A stretch of 64,000 nucleotides of DNA from Candidatus Levybacteria bacterium RIFCSPHIGHO2_01_FULL_40_16 (GTDB lineage Bacteria; Patescibacteriota; Microgenomatia; Levybacterales; UBA12049): the NCBI GenBank assembly GCA_001783805.1, contig MFNS01000007.1, positions 1,594-65,593 of the forward strand. The letters run 5' to 3'. The notes below the pieces were generated by a model. That model saw nothing but the letters and a program-made list of their open reading frames with translations, was not told the DNA's origin and ran no database searches. Positions 1 through 64,000 of the stretch are shown one piece after another. The position numbers were made by a program, and so were the translations under genes. The first letter of the stretch is position 1, and the number at the start of each line of letters is the position of its first letter.

Positions 1-2164
1 TCATTTCGTTGTCAAAAACCGAAACCGAAATGCCCGATACCGTTGCCCCATAGAATCCGAGTTTTTTAATCGCGTCGATTAATTTTTCTACTTCATCAGG
101 GGTTTTCGCAGTAATCGCTTGCGTAATAATTGTCTTTATCCCGGATGCATTGATAGATTTATTGATAAATCCAAAAGATGCGGGAAGCGTTTCGTTAAAC
201 AAAATTCTACCCACAGTCGTTTCTTCATTTTTATCTTCGACTCTAACTAGGATTGGCTCGCGAAGGAGTATAGCTTTGACGCTGTATGCCAAAAGCGCAT
301 CCTGCATATCTTTAAATATCGGGAGTCCCGCTTCGCCGCGAGACGAGTCTTCACGTCTTGATGCTTCGTCAATCGAAGTTAAGTAATAGATTCCAACTGC
401 CATCTCTTTGTTAGGAAGCGTAATTGCTCCTCCGTCCGCGGGTTTGAGCAAATTATGTTTTGGCATCATGAGAGTAATTGCTTCTTCCTGAGCTTTTTTG
501 GACAAGGGAATATGCACGGCCATTTGATCTCCGTCAAAGTCGGCATTGTAACCCGCACAAACACAAGGATGAAGGGCAATCGCCGACCCTTCAATTAAAA
601 TCGGATAAAATGCCTGGATACCTAGCTTGTGCAGTGTCGGAGCCCGGTTGAGAAGAACCGGATGATTTTTGGTAATTTCCTCCAAGATATCAAATACCTC
701 CGGCGGACGCTTCTCAATAAATCTTTTGGCAGATTTGATGTTGGGAGCAAATCCCCTGATAATCACTTCCCTAAGCACAAAAGGTTTGAACATTTCCAAA
801 GCCATTTCTTTGGGAAGACCGCACTGAGACAAAGTCAGCTGAGGACCAACGACAATTACCGAACGTCCGGAATAGTCAACTCTTTTACCCAAAAGGTTTT
901 GCCTGAATCTTCCCTGTTTTCCGCGGAGCATGTCTGACAATGATCGCAAAGGGGAAGAGGTAATCTGAGAACTTCTTTGCGCAATATCGATTAACGAATC
1001 AACTGCTTCCTGAAGCATTCTTCTTTCATTTTTAAGAATTATCTGTGGAGCGCCCAAACTCATCAAATGCTTTAACCGGTTATTTCTGTTAATCACTCTT
1101 CTGTATAAATCATTTAGGTCGGAAGTCGCAAAACGTCCTCCGGAAAGTTGAACCATGGGTCTCAAATCCGGCGGAATAACCGGAAGCACTGAAAGCAACA
1201 TAAAGGTTGGCAGGATTTCCGCCTTGCGGATTGATTCAATTAATCTTAATCTTTTAATGAGTTTCAAATATTTTTGCCCCTTGGCTTTTTCGGTTTCTTT
1301 TCGCAAAGTGGCGATTAAATTTGTAATATCAATTTTTTCCAATAATTCCAGGAGTCCTTCCGCACCGGTTCTGATTGTGAAGAAAACCGGAATATCATAT
1401 TCCAAGATTTTGAAATATTCGTCTTCCGAAAGTACGCCGCCGATTCTTAACCCTCTTAAAAGTTTTAAGAGGGCGTCATAAATCTCATCCAATTTTTTGC
1501 TTTCCAGATCTAGTCTTTCGGTCAAGGCTGTGACTTTCTGTCTGGTTGTCAGTTCTATTTCTTGTTCGATAAGCTCTCTTTGTTCCGTTTCGGATTTGCT
1601 GGAAAGAGATTCTTTTTTCTTCTGAGTCATTTCCTCCTGCACTTTTTTCTCTTCAAGATTTAATTTCTGTTTTAATTCCTGCTTTTTCTTTTCGATGTAA
1701 TCTGAGAAGGAATTCAAAGCTTCTTTTTTCTTAGTTTCATCAATATTGATAACCAGGTATGAGGCATAATAAATGACAGATTCAAGGCTTTTTTGAGACA
1801 TATCCAAGAGAAGCGAAAGGGGTGAAGATGAGCCCTTGAAGAACCAAACGTGGGCAACCGGGGTCGCTAAGTTGATGTGCCCCATTCTTTCACGTCTGAC
1901 ACGGGATAGCGTAACTTCGACTCCGCACTTGTCGCAAATTATTCCTCTATATCTGATTCTTTTGTATTTTCCACAATAACATTCCCAGTCTTTGGTTGGC
2001 CCAAAAATCCGTTCATCAAAAAGTCCGTCTTTTTCCGGTCTTAAAGTCCGGTAGTTAATGGTTTCCGGCTTGGTTACTTCGCCGTAGCTCCAAGCCAAGA
2101 TATCTTTAGAGGAAGCTAAAGAAATCTTTAAAGCTTTAAAGTCCAAAATTGTAATATCTTTCAT
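1..2164 (-). CDS. rpoC: DNA-directed RNA polymerase subunit beta' (5' part; runs off the window edge)
   Basis: ATG at 2164 (minus) reads [18 protein letters not shown]...[15 protein letters not shown]...[11 protein letters not shown]; catalytic NADFDGD encoded near 527-548; directly downstream of rpoB. Confidence 0.97.
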
Positions 2165-2189
2165 TTTTTTATCTATATTATTCATATTT

Positions 2190-5100
2190 TTAAGCTTCTA
2201 CTTTGTTATCCTGCGCAGGCGTTTCTACCGAAGCGGCAAGCTGTAATTCCAAGGCATCTTTCTTAACTTTTTCTTCTCCGCTAATTGGCGGATTCTTCTC
2301 GATAATGCTTCCCTCAATTGTCATGGGTACCAATGTTTCCGGAACAACTGTTGCACCGATTGGAGTAATATTCAATCCTAAAGATGCAAGCTCTTTTATC
2401 AAAACCTTGAATGATTCCGGCACCCGCGGGGTGGGAATATCCACTCCCTTGACAATTGCTTCGAAAGCTTTAGCGCGTCCCACGACATCGTCGGATTTGA
2501 TTGTCAACATCTCCTGAAGCGTGTATCGCGCCCGATGCGCATCCAAGGCCCAGACTTCCATTTCTCCCAGACGCTGTCCTCCCATTTGCGCTTTTCCGCC
2601 CAGTGGCTGTTGTGTAACCAAAGAATATGGCCCCGTAGAACGTGCGTGAGTTTTATCTTCAACCATGTGGATAAGTTTCATAATATATTCTACTCCGACC
2701 ACTACGGAATTTTCATAGGCCTCCCCCGTCCGGCCGTCATATAGAGTTGTTTTCCCGTCTTCAGGAAGCTTTGCCTGTTTTAAAGAAGCAATTATCCGGT
2801 CTTCCCCGACCTCTTCAAAAGCAGGGATTCCGACTTTGACACCTAATTTTGCACAAGCTAATCCCAGATGTGCTTCCAGCAATTGTCCCAAATTCATACG
2901 AGCCAAAACTGAAATCGGAGAAATAACAATATCAATTGGCGTACCATCCACGATATAAGGCATATCCGCTTGAGGCAAGATCTTGGAAATAACTCCTTTA
3001 TTCCCATGACGTCCTGCCAGCTTGTCTCCGACCACAACGTGCCTGAATTGGGCTACTTCAATAATAATCTTCCTCAAAGTTCCGGGTTCCAATTCATCTC
3101 CTTTTTTTCTATCCAAGACCTGCACGCTGATAACGGTTCCTCTTTCTCCATGAGGCATTCGCAAAGATGTATCTCTGACTTCTCTGGCTTGTTCTCCAAA
3201 GATCGCTCGCAAAAGTCTTTCTTCGGCTGTCAGCTCTGTTTCTCCTTTTGGAGCAATTTTACCAACCAAAATATCTCCGGGGATTACATCCGATCCCACA
3301 ACCACTATTCCTTCTTCATCAAGATTAGCCAAGTCTTCTTCGGAAACATTTGGAATATCGCGGGTTGTTTCTTCGGGGCCTAGTTTTGTTTCAACTACCG
3401 CCGCTTCGTGTTTTTCGATATGGATTGAGGAAAGGGCATCCTCTTTGACCAATCTATCCGATATCACAATCGCGTCTTCATATCCTAATCCATCCAAAGA
3501 TGCATAAGCAATCAAAAGATTCTGTCCTAGCGCCAATTCTCCATTGTCCGAAGACGGTCCGTCAATCAAGAGATCGCCTTTTTTGACTCTGTCCCCATCT
3601 TTAACTACCGCTCTTTGTGTATAGGCAGTTGCCTGAGAAGTTCGTTTGAAAGAATCGATCTGATAAGTTATCTCCTCAGATCTTGACTTTCCTTTGATGG
3701 TTACCTTATTTGCGTCCGCATAGATAATTGTTCCGTCAAACTGCGCGCGGACAACCCGTCCCATGACTGAAGCGACAACTTTCTCCATATCCGTACCGAC
3801 TATTGGACTTTCCGGCGCAACCAAAGGAACAGCCTGACACTGCATATGCGTACCCATCAAAGCTCTATTTGTTTCATCATGGGAGACAAAAGGAATAAGC
3901 GAGGCTGAAGTTCCGACAACTTGCCTTGGAACAACGTCAATAAAATCAACTTTTTCCTTTTCGACTTCCATAAATCCGCCTTGATATCTGACAGGAACAC
4001 GTTGGGCCTCGATGGTGTTTTTGGTTAGAGTACCCGCATGGGTAATATAAAATTTCCTCTCATCATCTGCAGCCAGATAAACGATTTCGTCCGTTGCGGT
4101 TACAGCTGTATCATTGCCTCTTTTTGCCTTATGAACTTTTCTGTAGGGGGTTTCCAGAAATCCATGCTCGTTAACCCTGGAATATAAAGCCAAATAAGTA
4201 ACTAAACCGATATTGGGCCCTTCGGGACTTCTAATCGGACAAATTCTTCCGTACTGAGAGCTATTGATGTCTCTAATCGAGAAGGCTGCTCTTTCTCTGG
4301 AAATTCCGCCTGTTCCCATGACTGTCAAACGGTTGAGATTATCTATTTCGGACAAGGGATTTGTTTGATCAAGAATGGTTGAGAGCTGAGATGTCCGGAA
4401 GAACTCATTGATTGAAGCCATAATTGGCCTGGCATTAATGAGTGCCCCGATTGACGGCGGAATATCCGGCTGGATAAGACTCATTCTTTCTTTGACACTG
4501 CGCTCCAACCTTAGAACTCCAACCCTAAAAGCTGTGGTTGCAACCAATTCCCCAACCCTTCTGACGCGTCTGTTAGCTAAACTGTCAATATCATCAACGC
4601 CCTCTTCTCCCTGAGCCAACCTAATGAGGAAACTTATTGTTCCTAGAATATCTTCCCGGGTTAAAATGCTCACGTTTGACTCTGCGAAGCCCGGCATTCC
4701 GTTAAGTTTTTTGTTTATCTTGTATCTTCCTACTTCACCCAAATCATAACGGCGGGAATTGAAAAATAATCCGTCAAAATTCTCTTTAACTTTTTCAAAA
4801 ACAACCGGTTCTCCTGGATGCATTTTCTTAAATATCTCAATAATTGCATCTTTGGAGTTGCCTGTTTCATCTTTCTGCAGCGTATTTTCTATGAAGGTTG
4901 TTCTCCCTTCTGTCTCCAATCCCTTGAAAGATTCCTTAATGTCTTCATTTGAGGAGAATCCGATTGCTCTTAAAAATGTTGTAGCCAAAAACTTTCTGCG
5001 CCTATCGATTTTAACCGTAACTGTTTCATGTCTGGTGGTTGAGAATTCGAGCCATGATCCATGAATTGGCCTTATTTCGGCCGTATACAATTTTTTACCA

Positions 5101-5558
5101 GTGACGTTGTCGTGAACTGCGGTAAAAAATACTCCCGGTGAACGGACTAGCTGATTAACAACTGTTCTCTCGACACCATTGATAATAAAGGTCCCCCTGT
5201 CGGTCATTTGCGGAATATCTCCCAAAAAGACTTCTTGTTCTATCGTGGCATTGGTTTTTTTATTGGTCAGGGTTGTTTCTACGTAGAGGGGCGCATCGTA
5301 CATGAGGCCTTTGGAAAGAGCAATTTCCGGTGTGTTTGAACTCTTGCCTATTCTGTATTTTTTGAATTCCAATCTCCAGTTTTTTTCCGTAAAATCATCA
5401 ATCGGAGAAATTTCTTTAATTATTTGCCCAATTCCAACTTCGAGAAACCATTTATAGGAACTTTTTTGTACATCCAGAAGGTCTAGTCGTGGCAAGAAAG
5501 AGTATTCTTTTCCCCAGTTTTGTCGGACAGTATTAGTTTTTTTATCAAGTTTAGTCAT
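2190..5558 (-). CDS. rpoB: DNA-directed RNA polymerase subunit beta
   Basis: Motifs [45 protein letters not shown]; start taken at MTKLD (ORF track starts at 5567). Confidence 0.98.
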
Positions 5559-5716
5559 CACCAACAAAAAAAACGCACAAGGCGTACCACCTTTACTTCG
5601 TTTTCGTATAGAGTAATAAATTTATACCACATCCTCCCGCCCATGTCAAGCCCCCAAAAAAAGATTTTTCCTGAGGCTTAACCCCAGGGGTCGCCGCACG
5701 AAAATTTTTATGTTCA

Positions 5717-6100
5717 CTATTTTTCGCTGCGAGGACGGGGAGCTTGTCCTAATTTCTTTTTCATAAAGCGGGCTTCTGCTTCCTCGGTGTATCTGTAAGA
5801 CCTTGGCCTATATTCGGAAGTGTGAGTATTTATTTTGTCTTTAAGTAATGGAAACTTTTCTAAATCTTCTAATTTGCAGGCTGTTGTTCCTCCCGCAAAA
5901 ATAACAAATCCTCCTTCTGCCCAAAGTTGTATGGAAGGATTATGCTCTTGTGATGTTTCCTTTCTTCCCGTCAGCAACGCTGCAAAAGGTTTACCTCTGG
6001 AAGGAAAAACTACAATTGCCACATCTCTTTTTGTAAAGTTTCTAAGTGGCACAAATTCAGCTCCATTATTTTGAGGCACATAGCCTTTGAGTTTTTCCAT
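5717..6100 (-). CDS. hypothetical protein
   Basis: ORF between rpoB and alaS; TGCTATAAT 6 nt upstream of ATG at 6100 (MEKLKG). Confidence 0.6.
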   Translation of the reverse strand: MEKLKGYVPQNNGAEFVPLRNFTKRDVAIVVFPSRGKPFAALLTGRKETSQEHNPSIQLWAEGGFVIFAGGTTACKLEDLEKFPLLKDKINTHTSEYRPRSYRYTEEAEARFMKKKLGQAPRPRSEK

Positions 6101-6171
6101 GTCGCGATTATAGCAACTTACATTAAATAAAACCATAGATTAGAATGCGGAATTGAGATATAATAGTATAT

Positions 6172-8145
6172 ATGACAGCGAAGGAAATTATTGAAAAATA
6201 TATTGCGTTTTTTGAGAAACGCGGGCACAAAAGAATTGAGAATGCTCCTCTGGTCCCGCAGAATGACCCAACTACCCTTTTCACCTCATCCGGTATGCAG
6301 CCTTTGGTCCCCTATCTTTTGGGAAAAGCTCACCCAATGGGAAAAAAATTGGTAAATGTTCAGAATTGCTTCAGAGCTGTGGACATAGATGAGGTCGGAG
6401 ACAATCGCCACACAACATTCTTTAGAATGCTGGGAAATTGGAGTTTAGGTGATCCTGCCCGCAATGCTCCGCAAAGCGATGCAGGCGGGTACTTTAAGAA
6501 AGAACACCTCCCTTGGATTTGGGAATTTGTCACTAAAGATTTAAAAATACCAATCAGTAAACTTTATATAACAGTTTTTAAAGGATACAGGGATATTCCA
6601 AAAGATGCCGAATCAGAAAAAATCTGGACTGATATTCTTACAAAAGAAGGATTGGATCCCAAAGAAAGAATATTTTTTTACGACACGCAAAACTGGTGGT
6701 CCCGCACCGGAGAACCGGATAAAATGCCTGTGGGTGAACCGGGCGGACCGGACTCGGAAATCTTCTTCGATTTCGAAACACCCCATACTACAGAGTATGG
6801 AAGGAAATGTCATCCAAATTGTCAATGCGGTCGTTTTATGGAAATTGTTAACAGCGTGTTCATGGAATACCAAAAGCAAGAAGATGGCAGTTTTAAAAAA
6901 CTTCCTCAACAAAACGTTGACCATGGTGCTGGCGTGGAAAGACTTCTGTCTGCAGTTGAAAACCAACAGGATATTTTTCAAACTTCTCTTTTTAAACCAA
7001 TCGTTAACGCAATTGAACAGATATTAAAAAGTGATTATAAAATAAATAGTCGAGCAATCAGAATTATAACGGATCACTTAATAGCTTCTACTTTTATTGC
7101 AGCAAATGGAATTATTCCTTCAAACAAAGAACAAGGATATATCCTGCGGAGGCTTTTAAGAAGGGCAATTCGATATGGGAAACAATTAGGAGTTGACAAA
7201 ATATTTACTTCTGATATTGCTTCTGTAATTATCAAAAATTATTCAGATACAGATTCTGATCTTACCGAAAAAGAAAAACTCATCAAAGATTTATTCAACG
7301 AAGAAGAAAAAAAGTTTGCTCAAGTTATCCAAGAGGGACTTAGGAGATCGGAAAAGATATTTGAAATAAAAACCCCAATTAAAACAGGCTTATATTCAAA
7401 ACTAATGCAAATTTCCGACAAAAAAGAACTGTTTAGAAATATTTACCGTAATAAAATTCCAAAGAATATTTTAATACCCATAGGGGAAATTAAACTGGCA
7501 ACTATAAGCGGGGAAGAGGCGTTTAATTTATATCAGTCTTTCGGCTTCCCGATAGAAATGATCATTGAGCTTGTTCAGGAAAAAGGTTTATTAGTTGATA
7601 TAGAAGCATTTGAAAAAGAAATAGAAAAGCATCAGAAAATTTCTAAGGTTGGGGCGGAGAAAAAGTTTAAGGGTGGGTTGGCGGACACCTCGGAAAAGAC
7701 TATCATGGGGCATACGGCAACGCATTTACTACATAAAGCCTTAAGAGATCTCCTTGGCGAAAATGTTCATCAGACCGGCTCAAACATTACTTCCGAGCGA
7801 ATCCGCTTTGATTTTAATTATGATAAAAACCTTGCTCCTGAACAAATCAAGAAGATTGAGGAAGTAGTTAAGGAAAAAATCCGTGAGAATCTCCCTGTCC
7901 ATTTTGAAATGCTTTCCTTAGCAAAAGCGAAAGAAATTGGCGCAATCGGACTTTTCGATGAAAAATATGGACAAACTGTCAAGGTTTACTTTGTTGGACC
8001 AAAGACCAAAGACCAAAGACCATATTCTATCGAATTTTGCGGAGGCCCGCATGTCGCGTTTACTTCAGAGATAAAAAGTTTTAGAATAATTAAGCAGGAA
8101 AATATCGGCAAAGGAAACCGTAGAATTTACGCTAAAGTTGGTTAA
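6172..8145 (+). CDS. alaS: alanine--tRNA ligase (short form lacking C-Ala domain)
   Basis: DPTTLFTSSGMQP, RHTTFFRMLGNWSLG, GYILRRLLRRA, editing motifs HTATHLL and EFCGGPHV. Confidence 0.96.
   Translation: MTAKEIIEKYIAFFEKRGHKRIENAPLVPQNDPTTLFTSSGMQPLVPYLLGKAHPMGKKLVNVQNCFRAVDIDEVGDNRHTTFFRMLGNWSLGDPARNAPQSDAGGYFKKEHLPWIWEFVTKDLKIPISKLYITVFKGYRDIPKDAESEKIWTDILTKEGLDPKERIFFYDTQNWWSRTGEPDKMPVGEPGGPDSEIFFDFETPHTTEYGRKCHPNCQCGRFMEIVNSVFMEYQKQEDGSFKKLPQQNVDHGAGVERLLSAVENQQDIFQTSLFKPIVNAIEQILKSDYKINSRAIRIITDHLIASTFIAANGIIPSNKEQGYILRRLLRRAIRYGKQLGVDKIFTSDIASVIIKNYSDTDSDLTEKEKLIKDLFNEEEKKFAQVIQEGLRRSEKIFEIKTPIKTGLYSKLMQISDKKELFRNIYRNKIPKNILIPIGEIKLATISGEEAFNLYQSFGFPIEMIIELVQEKGLLVDIEAFEKEIEKHQKISKVGAEKKFKGGLADTSEKTIMGHTATHLLHKALRDLLGENVHQTGSNITSERIRFDFNYDKNLAPEQIKKIEEVVKEKIRENLPVHFEMLSLAKAKEIGAIGLFDEKYGQTVKVYFVGPKTKDQRPYSIEFCGGPHVAFTSEIKSFRIIKQENIGKGNRRIYAKVG
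6454..6489 (+). repeat. 36-bp palindromic element (family PARN) inserted in frame in alaS
   Basis: cctgcccgcaatgctccgcaaagcgatgcaggcggg; related copies at 9106-9141 and 42753-42788. Confidence 0.9.
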
Positions 8146-8148
8146 GCT

Positions 8149-10452
8149 ATGAATCTGCCATTTTTTAGTAGATTTAACAAGAAAGTTCTACCTTTATATT
8201 ATTTAGTTCTGATCCTAAGAGACGAAAAGGCTCGGGCAGTAATCTTTGAAGAGCTCGAAGGCAGAGTAAAAATCATCGGGCAAAAAGAAGAACATTTTTC
8301 TGTTTCTATAGATGCCGTCTCTCAGGAAGAACTTTTGGAAAAATTAGATAAAGCAATTTCGGGAGCCGAATCAACGCTTCCTGAAAATATACAAACGCAA
8401 AAAACAATTTTTGGAGTTAAGGAATCCTGGACAGACAATGATCAGATAAAAAAGGAATATCTCGCAAAACTCAAAAAGGTAAGTTCGGAATTGGGATTAG
8501 TCCCGATTGGTTTTTTGGTAATAGCGCAGGCAATTTCACATTTATTGCAAAAGGAGGAAGGAGCGCCTGTTTCCGCAATCCTTACGGAAATTAACAAGAA
8601 AAGTGTAACAGTAACACTTTTGCGAGCGGGAAAAAGTATAGAAACAAGAAGCTCCGAGATTCACGATTCTATTCCCTTTACCGTTGACACCCTCTTAAAA
8701 CATTTTAATATTCCGGAAATTCTACCATCCAGAATTATAATCTTTAACGGAAAAGAAGATTTAAGTCAGGAATTTATTTCCCACGCCTGGAGCAAAAGTT
8801 TGCCTTTTCTTCATCTTCCCCAAATATACTCTCTGCCTACTGGATTCGATGCGAAAGCAGTCCTTTTTGGCGCAGCCACACAAATGGGATTTGAAGTTAT
8901 GGAGAAAGATATACCAGCAACCACTGAAACACAGAACGAAACAGAAACGCAGAATTTCAGTGCCTTAGAGAAACTCAGTGATTCAGCGGTTGCAAGAGAA
9001 AAAAATCTCATCGAAGAGCCAATACTTTACAAAAATTTAGGAGCTTCAGATTTTGGATTTGCTAAAGATGTAGATGTCGCGAAGATGGAGTTTCAAGAAG
9101 AACAACCTACCCGTAATGTCCACCAGGACGATGCAGGCGGGAAAGTAATTCCTCAGATTGACGAAGAAGAATATGCAATACCCAATCCGCCTAAAAAACC
9201 CGACAATATCTTAACCTTAGCAATAAATACCCTAGCTGCGATTTTAGGCTTAATATTTACAATTGCTGAGAAAATAAATATTAAAAAAATCTTATCTTTT
9301 GCTACTTCGGGAAAATTAATAACCGTGGTTCCGGCAATTTTAATTTTGATTGTTGCGCTGATCGTTAGCTACTTCCTATTTCTAAAAGCAACGCTTGAGA
9401 TAACTGTAGATCCAAAGATTCTTGAGCAGAATAAAAGCGTGCTATTCTCGACAACTAAGCCGACCGATCCTAGCCAAAATATTATCAAAGGAGAGTTTAT
9501 AACAACATCCGAAGATGGCTCTGTCTCAACTCCTGCTACCGGAAAAAAGGATGTTGGCACTCCCGCGAAAGGAACAGTCATAATTTACAATGATAGTGAT
9601 ACCGCCAGAACCTTAGCTGAAGGGACAATATTAAAAGCTCCCAATGGACTTGAATTTACGCTTGATTCGTCAACTACTATAAAAGCGGTTGCATCTCACT
9701 CGGCAAATGAAAATCCCCCTCCTGAAAAAACTACAGCGAACGTAACCGCTGATCAACTGGGCAAAGAATCCAATCTTCCTTCAGGTACAAAATTTTCTGT
9801 AGCATCTCTTAATACATCTGAAATAATAGCAATAAATGATAATCCTTTTTCCGGCGGAACAAAAAAAGAAGTGACCGTAGTTTCAAAAAGTGACTCAACT
9901 AAATTAGAGGGGGATCTTCTTAAGCAATTAGAAAATAACGCCAGAAAAGATCTTCAAGAACAAGTTGGGCAAGATAAAATTTTACTTTCTGCTTTTATTT
10001 CGGAGACTTTAAGCAGTAAATCCTTGAATGTAAAAATTGGAGACGAGGTAAATCAAGTAACCTTAACCGGAACAGTTGAGTATCAGGGGCTTTCGTACGA
10101 CAAAAACGACATGATAACATTTGGCAAATTTCTTCTTTCCAAAGATATCCCCCTTGATCAGGAAATTGATTTTAATAATATTAAAGCATCTGTTCTTGAT
10201 ATAAAAAATAAAAATGATGAAGAAACAGAAGCAAGTCTGAGTATCAAAGCGCTCTTGCTACCAAAAATTGATGAAAATAAATTAACAAAAGATTTAAAAG
10301 GAAAACCTTTTAAAACTGCCGAAGATGTACTTTATAAATTGCCTCAAGTTGCAAATGTAAAGATCAAGCTTTCTCCTAATCTCCCATTGCTGCCAAAGAA
10401 CTTACCGGCAAGAGAAAAAAATATAAAAGTTTTAATTAAAATAAATGGGTAA
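8149..10452 (+). CDS. membrane-anchored protein with N-terminal FtsA/actin-like region and C-terminal baseplate J-like domain
   Basis: 767-aa ORF with a central TM helix; C-terminal ATGKK..G..AKGTVIIYN...FSGG pattern typical of CPR baseplate-J-like proteins. Confidence 0.55.
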   Translation: MNLPFFSRFNKKVLPLYYLVLILRDEKARAVIFEELEGRVKIIGQKEEHFSVSIDAVSQEELLEKLDKAISGAESTLPENIQTQKTIFGVKESWTDNDQIKKEYLAKLKKVSSELGLVPIGFLVIAQAISHLLQKEEGAPVSAILTEINKKSVTVTLLRAGKSIETRSSEIHDSIPFTVDTLLKHFNIPEILPSRIIIFNGKEDLSQEFISHAWSKSLPFLHLPQIYSLPTGFDAKAVLFGAATQMGFEVMEKDIPATTETQNETETQNFSALEKLSDSAVAREKNLIEEPILYKNLGASDFGFAKDVDVAKMEFQEEQPTRNVHQDDAGGKVIPQIDEEEYAIPNPPKKPDNILTLAINTLAAILGLIFTIAEKINIKKILSFATSGKLITVVPAILILIVALIVSYFLFLKATLEITVDPKILEQNKSVLFSTTKPTDPSQNIIKGEFITTSEDGSVSTPATGKKDVGTPAKGTVIIYNDSDTARTLAEGTILKAPNGLEFTLDSSTTIKAVASHSANENPPPEKTTANVTADQLGKESNLPSGTKFSVASLNTSEIIAINDNPFSGGTKKEVTVVSKSDSTKLEGDLLKQLENNARKDLQEQVGQDKILLSAFISETLSSKSLNVKIGDEVNQVTLTGTVEYQGLSYDKNDMITFGKFLLSKDIPLDQEIDFNNIKASVLDIKNKNDEETEASLSIKALLLPKIDENKLTKDLKGKPFKTAEDVLYKLPQVANVKIKLSPNLPLLPKNLPAREKNIKVLIKING
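9106..9141 (+). repeat. 36-bp palindromic element (family PARN), in frame
   Basis: cctacccgtaatgtccaccaggacgatgcaggcggg encoding PTRNVHQDDAGG. Confidence 0.8.
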
Positions 10453-11155
10453 ATATTATTACAAAAAAAATGCACAAGATAACTTTAAGAAATATCTTCG
10501 TCTGACAAGCGGTCTTCTTTTATTGATCGGCATTTCAATTATTTTATATATTTTGTTTCCTATAATATCTTGGCGAATATATTTCAGCCCCGCATTTACT
10601 TCTCAAGATTTTACGCTATCCATTCCCCGTGCAAATATTGTTGATCTGGCAAGAAATTTAATAGATCCAACCGACTACACCAGGGCTGAAAACTGGTTTA
10701 AAAACTTCAAACCCGCCTCTAACCAAAAAAACCAAGTTGATGCTTCTTCTTATACCATTTCTATACCAACGATAAAGATAACCGAGGCTGTAGTTTCTAC
10801 AATTGACAACGATCTGGCAAAACACTTGGTCAATTATCAAGGCACAGGCATCCCCGGCAGGAATGGAAATGCGGTAATTTTTGGTCATTCAACTCTTCCG
10901 CAATTATTTAATCCCAAAGATTACAAAACAATTTTCGCCAATGTTTACAAACTTAAGAATGGAGACATGATTTATGCCACCGTCACTGGCGTCACTTATT
11001 CATATAAAATATTTAAGACAATAGTCGTTGATCCCGAGAACAGTTCCGCACTGGTTCAGGACTATGATAATTCTTATCTAACCTTAGTGACTTGCACTCC
11101 CCCCGGGACAACTTGGAAACGGTTGATTGTTAAAGCTGTACTTATAAAAATATGA
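10445..11155 (+). CDS. sortase family protein
   Basis: N-terminal TM helix, GNAVIFGH, LTLVTCTPPG...R catalytic motif. Confidence 0.92.
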   Translation: MGKYYYKKNAQDNFKKYLRLTSGLLLLIGISIILYILFPIISWRIYFSPAFTSQDFTLSIPRANIVDLARNLIDPTDYTRAENWFKNFKPASNQKNQVDASSYTISIPTIKITEAVVSTIDNDLAKHLVNYQGTGIPGRNGNAVIFGHSTLPQLFNPKDYKTIFANVYKLKNGDMIYATVTGVTYSYKIFKTIVVDPENSSALVQDYDNSYLTLVTCTPPGTTWKRLIVKAVLIKI

Positions 11156-11262
11156 AAAAAATCTGGCCGACTTTTTACCGACTCATTAATTCCTTTCTTT
11201 ATTTTATCCTTTCCGTATTTAAAGCTGCAGTTTCTATAGCCTTAAAACAAATAAAGGAATAA
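11152..11262 (+). CDS. small hypothetical protein (36 aa)
   Basis: MKKIWPTFYRLINSFLYFILSVFKAAVSIALKQIKE*; ATGA overlap with the sortase stop, ends 2 nt before the next start. Confidence 0.6.
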   Translation: MKKIWPTFYRLINSFLYFILSVFKAAVSIALKQIKE

Positions 11263-11264
11263 TT

Positions 11265-12563
11265 ATGAATGACAAAAAAACCTTCAAGGAACAGATTGAT
11301 CAGCAAGACGCTCTTAGCGCTATCCGGAAAAAACTTGTCGGCAAGGCTCTTAACTATAAAGAAATTTATAGCATAATGGACCAGATCGCCAAAGAAAGAT
11401 TAGGTCAGGTCGTGACGACATATTTTGCGGCGTCCGGTTACGCGCAGGGATTCACAGATCAAGAACTTTATTTCCTCACCAAGGCAATGGTTGAAACAGG
11501 AGAAAAATTGCATTTTAAAGGAATCGTTGCCGATAAACATTCAATCGGAGGAGTTCCCGGAAATCGCACAACACTTATTATCGTCCCTATCATTGCCGCA
11601 GCCGGATTTTTAATTCCCAAAAGTTCTTCCCGGGCAATAACCACCAGCGGTACTGCAGATGATATGGAAATTCTGGCTCCGGTTATCCTGTCAAAAGAAA
11701 GAATCCTGAAAATAGTTAAGAAAATAAAAGCTTGTATTGTTTGGGGAGGAAATTTCAACATCGCTCCTGCAGATGATGTAATTATAAATGTCGAGAAAGA
11801 ATTAATGTTTGAAAGTTTTGATAAAATTATTATTTCTATAATGGCAAAAAAAGTCGCTTTTGGAGCAACACACGTCGTGATAGATTTGCCTTATGGACAC
11901 AGCCTTAAAGTTACGCACCTTAAAGATGCAAAAATTCTTAAGAGTAAATTTGAAAATATAGCAGAAAAGTTCAAGATCAAAATACGGGTGCTAATTCACA
12001 GAACAGATCAGCCTGTCGGACGGGGAATCGGTCCCACTCTTGAAACAAGAGACGCTTTAAGAGTTTTGGAACAGACATTCGACAAGCCCTACGACTTGGA
12101 AGTCAGAAGCATAACCTTAGCAGGAAGTCTTTTGGAGCTCTGTTTAAAAGATTCTCCAAGGCAATTACAGGAATACGTCAAGAATACTTATGGAAATTGC
12201 ACCGGTTGGGCAACAAAGATTTTGCAAGACGGTCTTGCTTTGAAAAAAATGAAAGAAATTATTTTCGAGCAAGGAGGCAATCCCGATACTGAAAGTTCAA
12301 AATTAATTCCGGGTAAATTTATTTACAAAGTGAAAGCAAAGACTGCTTGTGTAATTAAAAATATAGACAGCAAAAATCTAACGCTTTTAATAAAAGCTTT
12401 AGGTGCGCCTCTGCAGAAAAAATCCGGTATTTACCTGGATCACAAAGAAGGAGAAAGAGCAGAAAAAGGTGATGCCATTTGTACACTTTACAGCGAAAAC
12501 GTGTATAATCTTAAACAAGGAAAAAAGACGCTCAAACAATATCCGGTATTTGATTTTAAATGA
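11265..12563 (+). CDS. thymidine phosphorylase family protein, AMP phosphorylase-like
   Basis: DKHSIGGVPGNRTT, PKSSSRAITTSGTAD, IVWGG...APADD motifs of the AMP phosphorylase subgroup. Confidence 0.85.
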   Translation: MNDKKTFKEQIDQQDALSAIRKKLVGKALNYKEIYSIMDQIAKERLGQVVTTYFAASGYAQGFTDQELYFLTKAMVETGEKLHFKGIVADKHSIGGVPGNRTTLIIVPIIAAAGFLIPKSSSRAITTSGTADDMEILAPVILSKERILKIVKKIKACIVWGGNFNIAPADDVIINVEKELMFESFDKIIISIMAKKVAFGATHVVIDLPYGHSLKVTHLKDAKILKSKFENIAEKFKIKIRVLIHRTDQPVGRGIGPTLETRDALRVLEQTFDKPYDLEVRSITLAGSLLELCLKDSPRQLQEYVKNTYGNCTGWATKILQDGLALKKMKEIIFEQGGNPDTESSKLIPGKFIYKVKAKTACVIKNIDSKNLTLLIKALGAPLQKKSGIYLDHKEGERAEKGDAICTLYSENVYNLKQGKKTLKQYPVFDFK

Positions 12564-13516
12564 AGAAATTAATTATTATTGTCTTAGTTCTCGCAACCGT
12601 TTCCCTCGGAGGCTTGTTGTGGTGGATAAACGGAACGTCTCCTGTAAATCCAGCTAACAAGGAGTCTGCTATATTTGTTATTCAAAAAGGATCCGGTTTG
12701 AAGGAAATAGCTCTGAGGCTTGAAGCCGCGGGGCTTATTAGAGATCGTATAATTTTCTTCCTTTACGCAAGATTTGGGAGATTCGAAGGGAAAATTCAAG
12801 CCGGAGATTTCCGCCTAAATCCGTCTATGAGCGTTGAAGAAATTGCCCAAAATTTAACGCATGGAACTTTAGATGTTTGGATAACAATTCCTGAAGGAGA
12901 AAGGGGAACAGAAATCGCAGATACTCTCAAAGAAAAAATACCTACATTTGATCCTTCTTGGACGATTATCCTGACCCAAAATGAAGGCTTTCTTTTTCCG
13001 GATACTTACCTTATTCCCAAAGACGCAAGTATAAATAGTATCATTATACAAATGAAAAATAATTTTGAACAAAAATACCAATCCCTAGATACTTCCAAAA
13101 CCAAACTCAGCAAGAGTGAGATAGTCACATTGGCATCCCTGGTGGAGAGAGAGGCAAAGTTTGCAGAAGATAGGCCGTTGGTCGCAAGCGTGCTCTTGAA
13201 CAGATTTCAAATTGGAATGAAGCTGGACATTGATGCCACAGTCCAATATGCTCTTGGGTACTCAACGGAGGAAAAAACCTGGTGGAGGAAAAATTTAACT
13301 TTTGAAGATTTGAAAATTACCTCTCCTTACAACACTTACAGAAATGCGGGTCTTCCTCCAACTCCAATTGCCAACCCGGGAATTGAGGCCTTGCGTGCGG
13401 TAGTCAATCCAGCGGATACTAATTTTCTGTATTATATTTCCGACAAAACCGGGCATTTGCATTTTGCCAAAACACTCAACGAACAAAGCGCAAATATCAA
13501 AAAATTCGGCCTCTAG
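12560..13516 (+). CDS. mltG: endolytic transglycosylase MltG
   Basis: N-terminal TM helix, EGFLFPDTY, LASLVEREA, SPYNTYRNAGLPPTPIANPG. Confidence 0.95.
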   Translation: MKKLIIIVLVLATVSLGGLLWWINGTSPVNPANKESAIFVIQKGSGLKEIALRLEAAGLIRDRIIFFLYARFGRFEGKIQAGDFRLNPSMSVEEIAQNLTHGTLDVWITIPEGERGTEIADTLKEKIPTFDPSWTIILTQNEGFLFPDTYLIPKDASINSIIIQMKNNFEQKYQSLDTSKTKLSKSEIVTLASLVEREAKFAEDRPLVASVLLNRFQIGMKLDIDATVQYALGYSTEEKTWWRKNLTFEDLKITSPYNTYRNAGLPPTPIANPGIEALRAVVNPADTNFLYYISDKTGHLHFAKTLNEQSANIKKFGL

Positions 13517-13528
13517 GTTTCGTGGGGT

Positions 13529-14179
13529 TTAATTAACGTGGCGGGAAATTCCTCTGAAAAATCTCCTGACTTTAGGTTTTTCTTCAACCACTTCCTTTTG
13601 CTCCTCTGGCTTGCTCGCCGACTCGGCTTTCGTAGCCACTCCGGCGAAGGAGGGCTCTTCATCTGTCAGCTCATCAGGCAGAGCTACCGATTTATCTATT
13701 TTGTGAAGAATGCCTGAAACATTTTCTGCTCCTTCTTCCGAAATTGCTCTTAATATCTTTTTACCTTTTTTTGTCCTCAACAAAAATACCACGATGCCTC
13801 CGACAAGAGCGTCCAATAGAAAACCGCTGAAAAAATTATTGTCATGCCATGAGCTTGCTTGCCCTGAGGCAGTCGTTGGGTCATTATCTTTTTCGGTCTT
13901 CTCTATTTTTTTTCCCGAGTCTTTTTCTTTTGAAATAATTTTTTTAAAAAAATTTAATAAAGGCGCTGCTGTTTTAATGCCCGTTGCAATTCCGGACAAT
14001 GAAGATATAGGAGCAGAAACACTTTCCGCTATCACATTCGTATTGTCCAAAACTTTGTTTGCCTTGGAAATTGTCCTGCGGAAATCTCGGAGAATAAAAA
14101 ACACCTGAATTCCCAATGCCAAAAGCAGAATTGTTAGAATAATAATAACTGCAAATAAAGCAATTTGAGGAATATCCAT
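13529..14179 (-). CDS. membrane protein (DUF948-like N-terminus plus YtxH-like C-terminus)
   Basis: Two TM segments; FFSGFLL..LVGG..VFLL.TKKGK resembles YtxH. Confidence 0.55.
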   Translation of the reverse strand: MDIPQIALFAVIIILTILLLALGIQVFFILRDFRRTISKANKVLDNTNVIAESVSAPISSLSGIATGIKTAAPLLNFFKKIISKEKDSGKKIEKTEKDNDPTTASGQASSWHDNNFFSGFLLDALVGGIVVFLLRTKKGKKILRAISEEGAENVSGILHKIDKSVALPDELTDEEPSFAGVATKAESASKPEEQKEVVEEKPKVRRFFRGISRHVN

Positions 14180-14236
14180 ATTAATTCACGATATCATTAA
14201 CCATTTTCCCTGTCAACCCCAATAAAATGATATTCT

Positions 14237-14872
14237 CTATATCTTAACCTCTATGTATCTTTCCAAAATTGTTGTCCGCTTAAAATTGTTCACTGATTTT
14301 ATGGTGATTTTTGCACGTCCAGGAAAGACATTGATAGTTTTTTTAAAATTTCCATCTTTATCCAGACTTGCCGGTTCGGAGTTTATGAAAACAGTTGCGT
14401 TAGGATCAGTTTTGCCAATTACCGTGACTACTTGTGACGAGACTATAGAATTCTCCGCAGGGGCTGAAACTCTAAGCGAGGGGTTAAAAATAGCAGACCG
14501 GTACTGAAAAATTATGTAAACCAAAAGTACAATGAATATCAGGAGAAGGACTTTCAGGGTTTGCGTAATTTTAAATTTCGATAGCGAGAAATCGCTATCC
14601 TTAGTTAATCCTTCTGGAAGTACTTTTACAAATTTGTCTTCTGCATATTCCCTTTTGAAAAGAGCCAGAATTTCATGCTCCGGTAAGCCCAGGAATCTGG
14701 CATAATTCCTGACAAACCCATGAGCGTAAGTGCCTTGGGGCAATTTTTTATAATCTCCCTTTTCTATTGCTTGCAGAAAAGAAGCTCTGATTTTTGTTGC
14801 TTTAGCAACTTCATCAAGAGTTAAGCCTCTTTTGATACGTTCTTCGTAAAGCTTCTCGCCTACATGAATCAT
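14237..14872 (-). CDS. RodZ-like HTH membrane protein with C-terminal Ig-like domain
   Basis: GEKLYEERIKRGLTLDEVAKATKIR..FLQAIEKG...GFVRNYARFLGL followed by a TM helix. Confidence 0.8.
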   Translation of the reverse strand: MIHVGEKLYEERIKRGLTLDEVAKATKIRASFLQAIEKGDYKKLPQGTYAHGFVRNYARFLGLPEHEILALFKREYAEDKFVKVLPEGLTKDSDFSLSKFKITQTLKVLLLIFIVLLVYIIFQYRSAIFNPSLRVSAPAENSIVSSQVVTVIGKTDPNATVFINSEPASLDKDGNFKKTINVFPGRAKITIKSVNNFKRTTILERYIEVKI

Positions 14873-14909
14873 ATAAAATTAAAAATTAAAAATTGAAAAT
14901 TAATAATTG

Positions 14910-17027
14910 TTACTGTTGGTGCAGAGCATTGATGATTTCATCAGCATTTTTCATCAATACATCTCTCGGCTTTGACCCCTCTGCGTGGCTCACAACTCCT
15001 GCAGCTTCCAGCTGGTCCAAAATTCTGGCCGCTCTTGAATATCCGATCGAAAGCCGTCTTTGCAAAAGCGATGCCGAAGCCCGGTCATACTGGCAAACAC
15101 TTCTGATTGCCTCTTCAAAAAGCGCATCTTTCCCATCGCTCCCGATAGATGCACCCCCCTTCTTAAGAACAAGAGGGTTAGAAAAAACTTCTTCCGTATA
15201 TTCAACCGGCGGATTTTTAGCTTTAAGGAACTCGACTAGTTTTCTTACTTCCTTGTCCGAAACAAATGCTCCCTGAATACGGGTGGGTTTAGCTTGGTCA
15301 GGCGGAATGTACAACATGTCTCCCCGCCCAAGCAGTTTTTCCGCTCCGGGGGTATCGAGAATTACCCGGGAATCAATCATGGAAGAAACATTGAAAGCAA
15401 TCCGGCAGGGAATATTTGCTTTAATTAATCCGGTTATAACGTCAACCGATGGTCTTTGTGTGGATACTACCAGATGAATTCCGGTTGCTCTGGCCATTTG
15501 AGCAAGACGGGCAACTGCATCTTCAACATCCACAGGCGCAAAAGCCATCAGATCGGCCAGCTCATCGATTAGAATTATAATGTAGGGAAGAGCTTGAAAA
15601 CCGGCTAGTTCATTGCAGGCATCGATATTTCTGACTCCCCTTTCCGCGAAAGTCTTGTATCTTCTGTCCATTTCATCCATTGCCCACCTCAAAGATTTCA
15701 AAATTTTTTCAACTTCCACAATTACCGGAGTCATCAAATGCGGTATGCCGTTATAACCGGTCAATTCTACTCTTTTCGGATCAATGAGAATTAGCCTGAC
15801 CTCTGCCGGAGAAGCTCTAAAAAGAAGGGAAGAAATAAAAGAATTAATGAGGACCGATTTTCCCGAACCGGTTGTTCCGGCAATTAAAACATGCGGCATC
15901 TTCGCAATATTGGCAACCACCGGATTACCCGAAACGTCCAGTCCTAATGAAACAGTCAGTTTGGATTTGCTTTTGTTCATCACCGAAGATTCAAGCATGG
16001 TTTTCAAAGTTACAATTTCCAAACTTCGATTGGGAATTTCTATTCCGACCAGATTTCTGCCCGGAATCGGCGCTTCAATTCTGATTTGACCGGTTGGAGC
16101 CTCGGTTCTTAAAGCCAAGTCATTGGCCAAGGCGGTAATTTTGGATAATTTTGTGCCTAAGCCCACCTCCAAAGCATATTGGGTCACTGCCGGGCCTAGA
16201 TTTACCTCAACCACCTTTGCCGTAATTGAAAAACTCTGCAAAGTCTCTTCTATTTTTGCCGCAATATCTTTGATGTTTCCCCGGTCAGCCTTTTGTGAGG
16301 TTGTCTCGGATAATAGGGAGAAAGGGGGATATTCCCAAAGGCCGGCTTTGGTCAGAGGGTTGCTGACTAGCTGATCCCCGAGAAGTGAAAATTCTTTTTT
16401 AATTGAAGATGCATTAATAATTGGAGCAGCGGTTGATAAATTTGGCAGCATCTTTGATCCGCCTTTGATCCGCATCGGATTTTCTTTAAATCCCGATTGG
16501 CGCTTGTTCTTAAAAAACCCGATGAGCCCGCTTGGAAAAAGCCGATGCAGATTTCGGAAGATGCGTTGTATAAAGGCAAAAACCTGATCCACAGAGGTGT
16601 TGAAAAAGACAATCAAACCGACCAAAACCCCTACGAAATAAATTAGATTTGCGCCAATCTCCGTCAGGGGATTCGCAATCATCCGAAAAAGTTCTCTTCC
16701 GGCTATTCCGCTACCTGTCAAAGCGGAAAGAGATATGAAGAAAAGTAAATACCCCAAGGAAACATTGAGTCCGGATAAAAATAATCTTAATTTTAAGAAC
16801 AAAAATCCAAAAAATATTAAAACGAAAGGAAAAAGGATAGCTATGCTGCCGAAATACTGCTTCAAAAGCTCACTGATGAAAATAAAAGATGTGCTGTTTT
16901 TGGTGAAAAAAGACAGAAGAAGAATTATACCTAGAACTATGAACCCAAACGCAAAAAGAGAATAAACAGTGCCCTTTTTTAGCTTTAATCTTAACTTACT
17001 TTTATGATAATGCTTTCTCCTGGCCAT
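14910..17027 (-). CDS. ftsK: DNA translocase FtsK
   Basis: N-terminal TMs, PHVLIAGTTGSGKS, IDELADLM, gamma domain SLLQRRLSIGYSRAAR; start at MARRKH with TATAAT 7 nt upstream. Confidence 0.96.
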   Translation of the reverse strand: MARRKHYHKSKLRLKLKKGTVYSLFAFGFIVLGIILLLSFFTKNSTSFIFISELLKQYFGSIAILFPFVLIFFGFLFLKLRLFLSGLNVSLGYLLFFISLSALTGSGIAGRELFRMIANPLTEIGANLIYFVGVLVGLIVFFNTSVDQVFAFIQRIFRNLHRLFPSGLIGFFKNKRQSGFKENPMRIKGGSKMLPNLSTAAPIINASSIKKEFSLLGDQLVSNPLTKAGLWEYPPFSLLSETTSQKADRGNIKDIAAKIEETLQSFSITAKVVEVNLGPAVTQYALEVGLGTKLSKITALANDLALRTEAPTGQIRIEAPIPGRNLVGIEIPNRSLEIVTLKTMLESSVMNKSKSKLTVSLGLDVSGNPVVANIAKMPHVLIAGTTGSGKSVLINSFISSLLFRASPAEVRLILIDPKRVELTGYNGIPHLMTPVIVEVEKILKSLRWAMDEMDRRYKTFAERGVRNIDACNELAGFQALPYIIILIDELADLMAFAPVDVEDAVARLAQMARATGIHLVVSTQRPSVDVITGLIKANIPCRIAFNVSSMIDSRVILDTPGAEKLLGRGDMLYIPPDQAKPTRIQGAFVSDKEVRKLVEFLKAKNPPVEYTEEVFSNPLVLKKGGASIGSDGKDALFEEAIRSVCQYDRASASLLQRRLSIGYSRAARILDQLEAAGVVSHAEGSKPRDVLMKNADEIINALHQQ

Positions 17028-17132
17028 ATGAACTATTATATACCCCTTCGTTTTCAAAATAAAAGGGGTAATGCCCAACGAAGCCCCGCTCAGCGGGGCG
17101 GAGTGGCATATACCAAAAACCCAGACTACGAG

Positions 17133-17173
17133 TTAAACTTTAATCGTATCTGGGGGGGGCGCAGATCCCCACA
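17133..17173 (+). repeat. degenerate copy A of the rnj 3' end (cassette boundary)
   Basis: ttaaactttaat...ggggggggcgcagatcccc vs rnj end ctaaacttcaat...gggggcggcggcgcagatcc. Confidence 0.75.
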
Positions 17174-17198
17174 AGTTTTCTTGTGATATAATTTATCT

Positions 17199-17627
17199 GT
17201 GGATAAATTCATTGGGATATTAATCGTATCAACCTCAACTATTCTCTATGCGTTTCTCTATCCATTATTGAAAAAAGCTAATCAGCAGTTACCGCCTTTT
17301 ACTACAATGGCCATCTCTATGTTTATACTTTTCCTTCTGGCAGCTTTCTCCAGTATCTTCTTGGAGAATGGATTACAAATTAAAACTAATATTATCAAGA
17401 ATAATCTTCAGATTTTACTTACAGTAGGGGCGATAAATTTTATTGCCTTTTGGCTAGCAATACTTGGTTTCAAGTATATGGCTGTTTGGCAACAGGATAT
17501 GTTTGCGCTGATTACTCCAGTAGTTGCGGGTATATTTGCCTATTTTCTTTTGGGAGAAAAAATGAATCCTAATTTATTTACTGGTTTGATTATCATGGGA
17601 GCAGGTCTCTACATCGCTCTAAGATAA
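17199..17627 (+). CDS. EamA/DMT family transporter
   Basis: 142 aa with several TM helices, ALITPVVAGIFAYFLLGEK motif; GTG start 6 nt after TATAAT. Confidence 0.85.
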   Translation: MDKFIGILIVSTSTILYAFLYPLLKKANQQLPPFTTMAISMFILFLLAAFSSIFLENGLQIKTNIIKNNLQILLTVGAINFIAFWLAILGFKYMAVWQQDMFALITPVVAGIFAYFLLGEKMNPNLFTGLIIMGAGLYIALR

Positions 17628-17652
17628 TAGCTCCTCAGGAAACGAGTAGACA

Positions 17653-17674
17653 TGGGGGGGCGCAAATCCCCACA
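17653..17674 (+). repeat. cassette boundary copy B
   Basis: tgggggggcgcaaatccccaca, nearly identical to the core of copy A. Confidence 0.75.
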
Positions 17675-17695
17675 GACTTTTGATATAATTACCTT

Positions 17696-18238
17696 ATGGC
17701 TAGTGAAATCCATCCAAATAAAGAGTTTAATAAGAACCCTATTGAAATTGCATCTTCTGACGGAGAAATTGTTCTTAGGCAATTTACGCTCCGGGATTCG
17801 GAAGAAATTTTTTCCTTAATCGATAGAAACCGAGAACATTTGTCTCAATTTGGAGATGATACAGCAGATAAATATCCAACCCTACAGTCAGTACGGAAAA
17901 GTATAGAACATCCTAAGAATCCGGAAAGATTACGATTTGCAATCCGGAACAAACAAGGTCAATTTGTAGGAAGCATAAATCTGACACCATATGAGACAGA
18001 TTCAACGCAAGGAGAAATTGGATATTATTTGGGCGCTGAATTTCAAGGAAAAAGATATATGGGAAAAGCAGTTGAGATAATAACAAATTATGGATTTGAT
18101 TTTCTAAATTATAAAACTATTTATGGGGACATTGTCGAAGGAAATACTGCTTCCGTAAACGTTCTTCTTAAAGCCGGCTATCAGGAGACCGGAAAGCACG
18201 GTGAGAAAATCCGCTACTCAAAACAAAGAGGAATGTGA
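17696..18238 (+). CDS. GNAT N-acetyltransferase (RimJ/RimL family)
   Basis: GEIGYYLGAEFQGKRYM, N.AS..VL.KAGY motifs. Confidence 0.9.
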   Translation: MASEIHPNKEFNKNPIEIASSDGEIVLRQFTLRDSEEIFSLIDRNREHLSQFGDDTADKYPTLQSVRKSIEHPKNPERLRFAIRNKQGQFVGSINLTPYETDSTQGEIGYYLGAEFQGKRYMGKAVEIITNYGFDFLNYKTIYGDIVEGNTASVNVLLKAGYQETGKHGEKIRYSKQRGM

Positions 18239-18244
18239 ATCGGA

Positions 18245-18463
18245 GTGAGCGTTGAAACAAGCGCGTTAAAAAATTATTGAATGAGTTGTCAGGGGAATTC
18301 CTCAGCGAGCGAAAGCGAGATTGAGGAAGGGGTGAAATTACCCGACTAACGAATGAAACAATTTTAGCGCGACTTTCACAGCTCAAGAGTTTTTGGTACC
18401 TTTGTCGGCACAAAAGTACATAAAAAAATAAAAATGAGATTCTGAAACTAGTTCAGAATGACA
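18245..18463. repeat. structured repeat copy 1 (long hairpin, tacctttg..caaaagta hairpin, terminal TGTC-type palindrome)
   Basis: Highly similar to 41859-42078 and 33513-33684. Confidence 0.9.
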
Positions 18464-18467
18464 ATTT

Positions 18468-18498
18468 GGAAAAAGGGGGGTGGCGCCGCCGATCCCCC
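18468..18498 (+). repeat. cassette boundary copy C
   Basis: ggaaaaaggggggtggcgccgccgatccccc. Confidence 0.7.
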
Positions 18499-18553
18499 AA
18501 CAAGGCAACCTGATATATTTTGATATACTCCTCCTTTTTGCTATAATTCCACA

Positions 18554-19597
18554 ATGATGAATCCCGAAAACAGAAGTCGCCTTAATCAAATTCCAGCAAG
18601 CGAATCGCTTAGGAGTTGCGAACGACTTAAACCCGGTTATAAATTACTTTTGGCAGGACCAGGATTTCTGGGAGGGTTTGCATTTAAGGAAGTGGGAAGA
18701 ATAAATGAAATTCTTAAGTCAGTAGGAGATTTCGATGAAGCACTAGCGAGAACTTTATTGTATGAATATTTTTCAATTCACAGTCTTTTTTCACGAATGG
18801 TAGGTAAAGAAAATATAGTAGTGATAAAGACTTCAACGATAGAAGTAAAATCTTCTACCAACAACATGATCGCTGCCTTAAAACGAGTGCAATTCCCCGA
18901 TAATTCTGAATTTAAACAAATAGACGCGGATTTCTTAAGTCAAGGCTATCTCAATTGGCCAAGAGACGCATATACACTATTGGACGATAAATTAATGGTG
19001 GATAGTACTGCTTTAAAAATTAATGGTGACAATATTATTAAATCTAGTTTGGGTGAAGGAGGACAAGTTCTTGTTAGGAAAAAAGCTATTCTCGTTACTC
19101 CAGGTATCTGGAAATATAATAAGACTGAAATTAATAGTTTGCAAGGGCAGGGTTACCGAGTTGGATATTTGCCATTTGTAGATGAAACAAAGCAGAAATA
19201 CGATTTTATGGAAACACATATTGACGGCCATTCGACGCTAATAGAGGACCGTGAGGGAAAATTAAATTTAATCGTTGCAGATTCTTACTCCAGGCAAGGA
19301 AATAATACGAGAAAATTTATTAGAAGAGCTGCAGAAACAATTGGGGCTGAAATGATTGAGGTTGATGATAGAAATCTACCGCCCTTAGCTTTTAATGTAC
19401 TTCAATTCGAAGATAATTCGATAGCCATGACAAACTCTAAAGCCAAAGATCTTGAGTTAACCATATATGACTTAGTTGGCAATGACAAAGTCTTCACTAC
19501 GGAGGTTCCATTAATTAATGTACCAAAACTTACTTTAGGAGGAATCCGTTGCCTAACTAATACAATTCCGAATTGGGTTTTGAATAAATATAATTAA
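18554..19597 (+). CDS. amidinotransferase / arginine deiminase superfamily protein
   Basis: WPRD, GEGG, HIDG, GGIRCLT motifs match the Asp/His/Cys pentein catalytic set. Confidence 0.75.
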   Translation: MMNPENRSRLNQIPASESLRSCERLKPGYKLLLAGPGFLGGFAFKEVGRINEILKSVGDFDEALARTLLYEYFSIHSLFSRMVGKENIVVIKTSTIEVKSSTNNMIAALKRVQFPDNSEFKQIDADFLSQGYLNWPRDAYTLLDDKLMVDSTALKINGDNIIKSSLGEGGQVLVRKKAILVTPGIWKYNKTEINSLQGQGYRVGYLPFVDETKQKYDFMETHIDGHSTLIEDREGKLNLIVADSYSRQGNNTRKFIRRAAETIGAEMIEVDDRNLPPLAFNVLQFEDNSIAMTNSKAKDLELTIYDLVGNDKVFTTEVPLINVPKLTLGGIRCLTNTIPNWVLNKYN

Positions 19598-19609
19598 TTT
19601 AGGCTGGAT

Positions 19610-19627
19610 GGGGCGCCGCCGCAGACC
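19610..19627 (+). repeat. cassette boundary copy D
   Basis: ggggcgccgccgcagacc; minus strand reads GLRRRP, cf. rnj DLRRRP. Confidence 0.7.
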
Positions 19628-19646
19628 AGAATTTTACAGGGCTTAA

Positions 19647-19928
19647 TCAATATCTTCTGTATTTATCGTGTTTTCCGATATCCAGGAATAAAGCTGTGCC
19701 CTTGTCTATCCAGGAAAAGAAAATTCGGTTGCCCCTATTAATTCTAATTGTCCAAATACTGTTGCCTTTAAGTTTTTCTAAATTTAAACTTGGATGATTG
19801 GGATTTTTAACAAATAGGGTTATCGCTTTAACTGTTTTAGTAAAAAGTTCAAAATTATTGTTTAAGAATTTCTTTCGGGAAGTTAAATACCTTGAAGAAT
19901 ATGTGATCTTTATGCATGCATTAAGCAT
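19647..19928 (-). CDS. type II TA toxin, RelE/ParE superfamily
   Basis: NPNHPSLNLEKLKG..WTIRINRGNRI...DIGKHD.Y; overlaps the antitoxin stop. Confidence 0.85.
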   Translation of the reverse strand: MLNACIKITYSSRYLTSRKKFLNNNFELFTKTVKAITLFVKNPNHPSLNLEKLKGNSIWTIRINRGNRIFFSWIDKGTALFLDIGKHDKYRRY

Positions 19929-20190
19929 TTGCTTCTTTTCTCATTTCCTCCAAATCAGCTTCAAGTTCTTCCTTTGTAGAGATTGTTTTTGTCTTTCCGG
20001 CTTCATACTCTCTCAAAGCTTCATTAAGCACTGCATCTAATTGGATTTTTTCTAAAAGATCAAGACTAATAATAGCCCCTAGCGGTTTATTGTTAGACAT
20101 AACAATAATTGGCTCTTTGGATTTATTTGCATCTTCCAAAACCTTCTTGTACCCTCTTTGGATCTGTCTTGCTGATACCGTATTAAACAT
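19921..20190 (-). CDS. type II TA antitoxin, Phd/YefM family
   Basis: TVSARQIQRGYKKVLE...EPIIVMSNNKPLGAIIS; TATAAT 6 nt before ATG. Confidence 0.85.
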   Translation of the reverse strand: MFNTVSARQIQRGYKKVLEDANKSKEPIIVMSNNKPLGAIISLDLLEKIQLDAVLNEALREYEAGKTKTISTKEELEADLEEMRKEANA

Positions 20191-20247
20191 GCAATCATTA
20201 TACGCCTTTAAAATGTGTATGTCAATATGACATACATTAATTCTGCC

Positions 20248-20285
20248 CTTCAATCACGACCGGTAAAAAAGGGGGGGCGCAGATC
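20248..20285 (+). repeat. cassette boundary copy E
   Basis: cttcaatcacgaccggtaaaa (21 nt identical to rnj 20921-20941) followed by aagggggggcgcagatc. Confidence 0.9.
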
Positions 20286-20330
20286 AGATTTACTGACTTC
20301 GATAGAAACAATCTATATAATCCACCCATT

Positions 20331-20567
20331 ATGCCAACGAAAGAACGGCCGGCACAATGCCTACTCGGTAACGGAGAGTGCCCTAAATCGTGCGAAAATT
20401 ACGCAATGTCTAGATTGATAACTAATAAGTTGGGCGATAATTTTGACCCTTTCCTATCGAGGCTTCGGGTAATATTTGGGGATGGTTTTAGTAGAGATAT
20501 AAGGGTTGGCGACGTAGCAAATGCTTTAAAAAAGTGCATTAGCGAAAAGAAACCATCTCTATTATGA
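20331..20567 (+). CDS. small hypothetical protein with Cys cluster
   Basis: 78 aa, CLLGNGECPKSC; TATAAT upstream; fills the space between two boundary repeats. Confidence 0.6.
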   Translation: MPTKERPAQCLLGNGECPKSCENYAMSRLITNKLGDNFDPFLSRLRVIFGDGFSRDIRVGDVANALKKCISEKKPSLL

Positions 20568-20599
20568 CCGGCAGAACGTGGGGCGCCGCCGATCCCTTA
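20557..20599 (+). repeat. cassette boundary copy F
   Basis: Minus strand reads DRRRP then, after a 1-nt shift, VLPVIIE, cf. rnj DLRRRPLVLPVVIEV, with synonymous codon changes. Confidence 0.85.
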
Positions 20600-20646
20600 T
20601 CGGACCAAATAACGCATTCTAGCCGGATTTTTAGTATAATAAATGT

Positions 20647-20901
20647 ATGAAAGTCAAAAAATTTGGCTTTTTAAAACCTCGAATACCCAATCTCTTACTC
20701 ACTTTTATTATTCTGTTTTTACCTTTATTTAGAGAGCAATATAACGGAGGACAATATGTAGCCTGGTACAGGCTAATCGATTTATTGATTGGTTCTTTGA
20801 GGCAGCCCGGAACCCTAGGTTTGTTTTTTCTAACGTTAGTTTTTTCCTTAATAATCTATTTTTTCGTATCGTTAGTAATTTTTAAGATAATTCAGAGGTG
20901 A
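20647..20901 (+). CDS. small membrane protein
   Basis: 84 aa, two TM segments; TATAAT 6 nt before ATG. Confidence 0.65.
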   Translation: MKVKKFGFLKPRIPNLLLTFIILFLPLFREQYNGGQYVAWYRLIDLLIGSLRQPGTLGLFFLTLVFSLIIYFFVSLVIFKIIQR

Positions 20902-20915
20902 CTCAAAACGAAAGA

Positions 20916-22580
20916 CTAAACTTCAATCACGACCGGTAAAACCAGGGGGCGGCGGCGCAGATCCTTAAAGATTCTTCTTTCCGCGACTTCTCCAATTAAT
21001 TTTCTCATATAAATCCAATTTGTCACACGGGCTTTGCGCGGATTTAAAGCTTTATGCATGTCCTGCGACAATTTGGAGCTTAGATGCTTGATGTCGTATA
21101 AAAATCCTCTGACAATAATATCCGGGGCTCCCAAAAGCTGTCCTGTTGCCGAATCTATTTCTGCGAGAACTATAATTATTCCGGCTTCTGATAATTTTTG
21201 TCTGTCCCGGAGAACAAAACTCTCCAACTCTTCTCCGGATATTTCATCCACATAAACATTTTTGGTCGGAATTGTCCTGCCCAATTTTACCTGACCGTCG
21301 ACAAACAAAAGTTCCTGCCCGTCTTCCAACAGGAAAATATCATTTTTATGATACCCCAATTTTTCTGCCAATTTTCTGTAGGCAAACATGTGTCGGTATT
21401 GTCCGCCGATAGGAATTAATTTTTTCGGTCTGACTAATTTTATTAACTGTTCCAGCTCATCCAATGATCCGTGTCCGGAAACATGAAAATCTTTGGACAC
21501 CGGGGAGTAGACAACTCTCACTCCCCTGCGGGTTAACGTATCGACTAATTCGTAAACAGAAGTTTCATTGCCGGGAATCGGATCAGAGGAAAAAACAATC
21601 ACATCTTCTTCCCGTAATTTCACATCCCTGTGTTCGCCATTGGCAATTCTGGTTAACGCGGAATTCTCCTGCCCTTGGCTTCCCGCGACAATTAAAGTTA
21701 ATTTATTATCCGCATGATTTTTCAAATTATCTATCTCCACCTCAATATCTTTTTTCAAATTAAGATATCCCAAATCTCCGGCCACTTCCCTATTCCTAAT
21801 CAGAGACCTACCGACAAAACAAATTCTTCTTCCATTATCAACAGAGGCTTTAATAATTTGATTAAGTCTGGCAATATTGGATGAGTAAGTCGTCACAATA
21901 AATTTACCTTTGCACTCTCTCATTTCGCGGTTGAAATGCTCTAGTAATCCAATGTCTGATTGCGTCCTGCCTGCTCTTTCCGCACCCAGACAATCGGATA
22001 ATAAACACATTGTTCCCTGTGACGCTAATTGCGAAATTTTTGCATAATCGGATTTTTTTCCATCAGACGGAGTGTCATCGAATTTAAAATCACTACCATG
22101 GTAAAAATTCCCAACCGGTGTTTTAATAAAAATATGCGAGGTGTCAGAAACGGAATGGGTAACGGGGATAAAGGAAAATCTAAAACTGCCGATGCTTTTT
22201 TCCGGCTCATTGAATTTAACTGTCTGCACTCTTTTTTGCGCTTTAAAATCTTTTAATTTGGCATTGGCAAAGGCCGCAGTTAAAGGAGTGGCAAAAATTG
22301 GAAAATCAGGCAGTTGGGGCAATAAAAATGGCAAAGCCCCGATATGATCTTCATGTCCATGAGTTAAAAGCATGCCAACAATTCTTTTCTTGTTCTGCTT
22401 TGCAGAATTTAGCAAATAAGAAATATCCGGCAGCAATAAATCAACTCCCAGCATAGTTTCATCGGCAAAACCAAGTCCGCAATCAACGATCAGGATTTGA
22501 TCATTGTACTCATACAGATACATGTTTTTGGTGACATTCCCAATCCCGCCAAGAGGAATAAAAGATAATTGATTATTCAT
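20916..22580 (-). CDS. rnj: ribonuclease J
   Basis: LGGIGNVTKNM, THGHEDHIGA, GSQGQ, HVSGHG, RRPLVLPVVIEV. Confidence 0.96.
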   Translation of the reverse strand: MNNQLSFIPLGGIGNVTKNMYLYEYNDQILIVDCGLGFADETMLGVDLLLPDISYLLNSAKQNKKRIVGMLLTHGHEDHIGALPFLLPQLPDFPIFATPLTAAFANAKLKDFKAQKRVQTVKFNEPEKSIGSFRFSFIPVTHSVSDTSHIFIKTPVGNFYHGSDFKFDDTPSDGKKSDYAKISQLASQGTMCLLSDCLGAERAGRTQSDIGLLEHFNREMRECKGKFIVTTYSSNIARLNQIIKASVDNGRRICFVGRSLIRNREVAGDLGYLNLKKDIEVEIDNLKNHADNKLTLIVAGSQGQENSALTRIANGEHRDVKLREEDVIVFSSDPIPGNETSVYELVDTLTRRGVRVVYSPVSKDFHVSGHGSLDELEQLIKLVRPKKLIPIGGQYRHMFAYRKLAEKLGYHKNDIFLLEDGQELLFVDGQVKLGRTIPTKNVYVDEISGEELESFVLRDRQKLSEAGIIIVLAEIDSATGQLLGAPDIIVRGFLYDIKHLSSKLSQDMHKALNPRKARVTNWIYMRKLIGEVAERRIFKDLRRRPLVLPVVIEV

Positions 22581-23625
22581 TTGTTAAAAACTGTTTAATG
22601 TTTTCCGCTGTAACTTTTACGGTTTGTGTTTTCTTCTCCACAATCATCCGGGCTGCTTTTCTACAAACTCCTTCAATTGAGCGCTGAAGACTTCTGATTC
22701 CCGAATCATATCCGAGCGGCCGGATGATGGTTGGCCAAACCATATCATCAATAGAAATCTGCTCGGAGACAAGACCTGTCTGTTTTAATATTTCCGGAAA
22801 TAAATATCTTTGTGCAATTACGGTTTTTTCTTCATCCGTATAGGAGGGCATCTGAATAATTTGCAAGCGGTCAAGTACCGCGGTCGCAATATTGGTTGTG
22901 TTGTTGGCTGTGGCGATAAATAAAACTTTGGACATATCGAAAGGATAATCAACGTAATGATCGACAAAAGCTTTATTTTGTTCCGGATCCAAAAGTTCAA
23001 CTAAAACACCCATAATATCTTTTCTTCCCGTTTCGGTCACTCTGTCCAGCTCATCCAGCAAAATTACGCAATTTCTACTCCGAGCATGGATTAGGCTTTT
23101 CATCACCAGTCCCGGTTCCGCGTCCAAACTTGAGCGCGATTTTCCGCGCAAATCACTGGCGTCTCCCATTCCACCAAGCGGTATTCTTTCAAATTTCCTT
23201 CCCAGACTTTGGGCAATTGAATAAGCCAGAGTGGTTTTCCCGGTTCCGACCAGCCCGACCAGACAAATTATCGGCGAACGGGCAATATTGTTTTGATTAT
23301 GAATATTTAAAATAAGTGAAGAGAGATATTCCAAAATTACATTTTTGACACTTGGTAATCCGTAATGATTTTTATCCATAATTTCTTTGGCCTGAACAAT
23401 ATCCAGAATGTCTTTTGTTTCTTTATTGAAGGGCAAAGCCAAAATGCAATTGACGTAATTGGAGAAATTCTCAAAATTGATAAAAGAATTTTCTCCTTTA
23501 AGACTCAAGCGCAAAACGCTAATTTCTTCTTCCAATTTTTCGGCAAGATCCGCGGGTAATTGAGCTGCTTTTATTTTTTCTTCAATTTCTATGATTTTAC
23601 TTTCCAAAGGAGCATTCGAATCCAT
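22573..23625 (-). CDS. Lon protease-like AAA+ protein (no N-domain or protease domain)
   Basis: HYGLPSVK..ILEYL, GLVGTGKT, LLDELD, LLDPEQN.AF.DHY. Confidence 0.85.
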   Translation of the reverse strand: MDSNAPLESKIIEIEEKIKAAQLPADLAEKLEEEISVLRLSLKGENSFINFENFSNYVNCILALPFNKETKDILDIVQAKEIMDKNHYGLPSVKNVILEYLSSLILNIHNQNNIARSPIICLVGLVGTGKTTLAYSIAQSLGRKFERIPLGGMGDASDLRGKSRSSLDAEPGLVMKSLIHARSRNCVILLDELDRVTETGRKDIMGVLVELLDPEQNKAFVDHYVDYPFDMSKVLFIATANNTTNIATAVLDRLQIIQMPSYTDEEKTVIAQRYLFPEILKQTGLVSEQISIDDMVWPTIIRPLGYDSGIRSLQRSIEGVCRKAARMIVEKKTQTVKVTAENIKQFLTNE

Positions 23626-23659
23626 AGCTTATATAAATTGTACAATTAAAAACAAAAAA

Positions 23660-23698
23660 TTAATAGTGGGATTTGCGGAAGTGCTAACCCGCCGGCGT
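23660..23698 (+). repeat. duplicate of the pnp 3' end (att-like)
   Basis: 22 nt identical to 25196-25217 and 34/39 identical to 25196-25234. Confidence 0.9.
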
Positions 23699-23812
23699 AG
23701 CGTAGCCTCAAGCCCACACCCGATGTGGAAAAGTGAAAATGCACGTTTTTTGGAAAAAATTATGCCGAAGAACAAAATACAAAGAATCAAAAAAAAACTA
23801 AGCTTCAAAAAA

Positions 23813-24532
23813 TTAAGCTCTATTCACTCCCGAAGAACGACCACCCAAGTCCGGATAGGAATCGCGCCGAGGCAGAAACCAATCGACGTGCAGGTAGCCA
23901 TCCGGATCGATGTAGGCGTTAATCAAATCGCTGCCACTACGAGACCCAACACGAGCCCGAGTATTTCCTTCATCTAAGTATTGTCCTTTGAAAAGTTTAC
24001 TGTCCTGACTTGCGATAAGGTATTGATTCAAGCTGAGTAATTGCCTTTTTGCCTTACCAAGTTTATTCATGAGCTCATCCACTGTTGTTTTGGTGTGCGG
24101 CGCATTGACACTAACTTCATAGTCAAACCAGCCAAATGGGTTCCCGTCATTAGCTACGCCATTGCCTTCTTGAACGCTTCTGCTTTGCATTTTGGGAAAC
24201 ATTTTACCTAGAATATGACGACTTTCCTGTGTTGCCAGAGCTGTTGGAAGATAGCCCAGCCTTAATTCCTTCTTTTCCAGATCGGCTAATTCTTCTTTTG
24301 TGAAAGGACAAGGGGTAACCTCAAATTTAATACCTGCAAGTCTTCCTCTTTCCTGCCAAATAGTCTGAAAAGTTTTGGTCACCAATTCCGGAGTTAAGGT
24401 CCCTCTCTTATGTTCCTTATTATATTCTTGAATTACAGGAGTTATTAAATCTGCAAACTGCGACGCATTTAATACGTACACTATATCTCGATTATTAAGA
24501 TGTTCCTGTGTCATAGGTTTAGTTTGTATCAC
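23813..24532 (-). CDS. putative DGR target-like protein (C-type-lectin-like C-terminus)
   Basis: Paralog of 28155-28883; C-terminus INAYIDPDGYLHVDWFL...PDLGGRSSGV resembles CPR DGR variable regions. Confidence 0.55.
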   Translation of the reverse strand: MIQTKPMTQEHLNNRDIVYVLNASQFADLITPVIQEYNKEHKRGTLTPELVTKTFQTIWQERGRLAGIKFEVTPCPFTKEELADLEKKELRLGYLPTALATQESRHILGKMFPKMQSRSVQEGNGVANDGNPFGWFDYEVSVNAPHTKTTVDELMNKLGKAKRQLLSLNQYLIASQDSKLFKGQYLDEGNTRARVGSRSGSDLINAYIDPDGYLHVDWFLPRRDSYPDLGGRSSGVNRA

Positions 24533-24578
24533 AACTATAAGCTAGATGTCAAATTTTGGAGATTTAGGCAGGAGATTT

Positions 24579-24908
24579 TTATATAAATAATGCGCGGATA
24601 TTTTTAAAAACCGTGCTTCTGGTTGCTGCGGTTAACTGGCCGACGGTCTTTTTTATAATAGTCGTGTCTGCCGTAAACAGCTTATCCGGCCGCACATAAC
24701 TAATAATTGGCAGACCGCCTGTCGCAAAATCAGACTGCTTAAGACAAATTGATATTTTGCTTGTATACGGTTTTGAAGTAATTTGACACAAAATAAGGTT
24801 ATTAAATTCAACGTTTGCCAAAACAAGGGCCGGGCGCACTTTCTGACCTTTTAAATTAGAAAACGGGAATGTAACGAGAACGACACTGCCTACTGCAAAC
24901 TTGCCCAT
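24579..24908 (-). CDS. PemK/MazF family toxin
   Basis: GSVVLVTFPFSNLKGQKVRPALV...ILCQITS. Confidence 0.9.
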   Translation of the reverse strand: MGKFAVGSVVLVTFPFSNLKGQKVRPALVLANVEFNNLILCQITSKPYTSKISICLKQSDFATGGLPIISYVRPDKLFTADTTIIKKTVGQLTAATRSTVFKNIRALFI

Positions 24909-25129
24909 GCCTTGTCCTCCTCCGGCCGATTCCAATCGCGATCGAGTATTTTTTCTGATAACAACAGCGTATCGGCCACAGATTTATCCCGCATGGGCGC
25001 TGCAACAATTCTTATTTCACCTCTTTTTACCCGCAATTCAACTCTATCGTTAAGACCGCTTTCGTTGATTAGCGGCTTAGGTATGCGTATCCCGCGGGAG
25101 TTTCCTATTGGAATTAGTGTTGTTATCAT
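24890..25129 (-). CDS. AbrB/MazE family antitoxin
   Basis: IGNSRGIRIPK...DWNRPEEDKAW; overlaps the toxin start. Confidence 0.88.
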   Translation of the reverse strand: MITTLIPIGNSRGIRIPKPLINESGLNDRVELRVKRGEIRIVAAPMRDKSVADTLLLSEKILDRDWNRPEEDKAWASLQ

Positions 25130-25195
25130 AGTAATTACATTGTACATACCAATAATGGCCTTGTCAAGTCCGAATTTGAATTTTAATGCTGAAAT

Positions 25196-27574
25196 TTAAT
25201 AGTGGGATTTGCGGAAGCGCGAACCTGCAGGTGTTGATCCTAAAGACCGCCCGCCCGGAGTTCTTCTGTCTCTCCAATTGCCGGTACCCCTACTTGCTCC
25301 TTGGGAAAATCTTTCCCTGCGGAATTGTCTTGCCAACGGATGTTCCGAAGGAACAGTTCCCATTACCGGCGGAGCCATCGGAGGCTGTGGTTCCCCCTGA
25401 TTAACTACCGGCGGAATTTCTCTTTTGGGCGGAACATTTCCGCCTTCCGCTCCAAATAACATGGATAAATTTGTTCTTCCCTGATCATCAATTTCCACCA
25501 CCTTAACTTTGACTTTTTGTCCGATAGAAACCACATCCAAAGGATTGCGGACAAATCCCTCTTTCATCTTGGACACATGCACCATGCCTTCTTTGCCGGG
25601 TAAAAATTCCACAAACGCTCCAAAAGGCAATACTCTCTTAACTTCGGCTTCCTCAAAAATTTCTCCAACTTTTACTTCACGGGTTATTCCTTTAACCCAT
25701 TCTACGGCTTTGGCAACTGCATCTTTATCTGTTCCGGAAATCGTGACAATTCCGCTGTCTTCAACATCTACAGTTGCGCCGGTTGTAGCAATAATATTTT
25801 TAATTACGCGTCCCCCGGGGCCAATCACTTCGCCGATTTTGTCCACCGGAATTTGCACTTGTTCGATTTTTGGCGCATATTCTGAAACTGCTTTTTTACC
25901 CGTTCCGACAACCGCAATCATTTTTTCCAGAATAAACAAGCGTGCAACTTTGGCTTTTTCAAAAACCTCTTTAATTTGCTCAATAGTTATTCCCAAAATT
26001 TTTACATCCAGCTGAATTGCCGTAATTCCTTCGTTAGTTCCCGCAATTTTGAAATCCATGTCTCCTGAAAAATCTTCCAATCCCAAAATGTCTGTCAAAA
26101 TTACATATTTATCCTCTTTGGAAACCATGCCCATGGCAATTCCCGCCACCGGTTTTTTGATCGGGACTCCCGCATCCAGCAAAGCTAAAGTTGATCCGCA
26201 AGCTGCAGCCATTGAGGTAGAGCCATTGGAAGATAATATTTCCGAAACTACTCTGATTGTGTAAGGAAATTCCGTTTGACTTGGAATAACCGCCATGATT
26301 GCCCGTTCGCCTAAAGCTCCGTGTCCGATTTCCCGGCGTGATGTAAATCCAAATCTTCCGGTTTCTCCGACAGAATACGGAGGCATATTGTAATGATGGA
26401 TATATCTTTTGCTTTCTTCGCCTTCCGCAGATTCGATCAGCTGTTCCATGCGGGGTGAACCTAAAGTGACAATTGTCAGAGCTTGTGTATCCCCCCTATT
26501 AAAGATCGCCGAGCCATGAGTTCTAGGAAGAACCGAAACTTGGCAGGAAATCGGCCTTATTTCATCAAATTTTCTTCCATCCGGCCTAATACCCTTTATC
26601 AAAGTATTCTCTCTGATTTTTTTGAACATTACGTGCTCAATTGCATCCGCGATCATTTTTTTATCGATAACAAACTCTTCATTTTTCGCTTTTAATTCTT
26701 CAATAATTTTGTCTATAAATTCTCCGGGTTCGCCGCTTAATTCTTTGGTTAATCTGCTTTTAATCATTCCCGAAATTTCATCCAGATAAGATTTTTCCAA
26801 AAGAGCAATCAGTTCCGCATGATGGGCGTTTGGTTTTATTTCTTCCTTTTTGGTTCCTGTTTTTTTTGCAAAATCTTCAATAAAGTCAATGATCTTAGCA
26901 TTTTCAATTTGCGCTTTCTTAATTCCCTCCAGAGCTATAGTTTCTGTAACCTGATTGCTTCCCGCTTCAAGCATCAAGGTTTTATTTTTCAAACCGGTAA
27001 CAATTAAATCCAGTTCCGAAAGTTCGGATTCGACAATTCCCGGGTTAACAATAAAATCAGATCCTGAGTTTGCCGAAGGACCGTTTTCTTTTTCCTTGAC
27101 ATATCCTATGCGCACAGCTCCAACCGGGCCTTTCCAAGGAATTGGAGAAATTGTTAAAGCCGCCGAGGTCGCGACAACCGATAAAACATCCGGAGAATTT
27201 TCCCCATCAACGGATAAAATTGTTGCAATGATTTGGACTTCTTTTTTGAATTCCTTGGGGAAAAGCGGTCTGACCGAACGGTCGATCAAGCGGGCAGAAA
27301 GAACTGCGTCATCGGTTGGCCGTCCTTCTCTTTTTACCCATCTACTTCCCTTAATTCTTCCTCCGGCATACAATCTTTCAACATACTCAACTGTTAAGGG
27401 AAAATAATCAATGTCCGCTCTTTCTTTTCCCATGACTACGGTTACCAAAACCATAGTATCACCAAGCCTGGCTAAGACGGAGGATGTTGCTTGTTGGGCT
27501 AGATTTCCAACCTCCAGAGTCAATGTTTTTCCGCCGACTTCCAAAGAGGCTGTGGTTTTTTTATTTGTAGTCAT
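25196..27574 (-). CDS. pnp: polyribonucleotide nucleotidyltransferase
   Basis: RREIGHGAL, SNGSTSMA, GDMDFK, KH and S1 domains. Confidence 0.97.
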   Translation of the reverse strand: MTTNKKTTASLEVGGKTLTLEVGNLAQQATSSVLARLGDTMVLVTVVMGKERADIDYFPLTVEYVERLYAGGRIKGSRWVKREGRPTDDAVLSARLIDRSVRPLFPKEFKKEVQIIATILSVDGENSPDVLSVVATSAALTISPIPWKGPVGAVRIGYVKEKENGPSANSGSDFIVNPGIVESELSELDLIVTGLKNKTLMLEAGSNQVTETIALEGIKKAQIENAKIIDFIEDFAKKTGTKKEEIKPNAHHAELIALLEKSYLDEISGMIKSRLTKELSGEPGEFIDKIIEELKAKNEEFVIDKKMIADAIEHVMFKKIRENTLIKGIRPDGRKFDEIRPISCQVSVLPRTHGSAIFNRGDTQALTIVTLGSPRMEQLIESAEGEESKRYIHHYNMPPYSVGETGRFGFTSRREIGHGALGERAIMAVIPSQTEFPYTIRVVSEILSSNGSTSMAAACGSTLALLDAGVPIKKPVAGIAMGMVSKEDKYVILTDILGLEDFSGDMDFKIAGTNEGITAIQLDVKILGITIEQIKEVFEKAKVARLFILEKMIAVVGTGKKAVSEYAPKIEQVQIPVDKIGEVIGPGGRVIKNIIATTGATVDVEDSGIVTISGTDKDAVAKAVEWVKGITREVKVGEIFEEAEVKRVLPFGAFVEFLPGKEGMVHVSKMKEGFVRNPLDVVSIGQKVKVKVVEIDDQGRTNLSMLFGAEGGNVPPKREIPPVVNQGEPQPPMAPPVMGTVPSEHPLARQFRRERFSQGASRGTGNWRDRRTPGGRSLGSTPAGSRFRKSHY

Positions 27575-27576
27575 TT

Positions 27577-27954
27577 TTATTTGGTCTTCGTTGCTTTCTT
27601 TACTTTTTTAACCTTGGTTACTTTTTCCGCCTTTGGCTCGCCGGAGCTTTCAGCGGAGGTGGCTTTCTTTACTTTTCCTTGAGGCTCTTTTTCAAAACCG
27701 ATTTTTTCTTCAATTGCGGATGATCTTTTCTTGTCAACTTTGGTCAAGAAATTAATCAATCTTCTTCTTTTGGCAATCATTGATAAAAGTCCGCGCCTGC
27801 TATGAACGTCGTGAATGTGTAATTTTAAATGCTCTGTTAGCCGGTCAATTCTGGTTGTCAAAAGCGCAATCTGTACTTCCGGACTTCCTGTATCGCCGGC
27901 AACTGTCTGGAACTCCTTGATAACTTTCTTCTTTAACGTTGTACTAAGTGGCAT
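27577..27954 (-). CDS. rpsO: 30S ribosomal protein S15 with Lys-rich tail
   Basis: DTGSPEVQIALLT.RI..LTEHL..H.HD.HSRRGLL; directly upstream of pnp. Confidence 0.96.
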   Translation of the reverse strand: MPLSTTLKKKVIKEFQTVAGDTGSPEVQIALLTTRIDRLTEHLKLHIHDVHSRRGLLSMIAKRRRLINFLTKVDKKRSSAIEEKIGFEKEPQGKVKKATSAESSGEPKAEKVTKVKKVKKATKTK

Positions 27955-27956
27955 AT

Positions 27957-28095
27957 AAAATAAATTAAAATTTTCAATTAGAAATTTAAAATGAAATCTA
28001 AATGTTTAAAAAATCAAACTTAAAAATTCAATGTCCCGAGGAATCGGGATCCCGACGATTCGGGAAAAATTAAAAATTTCAAATTAAAAATTAGT
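27957..28095. repeat. AT-rich heptamer tandem tract interrupted by a tcccga..tcggga double palindrome
   Basis: ttaaaaa/ttagaaa-like units; tcccgaggaatcgggatcccgacgattcggga at 28034-28065. Confidence 0.7.
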
Positions 28096-28154
28096 TAAAT
28101 GCTATTATAGCAGTTTTCTCAAACATTCTCAAGAGAGGAATTTGAAGATGTAGA

Positions 28155-28883
28155 CTAAGCTTTCTTTACTTCTTCAAAACGACCACCCGTCTTCGGATTG
28201 TGATCCTGCGGATGCAGATTAAAATAAAGAGCCAAGAAACCATCCCAACCGAATGTGGCACAGACCACATCTTCCTCGTCGTAACGAGAATCAAGCCGAG
28301 ACCATCTGGATCCCTTATCTAAATAATGTCCAGTTAAATTTTTTCTGGCTTGGGAAACAAGAATATATGTGCTTAGCGTCTGACTTGAATATCCTAGTTT
28401 TTGGGCATGTTTTTCCAGATCTTCTTGAGTAGTATTAAGATTTGGAGTAATGATAGTCGCTTCTACTTTAATCCATCCGCCTTTTTTGCTTCCATCAGGA
28501 CTATCCTGTATAAGAGTTTCTTCTCTAACTCGTCTAATTATGCCTTCCCTAATCTGTGTAATGGGACCTGCTTTAGGATCACAAAATTTCATCTTTGGAT
28601 ACATTTGTCCCAATTTGTCGAATCCTTCTTGTCCAGTAAGCTCTTGCGGAACATAAACCATCATGGAGGGGACTTTTTTACCTTTAACGCCTGTCATTGG
28701 TTTTCTTATTTCTTTTTCTGTCCAATTGCAATCCGGCACAGAAATATCCAGTCCTATTCTTTTTCCATCTGCTTGCAATTTTGCTTTCCAAAATTTAGTA
28801 ATTGCTTCTGGAGAAAAAAAATTTGTTTTAAGCTCTACTATTGATTGTATTAAATGATCCGATCCTTTTAAAAATTCTGACAT
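28155..28883 (-). CDS. putative DGR target-like protein
   Basis: Paralog of 23813-24532 (LG.M.PKM, YxxxSQ..K...G.YLD.G, GGR); start at MSEFLK. Confidence 0.55.
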   Translation of the reverse strand: MSEFLKGSDHLIQSIVELKTNFFSPEAITKFWKAKLQADGKRIGLDISVPDCNWTEKEIRKPMTGVKGKKVPSMMVYVPQELTGQEGFDKLGQMYPKMKFCDPKAGPITQIREGIIRRVREETLIQDSPDGSKKGGWIKVEATIITPNLNTTQEDLEKHAQKLGYSSQTLSTYILVSQARKNLTGHYLDKGSRWSRLDSRYDEEDVVCATFGWDGFLALYFNLHPQDHNPKTGGRFEEVKKA

Positions 28884-28891
28884 ATTATTTA

Positions 28892-29809
28892 TTAAACACT
28901 TGTGGAGCCTTTGTAGATTTTGGGAGCCAGCCAATCATCCGGAGGATTATTCTCATCTCCGCCGGCTGGCGGATTTACTTCCTCTTTGGCGAAGGCGGCC
29001 TGCTTTTCTCCAACTTTTGCCTGAAACTTTGGGGAAAAAAATGCATCCGTTTGGACTTCGGGTATTAAACCGTCTTTTGTTTTTCTAACCGCACCTTTTT
29101 TCAAAAGCATTGCTGCTGTTTCAAAAGCCAATGAGCTGGTGGTGGTACTCTGGAAATTATCTGTTGCGGCAATAATACCTGCCAATAAGTTGGAAGCAAT
29201 ATCAACATCCATCTTCAAATCCAATGAGGTCAGGAAGTTTGCCATGAGCTCACAAACCGATGATGCGCTTTTACCAAGAAGTGGTATGTCTCCGAATCCC
29301 TGATTTTCAGGCTTGTAATCGATATTGATTACTCTTGAGTCTTTAAGAGTTTCCATGTCAAAAGCTGTTCCCAAATCCGATATCCGCGGTGTTCCTACAA
29401 TAAAAACCAAGCCCGGAGCTTTTCCCTCTCTTTTGTATTCAATGTCTTTCTCATTAAAAGAAAGGCCATCTTCGCCTGCTTTTACCAAAATATTTAATTT
29501 TCCTTCTTCAAGGGTATAGGAAATTTTCTCAATTTCTCCTTCTTTATACGGAAAGGTCACTGTTAGGTCTCCATTTGCACCTCCATCAAAAGATTTTTTT
29601 ACTTTGTTTATTCCAACCAAAGAAGATACTTCTACAATCGGTTCAGTTGGACAAATAACGGAAATTTCCCTATTCTCTCCTGAAAGTGCAAGATATAAAG
29701 ATAAGGCAGCGGCCATCTCATCAATACCGGGATTTTTGCCAACAGCAATACCAATACTTTCGTTTTTGGCGAGGAGGTCTTTGATCTTTTGAAGTATTAC
29801 GTTATCCAT
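28892..29809 (-). CDS. DHH/NrnA-like phosphoesterase family protein (degenerate)
   Basis: INIDY...N..FG, SSVCE, LLAGI.AATDNF; downstream of infB. Confidence 0.7.
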   Translation of the reverse strand: MDNVILQKIKDLLAKNESIGIAVGKNPGIDEMAAALSLYLALSGENREISVICPTEPIVEVSSLVGINKVKKSFDGGANGDLTVTFPYKEGEIEKISYTLEEGKLNILVKAGEDGLSFNEKDIEYKREGKAPGLVFIVGTPRISDLGTAFDMETLKDSRVINIDYKPENQGFGDIPLLGKSASSVCELMANFLTSLDLKMDVDIASNLLAGIIAATDNFQSTTTSSLAFETAAMLLKKGAVRKTKDGLIPEVQTDAFFSPKFQAKVGEKQAAFAKEEVNPPAGGDENNPPDDWLAPKIYKGSTSV

Positions 29810-29826
29810 AAATTCCGACTTAAGAT

Positions 29827-31425
29827 TTAACCATGGCATATTAACATATCCCCCATAGTAAAGTCAAGAAAAGGAGAGAGGATAACGCCGCCTTCCTGTC
29901 CTTCTCCTATTTTCGAGACAACATTCTTACCTATCCTAACCGAATTGATTGTACTTTCTCCGATAATTTCTTCTTTTCTAATCAATCTAACCTTATCTCC
30001 GCGAGCAACGCGTCCTTCCAAAACCTTAATTCCTAAAACTTTGGTTGCATCATATGGAAAGGATGCCAGGATTTTTGCCCGTCCGTAAATTTCCTCAACC
30101 AGTGCCAATTGTTTTCCTGCCAGAACATCCTTTATCTCCGATATTAACTCGTAGATAATTTTATAGTTTTTGGCCAAAACTTTTTCTTGAGCCGCAAATT
30201 TAACAATTTCAGGCTTAATCCTGGCATTAAAACCCAAAACTATTGCATTAATTGATTTCGCCAGGAGAATATCCGTGGTCGTGATGTCGCCGGTTTTCTG
30301 AAGAGCAATATTTATTTCCGGGGGAAGCGATCTGACAATTGCTTCCAAAGATCCCTGATTATCCGCGCATAAAACAATCGAAAGTGTCGGCACTTTCTTC
30401 TCATTCAAGAAATCCTCCGGCATCGGCATCGCTTCCTGCCCGGAATGAAAAGGCAAAGGAGCAAGTGGCGGAGTTGGAAATGGAGGGGTGACGCCAGAGG
30501 AAGGGCTCCCGACAACGCGGACTGAGCCTGTCGAAGGAGCATTGGCGGGAGGGAAACTGGCGGCAGGACCCCGACCCGCGGAAACAGAACCCACGGATAA
30601 TACTAAACCTCCCACCGGCGGAACTTTTTCAAATCCCGAAACCTCCACCGCTTCCCCAGCACCTGCTTTATCCAAATGTATACCTTTGTCATTAATAATT
30701 GTTCTGACGCGGGCTTTTATCCCTTCGCATTCAATTTCATCCTTTATTGATAATGTTCCGGATTTAATAACTATCGTTGCTCTGGATCCGGATTTTTGAT
30801 CAAGACGGGACTCAATCACAATGCCTTTAAGCTTATTATCCAAACTTGGCTTCTGTTTCATAGCAAATACCAGACTGATTAACTCTAATAATTCTTTGAT
30901 ATTGGTATTGGTTTTCGCGGATACGGAAATATACGGCACATCTCCTCCGTAACCTTCCAATAAAACTTCTTCTTTCACCAATTGGCCTTTGACTTTTTCC
31001 TCCTGAATTCCGGATACATCCGCCTTGGTTAAGACGACAATAAAGGGAATTTGGGCTTTTTTGAGAATCTCAATGCTTTCTTTGGTCTGCGGCATGACTC
31101 CGTCAACCAGAGATACGACCAATAATCCCATATCTGCGGCTTGAGTTCCGCGTCCCCGCATGTGTGCGAAAGCTTCGTGTCCGGGAGTATCAATAAAAGT
31201 AATGTGTTTCTTAATTCCTTCGACGGTAATTTCCACGCTTGAGGCTCCGATTCCCTGAGTTATTCCGCCATGTTCGCGGGAGGCAACATTTGTTTTTCGG
31301 ATTACATCCAAAAGCGAGGTTTTCCCGTGGTCAACATGACCTAAGACCGCAATCACAGGAGGAATTAATGAAGCTACACTAGATAATTTTTCATTTCTTG
31401 AAATTTTATTTGATGTTTTTGCCAT
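29827..31425 (-). CDS. infB: translation initiation factor IF-2 (short)
   Basis: GHVDHGKTSLLD, GGITQ, DTPGHEAF. Confidence 0.95.
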   Translation of the reverse strand: MAKTSNKISRNEKLSSVASLIPPVIAVLGHVDHGKTSLLDVIRKTNVASREHGGITQGIGASSVEITVEGIKKHITFIDTPGHEAFAHMRGRGTQAADMGLLVVSLVDGVMPQTKESIEILKKAQIPFIVVLTKADVSGIQEEKVKGQLVKEEVLLEGYGGDVPYISVSAKTNTNIKELLELISLVFAMKQKPSLDNKLKGIVIESRLDQKSGSRATIVIKSGTLSIKDEIECEGIKARVRTIINDKGIHLDKAGAGEAVEVSGFEKVPPVGGLVLSVGSVSAGRGPAASFPPANAPSTGSVRVVGSPSSGVTPPFPTPPLAPLPFHSGQEAMPMPEDFLNEKKVPTLSIVLCADNQGSLEAIVRSLPPEINIALQKTGDITTTDILLAKSINAIVLGFNARIKPEIVKFAAQEKVLAKNYKIIYELISEIKDVLAGKQLALVEEIYGRAKILASFPYDATKVLGIKVLEGRVARGDKVRLIRKEEIIGESTINSVRIGKNVVSKIGEGQEGGVILSPFLDFTMGDMLICHG

Positions 31426-31493
31426 AATATATTACTAATTTTCAATTTTAAATTTGAAATTTTCATTGAAAATTAAAAATTAAAAATTTTAAA

Positions 31494-32708
31494 TTACTTA
31501 CTCTCATCTTTTTTTTCCTTTGGAATCTCTGGAACTTCTGTTTTTATTTCCTTCGGCTCGCTCGCCTCGCTGGAGCTTTGGCGAAGCGGGTCGGAGCTCT
31601 TTGCGGAGGCGGCTTCTTTTTCCTCTTTCTTTTCTTTTTTTTCTTCAATCTTTTTTTCTTCAACCGGTTTTACTTCCTCTTTCTTAATGGTTTTGCTTGC
31701 CCCTTCGGAGTCCCGATCTAATCGGGACGCAGTAGTGTCCTCTTCGATCTCAATTCTGTAATCGGTTAATTTTGAAGCAAGTCGGACATTTTGTCCATCC
31801 CGGCCGATTGCTAAAGAAAGCTCTTCAACCGGAACAAATACGTGAGCAACTCTTTCTTGCCCTTCCGTAGCTTTAGCGGAGGAGGGTTTGTCCAATTCCA
31901 CTCTGACATTTTTTGCAGGGGACAAAGCTTGGGCAATATAATCCTTGGCATTTTCCTGCCACTGAATAATGTCGATTTTTTCAACGCCGCCGAATTCCGC
32001 AATAATTGCTTGAACCCTGACTCCCCGCTGTCCAACGCAGCTTCCAACCGGATCTATTCCCTGTTGATTTGAGAAAACAGCAATTTTACTTCTGGCTCCT
32101 GCTTCTCTGGCAATATTTTTTATAACCACACTTCCCTTGGCAACTTCCGGAACTTCTCTTTTAAATAATCCTTCCAGAAGTCCGTTATTAGCTCTTGAAA
32201 CAATAATTTCGTCCCCTTTGAGCCCGGTTCTGATTTCCGAAATATAAACAGCTACTCTTTGATTCAAATGATATTTTTCATTGGGAATTTGCTCCGGAAT
32301 CGGCATCAAAGCTTCTGTTTTTCCGACATCCACAATGATATTTGGTCCGGCAAACCGCAGGATCATGCCATTGACAATGGTTCCAACTCTTAATTTATAA
32401 TCTGCAATGATTGCTTCTTTTTCCTTTTCTCTGATTTTTTGCAAAATCACTTGTCTCGCGGTTTGGGCTGCGATTCTTCCAAAACCGGGTGGTGTTACAT
32501 CTTTTTTGCCTTTTAATATTGTTGCTTCACCGGTATTTTTGTCCAAAGTTGCGGAATATTCTTCCAATTCAACATCCGGATGGTCTTTTTTGTAAGCAGC
32601 CAGAATCGCGTTTTTGACAGTGTCCAAAACCACTTCAACGTCAACGCCCCGCTCGTTGGCGACCTGATTTAAAGCTAATAAAAATTCACTTCTTTGAACT
32701 GCCGGCAT
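31494..32708 (-). CDS. nusA: transcription termination factor NusA
   Basis: FGRIAAQTARQV, DPVGSCVGQRG, LAIGRDGQNVRLASKLT. Confidence 0.96.
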   Translation of the reverse strand: MPAVQRSEFLLALNQVANERGVDVEVVLDTVKNAILAAYKKDHPDVELEEYSATLDKNTGEATILKGKKDVTPPGFGRIAAQTARQVILQKIREKEKEAIIADYKLRVGTIVNGMILRFAGPNIIVDVGKTEALMPIPEQIPNEKYHLNQRVAVYISEIRTGLKGDEIIVSRANNGLLEGLFKREVPEVAKGSVVIKNIAREAGARSKIAVFSNQQGIDPVGSCVGQRGVRVQAIIAEFGGVEKIDIIQWQENAKDYIAQALSPAKNVRVELDKPSSAKATEGQERVAHVFVPVEELSLAIGRDGQNVRLASKLTDYRIEIEEDTTASRLDRDSEGASKTIKKEEVKPVEEKKIEEKKEKKEEKEAASAKSSDPLRQSSSEASEPKEIKTEVPEIPKEKKDESK

Positions 32709-32762
32709 AATATTGGCTAGTATACCAGATTCAGAATCAAGCTTCAAGGCAAGAAGAGAGCG

Positions 32763-33281
32763 CTAAGCGGTCACGGGCTGATAAAAATTTAATCCTTCTA
32801 ATAATGTCTCAATTATAATCTTTCTTTGATCTGAAGGGGCTTCATATATGAAATCGTCTTCTTTCTCATAGGAATATTTATATGCTCCTATTGAACCAAG
32901 ACCATCTCTTTTAAAGTTAATATCAGTGGTGCCGCCAATCGCGATATAAGCTTCTTCACTCATTCCTTCCTCCTCAGGCCGCCAGTAGCTAACGTGGACA
33001 TGTCCGCTTGATTTAGTTGGAAAAGAACATTCGTCTTCCAACCACCATTCTCTAGCTTTAAACTCTTCGCCATTAAGAATCTCTGTTTTTTCTGCTTTAA
33101 AATCAATCGTTGACATGGTTGCAAACGTATCGCTAATTGCTTCAAATAATTCTACATCTGTAGGTTCTTTTTTGGATAAGACTGTCAGTTTTTCTAATGT
33201 TTTTGCGCGGTCGGTAACTGGATTATAAAATTCAATAGGTTTTGGCGCCTCATTAGATAATCTTGGGGCTTCAGCGGTCAT
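32763..33281 (-). CDS. hypothetical protein
   Basis: 172-aa ORF with a TTGACT...TATTAT promoter-like sequence upstream. Confidence 0.6.
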   Translation of the reverse strand: MTAEAPRLSNEAPKPIEFYNPVTDRAKTLEKLTVLSKKEPTDVELFEAISDTFATMSTIDFKAEKTEILNGEEFKAREWWLEDECSFPTKSSGHVHVSYWRPEEEGMSEEAYIAIGGTTDINFKRDGLGSIGAYKYSYEKEDDFIYEAPSDQRKIIIETLLEGLNFYQPVTA

Positions 33282-33362
33282 AAAGACAATTTAATAATAT
33301 AAATTCAGCAAATAAAAGTCAAGCTCGCGATTATTTTTAAGAATAAGGACTACACCTTTTTG

Positions 33363-33491
33363 TGTCAAGAGTATGCTGCTATGTAGCAGCGAACTTTCGC
33401 AAACTCTTGCGGACATTTTCAGACGCATTATAAATCCTTAGGTTCAGATATAAACCAGCACCAGGCGTTGACTGGCTTTGGACATAAGGAT
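33363..33491. ncRNA. candidate structured non-coding element
   Basis: Stems caagagt/actcttg, gctgct/agcagc, atcctta/taaggat, gttcaga/tttggac, ccag/ctgg in intergenic DNA. Confidence 0.35.
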
Positions 33492-33512
33492 AACTCTAAA
33501 TAAATAATGCTT

Positions 33513-33684
33513 GCGAGCATTAAACAAAGCGCGTTAAACATTTTTGAGCAAGTTGTCAGGGGGATTCCTCACCCCGATCGAATCGGGATTGAGGAGGGGG
33601 TGCAAATCACCCGACAAAACGAGCCAAAAAATGTAGCGCGACTTTACCGCTCGCAGAGTTTTGGTACTTTTGCGGACAAAAGTA
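33513..33684. repeat. structured repeat copy 2 (diverged)
   Basis: aagcgcgttaaa..gttgtcagggg..ttcctca..ttgagga..cccgac..tagcgcgacttt..ttttggtacttttg..caaaagta. Confidence 0.85.
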
Positions 33685-33694
33685 AGTAAAAAAA

Positions 33695-36151
33695 CTAACT
33701 GTTAATTACTAATTGGAGATTATTAGTGGAATCGACGGAAATGTTAATTTTGTCGCCTCTTTCTATTTCTTCCTTGAGGATTTTTTGAGCCAGAACATCT
33801 TCAATATTATCCTGAATAAACCGCTTGAGAGGACGGGCTCCAAATTGCTCATCAAATCCTTCTTGTGCAATTTTTGCAATTATTTTTTCATCAAAATTAA
33901 CAGTGATGTCTTTTTCCAAAAGTTTTTTAGAAAGGTCGTTAAGCAATAATTTAATAATTTGCATAACCTCTTCTTTTCCCAAGGGCTTAAAAACAATAAT
34001 TCCGTCAAATCTGTTCAGAAGCTCCGGTCTGAATATTTCCTTTTTTTGCAAAAATTCCAACAGCTCTTTCTGAAAAGCTTTATCAATTACCGTTCCTTTA
34101 TTTACCTCCTCACGGATATATTCACTGGCTGCGTTGGAGGTTGCGATAACAATTGTATCTGTAAAAGAAACAATCTTGCCTGTATTGTCGGTCAGTCTTC
34201 CGTCATCCAAAACTTGCAAAAATAAATCAATTATTTTAGAATTGGATTTTTCAAATTCATCCAGTAAAACCAAAGAATAAGGATTTTCGCAAACCGCATC
34301 TGTTAACCCTTTTGAATCCACAACTCCCCCTAAGAAACGCTTCACAGAATCATCGGTTGAATATTCGCTCATATCAAATCTAATCATCTTATCTTCCCCG
34401 CCAAAATAAATGCCGGACAAGGCTTTTGCAGTCGCAGTTTTACCAACACCTGTTGGACCTAAAAATAAGAATGATGTTGGCTTTGTCTTACTACTAAGTC
34501 CTGTTCTTAATCTCCTCAAGGCTTCCGAAACTCCAAAAATAGCATCTTTTTGCCCGATTACATATTTGGAAAGTTCAGTTTCCAGATGAAGCAATAATTC
34601 TTTTTCTTTTTCTTTGGGAGCTCCGACTGCAATCTTGGTTCTGGATTCGACTTTGTTAATTACGTCCTGTTCTTCGATAATTTTTTTGCCCGACATAGCA
34701 ACTGCACTTGCAACATCTTCAAGAAGGGTTACACCTGCACCCGGCATTACGCAGTCCTGTAGATATTTATTGGCAAAATTGCTGGCCACTAGAACCGCTT
34801 TATATAAAATTGTAACCCTGTTGTTTTTTTCAATCTCCATACTTTTCTGTAAGAGCATTTGAAAAGCGACATCTTTATCGGGTTCTTCAAATTTCGCAGT
34901 TTCAAATACGCTTGCTAGGGTAAGTTTTGGTTCAATAAATTTCTTGTAAGATGAGGGGGTGACGTTTGCGATTATTCTAATTACGCCTTTTTGCAAATAC
35001 GGAATTAAAGCGCCCGACAGATTGGTGTTGAATGTTGAAGCGCCCAAAATATTCTCAAAATTCGGAATATAAATAATTATGTTTCCGCTATGAGAAATTT
35101 CCGTGATAATACTTTCCAAACGCTTTTCCAGTTCTCCCTGATTTACTGCTCCGGCCAAAAGAGCATCTACCAAAAGCTCGAAGAATCTTTGATGGCGCAA
35201 ATTTCCTTGCAAGTTCCCGACAAAACTATCATAAGCCAAGGCGTTGACAAAAGAGCCCCGTCCGCTTCCCGGATTTCCCACCAGAAGACAGCTTTTGTTT
35301 CTGCTCAAAGCCTCGACAACCTCCTTATACTCCTTGTCTCTTCCTAAAACCATTGGTTTTTTGTTAACCGCATAAGACGTAATATCTGTCATGTACTTAC
35401 TGGTTTCCAAAGTCCATCCGCTTACCCAACTCTCCCCAATTCCCTCGCCCCAAAAATCTACCCTGAAAGGTTGGGAAACTTGCGGGAAAACGGATTTTGC
35501 CCAAGCGGTAATGTTTTTTAAATCCTCCGTTTTGAGTTTTTTATTAAAAAATAATTTTGTTTTTTCTTCTGTGAGCAATAAATATGAAGCAAAAAAATCC
35601 AATGGATTATTATTATCCACATTTTTAAAAAGTTCTTCTTTGGAAAAATCAATTAATTGGACTTCGGATTTCGCAATTTCTGCTTTTTGCAAAACAAATG
35701 AAATGTCTTGTCTTGAAAGCAGTTCTTTGATAATTTGCTGTGTTGATTTTCCGGAAATATAATCTACCCAGCTTTTCTTAGGTTTAAAAATTGAAAATAT
35801 AGCTAGAATCCACAAAACCGAGAGAAAAAATAAAATCGGGTCTTTATACAATAAAACCGTTAAAACCGGCCAGGAAATAAAACTTATGATAAACAAAAAT
35901 TCTAGCAAAAGTAGTAGTAGCAATAGGATAACATCAGCAACAATAACCCACGTTTTTATAAACATCCCCATTCCAATAGAAAATCCTACCAATCCTTGCC
36001 GATACTCATTCTTCCAAGGCTTGAAATATGTTTTTATGAGAAGAGGCAGAGAAAATAGTTGTAAAAAAGCATTATTTAAGGAAACAAAAAAAATAATTAA
36101 TTTGTTAGGGAAATCTACAAACCAAAATCTTAAAAATCTCAAAGGCAGCAT
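33695..36151 (-). CDS. Clp/Hsp100 AAA+ ATPase with N-terminal membrane domain
   Basis: Two AAA modules (GNPGSGRG; FLGPTGVGKT, RFDMSEY, LLDEFEK, FRPELLNRFD, GARPLKR); hydrophobic first ~120 aa. Confidence 0.88.
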   Translation of the reverse strand: MLPLRFLRFWFVDFPNKLIIFFVSLNNAFLQLFSLPLLIKTYFKPWKNEYRQGLVGFSIGMGMFIKTWVIVADVILLLLLLLLEFLFIISFISWPVLTVLLYKDPILFFLSVLWILAIFSIFKPKKSWVDYISGKSTQQIIKELLSRQDISFVLQKAEIAKSEVQLIDFSKEELFKNVDNNNPLDFFASYLLLTEEKTKLFFNKKLKTEDLKNITAWAKSVFPQVSQPFRVDFWGEGIGESWVSGWTLETSKYMTDITSYAVNKKPMVLGRDKEYKEVVEALSRNKSCLLVGNPGSGRGSFVNALAYDSFVGNLQGNLRHQRFFELLVDALLAGAVNQGELEKRLESIITEISHSGNIIIYIPNFENILGASTFNTNLSGALIPYLQKGVIRIIANVTPSSYKKFIEPKLTLASVFETAKFEEPDKDVAFQMLLQKSMEIEKNNRVTILYKAVLVASNFANKYLQDCVMPGAGVTLLEDVASAVAMSGKKIIEEQDVINKVESRTKIAVGAPKEKEKELLLHLETELSKYVIGQKDAIFGVSEALRRLRTGLSSKTKPTSFLFLGPTGVGKTATAKALSGIYFGGEDKMIRFDMSEYSTDDSVKRFLGGVVDSKGLTDAVCENPYSLVLLDEFEKSNSKIIDLFLQVLDDGRLTDNTGKIVSFTDTIVIATSNAASEYIREEVNKGTVIDKAFQKELLEFLQKKEIFRPELLNRFDGIIVFKPLGKEEVMQIIKLLLNDLSKKLLEKDITVNFDEKIIAKIAQEGFDEQFGARPLKRFIQDNIEDVLAQKILKEEIERGDKINISVDSTNNLQLVINS

Positions 36152-36204
36152 AGATTCAGTATATCACTTTTATTGTTCTTTGAGAGTGGAGAGGCCGACG
36201 AAGA

Positions 36205-36417
36205 TTATTTTTTTCGTTTCTTTTGAAAGAAAAGAATATAAAGAAGAGGTAAAACTCCAGCTGAATTAACAACTGCTAAAAAAATAAACCAATAAAGCTG
36301 ACTATTCCTTGCTGCTTTCCATAAAGCTACCGTCTTTACTATTATCTCAAAAATTGCAACAGTAAAAATTATTGGAAGCAACCAAGATAGATATTGCTGC
36401 TGATCAAATTCCATCAT
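36205..36417 (-). CDS. small membrane protein (DUF5652-like)
   Basis: KTVALWKAARNSQLYWFI...NSAGVLPLLY. Confidence 0.75.
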   Translation of the reverse strand: MMEFDQQQYLSWLLPIIFTVAIFEIIVKTVALWKAARNSQLYWFIFLAVVNSAGVLPLLYILFFQKKRKK

Positions 36418-36466
36418 ATCTTATTTTTACTCCCAATAATTCCTCTTGTCAATATCGGAAGAAAGA

Positions 36467-37360
36467 TTAGAACCAGGAGGATTTCTTGTTGGAATCTTCG
36501 CCCATGAATTCTCTAAGAAGTTCTTTCTGTTTTCCGGTTAAGTGTCTTGGAACTATCACTTTTATTCTGACATAATGATCTCCGCGGCCACTCCCGTGCA
36601 GATGTGGAACGCCTTTTCCCCGCAATCTAATCGCAGTGCCCGGCTGGGTTCCCGAAGGAATTCTAAGTTTTAAATTTCCAGCAACTGTTTCAATATTTAC
36701 CTCTCCGCCCAAAGCCGCTAAGGCGAAGGAAATCTCCTTGACTCCGACAATATCATAGCCTTCTCTCTGAAATCTTTTGTCCGCAGTGACAGAAACAACC
36801 ACATCATAATCACCAAAGCGGATTCTGGAGCCTTCATCAACTCCTGCCGGAATTTTGATTGTTTGGGATTTTTCTCCGATATTGACTTTTTTTGTAGTCC
36901 CGTTGACTGCTTCCAGAAAATCAATGGTTAGGGAATAAGCTTGTCTTCTTTGTCTGCCGAAAGGCGATGCACCACCGAAAAATTGCTCAAAGATTTCAAA
37001 TGGATCATTAAAGCCTCCAAAATCAAAACCTGCTCCGCCGTCTCCGCCGGTTGAATAGGTGTAGGAAAAGGGTCCACTTTGAGCTCCGCCGAAAGGTCCG
37101 CCGGCTCCGCCAAATGGACCTTGACCGGCTCCTTGTTCAAAAGCCGCATGGCCGAATTGATCATAAGTCTGTTTTTTTTGCGGATCAGACAAAACTTCGT
37201 AAGCCTTGGTCACTTCTTTGAATTTGCCTTCTGTATCTTTACCCTTATTTCGATCCGGATGATACTGCAAGGCCAGCTTGCGGTAAGCTTTTTTAATTTC
37301 AGCTTCCGTTGCGTTTTTCGTAATCCCCAGCGTCTGATAATAATCTTTAGCGTCTGCCAT
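36467..37360 (-). CDS. dnaJ: DnaJ chaperone (class II, no zinc finger)
   Basis: J domain with HPD, G/F-rich region, C-terminal domain. Confidence 0.93.
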   Translation of the reverse strand: MADAKDYYQTLGITKNATEAEIKKAYRKLALQYHPDRNKGKDTEGKFKEVTKAYEVLSDPQKKQTYDQFGHAAFEQGAGQGPFGGAGGPFGGAQSGPFSYTYSTGGDGGAGFDFGGFNDPFEIFEQFFGGASPFGRQRRQAYSLTIDFLEAVNGTTKKVNIGEKSQTIKIPAGVDEGSRIRFGDYDVVVSVTADKRFQREGYDIVGVKEISFALAALGGEVNIETVAGNLKLRIPSGTQPGTAIRLRGKGVPHLHGSGRGDHYVRIKVIVPRHLTGKQKELLREFMGEDSNKKSSWF

Positions 37361-37383
37361 ATTATTTTGTAATTATACAACAA

Positions 37384-37400
37384 ACCCCGCCATGCGGGGT
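37384..37400 (-). terminator. putative hairpin terminator after dnaK
   Basis: accccgc-cat-gcggggt followed by a T-rich tract on the minus strand. Confidence 0.5.
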
Positions 37401-37431
37401 CATTAGAAATTAAAAATTAAAAATTAGAAAT

Positions 37432-39342
37432 TTAGTTGACTACTTCTCCCTCAACCGGCTTGTCCTCCGAAGCTTTAGCGGAGGAGGATTCTTCTTCCTT
37501 CTTAGCCTCGCCATCTCCGCCTGCTTGCTGACCAGGCTGCTGTCCTGGTTGCTGTTGGCTCATTGCCTGACCGACTTTTTGCAAACTGTCTGACAAATCT
37601 TTGGTTTTGGCTTCCAGATCTTCTTTCGAACCGGAATCCAAAATCTTTTTCAGCTCCGCTATTTTATCTTCAACCTCTTTTTTAAGATCTGCCTGCACTT
37701 TGTCTCCCGCATCCTTAAGGCTTTTTTCCGCTGTAAAGATTAGGGAATCTGCCATATTTCTGGCTTCAATTTTTTCTTTTTTCTCTGAATCCTCTTTGGC
37801 ATGCATTTCCGCCTCCTTGGTCATTCTTTCGACTTCATCCTTGGACAATCCGGTTGAACCGGTAATCTTGATGCTTTGTTCTTTTCCTGTAGCTTTATCT
37901 TTGGCTTTGACATTCAAAATTCCGCTCGCATCAATATCAAAAGTTACTTCAACTTGCGGAACACCACGGGGTGCCGGAGGAATTCCGTCCAGAATAAACC
38001 GCCCCAAGCTTTTATTATCCGCCGCCATTGGCCGTTCCCCTTGTAAAACATTTATTTCCACTTGAGTCTGATTATCCGCAGCCGTTGAGAAAACTTGCGA
38101 TTTGGAAGTTGGAATAGTGGTATTTTTGGAAATTAAAGGTGTAGAAACCGAACCCAAGGTTTCAATTCCCAAAGTCAAAGGCGTCACATCCAAAAGCAAA
38201 ACGTCCTTAACTTCTCCGCCCAAAACTCCTCCCTGCACAGCTGCTCCGACCGCCACGACTTCATCCGGATTAACCGATTTATTGGCTTCTTTGCCGAAGA
38301 ATTTGGTCACAGTTTCGATAACTTTGGGCATCCTGGTCATTCCTCCGACCAAAACTACTTCATCAATGTCCGTTACTTTTATTCCCGCATCCTTTAAGGC
38401 CAACTCTACCGGCTGAAGAGTTTTCTGCATCAAAGAATCAACAATCTGTTCCATTTTTGCCCGTGTCAAGGTCATGGTCAAATGCAAGGGACCATTTTTG
38501 CCCTGGGTAATAAACGGCTGATTAATTTCTGCCGAACTGGAGCTGGATAATTCGATTTTGGCTTTTTCTGCCGCTTCGCGGAGCCTTTGTAAAGCTTGCG
38601 AATCTTTTCTTAAATCCACATCGTTTTCTTTTTTGAATTCTGTAGCCAGATAATCAATGATTAATTGATCAAAATCGTCTCCGCCCAAATGCGTATCTCC
38701 ATTGGTGGATTTGACCTCGTAAACCCCTTCTCCCAATTCCAAAACTGAAATGTCGAAAGTCCCTCCGCCCAAATCATAAATGGCAATTGTGTGGGCATTT
38801 TTCTTATCCAGTCCGTAAGCCAAGGCCGCTGCAGTTGGTTCATTGATAATCCGCAAAACTTCCAGTCCGGCAATTTCTCCGGCTTGTTTGGTCGCTTGTC
38901 TTTGAGAATCATCAAAGTAGGCGGGAACCGTAATTACTGCCTGCGTAACTTTTCCGCCCAAATAATTTTCCGCATCGCCTTTGATTTTTTGTAAAATTTG
39001 CGCGGATATTTCCTGGGGAGTAAATGTGCGGCCTTCAACTTCCACAACTGCCATTCCGTCCCGGCCGGATTTAATTGTGTATGGCAACCATTTCATATCA
39101 AATTGTACCGATTTATCGGTAAATTTGCGGCCCATTAATCTTTTTATGGAAAAAATTGTCCGCTTGGGTTTGAGGACAATTTGATGTTTCGCAACATCTC
39201 CCACAACGTGGCTGATCGGATCAACCACCGACGGAATAACATTGCGTCCTTCCAACGAATGGATAACTTTGGGAGACCCTCCCTCCATTACCGCAACACA
39301 TGAATTTGTTGTACCTAAATCTATTCCAATTATTTTTCCCAT
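37432..39342 (-). CDS. dnaK: chaperone DnaK
   Basis: [23 protein letters not shown]. Confidence 0.98.
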
Positions 39343-39343
39343 A

Positions 39344-39847
39344 TTAATTTGTCTCCTTTTTCCCGACCGCTACTTGCGCCGGGCGTAAAACCTGATCTCC
39401 TATTTTGAATCCTGCTCTTAATTCCTCCATTACTTTGTTTTCATCTCCGGCTGCTGTCTTTATTCCCTCCATTAAATTCGGGTCGAATTCTTTTCCCTGT
39501 GTCTCAATTTTTTCGAGCCCTTCTGTTTTTAATATATCAAAGAATTTTTGAACACTCAACTTTAAACCTTCATCTTCGAGATGCTTACTTGATAAGAGCA
39601 GAAAATCTAAAGCTGGTAAAAGCCTCAAAATTAAATCTTTGTTAGCTTTTATCAACCATTCTTTTCGCTCCTGCGCAACTCTTTTTTCCAGATTTTGGTA
39701 ATCTGCAAAAATCCGTTTTACTTGATTTTCAAGATCTTCGATTTTTTGTTTTAAATGTGCAACTTCCGAATTTTCTGATTTCTGTGTTTCATTTTTTTTC
39801 TGCGCTTCAGTGTTTGCATGCTTTTTATTCTTATTGTCATTTTGCAT
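39344..39847 (-). CDS. grpE: nucleotide exchange factor GrpE
   Basis: ADYQNL.KR, FDPNL.E, GF..GD.VLRPA.V. Confidence 0.95.
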
Positions 39848-39876
39848 TTTTAATTTTTAACTTTTAATTTATTATC

Positions 39877-40605
39877 TTACCAGCCTTTGGCAATTTCTTC
39901 AATTAGGTCTCCGAAATATCTAACTGTCGGAACAATCTGGGTATAGTTAAGTCGGGAAGGTCCCAAAACTCCAACTTCACCGGTTAATTGTCCCGGAGTT
40001 TTGTAATGAGTAAAAACAAATCCGTAAGGCCCTTGCATATCCGGACCTAACTCATCACCCAAAAGTACTTGCACATCTTCAGAAACTATATCTGCAAAAT
40101 ACTTCCGGGGCGCTTCAAACTCATCCATAGTTGAGAGCAGATTTTTCATCACATCAATATCAAAAAATTCTGGCATTTCCAAAATATTGGCGTATCCCGC
40201 ACAATAAACATCTCCATCCGCAGTGGTCGCGATTGCCAAAGCTTTGGTCTTGTCCGCTAAGGATTTAGTAAGTTTGCGCAAAAATTTATCTTCTTTTTCC
40301 CGGTAATCCCAGAGACTTTCTTTAACTGAAGTTTCTTCAGTCACTGATAAATCTTTTTCTTTCATGAGCTGTTTGACGTAAAATTTCATTCCGACAGGAG
40401 TCGGCACACGACCGGCTGAAGTATGAGTTTTCTTCAAATAACCTAATTTAGTGAGCTTGACCATTTCATTTCTAATAGTTGCAGGGCTGGCGCTAAGGCT
40501 GTATTTTTTTTCCAGAGTTTCCGAACCAACGGCTTCGGCTGTTTCGATGTACTCTTCAATGAGGCTTTTTAAAATTTCAACCTGACGCTGAGTTAAATCA
40601 TGCAT
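39877..40605 (-). CDS. hrcA: heat-inducible transcription repressor HrcA
   Basis: EEYIETAEAVGS, SPATIRNEM, HTSAGRVPT; heads the grpE-dnaK operon. Confidence 0.93.
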   Translation of the reverse strand: MHDLTQRQVEILKSLIEEYIETAEAVGSETLEKKYSLSASPATIRNEMVKLTKLGYLKKTHTSAGRVPTPVGMKFYVKQLMKEKDLSVTEETSVKESLWDYREKEDKFLRKLTKSLADKTKALAIATTADGDVYCAGYANILEMPEFFDIDVMKNLLSTMDEFEAPRKYFADIVSEDVQVLLGDELGPDMQGPYGFVFTHYKTPGQLTGEVGVLGPSRLNYTQIVPTVRYFGDLIEEIAKGW

Positions 40606-40618
40606 AATAAAAATTGTG

Positions 40619-40646
40619 TTAGCAGATAATATACCACGACTGCTAA
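40619..40646. promoter_or_regulatory. CIRCE-like operator overlapping the hrcA promoter
   Basis: TTAGCAGAT-N10-GACTGCTAA overlapping -10 TATTAT, next to -35 TTGACA (40651-40656, minus). Confidence 0.65.
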
Positions 40647-40724
40647 TTAATGTCAAGCCCCACCCATACTATAGGTGGGGCGCCGACCCCGTCAAAGTGC
40701 TCATCGAGGCGTATTCGAATAGAA

Positions 40725-41420
40725 TTAAAAAGCTAATCTTGCAAGATCTTTTCCTATTTCGCCTTTATACACAACTACCTGATTTAGTTTTGCTGCTTCT
40801 TTAGGATTATGTAGAAGAGAATAACAATAACCGACTTCATTTAGTTGTCTCGTTTCTTTTGACTTGAAAGCTAGATAGTTATTGCGTGAAGTAGCTACTC
40901 CATCCATAAATAAGAACTTGCGCTTCAAGAAATAGTAAATGTCATCTTCAGAAAATCCTATAGATCTCCCACAAATTATGAGAAATAAGTGTTGGAATTC
41001 TGCGATTATATCGCTTGGATGGGAATGCGTTTCACTAATTGGCTCTATTCCTTTTATCCTACCCTTCGTTAGCTCCTTTGAGATTACCCATAGAGGCACT
41101 TCGCTGTTTTTGCCTTTAACAGGCGCTTTCTGCGCGTAAAGCGCTCTTTTGTCCTCCTTAAAACCCATCATTGACCATCTCTCCACTCCATCTCTTCTCG
41201 TCAGACTTCTCATCCTATTGAAAACATTATGCATAAAACTGTTTATCTGCATTTCTTGTGGATATTCATTTTTTGACAACAGATATTCTGGTCCACGGGC
41301 AAGCGCAAGCAGATACTCTTCGAGAAGTCTAAAGTCCCATTTCTGCGGCAGGCTATATTCTTTTTGTATGGGCGGCATATTGGTAATTTCGCTCGCCTGA
41401 ATTGTCTCTCGATTAGTCAT
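40725..41420 (-). CDS. hypothetical protein with possible JAB/MPN-like HxH..D motif
   Basis: ETHSHPSD...FSEDD; TATAAT 6 nt before ATG at 41420. Confidence 0.55.
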   Translation of the reverse strand: MTNRETIQASEITNMPPIQKEYSLPQKWDFRLLEEYLLALARGPEYLLSKNEYPQEMQINSFMHNVFNRMRSLTRRDGVERWSMMGFKEDKRALYAQKAPVKGKNSEVPLWVISKELTKGRIKGIEPISETHSHPSDIIAEFQHLFLIICGRSIGFSEDDIYYFLKRKFLFMDGVATSRNNYLAFKSKETRQLNEVGYCYSLLHNPKEAAKLNQVVVYKGEIGKDLARLAF

Positions 41421-41503
41421 GCGCGAATTATAAAACAATATGCATGTTTACACAACAATAAAACTGCTATGGTTAAGCCTTAAACTTGTGCTAAACTGGA
41501 AGT

Positions 41504-41845
41504 ATGAATCGCAGGAAACGGCCGGTCTGGTTATTAGTTATTAGTTTTTTGTTATTGGTAGGCCTCGCCTATTTAATTATTTTCCATTCTCCTTCAGCTC
41601 AATTTGCAATTTACTCCGCCGGCTGGCGGATTTCAATTTTACCCGTTTTCTTTTTATTGTTCTTTGCTTTTCTCCTATCATTCATCACTTATCTCCTCCG
41701 CAGTCTTCGCAGAGCAGCGTTGATTGGATTATTAATAGTAATTTATCTTGTTTTCCGCATGCTGCACCTAGATAGCCCCCACTTTCCGATTCTACTTCTC
41801 GCCCTTTTCATCACCCTCGAGCTTTTCTTCAAAAAGCACATCTAG
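41504..41845 (+). CDS. membrane protein
   Basis: 113 aa, about four TM helices; TGCTAAACT 6 nt before ATG. Confidence 0.7.
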   Translation: MNRRKRPVWLLVISFLLLVGLAYLIIFHSPSAQFAIYSAGWRISILPVFFLLFFAFLLSFITYLLRSLRRAALIGLLIVIYLVFRMLHLDSPHFPILLLALFITLELFFKKHI

Positions 41846-41858
41846 CTATTGCCCAATT

Positions 41859-42078
41859 GTGAGCACTGAAACAAGCGCGTTAAAAAATTGCGGAGTGAGT
41901 TGTCAGGGGAATTCCTCAGCGAGCGCAAACGAGATTGAGGAAGGGGTGAAATTACCCGACTAACGAATGAGGCAATTTTAGCGCGACTTTCACGCGAACG
42001 AGTTTTTGGTACTTTTGTCGGCACAAAAGTACAAGAAAAAAATAAAAAATTAGATCCTGAAATAAATTCAGGATGACA
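41859..42078. repeat. structured repeat copy 3 with terminal palindrome gatcctgaaataaattcaggatgaca
   Basis: Near-identical to 18245-18463. Confidence 0.9.
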
Positions 42079-42107
42079 TGGGAAAATTTCTCTGCTAGAA
42101 TGACCTC

Positions 42108-43583
42108 ATGAGCAAGTTTTATATTACAACCGCTATTGATTACGTTAACGACACTATTCATCTGGGGCATGCTTTTCAAAAGATTGCCGCTGATGTTTTG
42201 GCGCGCTATCACAGGATTACGCTTGGAAAAGACAATGTTTTTTTCCTAACCGGAACCGACGAATATGGACAAAAGGCTGAAAAAGCGGCCAAATTGGAAA
42301 ATATTCCTCCAAAAGAATTTGTCAAAAAGATCTCCGATTCCGACCAAAAAGAACAAGACTCTCTGAATATTTCTTACAATCGATTTATTAGAACAACCGA
42401 TCTAGACCACGCAGAAGTTGTTAAAGAAATTTGGAATAGGGTGCAAAAAAACGGTGATGTCTATTCCGGAGAATATCAAGGCTCATATTGCGAAGGTTGC
42501 GAAGCTTATTATGTAAAAGAGGATTTGATCAAGGGAAAATGTCCCGTCCATCCAACGCTGGAAATAAAAATAGTTAAAGAGCAAAATTATTTTTTCAAAT
42601 GGTCCAAATATAAAGATTTTCTGATCGATCACATCAAGAAAAATCCTGATTTTATTTACCCCGCCCACCGCGCGAAGGAAATGCTCGAATTTGCCAAAAA
42701 TATCAAAGACATTCCTATTTCCCGGAGTAATTTTACCTGGGGAATTCCCGTTCCTGCCCGCAATGCTTCGCATAGCGATGCAGGCGAGCCCGAAGATTCG
42801 AAACAGATAATTTATGTTTGGTTTGACGCTTTGGTTAATTATTTAACTGGAGTTGGATTTTTGAAAGACAAGGAATTATTTGCTAAATTTTGGCCGGCTG
42901 ACGTGCATATTTTGGGCAAAGATAATTTACGCTGGCACGCTCTTCTCTGGCCGGCAATGCTCAAATCCGCAGGCATTGAATTACCAAAAGCCATTTTGGT
43001 AAATGGATTTTTGAATATCAACGGACAAAAAATCAGTAAATCTGTTGGGAATGTTATCCGTCCGACAGATTGGGTAAAAAAATACGGAGCGGATGCTGTC
43101 CGCTATTATCTTTTGAGATACACCAATCTCACCGATGATAGCGATATTTCCGAAGAAAAATTATTGCAAGCTTACAACGCCGATTTAGCAAATGGTCTAG
43201 GAAATCTCGTCGCCCGCGTTGCCAAACTCTGCGAAAATAATAATCTCAATTTGACTAAACTTAAACAAGATAGGCCTAATCAAATATTGGAGGAGATAAA
43301 ACCCTTGCTCGAAGGTTTTAAATTAAACGATGCCCTAAGCTATGTATGGGGATCTATAAAAGGTTTAGACCAATATATAAACAGAGAAAGACCTTGGCAA
43401 AAAGAATTAATAGAAGCGAATAAAATCCTTAGTAATATTGTGATTGGCTCTGAGGCGTTAACCTCATTAAATGAAATTGCGGAAGCGCTTAAAATATTTC
43501 TTCCCGAAACTGCGGAGAAAATTGAAGGACAATTCTGCGGACCAAAAATTATTTCCGGAAAACCCCTCTTCCCGAGAATCTAG
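42108..43583 (+). CDS. metG: methionine--tRNA ligase (short form)
   Basis: HLGH, TGTDEYGQK, YVWFDAL, KISKS. Confidence 0.96.
   Translation: MSKFYITTAIDYVNDTIHLGHAFQKIAADVLARYHRITLGKDNVFFLTGTDEYGQKAEKAAKLENIPPKEFVKKISDSDQKEQDSLNISYNRFIRTTDLDHAEVVKEIWNRVQKNGDVYSGEYQGSYCEGCEAYYVKEDLIKGKCPVHPTLEIKIVKEQNYFFKWSKYKDFLIDHIKKNPDFIYPAHRAKEMLEFAKNIKDIPISRSNFTWGIPVPARNASHSDAGEPEDSKQIIYVWFDALVNYLTGVGFLKDKELFAKFWPADVHILGKDNLRWHALLWPAMLKSAGIELPKAILVNGFLNINGQKISKSVGNVIRPTDWVKKYGADAVRYYLLRYTNLTDDSDISEEKLLQAYNADLANGLGNLVARVAKLCENNNLNLTKLKQDRPNQILEEIKPLLEGFKLNDALSYVWGSIKGLDQYINRERPWQKELIEANKILSNIVIGSEALTSLNEIAEALKIFLPETAEKIEGQFCGPKIISGKPLFPRI
42753..42788 (+). repeat. 36-bp palindromic element (family PARN) in frame in metG
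   Basis: cctgcccgcaatgcttcgcatagcgatgcaggcgag encoding PARNASHSDAGE. Confidence 0.9.
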
Positions 43584-43603
43584 ATTAAGATATAATAAAA
43601 CTT

Positions 43604-44761
43604 ATGATCGCTACCCAGTGGTTTAATAAATTTAAGAAATATGAGCTGAAAGTCCTCATCTCATCCTCAATTCTCTTGCTTATTTTTTCTTCTTTTTACT
43701 TTATAGAGTCAACAAGGTCTAGAGCTCAAGTCTTAGACCTAGCTAAAATTTTAAGCGATTTAAAAAATCAAGACCAGGTTAAAATTAACGAACAATTAAA
43801 AATTAATATTAAGAACATTCATGATGCCTACAATCAGATCATAAAACCATACGAAAGGATTCAGGATTTAAAAGCACAAAAACAAGATGTTAAAGATTTG
43901 GAAAAAACCTATGCGGGAATTCTGCAATATTTATCTGATCTGAATTATTCATCGGGCTCTGCCCTTCTGACGCAATTAAATAGCGATATTGACAAAAAAT
44001 ACAATGCGCTGGCTACAGCGCAAACGTTAACCCCCTCAACGCAAACAGCAAGTGTAAGCAATACTCCTCCGGGAAGCGGATATAGCTTTCAAGCAGTAAA
44101 AACCGAAAATGGAACTTTTAATGTGGCAATTATTGCTGCAGATTTGAATTCTACCAGAGTGATTGTTGATACGGCATCCGATTCCGATTGCGCTAATAAT
44201 TGTCCCGTAATGAGCTTGGGCGATTATGTTGCCAGATCCGGAGCATATGCCGGAATAAACGGACCGTTCTTCTGCCCTGCCGAATATCCCAGCTGTGCCG
44301 GAAAAACCAACTCTTTTGACACTCTCTTAATGAATAAAAACAAACATTATTTTAATTCCGACAACAATAAGTATAGTACCGTGCCTTTAGTTTATTTTTC
44401 GGGAAATTCCATGGGAGTTCGGGGACAGTCTTTGGAATGGGGACGGGACGCGAGCGTAGACGCGGTTGTAGCAAATTTTCCGCTTTATATTTCCGGAGGA
44501 AATAATGTATTTGGCGGAAGTTCCGATCCGAAAATCACCAGCCGCGGTGCCAGAACTTTTGTCGCAAATAAAGGAAATTTTGCTTATATCGGAATCGTTT
44601 ATAATGCAACTTCGGCAGAAGCTGCAGATGTTCTTAAAACATTGGGAATGGAGAATGCATTAGGATTGGATCAGGGAGGATCAACTGCGCTTTGGTTTGG
44701 TGGCTATAAAGCCGGTCCGGGCAGAGGTCTCCCTTCAGCCCTCCTCTTCGTCAGGAAATAG
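43604..44761 (+). CDS. phosphodiester glycosidase (NAGPA-like) family protein
   Basis: TM anchor and coiled coil, then AGINGPFF, ART.V, ALGLDQGGSTAL. Confidence 0.8.
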   Translation: MIATQWFNKFKKYELKVLISSSILLLIFSSFYFIESTRSRAQVLDLAKILSDLKNQDQVKINEQLKINIKNIHDAYNQIIKPYERIQDLKAQKQDVKDLEKTYAGILQYLSDLNYSSGSALLTQLNSDIDKKYNALATAQTLTPSTQTASVSNTPPGSGYSFQAVKTENGTFNVAIIAADLNSTRVIVDTASDSDCANNCPVMSLGDYVARSGAYAGINGPFFCPAEYPSCAGKTNSFDTLLMNKNKHYFNSDNNKYSTVPLVYFSGNSMGVRGQSLEWGRDASVDAVVANFPLYISGGNNVFGGSSDPKITSRGARTFVANKGNFAYIGIVYNATSAEAADVLKTLGMENALGLDQGGSTALWFGGYKAGPGRGLPSALLFVRK

Positions 44762-44785
44762 TTTGCTTACTGCTATAATAAATGC

Positions 44786-45580
44786 ATGGTTGATGTGCAT
44801 TGCCATTTGAATTTCCACTCCTTTGAAAAAGATTATGATCAAGTCATTAAAAACGCTTTTGCGGCTGGGGTGACGAAAATTATCAATGTGGGAACCAAAA
44901 TTGACTCCAGCGAAAAAGCCATAGATTTAGCGCAGAAATATAAAAATTTATACGCGATTGTCGGCGTTCATCCTCACCACGCAGATAAATTGGAATCTGA
45001 TTGGCTGATAAAACTTGAACAGTTGGCAAAAAAGCCAAAGGTTGTAGGAATCGGAGAAATCGGCATGGATTTTTTTAGCTATAAATCTAATGCGATTGTT
45101 AATCCCATTCTTCAAAGAAGAATTTTTATTCAACAAATTGAGTTAGCTCATAAGCTTAAATTGCCTTTGCAAATTCATAACCGCCAGGCAGGTAAAGATA
45201 TTCTAGGCATTCTTGTTAAGCATAAATCTTATCTCCTAAATCCCCCCGGCATGTTTCACTGCATTGCAGGATCCATAGACATATTGAAATCTGCTCTGCA
45301 GATGGGTTTTTATGTTGGTTTTGACGGAAATATAACTTATGATGGTTTGGCTCCGGGAGAAGACACGACTCTAAAGGACTTAGTTAAATATGCTCCGCTT
45401 GATAGGATTGTGGTTGAGACAGACAGCCCCTATTTAACGCCGGTTCCCAGGCGGGGTAGCAGAAACATGCCTGAATATGTTATAATTACAGCCAAGTTTA
45501 TAGCGGATTTAAAAGGTCTATCTTTTGAGGAAATTGAGGCTAAAACAACCGAAAACGCGATAAAACTCTTTATCCTATGA
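44786..45580 (+). CDS. tatD: TatD family hydrolase
   Basis: DVHCHL, GVHPH, GEIGMD, ETDSPYL. Confidence 0.93.
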   Translation: MVDVHCHLNFHSFEKDYDQVIKNAFAAGVTKIINVGTKIDSSEKAIDLAQKYKNLYAIVGVHPHHADKLESDWLIKLEQLAKKPKVVGIGEIGMDFFSYKSNAIVNPILQRRIFIQQIELAHKLKLPLQIHNRQAGKDILGILVKHKSYLLNPPGMFHCIAGSIDILKSALQMGFYVGFDGNITYDGLAPGEDTTLKDLVKYAPLDRIVVETDSPYLTPVPRRGSRNMPEYVIITAKFIADLKGLSFEEIEAKTTENAIKLFIL

Positions 45581-47070
45581 CGAGCTTTTTCCAAAAAGTT
45601 TTTGCACGTTACCCGATAAAAACCAGAAGAGGTTTGGAGCTCCTTCCCGGATTTGTTTCCTGGACATTAATTCTCTTTCCTATTTGGGGCTCAATTTTGA
45701 TGCCCTATATCGTTGCGTATTTTATTTTATTTTTTGATGTTTATTGGTTTTTTAAATCATTTTCCTTAGCAATAAATGCGTACGCAGCTTCAAAAAAAAT
45801 CAAGAACGCAGAGCAAACAAATTGGCTTGCCAAACTCAAGAAATTATCTGACTATAAAAGGGTTAGACACGTTGTAATTATCCCTAATTATAAAGAAAAT
45901 CTTAACAAATTAAGGCAGACTGTCCGGTCTATAGCCTCGCAAACACTACCTACAAAACAAATCTACGTTGTCTTGGGAATGGAAGAAAGAGAAGAAGACG
46001 GAACGAGAAAAGCGCAGGCCATCATTAAAGAATTTAAAAATACCTTTGGTGATGTTTTTGCAACTTATCATCCGGATATGGCGGCGGAGGTCAAGGGAAA
46101 ATCCTCCAATGAATCATACGCCTCCAAAAAAGCATACTGTAAACTCATAAAAACAAGAATTATTAATATCAATTTCGCAACTGTATCATCTGTAGATGCG
46201 GATTCCGTTTTTGATAAACAATATTTTTCTTACCTTTCTTATGCATTTCTAACAGACAACAAAAGATACAACAAGTTCTGGCAATCGGCTAATGTAAATC
46301 ACAATAATTTCTGGACTGTTCCTGCACCAATCCGGATTATTGCTTTTTTTGGCAGTCTTTGGAGAACGGCACTTCTCGTTCAGAAAGACCGTTTGATTTC
46401 CAACTCAACCTATTCTCTATCCTTTTCTCTTCTCAAAAAAATCGGATTCTGGGATACGGACGTTATCCCCGAAGATTATCGGGTATTCTTTAAAGCTTTT
46501 TACAAACTTCAGGGTAAGGTTTGGATAGAACCGATCTTCTTAAAAACTTCTATGGATGCTCCTCTATCTTCAAATTATCTAAAAAGCCTAAAGAATAAAT
46601 ACCAGCAAGAAAGACGCTGGAGCTGGGGAACATCAGATGATCATTTGTATATAAAATGGTGGCTGACTGTCCCCAATGTTCCCTTCATGAGAAAAACAAT
46701 CATGCTCTACAATGTTCTTTTGGATCACTTCCTGTGGCCGGTCAATTGGTTCATCATCACTATTGCGGCAAACATCATTCCTTTCACAAATCCTGTTTTT
46801 CAAAGAACGACTCTTGGCTACAGTCTCCCCGGCTTGGCCGGATTCATTCTGACATCATGTCTAATTGCTTTACTGGCAATGGTAATCATTGATTTTAGAA
46901 ATCGGCCAAAAAATCCTTCCGTCTCTAAATTTAAAGAATTTCTATTTCCCTTTCAGCTTATTTTACTGCCAATCGTCGGATTCTTCCTCTCAACCCTTCC
47001 TGCTCTTATCTCTCATACTCAATTAATCAGAGGGAAAAGATTAGAATATAAAGTGACGGAAAAAATATAG
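45577..47070 (+). CDS. membrane glycosyltransferase family 2
   Basis: IIPNYKE, DADS, PED, QQERRWSWG. Confidence 0.88.
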   Translation: MTSFFQKVFARYPIKTRRGLELLPGFVSWTLILFPIWGSILMPYIVAYFILFFDVYWFFKSFSLAINAYAASKKIKNAEQTNWLAKLKKLSDYKRVRHVVIIPNYKENLNKLRQTVRSIASQTLPTKQIYVVLGMEEREEDGTRKAQAIIKEFKNTFGDVFATYHPDMAAEVKGKSSNESYASKKAYCKLIKTRIININFATVSSVDADSVFDKQYFSYLSYAFLTDNKRYNKFWQSANVNHNNFWTVPAPIRIIAFFGSLWRTALLVQKDRLISNSTYSLSFSLLKKIGFWDTDVIPEDYRVFFKAFYKLQGKVWIEPIFLKTSMDAPLSSNYLKSLKNKYQQERRWSWGTSDDHLYIKWWLTVPNVPFMRKTIMLYNVLLDHFLWPVNWFIITIAANIIPFTNPVFQRTTLGYSLPGLAGFILTSCLIALLAMVIIDFRNRPKNPSVSKFKEFLFPFQLILLPIVGFFLSTLPALISHTQLIRGKRLEYKVTEKI

Positions 47071-47085
47071 TTCATAGCGCGTGAT

Positions 47086-48552
47086 ATGAAAATCCTAAAA
47101 GGGCTTGAGGGCAGTAGACAATTTTGGTTTGTAATATTCACCTCATTTTTATTTTTTATACTAAGATTTCCTTCCCTTTTTGAACCGCTCTGGTATGGGG
47201 ATGAAGGAATATATCAAGTAGTCGGAACCTCTTTAAATCATGGAAAATTACTCTATGCTCAAATTTTTGATAACAAACCCCCGCTTTTATATTGGCTATA
47301 TGCAATTCTCCAATCGGATCAATTCACAATAAGACTTGCCTCTCTTATCTTTGGGGTGCTGGCGGTAATAATGTTTTTCTTTTTATCTAAAAAGCTTTTT
47401 GAGAATGCCAAGAAAAATAATAATATCGCTTTTTTAACAACATTTATATTTGCTATTCTATTTGGCTTGCCAATATTGGAGGGAAATATTGCAAATGCGG
47501 AAAACTTCATGCTCCTTCCAATTATTGCCGCTGCGCTTCTGATCTCAAATCTCAAAAATCAAATTTCAGATCTTAAATTATTTATAACGGGTTTACTTTT
47601 GGGAATTGCGTTCCTCTTTAAAATTGTTGCAGTTTTTGATTTCGCCGCTTTTCTGGCTTTCTACTTTATCCTAAACTTTAATTCTTTTAATTCTTTAAAA
47701 AAGGCAGTCAAATTATCTCCCATTATTACCGGATTTTCTCTGCCTATATTTTTAGTTGCTTTATTCTTTGTTGCAAACGGTACTTTAATAGATTTTATAA
47801 GAGCAACTTTCCTCGCTAATGTTTCCTATGTAAGTTACGGGAATAAAATCGGTAGTCTGCCCATTCTTCTTTTCATAAAATTGGTTCTTCTGGGAGGTTT
47901 TCTTCTTTTTGCTTTAGCGAAAAGAAAAAAGTTCAACCATACGACTCTTTTTATATCAATCTGGTTTGCGTTCTCATTATTTAATGCCTTCTTTTCCCAG
48001 CGCCCATACACTCATTATCTTTTGGTTTTAATTCCAAGCCTATCCCTGATGATAGGCTTGATTTTGCTTAATAAGAAACATCAAAAAACTATAACTGCCA
48101 TATTCTTAATAACATTATTTATTATTGTAAAGGGGTTTGGTATCCCGGGACCCAATCGAAACACCAATTACTATCAAAATTTTATCTCATATGTGATAGG
48201 TGGGAAAACAACTGCTCAATACCAGGCATTTTTTGACCGGAGTACTTCTTTTGATTACGAAATAGCGCGTTTTATTAAACCTAAACTAGACATACATGAT
48301 ACTATTTTTATTTGGGGAAATAACGCCCAGCTATATCAGCTGGTCGGCGTAGTTGCCCCGACAAAATACGTTGTTGCTTATCATATCTCAAATTATAAAG
48401 ATGGTGCAACAACTACTCAAACGGGAATAGAAAAAACGAAACCAAAATTTATTGTAATAATGGCAAACAGCGGATCAATTCCCTTTCCCCTTATAAATTA
48501 TTCTAAAAAAATTGATATCAATAACGCTACTATTTATGAAAGAATTTTTTAA
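47086..48552 (+). CDS. GT-C (ArnT/PMT-like) membrane glycosyltransferase
   Basis: WYGDEGIY..., FDNKPP, many TM helices. Confidence 0.8.
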   Translation: MKILKGLEGSRQFWFVIFTSFLFFILRFPSLFEPLWYGDEGIYQVVGTSLNHGKLLYAQIFDNKPPLLYWLYAILQSDQFTIRLASLIFGVLAVIMFFFLSKKLFENAKKNNNIAFLTTFIFAILFGLPILEGNIANAENFMLLPIIAAALLISNLKNQISDLKLFITGLLLGIAFLFKIVAVFDFAAFLAFYFILNFNSFNSLKKAVKLSPIITGFSLPIFLVALFFVANGTLIDFIRATFLANVSYVSYGNKIGSLPILLFIKLVLLGGFLLFALAKRKKFNHTTLFISIWFAFSLFNAFFSQRPYTHYLLVLIPSLSLMIGLILLNKKHQKTITAIFLITLFIIVKGFGIPGPNRNTNYYQNFISYVIGGKTTAQYQAFFDRSTSFDYEIARFIKPKLDIHDTIFIWGNNAQLYQLVGVVAPTKYVVAYHISNYKDGATTTQTGIEKTKPKFIVIMANSGSIPFPLINYSKKIDINNATIYERIF

Positions 48553-48889
48553 AGATATCCTCCAGGACAAAACTATAACTTCAGCATTTTTTATAAATAT
48601 TTTTTTGATAATTTCAGCTATTGCCTACATTTTATTTTCTTATGGAAAACTTCCTCCGTTCATTCCGGTTTTTAACCAATTACCCTGGGGAGAACAAAGG
48701 CTGGGGAGCCAATTCACGATATTTATTCCGATACTATCTGCTTTATTAATTTTTGTAATAAATATATTCATAAGCAATTTTATCTATAAAAAAATCCCCC
48801 TGATTGCCCGCATGTTTGCCGCCATTAGTTTACTTACGGGAGTTCTCACTTTTCTTTTTATCGTAAAAACTATTACATTAATAATTTAA
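48536..48889 (+). CDS. membrane protein
   Basis: Three TM helices, LPP.IP.F...PWGE..LG; overlaps the upstream stop. Confidence 0.7.
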   Translation: MKEFFKDILQDKTITSAFFINIFLIISAIAYILFSYGKLPPFIPVFNQLPWGEQRLGSQFTIFIPILSALLIFVINIFISNFIYKKIPLIARMFAAISLLTGVLTFLFIVKTITLII

Positions 48890-48891
48890 AA

Positions 48892-49941
48892 ATGATAATC
48901 TTTCTTCCTCTAATAACTGCATTTCTCATAACAGTTATAATAACTCCAATATCAATAATTCTCATAAAAAAAATGGGGCTTCTGGATAATCCTAAAACGC
49001 ACAAGCACCCTGGCATAATTCATAAAAAAATAATTCCCCGCGGAGGAGGAATTCCTCTTTTTATCGGTATTCTCTTAGCCGGAATATTTTTTCTGCCTCT
49101 GACCAAAACTGTAATTGCACTTTTTACGGCAGGAGGTATTGCGCTTTTAATTGGAATCCTTGATGACAAATATGATATTTCTCCTTATGTACGTTTTGTT
49201 GGAAATATAGCTGCGGCATTAATTGTCGTAAAATCCGGCATTACTATCCCCTTCGTAACAAATCCTTTCGGAGGGATACTTTATTTAAATTCAATAATCT
49301 TGCCTTTTTCGATTGCTCTTTCGGATATCGTTGCAATGCTTTGGATTATTTGGGTCATGAACATGTTAAATTGGAGCAAAGGAGTTGACGGCCAGATGCC
49401 GGGAATTGTCGCGATATCCGCAATAACAATTGGACTTCTTAGTCTCCGATTTGCAGGATCGGATTCATTCAGTCAGATAAGCGTAGATTTATCATTTATG
49501 ATAGCGGGTGCATCTCTGGGATTTTTAATGTTTAATTTTCATCCCGCAAAAATATTTCCGGGGTATGGGGCAACTGCAGTTTATTTATTGTTAAGTGCCG
49601 CATCTATTCTTTCCGGAGCAAAATTGGCAACAGCAATTTTGGTAATGGGAATTCCGATGATAGACGGACTTTTTACTGTCTTACGCCGGCTCTTGTCGGG
49701 AAAATCCCCATTTTGGCATGATAAAAAACATCTCCACCATCTTCTTTTAAGTTTTGGAGCCAGTCAAAGACAAATCGCATTGTTTTATTGGATAATCTCT
49801 GCTATATTAGGGGCACTTGCTTTAGTTTTGTCAAGCCGTGCAAAACTTTTTGCAATTATAATGCTTTTAATTGTTGTTGGAGGAACATTACTCTTCTTGC
49901 ATCGCATATTAAGCAAGACTTATGATAAAGACCGCCTATAA
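48892..49941 (+). CDS. MraY/WecA family polyprenyl-phosphate sugar-1-phosphate transferase
   Basis: PRGGG, GILDD, N..GVDG, FNFHPAKIFPG, HLHH. Confidence 0.9.
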   Translation: MIIFLPLITAFLITVIITPISIILIKKMGLLDNPKTHKHPGIIHKKIIPRGGGIPLFIGILLAGIFFLPLTKTVIALFTAGGIALLIGILDDKYDISPYVRFVGNIAAALIVVKSGITIPFVTNPFGGILYLNSIILPFSIALSDIVAMLWIIWVMNMLNWSKGVDGQMPGIVAISAITIGLLSLRFAGSDSFSQISVDLSFMIAGASLGFLMFNFHPAKIFPGYGATAVYLLLSAASILSGAKLATAILVMGIPMIDGLFTVLRRLLSGKSPFWHDKKHLHHLLLSFGASQRQIALFYWIISAILGALALVLSSRAKLFAIIMLLIVVGGTLLFLHRILSKTYDKDRL

Positions 49942-50866
49942 TACTTTGCGATTGCTACGGCCAAGGCAGTGGATAAAAAACACGGCTATCTTTGCCGCAA
50001 TAACATTTTCCGGCAGTCTATTTGAATGGCAAATCCTTAACAAAGTAATTCTTGCATTTATAGTATTCTGCAGTCTTTCTTCCGCAAGCTACATCATCAA
50101 TGATATTTTCGACATACAAAAAGATAGGCTCCATCCGTTTAAAAGATTTAGACCCCTGGCCAACAAAACTTTGTCGGTAAATTACGCTTTGGGAGTTGCA
50201 TTTGCCCTCATAATCTTTTCTCTTTTTCTGGGATCTTTAGTTAGTCCGGCATTTCTCGTATTGGGCGTAATCTATCTAGCCATTCAGTTTTTCTATTCCA
50301 CAATCTTAAAACCAATTGCGATTATTGATATTTTAGCCATTGCTTTGGGATATATTCTTAGAGTTTATGCGGGAGAATTGGCCGGAGGTATTCATATTTC
50401 CGTCTGGCTTTTATTAACAACCATTTCTTTATCGCTTTTTCTGGCAGTTGGAAAAAGAAGATCGGAATTAACCCTTGTCTCTCAAAATAAATCTGTAAAT
50501 ATTTCCGACGTCAGAAAAACTTTATCTCATTATTCCGAAAGACTGCTAGATGTTTATGCTTCGATTTTCGCAACTTCTACCTTTGTATCCTATACTCTTT
50601 TTACTTTTTTGGAAAACCCGCGCGGATTTAATCTTGGACTAAGCCTTCTTCTGCCGGATTTTTTGCCTGCCTTTTTTCAAAGGAAATGGTTAATGATAAC
50701 TATCATTCCTGTCGTTTATGGCCTCATGCGTTACCTGCAGGATATTTATGAGAAGCATGAAGGAGAAAGCCCCGAAAGAGTATTGACCTCTGACAAGCCT
50801 TTGCTGGCAGCAGTAATTTCCTGGATTTTTCTATTAATTCTTATTATCTATGCGATCGGTCCCTAA
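49922..50866 (+). CDS. UbiA family prenyltransferase (decaprenyl-phosphate phosphoribosyltransferase-like)
   Basis: RPRQWIKN, YIINDIFD...DRLHPFKRFRPLA, KRRSEL. Confidence 0.88.
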   Translation: MIKTAYNTLRLLRPRQWIKNTAIFAAITFSGSLFEWQILNKVILAFIVFCSLSSASYIINDIFDIQKDRLHPFKRFRPLANKTLSVNYALGVAFALIIFSLFLGSLVSPAFLVLGVIYLAIQFFYSTILKPIAIIDILAIALGYILRVYAGELAGGIHISVWLLLTTISLSLFLAVGKRRSELTLVSQNKSVNISDVRKTLSHYSERLLDVYASIFATSTFVSYTLFTFLENPRGFNLGLSLLLPDFLPAFFQRKWLMITIIPVVYGLMRYLQDIYEKHEGESPERVLTSDKPLLAAVISWIFLLILIIYAIGP

Positions 50867-50868
50867 CG

Positions 50869-51558
50869 TTAAGCTTCGCCTTTATTCCCATGATAAAAAT
50901 CATACGCGATTCCCGCAAGGCAACTCCAAGAAAAATACCAGAGTAATTCTGTAACTGGAATGTTGCCAATAATCTTTATTCCAAAAGCTGTATTAGCTAG
51001 CAACCAATATTTATCCCAATAACCTGGGGATATAAAGTTAAAAAGCAAGATATAAATTGGAATAATTACTGAAAGAGATAATATACCAGACATTATAGAT
51101 TGCATCACCAAATCTTTTCTTATAAAAACCATCATAAAGGAGAGTATAAGAAATACAAAAGAACTAACAAAAATTGAATTAATCTTCAATAAATTATTAA
51201 ATAATAACAGCGAAAGAATGCCAATGACAAAGAAAACAAAAAAAATAATTCTGTGTCCTTTTTCATGTTTACTACCTTCCTTTTTAAAAAGAACTTTATA
51301 GATGGTCGCTGCTATTCCAGTAAATGCAAAACCAAATAAAAAATCTTCCAGGAAGATTTTTGCATCACCAAATAAAAGTGGAGGGCGCCAATAATCTTTA
51401 AAGTACCAAAATTCAGCAATTAGGCCAGCTAACCCGCCTACAACACTTGCTTTAATTAATATTCTTCTTACTTCCTTTTTTAAAAACAAAAAAAATACTG
51501 ACCAAATTAACAATAGGAGAATTGATAGCAGTAAATAAATATATTTATCCACAACCAT
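50869..51558 (-). CDS. lycopene cyclase domain-containing membrane protein
   Basis: Two internal repeats ending LEDFLFGF and PVTELLWYF, DYW.P. Confidence 0.6.
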   Translation of the reverse strand: MVVDKYIYLLLSILLLLIWSVFFLFLKKEVRRILIKASVVGGLAGLIAEFWYFKDYWRPPLLFGDAKIFLEDFLFGFAFTGIAATIYKVLFKKEGSKHEKGHRIIFFVFFVIGILSLLLFNNLLKINSIFVSSFVFLILSFMMVFIRKDLVMQSIMSGILSLSVIIPIYILLFNFISPGYWDKYWLLANTAFGIKIIGNIPVTELLWYFSWSCLAGIAYDFYHGNKGEA

Positions 51559-52391
51559 TATTGTTTGATTGCATATTGAGCGCTAATCCAGCCTGTTTTT
51601 TCATCGGTAAGCTTTATTTCGAACCACCCCACTTTTTCGGAAATTAATTCATAACTTTCTCCGGGTTTTATTTGACCTATCTCGGCAGAGTTAATTGAAC
51701 TATTTTCTCTGACCCTTAGAAACCCTGTCGGTGTGTCCAAAATTAAAACTTTAGAAACCGTAACAGATGAAGATAATGTTGCTGTTGGAGAAGCAACAAG
51801 CGGATTAGATAAATCAGCATTAACTCCCAAAAAAATCAGGGAGCTAAGTCGAAATCCTAAAGCAGTTTTAATTCTTATTGACTTATCTTTATATCCGTCC
51901 CTGGTGAGCCTTAAATCGTGATCGGATTCGCTGACTTGTTTCAAAAGTAAAGGTGTTACCCCAACCGGATTACTGTCCAAAAAAACATTGGCTTTGTCAG
52001 GTAAAGAAATTATCATTACCTCAACGTCTTTTTTATTTTCCAAAGGCGATAAACTTATAATACTCCCATCGCTCTCGCCATTATCAGCGAATGCTCTATC
52101 AACAGCCGTCAAAGTCGACTTATTGATAGTAATCTTTATCTCATATGGTCTGAAGCTCCCGTCAGGAACTAATTTGATAGTATAATCTCCAACAGCTAAC
52201 ATCTGTGCTAAATCACAAGCACAAAATGGGGTAGTTCCTACTAATTTATTTTCCAAATAAACTCTGCTTTTGGGACTGGATGTCACTTGGAGCGCGCCTT
52301 TTCCGGACTGTCTGTCAAGAAAAAATAAAATACCAAAGAAAATTACAACCGCAATTAAAAGGGGCGCCAAAAACGACAAAATTTTCTTCAT
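51558..52391 (-). CDS. PEGA domain and SH3 domain protein
   Basis: LQVTSSPKSRVYL...GTTP (two PEGA repeats); GFLRVRE...GWFEI...GWISAQY (SH3b). Confidence 0.85.
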   Translation of the reverse strand: MKKILSFLAPLLIAVVIFFGILFFLDRQSGKGALQVTSSPKSRVYLENKLVGTTPFCACDLAQMLAVGDYTIKLVPDGSFRPYEIKITINKSTLTAVDRAFADNGESDGSIISLSPLENKKDVEVMIISLPDKANVFLDSNPVGVTPLLLKQVSESDHDLRLTRDGYKDKSIRIKTALGFRLSSLIFLGVNADLSNPLVASPTATLSSSVTVSKVLILDTPTGFLRVRENSSINSAEIGQIKPGESYELISEKVGWFEIKLTDEKTGWISAQYAIKQ

Positions 52392-52498
52392 AAAACTTTT
52401 GTAAAAACAATTATAGCAGAAGGGATGCTAAAATCTGAATTGGTTTTAATGTTTTAAAACATTAAAGTATATTTAGTTAGTGATATAATTTATTAATA

Positions 52499-52831
52499 AT
52501 GATCACTTATGGTGATTTTGAAAAAGTAGACATCCGAGTTGGAAAGATTATCAGAGTTGAGGATTTTCCGGAGGCTCGAAAACCTGCATATAAATTGACT
52601 ATCGATTTTGGCCCGGAAATTGGCATTAAAAAATCCAGCGTTCAAATTGTTGATTTATATAAAAAAGAGGATTTAAAAGGATTATTAATTCTTGGAGTTG
52701 TAAATTTTCCTCCAAAACAAATCGGTCCTTTTATATCTGAGGTTTTAACAGTAGGAGTTGCAAACGAGGAAGGACAAGTCGTCTTAGTCCGCCCCGACAA
52801 AACCGCCGTCCTCGGCTCCAAATTATTCTAA
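52499..52831 (+). CDS. tRNA-binding protein / CsaA family
   Basis: DIRVGKI...ARKPAYKL.IDFG, VNFPPKQIG.F.SEVL. Confidence 0.9.
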   Translation: MITYGDFEKVDIRVGKIIRVEDFPEARKPAYKLTIDFGPEIGIKKSSVQIVDLYKKEDLKGLLILGVVNFPPKQIGPFISEVLTVGVANEEGQVVLVRPDKTAVLGSKLF

Positions 52832-53203
52832 TATATTTTTGAGTTTTTCTAAAATCTCTAAAGTAAAAGGTTCATTTAATTTTCCTTTACTTACCCATTC
52901 AAAGTACTCTAGCTCTGTAGATTTACCATTTAATACTTTTAAGGTATATCTAACATGATAATTATTATCCTTAGAAATCATCTCAAACATTTTATTTTTA
53001 TCGAATGAGGTTATTAAATATTCTGACCAGACACCGTTGCGATTTACATTTCTATATATGGTCCCTAATTTAGGTAGCTTTTCGTTCGCTTCTTCTTTAA
53101 TTATGGAATCTATCCAAAGAGGAGTATTTTTGGGATTTAATACAAATAAAAAAACTTTATTAACTGGCCTGTTAATTTGAATCACGAGTTTATTTTGTTT
53201 CAT
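52823..53203 (-). CDS. SRPBCC family protein
   Basis: IQINRPV.KVF.FV.NP.N.P.W; TGATATAAT 7 nt before ATG. Confidence 0.75.
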   Translation of the reverse strand: MKQNKLVIQINRPVNKVFLFVLNPKNTPLWIDSIIKEEANEKLPKLGTIYRNVNRNGVWSEYLITSFDKNKMFEMISKDNNYHVRYTLKVLNGKSTELEYFEWVSKGKLNEPFTLEILEKLKNILE

Positions 53204-53228
53204 TGACAAGATTATATCAGAAGATATA

Positions 53229-53248
53229 AAAAATCCCCTCTCGGGGAA
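53229..53248 (-). terminator. putative intrinsic terminator after groL
   Basis: tcccc-tctc-gggga hairpin followed by a T run on the minus strand. Confidence 0.55.
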
Positions 53249-53281
53249 TTGTAAATTGTTAAATGTCAATTGTTAATTGTT

Positions 53282-54931
53282 TTAGTAGTCCATGCCGCCC
53301 ATGCCGCCCGGAGGCATTCCACCCGGCATTGCGTCTTTCTTCTCCGGCAAATCCGTAACTAAAGCTTCTGTAGTTAAAATCATCATCCCTACACTGGCTG
53401 CATTTTGAACTGCCGTTCTAACGACTTTCATGGGATCGATTATACCTTGCTCTATCATATTCACGGCTTCTTGATTTATCCCCATAACGTTTATTCCCAT
53501 ACCATGCGCATTTGAGCTTCGTATTTTCTCTATCATTGCTTCTCCATTGTATCCGGAATTTTCCATCAACGTCTTGAAAGGTTTCTCCAGGGCTGCTTTT
53601 ATAATCATTAATCCGGTTAATTCATCATCTCCAGCCTTAGCGTTTTCTAAATGTTTATTATTTATTTCTTGTGCTACTTCTAACAAGGTAATTTCGCCTC
53701 CTGGCACTATTCCTTCTTCTAAGGCCGCTTTTGTAGCTGCGACCGCATCAATAACTCTTTCTTTTTTATCCTTAAGTTCAACCTCTGTTGCAGCCCCAAC
53801 ATTTATAACAGCAACGCCGCCGGAAAGTTTTGCTAAGCGCTCCTGTAGCTTTTCCTTATCAAAATCCGAAGTTGAAGCTTCAATTGTTTTTCTTATTTGA
53901 ACAATTCTTGAAGCTATTTTTGTCTTAACTCCCTTTCCTCCAATTATTCTTGAGTTCTCCTTATCCGCCCATACTTTATCCGCGCGTCCGCAATCTTCAA
54001 TGGTAACAGAGTCAAATTTTCGTCCGGTATCCTCCGAAATTACAGTTCCGCCTGTTAAAATTGCAATATCTTCTAACATTTCTTTTCTTCGGTCTCCAAA
54101 TCCGGGTGCTTTAACTGCTAACGTATTAAACGTTCCTCTTAATTTGTTTACTACCAAAGTCGCTAAGGCTTCTCCATCTATTTCATCTGCGATAATGACT
54201 AAATTTTTGGAGACTTTGACTAAATTTTCCAGGAAAGGTAGAAGTTCGTTAAGAGCGGAGATTTTTTTATCGGTAATTAAGATATAAGGATCTTCAATTT
54301 CCGCTTCCATTTTGTCCGAATTGGTAACGAAATATGCCGACGCATAGCCCTTGTCAAATTCCATTCCTTCTTTGTAGTCTATTTCCGTTGAAAGACCTTT
54401 GCCTTCTTCAACTGTAACAACTCCATCTTTTCCAACTTTTTCTAATGCTTCTGCTATCTTCTTGCCAATCTCTGAATCACCTGCCGCAATCGTAGCAACC
54501 TTAGTAATGTCTCCCTTTTTGACTTCCTTTTTAACTTCTTGTAAATAATCAACAACAATTTTGACTCCACGCTCAATTCCTTTTTTTATAATCATTGGAT
54601 TTGCTCCTGCCGTTATCTGTTTTATTCCCTCTTCAACTATTGCTTGAGCTAAAATTGTTGCTGTAGTGGTACCGTCTCCCGCCACGTCAGCGGTTTTGGA
54701 TGCAGCTTCTTTCACCATTTGTGCTCCCATGTTTTCAAACTCATCTTTAAGCTCTATTTCCTTAGCAACTGTTACCCCATCGTGGACAACAGATGGGGCT
54801 CCCCATTTTCTATCAAGAGCTACATTTCTCCCTTTAGGACCAAGCGTTGTTGCAACTGCTCTTGTCAATTGATCTACTCCTGATTTTAATTTTATTCTTG
54901 CTTCCTCGCTGTAAATTATTTTTTTTGCCAT
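53282..54931 (-). CDS. groL: chaperonin GroEL
   Basis: [21 protein letters not shown] tail. Confidence 0.98.
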
Positions 54932-54935
54932 AGAT

Positions 54936-55232
54936 TTATAAAATTATTGCCAAGATATCGTCCTGGCTAACCATTGTCCATTCTTCCGGACCAACCTTGA
55001 CTTCGGATCCTCCCCATTTTTTGTACATGACTTTTTGTCCGACTCTCACCACAACCGGCTGTTTTTCTCCCTTGACGACTTTTCCATCTCCGACTGCCAT
55101 AACTAGCCCGATTTGGGGTTTTTCTTTTGCACTATCCGGCAGAATGATTCCGCTGGCGGTTTTAGCTTCCGCTTCCAGAGGTTTGATAAGCACATTGTCA
55201 AACAGTGGTTTTATATTTAATCTCTTTGCCAT
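54936..55232 (-). CDS. groS: co-chaperonin GroES
   Basis: [25 protein letters not shown]. Confidence 0.97.
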
Positions 55233-55400
55233 AAGTAACTGACAGAATATACAACAAAATTAAAAAACTGTCAAGAGTTAGTCCGCGGAGTTGACATGTT
55301 CTCCTTTTCTCTATACGATAAATCCAGCACCCTTTATTAAAATTTAAATCATAAAGCTATGTAAGCTTTTAGAGGTGCTGGATAAATTCTAGGGATAAGT

Positions 55401-56516
55401 ATGTCCATCTTTTCATCATACAAAAAAATATTCTTATTAGGTTTTATCATCGTAATCCTTATTGCAATTCCATTCTCCGTATATCTTGCCCAAAAACGCC
55501 AGCAAACAACTACCAAAGCAGCTGCTTCTACTGTTCTTTCCTTTGAACCGGCTTTGGCAACAACAAAAGTAGGTGACATTTTGGTCTTAAATATCATGCT
55601 GGATCCGGGCGTTGGCACATCTGCAAATCAAGTTTCTTTCGTAAAATTATCGATTAACTTTGACCCAGCAAAATTTACAACGTTACCCACAGATAGTCTT
55701 AAGCCAAGTCCGGAATCTTCAAATACATTAACTACTATACTTGACGGTCCCACATATGATAATGCAGCCGGAAAAGCTACTCTGTCCTTATCTATCGGAG
55801 CAGATCCGACCAAAGCCGTGACAACAAAAACTAAAATCGCAATACTTCAACTTAAAGCGACTAACTCAACCACCCCCACTACTCCAAACATAACTTTTGA
55901 TTCCGCTCCCAACACGCAAGTCCTGTCAATTGCCTCTTCAGACCAGACAAGCGAAAACGTACTATCAACAACCATTCCTGCAAAAGTAACTGTTACTTCC
56001 ACAGCAGTAACTATCACGCCAACCTCTATCCCCGTTACTTCTGCTCCCGGCTCCCCAGGATTACCGCCGCCGTCATCTTCGTCGCTGACTCCTGTTTGCT
56101 CAATTCTGGGAGTTAACGGCTTAACCAACGGAACTGCTCCATATCCTCTCACTTTCACGGCAACGGGAAGCGACTCGGACGGCACTATTACCAAAATTTC
56201 TTTCAATTTTGGGGACTCAATTGAAGATTTAACCACGGGAGGCGGAATAGGAACGAGCTCTGTAAGCGGACAGCTGCTTCACACCTATAAAACTCCCGGA
56301 ATTTATACTGCCTACGCAATTTTAACCGATAATACCAACAATTTAAGCGTTCAGCAACCCAGCTGCACTAAAACGATTACAATTACAGGACTGCAGACTA
56401 GCCCAACTATAATTACTCAGCCGCTTCCTCCACCCGGAAACGGAAAGATTATCTTTGGTCTTGGAGCGATAGGAATTATCTTTACAATTATCGGTAGTGC
56501 CCTGCTACGTCTCTAA
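55401..56516 (+). CDS. surface protein with cohesin-like and PKD domains
   Basis: N-terminal TM; beta-sandwich with I.FDP; S/T/P linker; GSDSDGTI....FNFGD...HTY..PG.Y; LPPPG plus C-terminal TM (possible sortase signal). Confidence 0.7.
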   Translation: MSIFSSYKKIFLLGFIIVILIAIPFSVYLAQKRQQTTTKAAASTVLSFEPALATTKVGDILVLNIMLDPGVGTSANQVSFVKLSINFDPAKFTTLPTDSLKPSPESSNTLTTILDGPTYDNAAGKATLSLSIGADPTKAVTTKTKIAILQLKATNSTTPTTPNITFDSAPNTQVLSIASSDQTSENVLSTTIPAKVTVTSTAVTITPTSIPVTSAPGSPGLPPPSSSSLTPVCSILGVNGLTNGTAPYPLTFTATGSDSDGTITKISFNFGDSIEDLTTGGGIGTSSVSGQLLHTYKTPGIYTAYAILTDNTNNLSVQQPSCTKTITITGLQTSPTIITQPLPPPGNGKIIFGLGAIGIIFTIIGSALLRL

Positions 56517-58261
56517 TTGCCCTCTTCAATCATAGATAGAAGCGCTTCTTGAGGAATTGATATTTTTGCCTGGGAAATCATGCGGGATTTTCCTTTTTTC
56601 TGTGCTTCCAGTAGCTTATCTTTCCTTCTCCTGTCTCCTCCTGACATCTTGGCTAAAACATCTTTTCTAAAAGGCGGAATTTCTTCACGGGCTACAATCT
56701 CCCCATCTACAACTCCTTGAATAATTTGTCTGAATTGCTGTCTTGACAAAGAGTCTTTAAGTCTGGCGGCTTTTTTTTTCGCTTCACTTATTGCCTCATC
56801 TTTGTAAGCCAATTCCGATAAAACGTCAATTCCGATATCATTCACTTTTATTTCTACCTTTGCCAAATCCGCTTCTTTATAAGATGTAACTTCGTAATCC
56901 AGGCTCGCAAACCCTTCCGATGCCGATTTCAAATCCGAGGAAATTCCTCTAATAAACATGCTGTAGGGCATATCGTAGGATAGGACCGCATAACTTTCAT
57001 GGTAACTTAGATCCAATAAGCTTCCTTTCCGACTCTGGCAGATATTCATAATCGGTCCTACATAATTTTTCGGACTATAAACTATCAGTGTCATGTAGGG
57101 CTCAAATATTGTCCCATCTTCTTTTTTATCATATAGAACCTGGGGCATTGTCAGCAAAATTTCCAAATTAAATTCTTGTTTTATTCTTTCTTTAACAATC
57201 TGCGCGTGCAAAAGTCCCAAGAAACCTATTCTAAATCCGCTTCCCAAATACGATGAGTATTCTTCCGTGTAAGTTAGGGCCGTATCATTTAAAGTTAGTT
57301 TCGCCAGAGATTCTTTTAGATAAATATAATCTGATGTAGCTTTTGGATAAACCCCGAAAAATACCATTGGTTTTGGAATCTTATATCCAGGCAATGCTTG
57401 AAAATTGTTACTTGTTAATTGTAAATTGTTAATGGTTATCGTATCTCCAACACGCACTTTTCGGATATCCTTAATTCCCGTAATAATATAACCAATTTCT
57501 CCTGTTGCAAGGCTACTCGCAGAGACTAGGTGTGGAGAAAAATATCCGAGGTCCGTAATTTCTGACTCAAGATTATTCTGATAAAATTTAATTTTTTCTC
57601 CTTTTGAAACTTGTCCATCAACAATCCTGACGTAGGCAACTACTCCGCGGAATTCGTCGTATACAGCATCAAAAATTAACCCTCGCAATGTTTTTTCTTT
57701 TCCCCCTTTTGGCGCAGGGAGTTTTTTAACAACAGCTTCTAAAAGTTTGTCCACGTTTCTGCCTGTTTTTGCAGAAATACAAATTATTTCCTCTTGCTTA
57801 AAGCCAAAAGTCTCAATTAGCTCTTTACTGGTTATTTCTGCTTGTGCGCTGGGCAAATCAACCTTATTAACTACGGGAATTAATACTAAATTTTGTTTTT
57901 TCGCTTCCCTAAAATGCGCCACGGTCTGAGCCTGAATTCCTTGAGTCGCATCTACTAACAATATTGCTCCCTCGCAGGCAGCCAGAGTCCGGGAAACCTC
58001 ATACGAGAAATCAACATGGCCGGGAGTGTCAATTAAATTCAGAATGTAGAATTCAGAATTAAGAATGTATTTCATGCGGACAGGAGCAAGCTTAATGGTT
58101 ATTCCTCGTCTGCGGCTGATTGGATTTTGGTCCAGAAATTGCTCCTGCATTTTATCTTTTTGGATAGTATTGGTTATTTCCAAAAGCCTGTCTGCAAGAG
58201 TAGATTTTCCATGATCAACATGAGCGATAATTGCAAAATTCCGAATATTACCCTGAATCAT
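56513..58261 (-). CDS. lepA: elongation factor 4
   Basis: IRNFAIIAHVDHGKSTLADR, GFRIGFLGLLH, RKDVLAK..GGD..RK.KLLE.QKKGK. Confidence 0.96.
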   Translation of the reverse strand: MIQGNIRNFAIIAHVDHGKSTLADRLLEITNTIQKDKMQEQFLDQNPISRRRGITIKLAPVRMKYILNSEFYILNLIDTPGHVDFSYEVSRTLAACEGAILLVDATQGIQAQTVAHFREAKKQNLVLIPVVNKVDLPSAQAEITSKELIETFGFKQEEIICISAKTGRNVDKLLEAVVKKLPAPKGGKEKTLRGLIFDAVYDEFRGVVAYVRIVDGQVSKGEKIKFYQNNLESEITDLGYFSPHLVSASSLATGEIGYIITGIKDIRKVRVGDTITINNLQLTSNNFQALPGYKIPKPMVFFGVYPKATSDYIYLKESLAKLTLNDTALTYTEEYSSYLGSGFRIGFLGLLHAQIVKERIKQEFNLEILLTMPQVLYDKKEDGTIFEPYMTLIVYSPKNYVGPIMNICQSRKGSLLDLSYHESYAVLSYDMPYSMFIRGISSDLKSASEGFASLDYEVTSYKEADLAKVEIKVNDIGIDVLSELAYKDEAISEAKKKAARLKDSLSRQQFRQIIQGVVDGEIVAREEIPPFRKDVLAKMSGGDRRRKDKLLEAQKKGKSRMISQAKISIPQEALLSMIEEGN

Positions 58262-58329
58262 ATAGATGATATTATATCGGAAATCGCAGCCTAATGCGGA
58301 AAACTTTCAAAATCAAATAAGAACAGGGA

Positions 58330-59622
58330 CTAATTAGGTCTTGTAGGATTTGAGTTTTCAGCTATTATAGCTCTTGCGCAAACCTGAACCAACAAAGCTT
58401 CATTCCACAAGATATGATTATTGTTTGGGGTAAGCCCTCCTCCGCGTTGGTCTAAAAGTTCTGGAAGATAACCATGCTGGTTCTGAAGATCAATTACTTT
58501 TTTGAGACAGACTAATCCTTTCGCTTGAAATTTTTTGCCTGTGTCACGATCTCCATTATTGGATAAATTAATTGCCTTCTCCAATAGTATCTTTGCTTCA
58601 AAAAGAGCTCCCATTGTCCAGATAGCTTCTTTTCCTTCAACGCCATAATAAGTGTCTCCTATGAAACGCTTTTTCCCTGGCCATTGACCATTACCCAATT
58701 GACTATTTGATTTTATAAAATATGGCGAAAGAGAAAATCCATCTAATGCTCCTAATCCAAGAGCTACAAGCGTAGCTAAATCAGTTTCACTATGGTGTCC
58801 GAAGGGAATCGTGTGCTCTTTGGGATAATTGTCCTCAGCAAATTTCCTGGCATTGAACACTGCTCTTTTAATTGATTTCTTAGAAACTGCCGAAACAAAT
58901 GAGCTAATTTGCTCTAATCCTTTAGCAACAATTGCAACCGACGAAAGAGGGGCGGGACTATAAACAGGACATCCTTCCCACATGGAAGATTGCTCAAGCT
59001 CTGTTACTTTAATTCTTGATAGATATCCAACGATTGATTCTACTGCATCCTGCCGGCTCGTATCCAAAGAGATAAGATTCTGTTTCAAGCCTGAACCTAA
59101 GCTTATTAATAATTCTCCCCAGCAATCAGGCTGATTCTGTCTATCCCAAAAAGCTTGTCTTCCATCTGTTTCAAAATGTATTGGCGGAGCCTCCCTAGTT
59201 AGCACTCTATAGCCTAACAAGTGCCCTTCCTTATCTTTCGCTTCTTCAGATTCTTGCTCAAACGCGCTTTTCCAAGGCTCACGATTAGCCAGATCAAGCA
59301 TTTCCTTCATAAAACTCGCGGCTGACTCAATAGCCTTTCCCCCTATTTTCGATTCGGGAGGAAAAATTTTGAGGAAATACGGATCCCAAAAAGCGCCCGC
59401 AGTTATTGAGCCGTCTCTAACCCAATGACGGTGGTATGGATGGACATTGCGCTCTTTCGTTGAGGCGGGAAATAAACCCGTTACAGGGTTTTGCGCCTGC
59501 AATATGGTGGGAACGCTACTTTCGATAAGTTTTCTATAATTTTCTTGAGAAGATAACAACTCCTTACCATTCGCTGGAGATAAAGCCTGCCCTATGGGTT
59601 CTTTTTCTGTTAAAGAAACCAT
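58330..59622 (-). CDS. glycoside hydrolase family 15-like protein
   Basis: TGLFPAS, WVRDG, Q.D, SMWE, G.LPE, L.W.EA motifs of (alpha/alpha)6 GH15. Confidence 0.65.
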   Translation of the reverse strand: MVSLTEKEPIGQALSPANGKELLSSQENYRKLIESSVPTILQAQNPVTGLFPASTKERNVHPYHRHWVRDGSITAGAFWDPYFLKIFPPESKIGGKAIESAASFMKEMLDLANREPWKSAFEQESEEAKDKEGHLLGYRVLTREAPPIHFETDGRQAFWDRQNQPDCWGELLISLGSGLKQNLISLDTSRQDAVESIVGYLSRIKVTELEQSSMWEGCPVYSPAPLSSVAIVAKGLEQISSFVSAVSKKSIKRAVFNARKFAEDNYPKEHTIPFGHHSETDLATLVALGLGALDGFSLSPYFIKSNSQLGNGQWPGKKRFIGDTYYGVEGKEAIWTMGALFEAKILLEKAINLSNNGDRDTGKKFQAKGLVCLKKVIDLQNQHGYLPELLDQRGGGLTPNNNHILWNEALLVQVCARAIIAENSNPTRPN

Positions 59623-59700
59623 AAATAAAGCCTGAAAGCTTAAAAAGCTTAACCTTATTCAGACTATCCTTTATTTATTGCCTTGTCAATGTTTGGAGGA

Positions 59701-61368
59701 CTAAGGACTAAGATGGGTTCCGTCAATTGCCTCTTCGCTTTTGCTCAAGATTTCCCTCCAATTCCCAATTTTCTTAAAAATTAGTAAAAATGTACTTGCT
59801 TCTTTGACGTTAAAAAACCAAGTTAAGAAAAGATAAAAAGAAAGACCAATGAAACTTGAAATGCCTGTAAGAAATATCAGATTTATAGTCCGAGTGGTGT
59901 CAAAAACTAATTGATCCAACAGTTTTATCGGAATATACAGGGAAATGCCTGTAAAAAATGTTGCAATCATAATCTTAAGGGGTGGCAAGAACAACAAAGC
60001 TTTCGGAAACCCACCTACTTTTCTATCAAGAAGAATAATCAGTATAATTAATTGTAGAACATTAGCCAAGGTAAATGCTAGCGCAATGCTTTCAATCCCC
60101 ATGCTTTGGACGATTACAAAATAATATCCGAGTATAATAAGGAGTACCGTTGAAAATGCGCTAACAATTAGAGGAATAAAAGAGTTGTGTAATGCATAAA
60201 ATGCGCGGTAAAAAAGAACAATCAGGGCTTGGGCAAAAATAGAAAGAGATAAAAATGCCAAGATGTGACCGGTCAAAACTGTTGCCGTCCAGTCGAATTT
60301 ATCCGCCCCGAAAGCCAGTCTCACAATGGGAATACGTAGAACCAGCATAATAACTGAGGCCGGAAGAATAAGATAGAGCATTTGATTGAAGCTTGTAATA
60401 AAGGTTATTTTAAAATCGGCCAAATTGTTTTTTTCGCGGGATAAAACCGGAAATGCCGCTTGAGCAATACTAAGTCCAATCAGTGAAACTGGCGCGAACA
60501 TCAGAGTTTTTGCCGAATCAAAGAGTAAATTAGTACGTCCGGGCTGAGCCATAAAGGCAATAATTGCCGCAAGAATAATTGTGCCCACTTGTTGAACTCC
60601 GACCTGAATAGTACGAGGCCACATCAGCATAAATACTTTGTTTAGTCCCTGCGCTTTAAGAAAATCGTAGGACGGAACAAAAGAAAATCCAATTTTTTTA
60701 GTAAGCGGGGCTTGAAGCGCCACAAAAATAATCGCACCCAGAATGACACCATAGGGAACAGCATAAATTCCAAAACGTTGATGAAACAGCAAGATACCAA
60801 TTATTATTCCGACATTGTAAAATGCGGCTGCTATTCCAGGAATGAAAAAATGATTATATGATTGCAAGAGCGCGCTAAAAAACGTACCGATTATATAAAT
60901 TATCTGACCTATAATAATAATCCGCATTAAATTAGCCATAAGCTCCATGTCGGGACGAGAAAAATTTTGTCCACCGTTGAAAATAGTCAGTATTTGTGGG
61001 GCAAAAATTACCAGCACAAGCGAGAAAGCTACAAATACGGTAAGCCCCGTTACCAGAAGCGTTGAAGCCATTTTGTGAGCTTGGCCTTCTTGATTTTTTA
61101 CTAAATATTCAGAAAAAACCGGTATAAAAGCTGAGGCCAGTGCCGCTGCAATAGCTAATTGGAAAATGGTATCGGGAAGTATTGAAGCATAATTATAAAT
61201 ACCCAAAGTATTAGATGGCCCAAAAATAGAGAATAACAATCTTGTACGCAGTAAGCCTAAAATCTGAGATAGAATAACGGTTGCCATGATTATAAAAGCG
61301 GCGGAAAGAATATTGGTTTGCCGGCGAAGAAGCAGAGTGAAACTTTTTTTCAAAAAATTCTGGACCAT
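59701..61368 (-). CDS. murJ: lipid II flippase MurJ
   Basis: SQILGLLR, AFIPVF, RAFYALH; many TM helices. Confidence 0.92.
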   Translation of the reverse strand: MVQNFLKKSFTLLLRRQTNILSAAFIIMATVILSQILGLLRTRLLFSIFGPSNTLGIYNYASILPDTIFQLAIAAALASAFIPVFSEYLVKNQEGQAHKMASTLLVTGLTVFVAFSLVLVIFAPQILTIFNGGQNFSRPDMELMANLMRIIIIGQIIYIIGTFFSALLQSYNHFFIPGIAAAFYNVGIIIGILLFHQRFGIYAVPYGVILGAIIFVALQAPLTKKIGFSFVPSYDFLKAQGLNKVFMLMWPRTIQVGVQQVGTIILAAIIAFMAQPGRTNLLFDSAKTLMFAPVSLIGLSIAQAAFPVLSREKNNLADFKITFITSFNQMLYLILPASVIMLVLRIPIVRLAFGADKFDWTATVLTGHILAFLSLSIFAQALIVLFYRAFYALHNSFIPLIVSAFSTVLLIILGYYFVIVQSMGIESIALAFTLANVLQLIILIILLDRKVGGFPKALLFLPPLKIMIATFFTGISLYIPIKLLDQLVFDTTRTINLIFLTGISSFIGLSFYLFLTWFFNVKEASTFLLIFKKIGNWREILSKSEEAIDGTHLSP

Positions 61369-61405
61369 TGTTTACTTTTACAGTATAGCATGCTAAAATG
61401 GCGCA

Positions 61406-61648
61406 ATGCCAGTAATAAGAAGTGCCAAAAAAAAATTAAAAGCCGATAGAAAAAGGGAATCCGTTAATAAAAAAGCACAAGTTTTTATTAATTTTGTTAT
61501 TAAAAAAGCTCAAAGAAAACCATCTCCGGAAAGCATCCGAAAAGCTTTTAAGGCCATTGATAAAGGAGTAAAGAAAGACATCTTTCACAAGAATAAAGCA
61601 GCCAGACTCAAATCCAGATTGTTAAAGCTTATTGCCAAAAAGTCATAA
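61406..61648 (+). CDS. rpsT: 30S ribosomal protein S20
   Basis: MPVIRSAKKK, IDK..KK.IFHKNKAARLKSRL. Confidence 0.95.
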   Translation: MPVIRSAKKKLKADRKRESVNKKAQVFINFVIKKAQRKPSPESIRKAFKAIDKGVKKDIFHKNKAARLKSRLLKLIAKKS

Positions 61649-61765
61649 TCCTTAATGAAAGCGAAAGTTTTAAAATCAGCCGGAACAAAAAAGACTAAAA
61701 AGAACAAAAGATAAGCTCCATAAGGCTTTGACAAAAAGCCTAAATTCCCCTAGACTAAATTTATC

Positions 61766-62305
61766 ATGTCAGACAATCTGCCTTCTATAAATTTAATAAA
61801 AAATAAGCAAATTCCCCTATTTGATAAATTCATGGATTGGATTTTAACAATCGGCCGCTTAATCGTAATAATAACTGAATTTGTAGCAATATTAGCTTTC
61901 GTTTATCGATTTTCTCTTGATGAGAAGCTTGTTGAACTGCATTCCGCAATCAAGCAGGAACAAAATATCATCTCTATTTTTAAAAATGACGAGAGTAAGT
62001 ATAGAAATTTGCAAGACCGTCTTAACTTAGCTGCAACTTTTTCGGAAAAGGCTACCAAGATCAACCAAACGATTACAAATATCACAGATATTGCAAATTT
62101 AATACCAAGTCAAACAAGAATTAATAATTTTATTCTGAATAAAGATCGGATAAATATAGACTTTAACGTAACCTCCGTATCATCCTTGGCAAGCTTTATA
62201 AACCCTCTTAAAAGCTATCCGGGAATCAAATCTATGAGTATCGATAATATAGAAAGCAAACCATCCGTTGGTCTTTCCGCTAATATTACCGCCATACTTA
62301 AATAA
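61766..62305 (+). CDS. PilN-like type IV pilus assembly protein
   Basis: INLI motif, TM helix, coiled coil; precedes a PilO-like gene. Confidence 0.65.
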   Translation: MSDNLPSINLIKNKQIPLFDKFMDWILTIGRLIVIITEFVAILAFVYRFSLDEKLVELHSAIKQEQNIISIFKNDESKYRNLQDRLNLAATFSEKATKINQTITNITDIANLIPSQTRINNFILNKDRINIDFNVTSVSSLASFINPLKSYPGIKSMSIDNIESKPSVGLSANITAILK

Positions 62306-62308
62306 AAT

Positions 62309-62923
62309 ATGCAAAATAATTCTCAAGATTTAATAAAAAAAGGATATTCCCCGACCATTCCATATCTAACTCCGGAAAGGAATCAAAAATTTTTTGGTAT
62401 AGTATTAACCCTTTGTGCTTTATCCTTTTTTGGATTTTTTGCGATAAGACCTACGGTCTCAACGATCCTAAAATTACAAAAAGAGCTTTCTGACAATCAG
62501 TTTGTTTTAGATCAACTTAAAACTAAAATAAAAAATTTAACCGAATTAAGAAAACAATATTTTAGCTTACAAAGCGATCTGCCAACGATAACTAGTGCAA
62601 TCACCATACAACCGGACGTCCAACTTCTTTTTGCACAGATACAGTCTATTGCGCAAGCGTCAAGCATTACTATAAAAAAACTTCAGAATTTTGAAGTAGA
62701 GATTTCAAGCGGGAGCAAAGGTACCAGGAAAGATTATTATGCCTATTCTTTTTCAATTGCCGGGACTGGGTCTTTTGAGAATATATCTAAGTTCATATCA
62801 ACGCTTACGAATATGGAAAGAATTGTTAATATTGACGTTTTTTCCATCAATATGACTGATCAAGACAGCGGATCTTTAGGATTCGATATTCAGGGGTCTG
62901 CATTTTTCAAAGATAATTTATGA
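62309..62923 (+). CDS. PilO-like type IV pilus assembly protein
   Basis: FFAIRPT TM, coiled coil, G.FENI.KFI..L.NMERIVNI. Confidence 0.75.
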   Translation: MQNNSQDLIKKGYSPTIPYLTPERNQKFFGIVLTLCALSFFGFFAIRPTVSTILKLQKELSDNQFVLDQLKTKIKNLTELRKQYFSLQSDLPTITSAITIQPDVQLLFAQIQSIAQASSITIKKLQNFEVEISSGSKGTRKDYYAYSFSIAGTGSFENISKFISTLTNMERIVNIDVFSINMTDQDSGSLGFDIQGSAFFKDNL

Positions 62924-62932
62924 GTTTTTGAT

Positions 62933-63223
62933 ATGAAACAAAAGGATATTTTAATAATTCTAATTCTTCTTTTCATCTTTGTTCTAGCCTGGATCGGAGG
63001 AAACATTTATCATAGCGGAGTAAGCTCTACAATATCCGAAACAACAGCTAAAGATATCGCGCCTATTACTCCGACTTTTGACACGAAGACTATTGATAAA
63101 TTAAAATCCAGAAAAAAAATAGTTCCATCTTTTGAGCTTGAGAGCGTAACTCCTACTCCCATTGTTCTGCCTACTCTACCTCTCTCCCCAAACGCTTCTC
63201 AGGAAGGAAAGCTGTTGTTGTGA
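62933..63223 (+). CDS. small membrane-anchored protein
   Basis: N-terminal TM, PITPTFD...L..R; operonic with pilO. Confidence 0.7.
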   Translation: MKQKDILIILILLFIFVLAWIGGNIYHSGVSSTISETTAKDIAPITPTFDTKTIDKLKSRKKIVPSFELESVTPTPIVLPTLPLSPNASQEGKLLL

Positions 63224-63264
63224 TCCATTCGATAGACTCAGGATCATATTGAGGAAATCAAAAT

Positions 63265-64000
63265 ATGAGAAGCAAATTGCTCAACAGAAGAATTCCGACA
63301 ATTCTAGGTATTATTTTTATTTTATTAGGCATACTCTTAACAACTCCTATCATTAAGAATCAAACCATGTTTAAAAGTAGCGCTATAAATTCACAAGAAC
63401 CCCAAAATGTAAGAATGACGAATATTTCGGATCAATCCTTTACCGTAACTTATCAAACCAAACTGCCTTCTACCGGTTCTATTAGTTACGGGAGCGATAA
63501 AAAATTAGGAGAATCCGGATTGGAAGACGCAGATAAACAAACAGGATCTTTTTCTCCCAAAAAAATTCACAGCATATCTGTAAATAAACTAACGCCTACT
63601 ACAAAATATTATTTAACAATTATTTCAGGATCTAATACGTTTCTAAATAACGGAGCCCCGTTTGAGGTAACAACCGGAAGTACTATTGCTTCTCCATCTG
63701 CCAATCAGAATGAGATAAAAGGAAAAATTGTTTTACCGGATGGCAGTATTCCTCCTGAGGCGCTCGCATACTTAAGTACGGAAAATTCACAACTTTTATC
63801 TACTATAACTGCCAAGGATGGAAAATTCAGTTTTTCATTAAAAGGGTTGAGAACTAACGATCTTTCTAGTTACCTCAAGGCAACTGATAGCGCTGTTTTC
63901 AAAATCTCCACTACGGATGGCTCTTTAAATTCAACCGTATTAGTATCTTTAAATCAGGCAAATTCTATTCCGGTTATAACACAATCTAATAATTACGATT
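63265..64000 (+). CDS. fibronectin type III domain surface protein (partial, 3' truncated)
   Basis: MRSKLLNRRIPTILGII TM, PQNVRMTNISDQSFTVTY, HSISVNKLTPTTKYY; no stop seen before the window end. Confidence 0.8.
   Translation, partial: MRSKLLNRRIPTILGIIFILLGILLTTPIIKNQTMFKSSAINSQEPQNVRMTNISDQSFTVTYQTKLPSTGSISYGSDKKLGESGLEDADKQTGSFSPKKIHSISVNKLTPTTKYYLTIISGSNTFLNNGAPFEVTTGSTIASPSANQNEIKGKIVLPDGSIPPEALAYLSTENSQLLSTITAKDGKFSFSLKGLRTNDLSSYLKATDSAVFKISTTDGSLNSTVLVSLNQANSIPVITQSNNYD

Follow-up and report, generated by a model that had tools for sequence, protein, structure and literature searches.

Several described systems resemble the locus analyzed here. In the accretion of CIMEs and IMEs, the element provides the target gene's end, that gene being left intact, units stack at one site and the direct repeats (8-60 bp) include the target gene end (PMC5704250). 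Insertion with long target duplication leaves a repeat of ~45-50 nt, often at gene ends and with no mobility gene; the cases in that report concern restriction-modification genes flanked by near-identical repeats, mostly in naturally competent species (PMC2853133). In the HFIR-type arrays of T6SS effector-immunity genes, new modules are described as displacing old modules together with their 3' ends, with no integrase known (PMC5361080). The minimal mobile elements of Neisseria are varied whole-gene cassettes between two conserved genes; they move by two-sided homologous recombination, and the definition given in that source includes neither displaced tails nor accretion (PMC3898611). Integrons, for their part, hold single accessory genes (GNAT, DMT, toxin-antitoxin) in arrays, with repeats between the genes and reshuffling among genomes.

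Our window, a stretch of 64,000 nucleotides, comes from a small groundwater bacterium of the Patescibacteria with a ~0.9-Mb genome (897,674 nt, 98.9% complete; hereafter G000), whose relatives are Ca. Levybacteria. Streamlined genomes of this kind acquire many genes horizontally, in a report whose main text does not contain the word "integrase" (PMC12455944). The interval between rnj and ftsK in this window is a genuine array of six self-promoted cargo units and six degenerate, same-strand copies of the rnj tail. Rather than an integron, it is a variant of two known processes, 3'-end accretion and insertion with long target duplication. "Integron-like" fits its layout only, a variable array of single-gene cassettes at one site: gene tails serve as the repeats, the cassettes are self-promoted in both orientations, and searches for IntI found none. 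As in CIME/IME accretion, direct repeats of the described length include the target gene end and the gene is intact; unlike it, the array has no integrase-bearing member or element-side arms that we could find, its units are mostly single genes whose promoter adjoins the repeat, and each genome offers many unrelated targets. The rnj array also shows a repeat longer than 30 bp, an empty site in a relative and no mobility gene, as in long target duplication, but its cargo is diverse, its tails come from foreign alleles and its stack is six deep. The T6SS arrays differ in that here the anchor is a housekeeping gene, its protein is unchanged and the swap covers only ~16 codons. With the minimal mobile elements the locus has in common that whole-gene cassettes vary between a pair of conserved genes. 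In the literature we covered, which included few subscription papers, tail-scar arrays in Patescibacteria were not described.

The array between rnj and ftsK

The anchor gene rnj (20916-22580, minus strand) encodes an RNase J of 554 aa with the Pfam domains RNase_J_b_CASP and RNase_J_C and a TIGR00649 match over cut-off. Its last 16 codons (20916-20963, minus strand) form the active tail, probably supplied by the latest insert; the exchange point at ~20963/20964 is placed from the border profile and from the jump in synonymous divergence between close relatives. Next comes cargo 1 (20647-20901, plus strand; TATAAT at 20635), an 84-aa predicted membrane ORF without a Pfam or NCBIfam match. Sequence comparison with rnj identifies copy F (20557-20598, minus strand) as a displaced tail with synonymous changes; it overlaps the stop of cargo 2 (20331-20567, plus strand; TATAAT at 20316), a 78-aa Cys-containing ORF with no Pfam family and one homologue besides itself (49% identity). 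Copy E (20248-20285, minus strand) is a displaced tail with a frameshifted core that has exactly 21 nt in common with active rnj. Cargo 3 (19647-20225, minus strand) pairs a Phd antitoxin with a ParE/RelE-like toxin behind a TTGACA-17-TATAAT promoter, and copy D (19610-19628, minus strand) is reduced to the core. Beyond it lie cargo 4 (18554-19597, plus strand; TATAAT at 18542), a 347-aa protein, and copy C (18470-18496, minus strand), a core with a G/C hairpin. The adjoining ~220-nt segment (18241-18465, no strand assigned), overlooked by the first-pass annotation, is a dispersed non-coding repeat with 13 BLAST matches in the genome and a depth peak in four runs, a passenger in the array that we take to be REP/MITE-like. 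Cargo 5 (17696-18238, plus strand; TATAAT at 17684) is a GNAT acetyltransferase; copy B (17653-17670, minus strand), core only, is the weakest copy and falls below the profile threshold; and cargo 6 (17199-17627, plus strand; TATAAT at 17187) is an EamA/DMT transporter. Copy A (17133-17169, minus strand) is followed by the native rnj-ftsK spacer, its 3' sequence matching the spacer of the empty-site locus L002, which suggests that this copy is the original rnj tail. ftsK (14910-17078, minus strand; Pfam), with a likely start near 17027, is the usual downstream neighbour of rnj. Contigs of four public runs, two of them possible sources of this assembly, back this layout.

Much of what the first-pass annotation had read from the letters held up. 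All six GC-rich copies were found, on one strand, where it had placed them; copy F encodes VLPVIIE, copy D encodes LRRRP in codons other than those of rnj, and copy A retains IKV-stop. The proposed match to the last ~50 nt of rnj did not extend to copies B, C and D, which keep only the 5' core (about 16-30 nt). A 13-nt motif pattern, composed post hoc after the copies had been seen, had exactly seven exact matches in the 897,674 nt of the genome, namely the six copies and rnj, and, with one mismatch allowed, 11 matches across the window, whereas 100 shuffles averaged 1.54 and never exceeded 6. Taken individually, profile scores of 17-22 lack significance (5 null matches in 34,346 nt). The tail repeats are rnj coding tails, some of which fold as short G/C hairpins, and they had no Rfam match.

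Each unit also has the promoter claimed for it, a perfect TATAAT 6-9 nt 5' of the start codon in 6/6 cases; the general scan for promoters was not above chance (12 found, 12.6 expected). As to cargo, EamA, GNAT and Phd scored over Pfam cut-offs and the ParE-like toxin just under its cut-off. Cargo 4, a putative amidinotransferase, has a predicted PAD/DDAH-like fold (TM 0.56-0.62 to PAD/DDAH models in an Atlas structure search) and had no Pfam, NCBIfam or PDB sequence match.

Foreign tails and a sharp border inside rnj

The site is empty in 2 of 26 close relatives and filled, with varied cargo, in 18. Cassette number, order and content vary among relatives with breakpoints that coincide with the motif, as had been anticipated, and the GNAT and toxin-antitoxin cassettes recur elsewhere in other orders with the motif at their borders. 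Cargo 3 is also present in L046, where its right junction is identical, and cargo 5 lies behind rnj in both L046 and L180, with homology that stops at the motif. ftsK is at most 300 nt from rnj in 40 of 103 non-redundant loci. The 30 intervals contained 89 ORFs, roughly half of them without a Pfam match, and restriction-modification genes occurred at one locus only (L057). Scars are restricted to the clade (10/18 filled loci, versus 2/29 in other genera). We rejected the idea that a GC-rich tail suffices for insertion, because outside the clade none of six filled loci with such a tail was scarred and the borders at other genes show no rise in GC. Copy decay followed no newest-first gradient along arrays (rho -0.02, n 27, after six weak profile matches had been removed by hand and copy B added).

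The copies carry rnj ends of other alleles, as the first-pass annotation had proposed. When 31 copies were compared with the tails resident at their loci (two copies having been left out by hand beforehand), 155 of the 253 differences fell at third positions and 156 of 253 were synonymous, versus 29% expected; intact copies differ from the resident tail synonymously only (7/7 in L057, 3/3 in L001). In four of the six relative pairs tested, synonymous divergence rises abruptly in the last 16 codons of rnj (p 0.005-0.03) while the preceding 100 nt are still 90-95% identical; the jump is absent in the other two. Displacement of the old tail is seen at L039 and L044, where the final copy agrees with the empty-site tail at 27 of 30 nt but with the locus's own active tail at only 21 and 23, respectively; the last copy of L040 has no such preference (22 vs 21).

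Across 29 unrelated flanks, the match to rnj drops to chance 5' of position -48/-49 (the anchored set leaves out L001, L031, the third copy at L005 and the second at L046). This border precedes a run of 81% GC. A border set by the onset of conservation was considered and rejected: within the clade, conservation is 0.83 upstream and 0.78 downstream, and against other genera the change point is -33. Homology alone therefore does not explain the sharp edge. Since the swap is confined to the last ~16 codons, with homology stopping sharply at -48/-49, a foreign tail would enter via one exchange point and displace the old tail, in agreement with the earlier view of repeated capture at one fixed point inside rnj.

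Similar scars at other core genes

A system specific to rnj was not supported. Downstream copies of a gene's own last 50 nt (score of at least 34) were counted for 13 genes out of 714 in G000 and for 10 out of 664 in a second genome, G003, compared to 0-2 in three controls. Some of these are false or doubtful: the G000 count includes a palindrome, a LamG-like fragment, a low-complexity ORF and a cargo ORF whose end lies in the pepP scar, and the G003 count includes rpoC, a short repeat cassette and a simple repeat. Without them, ~9 and ~7 cases are left, respectively. Similar scars lie behind about 15 other, unrelated genes in the two genomes and share no motif: no 4-mer is common to more than 3 of 16 border sites. 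In 19 curated copies at 14 other genes, the borders range from -17 to -50. Mirror-image duplications of 5' starts (7/714 with a score of at least 34) were rejected on inspection as low-complexity sequence, a paralogue or an intergenic repeat.

Candidate mechanisms

Sequence comparison among the loci supports the architecture of the array, the foreign tails, the short swapped tract and the re-use of whole cassettes. The best reading of these features, to which we give about an even chance, is a recombinase-free, short-homology insertion of tail-tagged cassettes, with the array growing by repeated tail replacement. The mobile unit would be a minimal cassette in which the final ~48 nt of an rnj allele accompany one or several accessory genes with their promoter; the proposal starts from a gene already joined to its tail. 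Cassettes may travel as small circles or tail-ended fragments that enter the cell through natural competence. One exchange close to position -48 of rnj would let the incoming tail complete the gene and shift the old one downstream, where it would decay. Integration could rely on host short-homology recombination (RecA/DprA, no MutS) rather than on a dedicated recombinase, and many core genes might receive inserts at their 3' ends by the same route, rnj being a hot spot in this clade. G000 encodes RecA, DprA, ComEC and a ComM-like protein; MutS, reverse transcriptase and RecT were not found in it. Several points count against this reading. RecA works poorly on a patch of 48 nt with ~80% identity, and the sharp -48/-49 edge across unrelated flanks resembles an enzyme cut site. 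The clade restriction of the scars, the two pairs without a jump, the last copy of L040, the lack of a decay gradient and the many ORFs without a Pfam match also weigh against it, and no circle or empty-site joint at the motif was seen among the joints listed for the contigs of four runs, although contigs drop rare forms and this is no sign of absence.

A serious rival, albeit one that we consider rather unlikely, is a site-specific integrase supplied in trans by a phage or an IME, or of the Xer kind. An attB near -48, with the cassettes as fully decayed CIME-type remnants in tandem, would account for the sharp border, the foreign functional tails, the short swapped tract, the 3'-end bias and the clade restriction. 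Tyrosine-integrase IMEs do use 8-60-bp repeats at housekeeping 3' ends and accrete with CIMEs, as described for these elements (PMC5704250), and within the order, 146 of 245 genomes have large serine recombinases. The first-pass annotation had likewise invoked an unlinked recombinase; its report of no adjacent integrase was borne out, and no IntI was found either. Our searches did not support a dedicated enzyme. By tblastn, four large serine recombinases and two Xer proteins had no match in 132 rnj loci (a limited sampling, some redundant), no integrase or transposase family was present among the 89 ORFs of the 30 intervals, and, by eye, no serine recombinase lay within 20 kb of rnj among the rows listed in the order-wide comparison (150 of 331 for serine recombinases, 150 of 241 for rnj). 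G000 has two XerC/D-like proteins, both of its tyrosine recombinases scoring best as XerC/XerD, and no PF00239, PF07508, IS110 or IntI (TIGR02249) match over cut-off. Nor does the cassette side hold a conserved arm: positions -90 to -53 of the 29 flanks are no more conserved than shuffles (p 0.61 and 0.92; left arm judged by eye), and 10 of 36 copies have a -10-like motif whose end is just 7-33 nt away from the border. The tail or rnj, as an attP-like site, had no match in viral contigs or phage records. Finally, two genomes together have ~16 unrelated targets, and for every one of them an enzyme would have to have existed and been lost.

Classical homology-facilitated illegitimate recombination (HFIR), in which a long donor rnj anchor pairs while its distant end is joined to the resident tail at a GC-rich hot spot, seems improbable. 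The competence genes of G000 and the GC run after the rnj border would suit it, and the same displacement logic has been proposed for Vibrio T6SS arrays (PMC5361080). In close pairs, however, the rnj body upstream of -51 follows ftsK and the foreign part is the tail only; a long one-sided donor anchor was not seen, although same-species donors would be invisible. Furthermore, GC is not higher after the borders at other genes (0.44 vs 0.50 before), and the same cassettes hold the same junction in different genomes. Plain target duplication, with copies identical at insertion and diverging afterwards, is very improbable and largely refuted, because the synonymous-only differences of intact copies are not expected of neutral decay and published repeats are identical at 43-47 of 45-47 nt (table in PMC2853133), even if the ~48 nt, the gene-end position and the 21 identical nt of copy E resemble the published 45-47 bp cases.

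Extended beyond rnj, short-homology insertion could be a general, recombinase-free mode of gene capture in Patescibacteria, in which nearly every core gene could offer its final 20-50 nt as an attachment site and tail-tagged single genes circulate between species and stack into integron-like arrays via host competence and recombination machinery; we advance this possibility tentatively, as more doubtful than probable. Tail scars provide a countable, orientable record of each gene gain, and from them the exact junctions of circles and points of insertion can be predicted. Should insertion require no dedicated enzyme, they mark a route to integron-like arrays without integrons; if one is needed, it is an unrecognized enzyme with a precise site inside a core gene. 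Displaced tails and stacking require a further step, so that two-sided homologous recombination alone does not account for the array, but it may have produced the filled loci that carry no scar.

The rnj array in the window

The gene rnj (20916-22580, minus strand) flanks a 3.8-kb interval, opposite ftsK, whose assembly layout is backed by contigs from four runs; the source genome, G000, comprises 897,674 nt in 7 contigs and is 98.9% complete. The first-pass annotation had read this interval as six accessory modules, each with its own promoter and delimited by a copy of the rnj 3' end. We confirmed the six copies in position, all on the same strand. A 13-mer derived post hoc as a pattern occurs seven times in G000, every time in the array region, and shuffles of the window never reached the observed motif count. 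The promoters were also recovered: a perfect TATAAT lies 6-9 nt ahead of the start codon of all six cargo units (17187-20647) and of ftsK. Such short spacing before the cargo start codons suggests that these genes may be transcribed and translated leaderless. Five of the six cargo units face rnj, and their GC content is 32-42%, compared to 40-43% in rnj and ftsK.

Decayed copies (A-D in the window and those of two other rnj loci, L045 and L046) have come to share a poly-C core preceded by a G-run and fold into short hairpins; on the cargo strand, the one of copy C reaches about -17 kcal/mol. These hairpins are possibly co-opted terminators or products of template switching. The window also carries a non-coding dispersed repeat with palindromic parts (18241-18465), often found directly behind gene stops in the clade; two Y1-transposase-like genes are present in G000.

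Variation and tail exchange at rnj

A scan with the rnj tail pattern gave 40 records, among which those that are close and carry a name belong to Ca. Levybacteria or Levyibacteriota, the Patescibacteria group in which we place G000. The locus set comprised 103 non-redundant rnj loci, 77 from other genera and 26 close ones (6 genus genomes, plus 20 metagenome contigs assigned by at least 75% rnj identity). Of the close loci, 18 are filled and 2 empty, and the other 6 stop short of ftsK. A scar, the degenerate downstream copy of the gene's 3' end, scored at least 36 in 10 of the 18 filled close loci versus none of 18 reverse-complement controls, and a more lenient profile recovered copies in 17 of the 26. 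In other genera, 38 loci are empty and 29 filled, with scars in two (one clear, one doubtful). Among the cargo at the rnj loci are TA pairs, GNATs, HADs, EamA and R-M genes, besides many unknowns. L046 has the TA cassette of the window again: the right junction is identical, and divergence sets in just inside the motif. The window's GNAT recurs in L046 and L180 (83% nt) with homology stopping at the motif and with neighbours and order unlike the window's. GNAT homologues were present in 12 of 245 genomes in all; those outside the genus adjoin other genes, and no scar was detected there. Because cassettes recur in other orders and neighbourhoods with motif-bounded homology, the comparison of relatives and shuffles left the proposed accretion standing: it bore out neither a fixed module order, nor breakpoints off the motif, nor a motif common in shuffled DNA.

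Behind the last copy comes the native spacer as seen at the empty site. In L039 and L044, this copy is closer to the empty-site tail than to the locus's own active tail, the present rnj end (L040 was uninformative). Copies and resident tails differ mostly at synonymous sites and, thus, both were coding alleles. In close pairs of loci, the rnj body and ftsK are ~82-97% identical and the last 51 nt just 75-86%, the pairs equalling the distant-pair level in the tail only. This jump in divergence was significant in 4 of 6 pairs, related pairs not being independent and the tail being richer in four-fold codons. Among 36 hand-anchored copies, 20 match rnj at position -48, counted in nucleotides along the gene 3' end (5.4 expected), and 29 at -49 (19.2 expected), with matches further 5' at about chance; a few copies reach to ~-58 or begin later. 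This border profile and the confinement of close-pair divergence to the tail thus mark a single exchange point, at which the foreign and the displaced tail alike start. The array is a real, deep case of tail-replacing cassette accretion, and the locus comparisons show that it grew by tail-replacing, single-point insertion with whole cassettes re-used.

Tail copies at other genes

We searched for copies of the last 50 nt of each non-paralogous gene up to 3 kb downstream (score at least 34). In G000, 13 of 714 genes had such a copy; the controls gave 2 for an internal 50-mer, 1 of 675 for the flank of another gene, 1 on the reverse strand and 5 upstream. In a second genome, G003, there were 10 of 664, with controls of 0, 0 of 612 and 2. 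After inspection, about 9 and 7 of these genes hold, respectively. The targets include pnp, recG, fusA, ychF, rho, ftsZ, ruvB, a xer gene, an RfbH-like gene and genes for a Xaa-Pro peptidase and a histidine kinase (names partly assigned through G003 orthologues), as well as genes that we take from their sequences to be mreB, alkD and pgk. Of the 94 differences in a set of 19 curated copies, 56 fall at third positions; the ungapped borders range from -17 to -50, with no motif common to them. The pnp site is filled in the window, where the tail duplicate (~23660-23700, region 23591-25199) follows a MazE/MazF-like pair and an orphan of 239 aa. In 11 close loci it is empty; rnj is thus a hot spot and pnp a site that is rarely hit.

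The rnj-ftsK interval of locus L032 contains a ribbon-helix-helix-like and PIN pair (8922-9607), and a pair with 74% and 60% identity to it stands behind the pgk-like tail in G000 (C7:189751-190427); similar cargo can therefore occupy different targets. Behind the Xaa-Pro peptidase gene (G000:C1:326669-327626), the two cargo ORFs extend into the displaced tails, read in a different frame, and stop within them. Among the targets is a gene for a recombinase, xer, whose tail has a displaced copy 1.3 kb downstream (G003:C3:982-1917). Beside msrA, in a second array (G000:C1:345980-351079), single accessory genes are set apart by seven copies, all on one strand, of another GC-rich motif (CCGGCTGCAACCCCC-like).

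Known systems and candidate agents

The array operates in the manner of CIME accretion (PMC5704250). It also has features of insertion with long target duplication (PMC2853133), of T6SS displacement arrays (PMC5361080) and of MMEs (PMC3898611), and for each of the four systems there is a defining test that it fails. PMC2884548 provides background only. No paper on tail-scar arrays in Patescibacteria was listed in searches of an incomplete literature collection. The array is not an integron either, as the first-pass annotation had likened it to, nor did the unlinked recombinase invoked there turn up: none was found in 132 rnj loci or among 89 ORFs from rnj intervals. G000 has two tyrosine recombinases, both of XerC/D type; five genus relatives have two each, with three matches in one of the five, two of these partial. 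PF00239, PF07508, IS110, IntI, reverse transcriptase and RecT had no match in G000, Y1 transposase-like matches numbered two, and no conserved arm is common to the cassette flanks.

A chromosomal donor from within the clade would have homology to rnj far upstream, and this upstream part was not swapped; the donor would therefore bring the tail alone and not a long rnj stretch. Such a donor points to a circle, or an internal cassette between two tails, as the incoming unit. The many targets, together with the failure to find arms or an enzyme, favour integration by host short-homology recombination, to which we give an even chance. The same observations argue against a site-specific enzyme acting in trans to insert cassettes at rnj; the sharp and clade-restricted rnj border speaks for such an enzyme, which we consider less likely but a serious alternative. 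G000 encodes RecA, DprA, ComEC and a ComM-like protein, and MutS was found neither there nor in 5 of 6 relatives. The sole MutS-like match among the 7 genus genomes is in G005 (C12:2183-4681), an open frame of 1203 aa that MutS_V matches twice.
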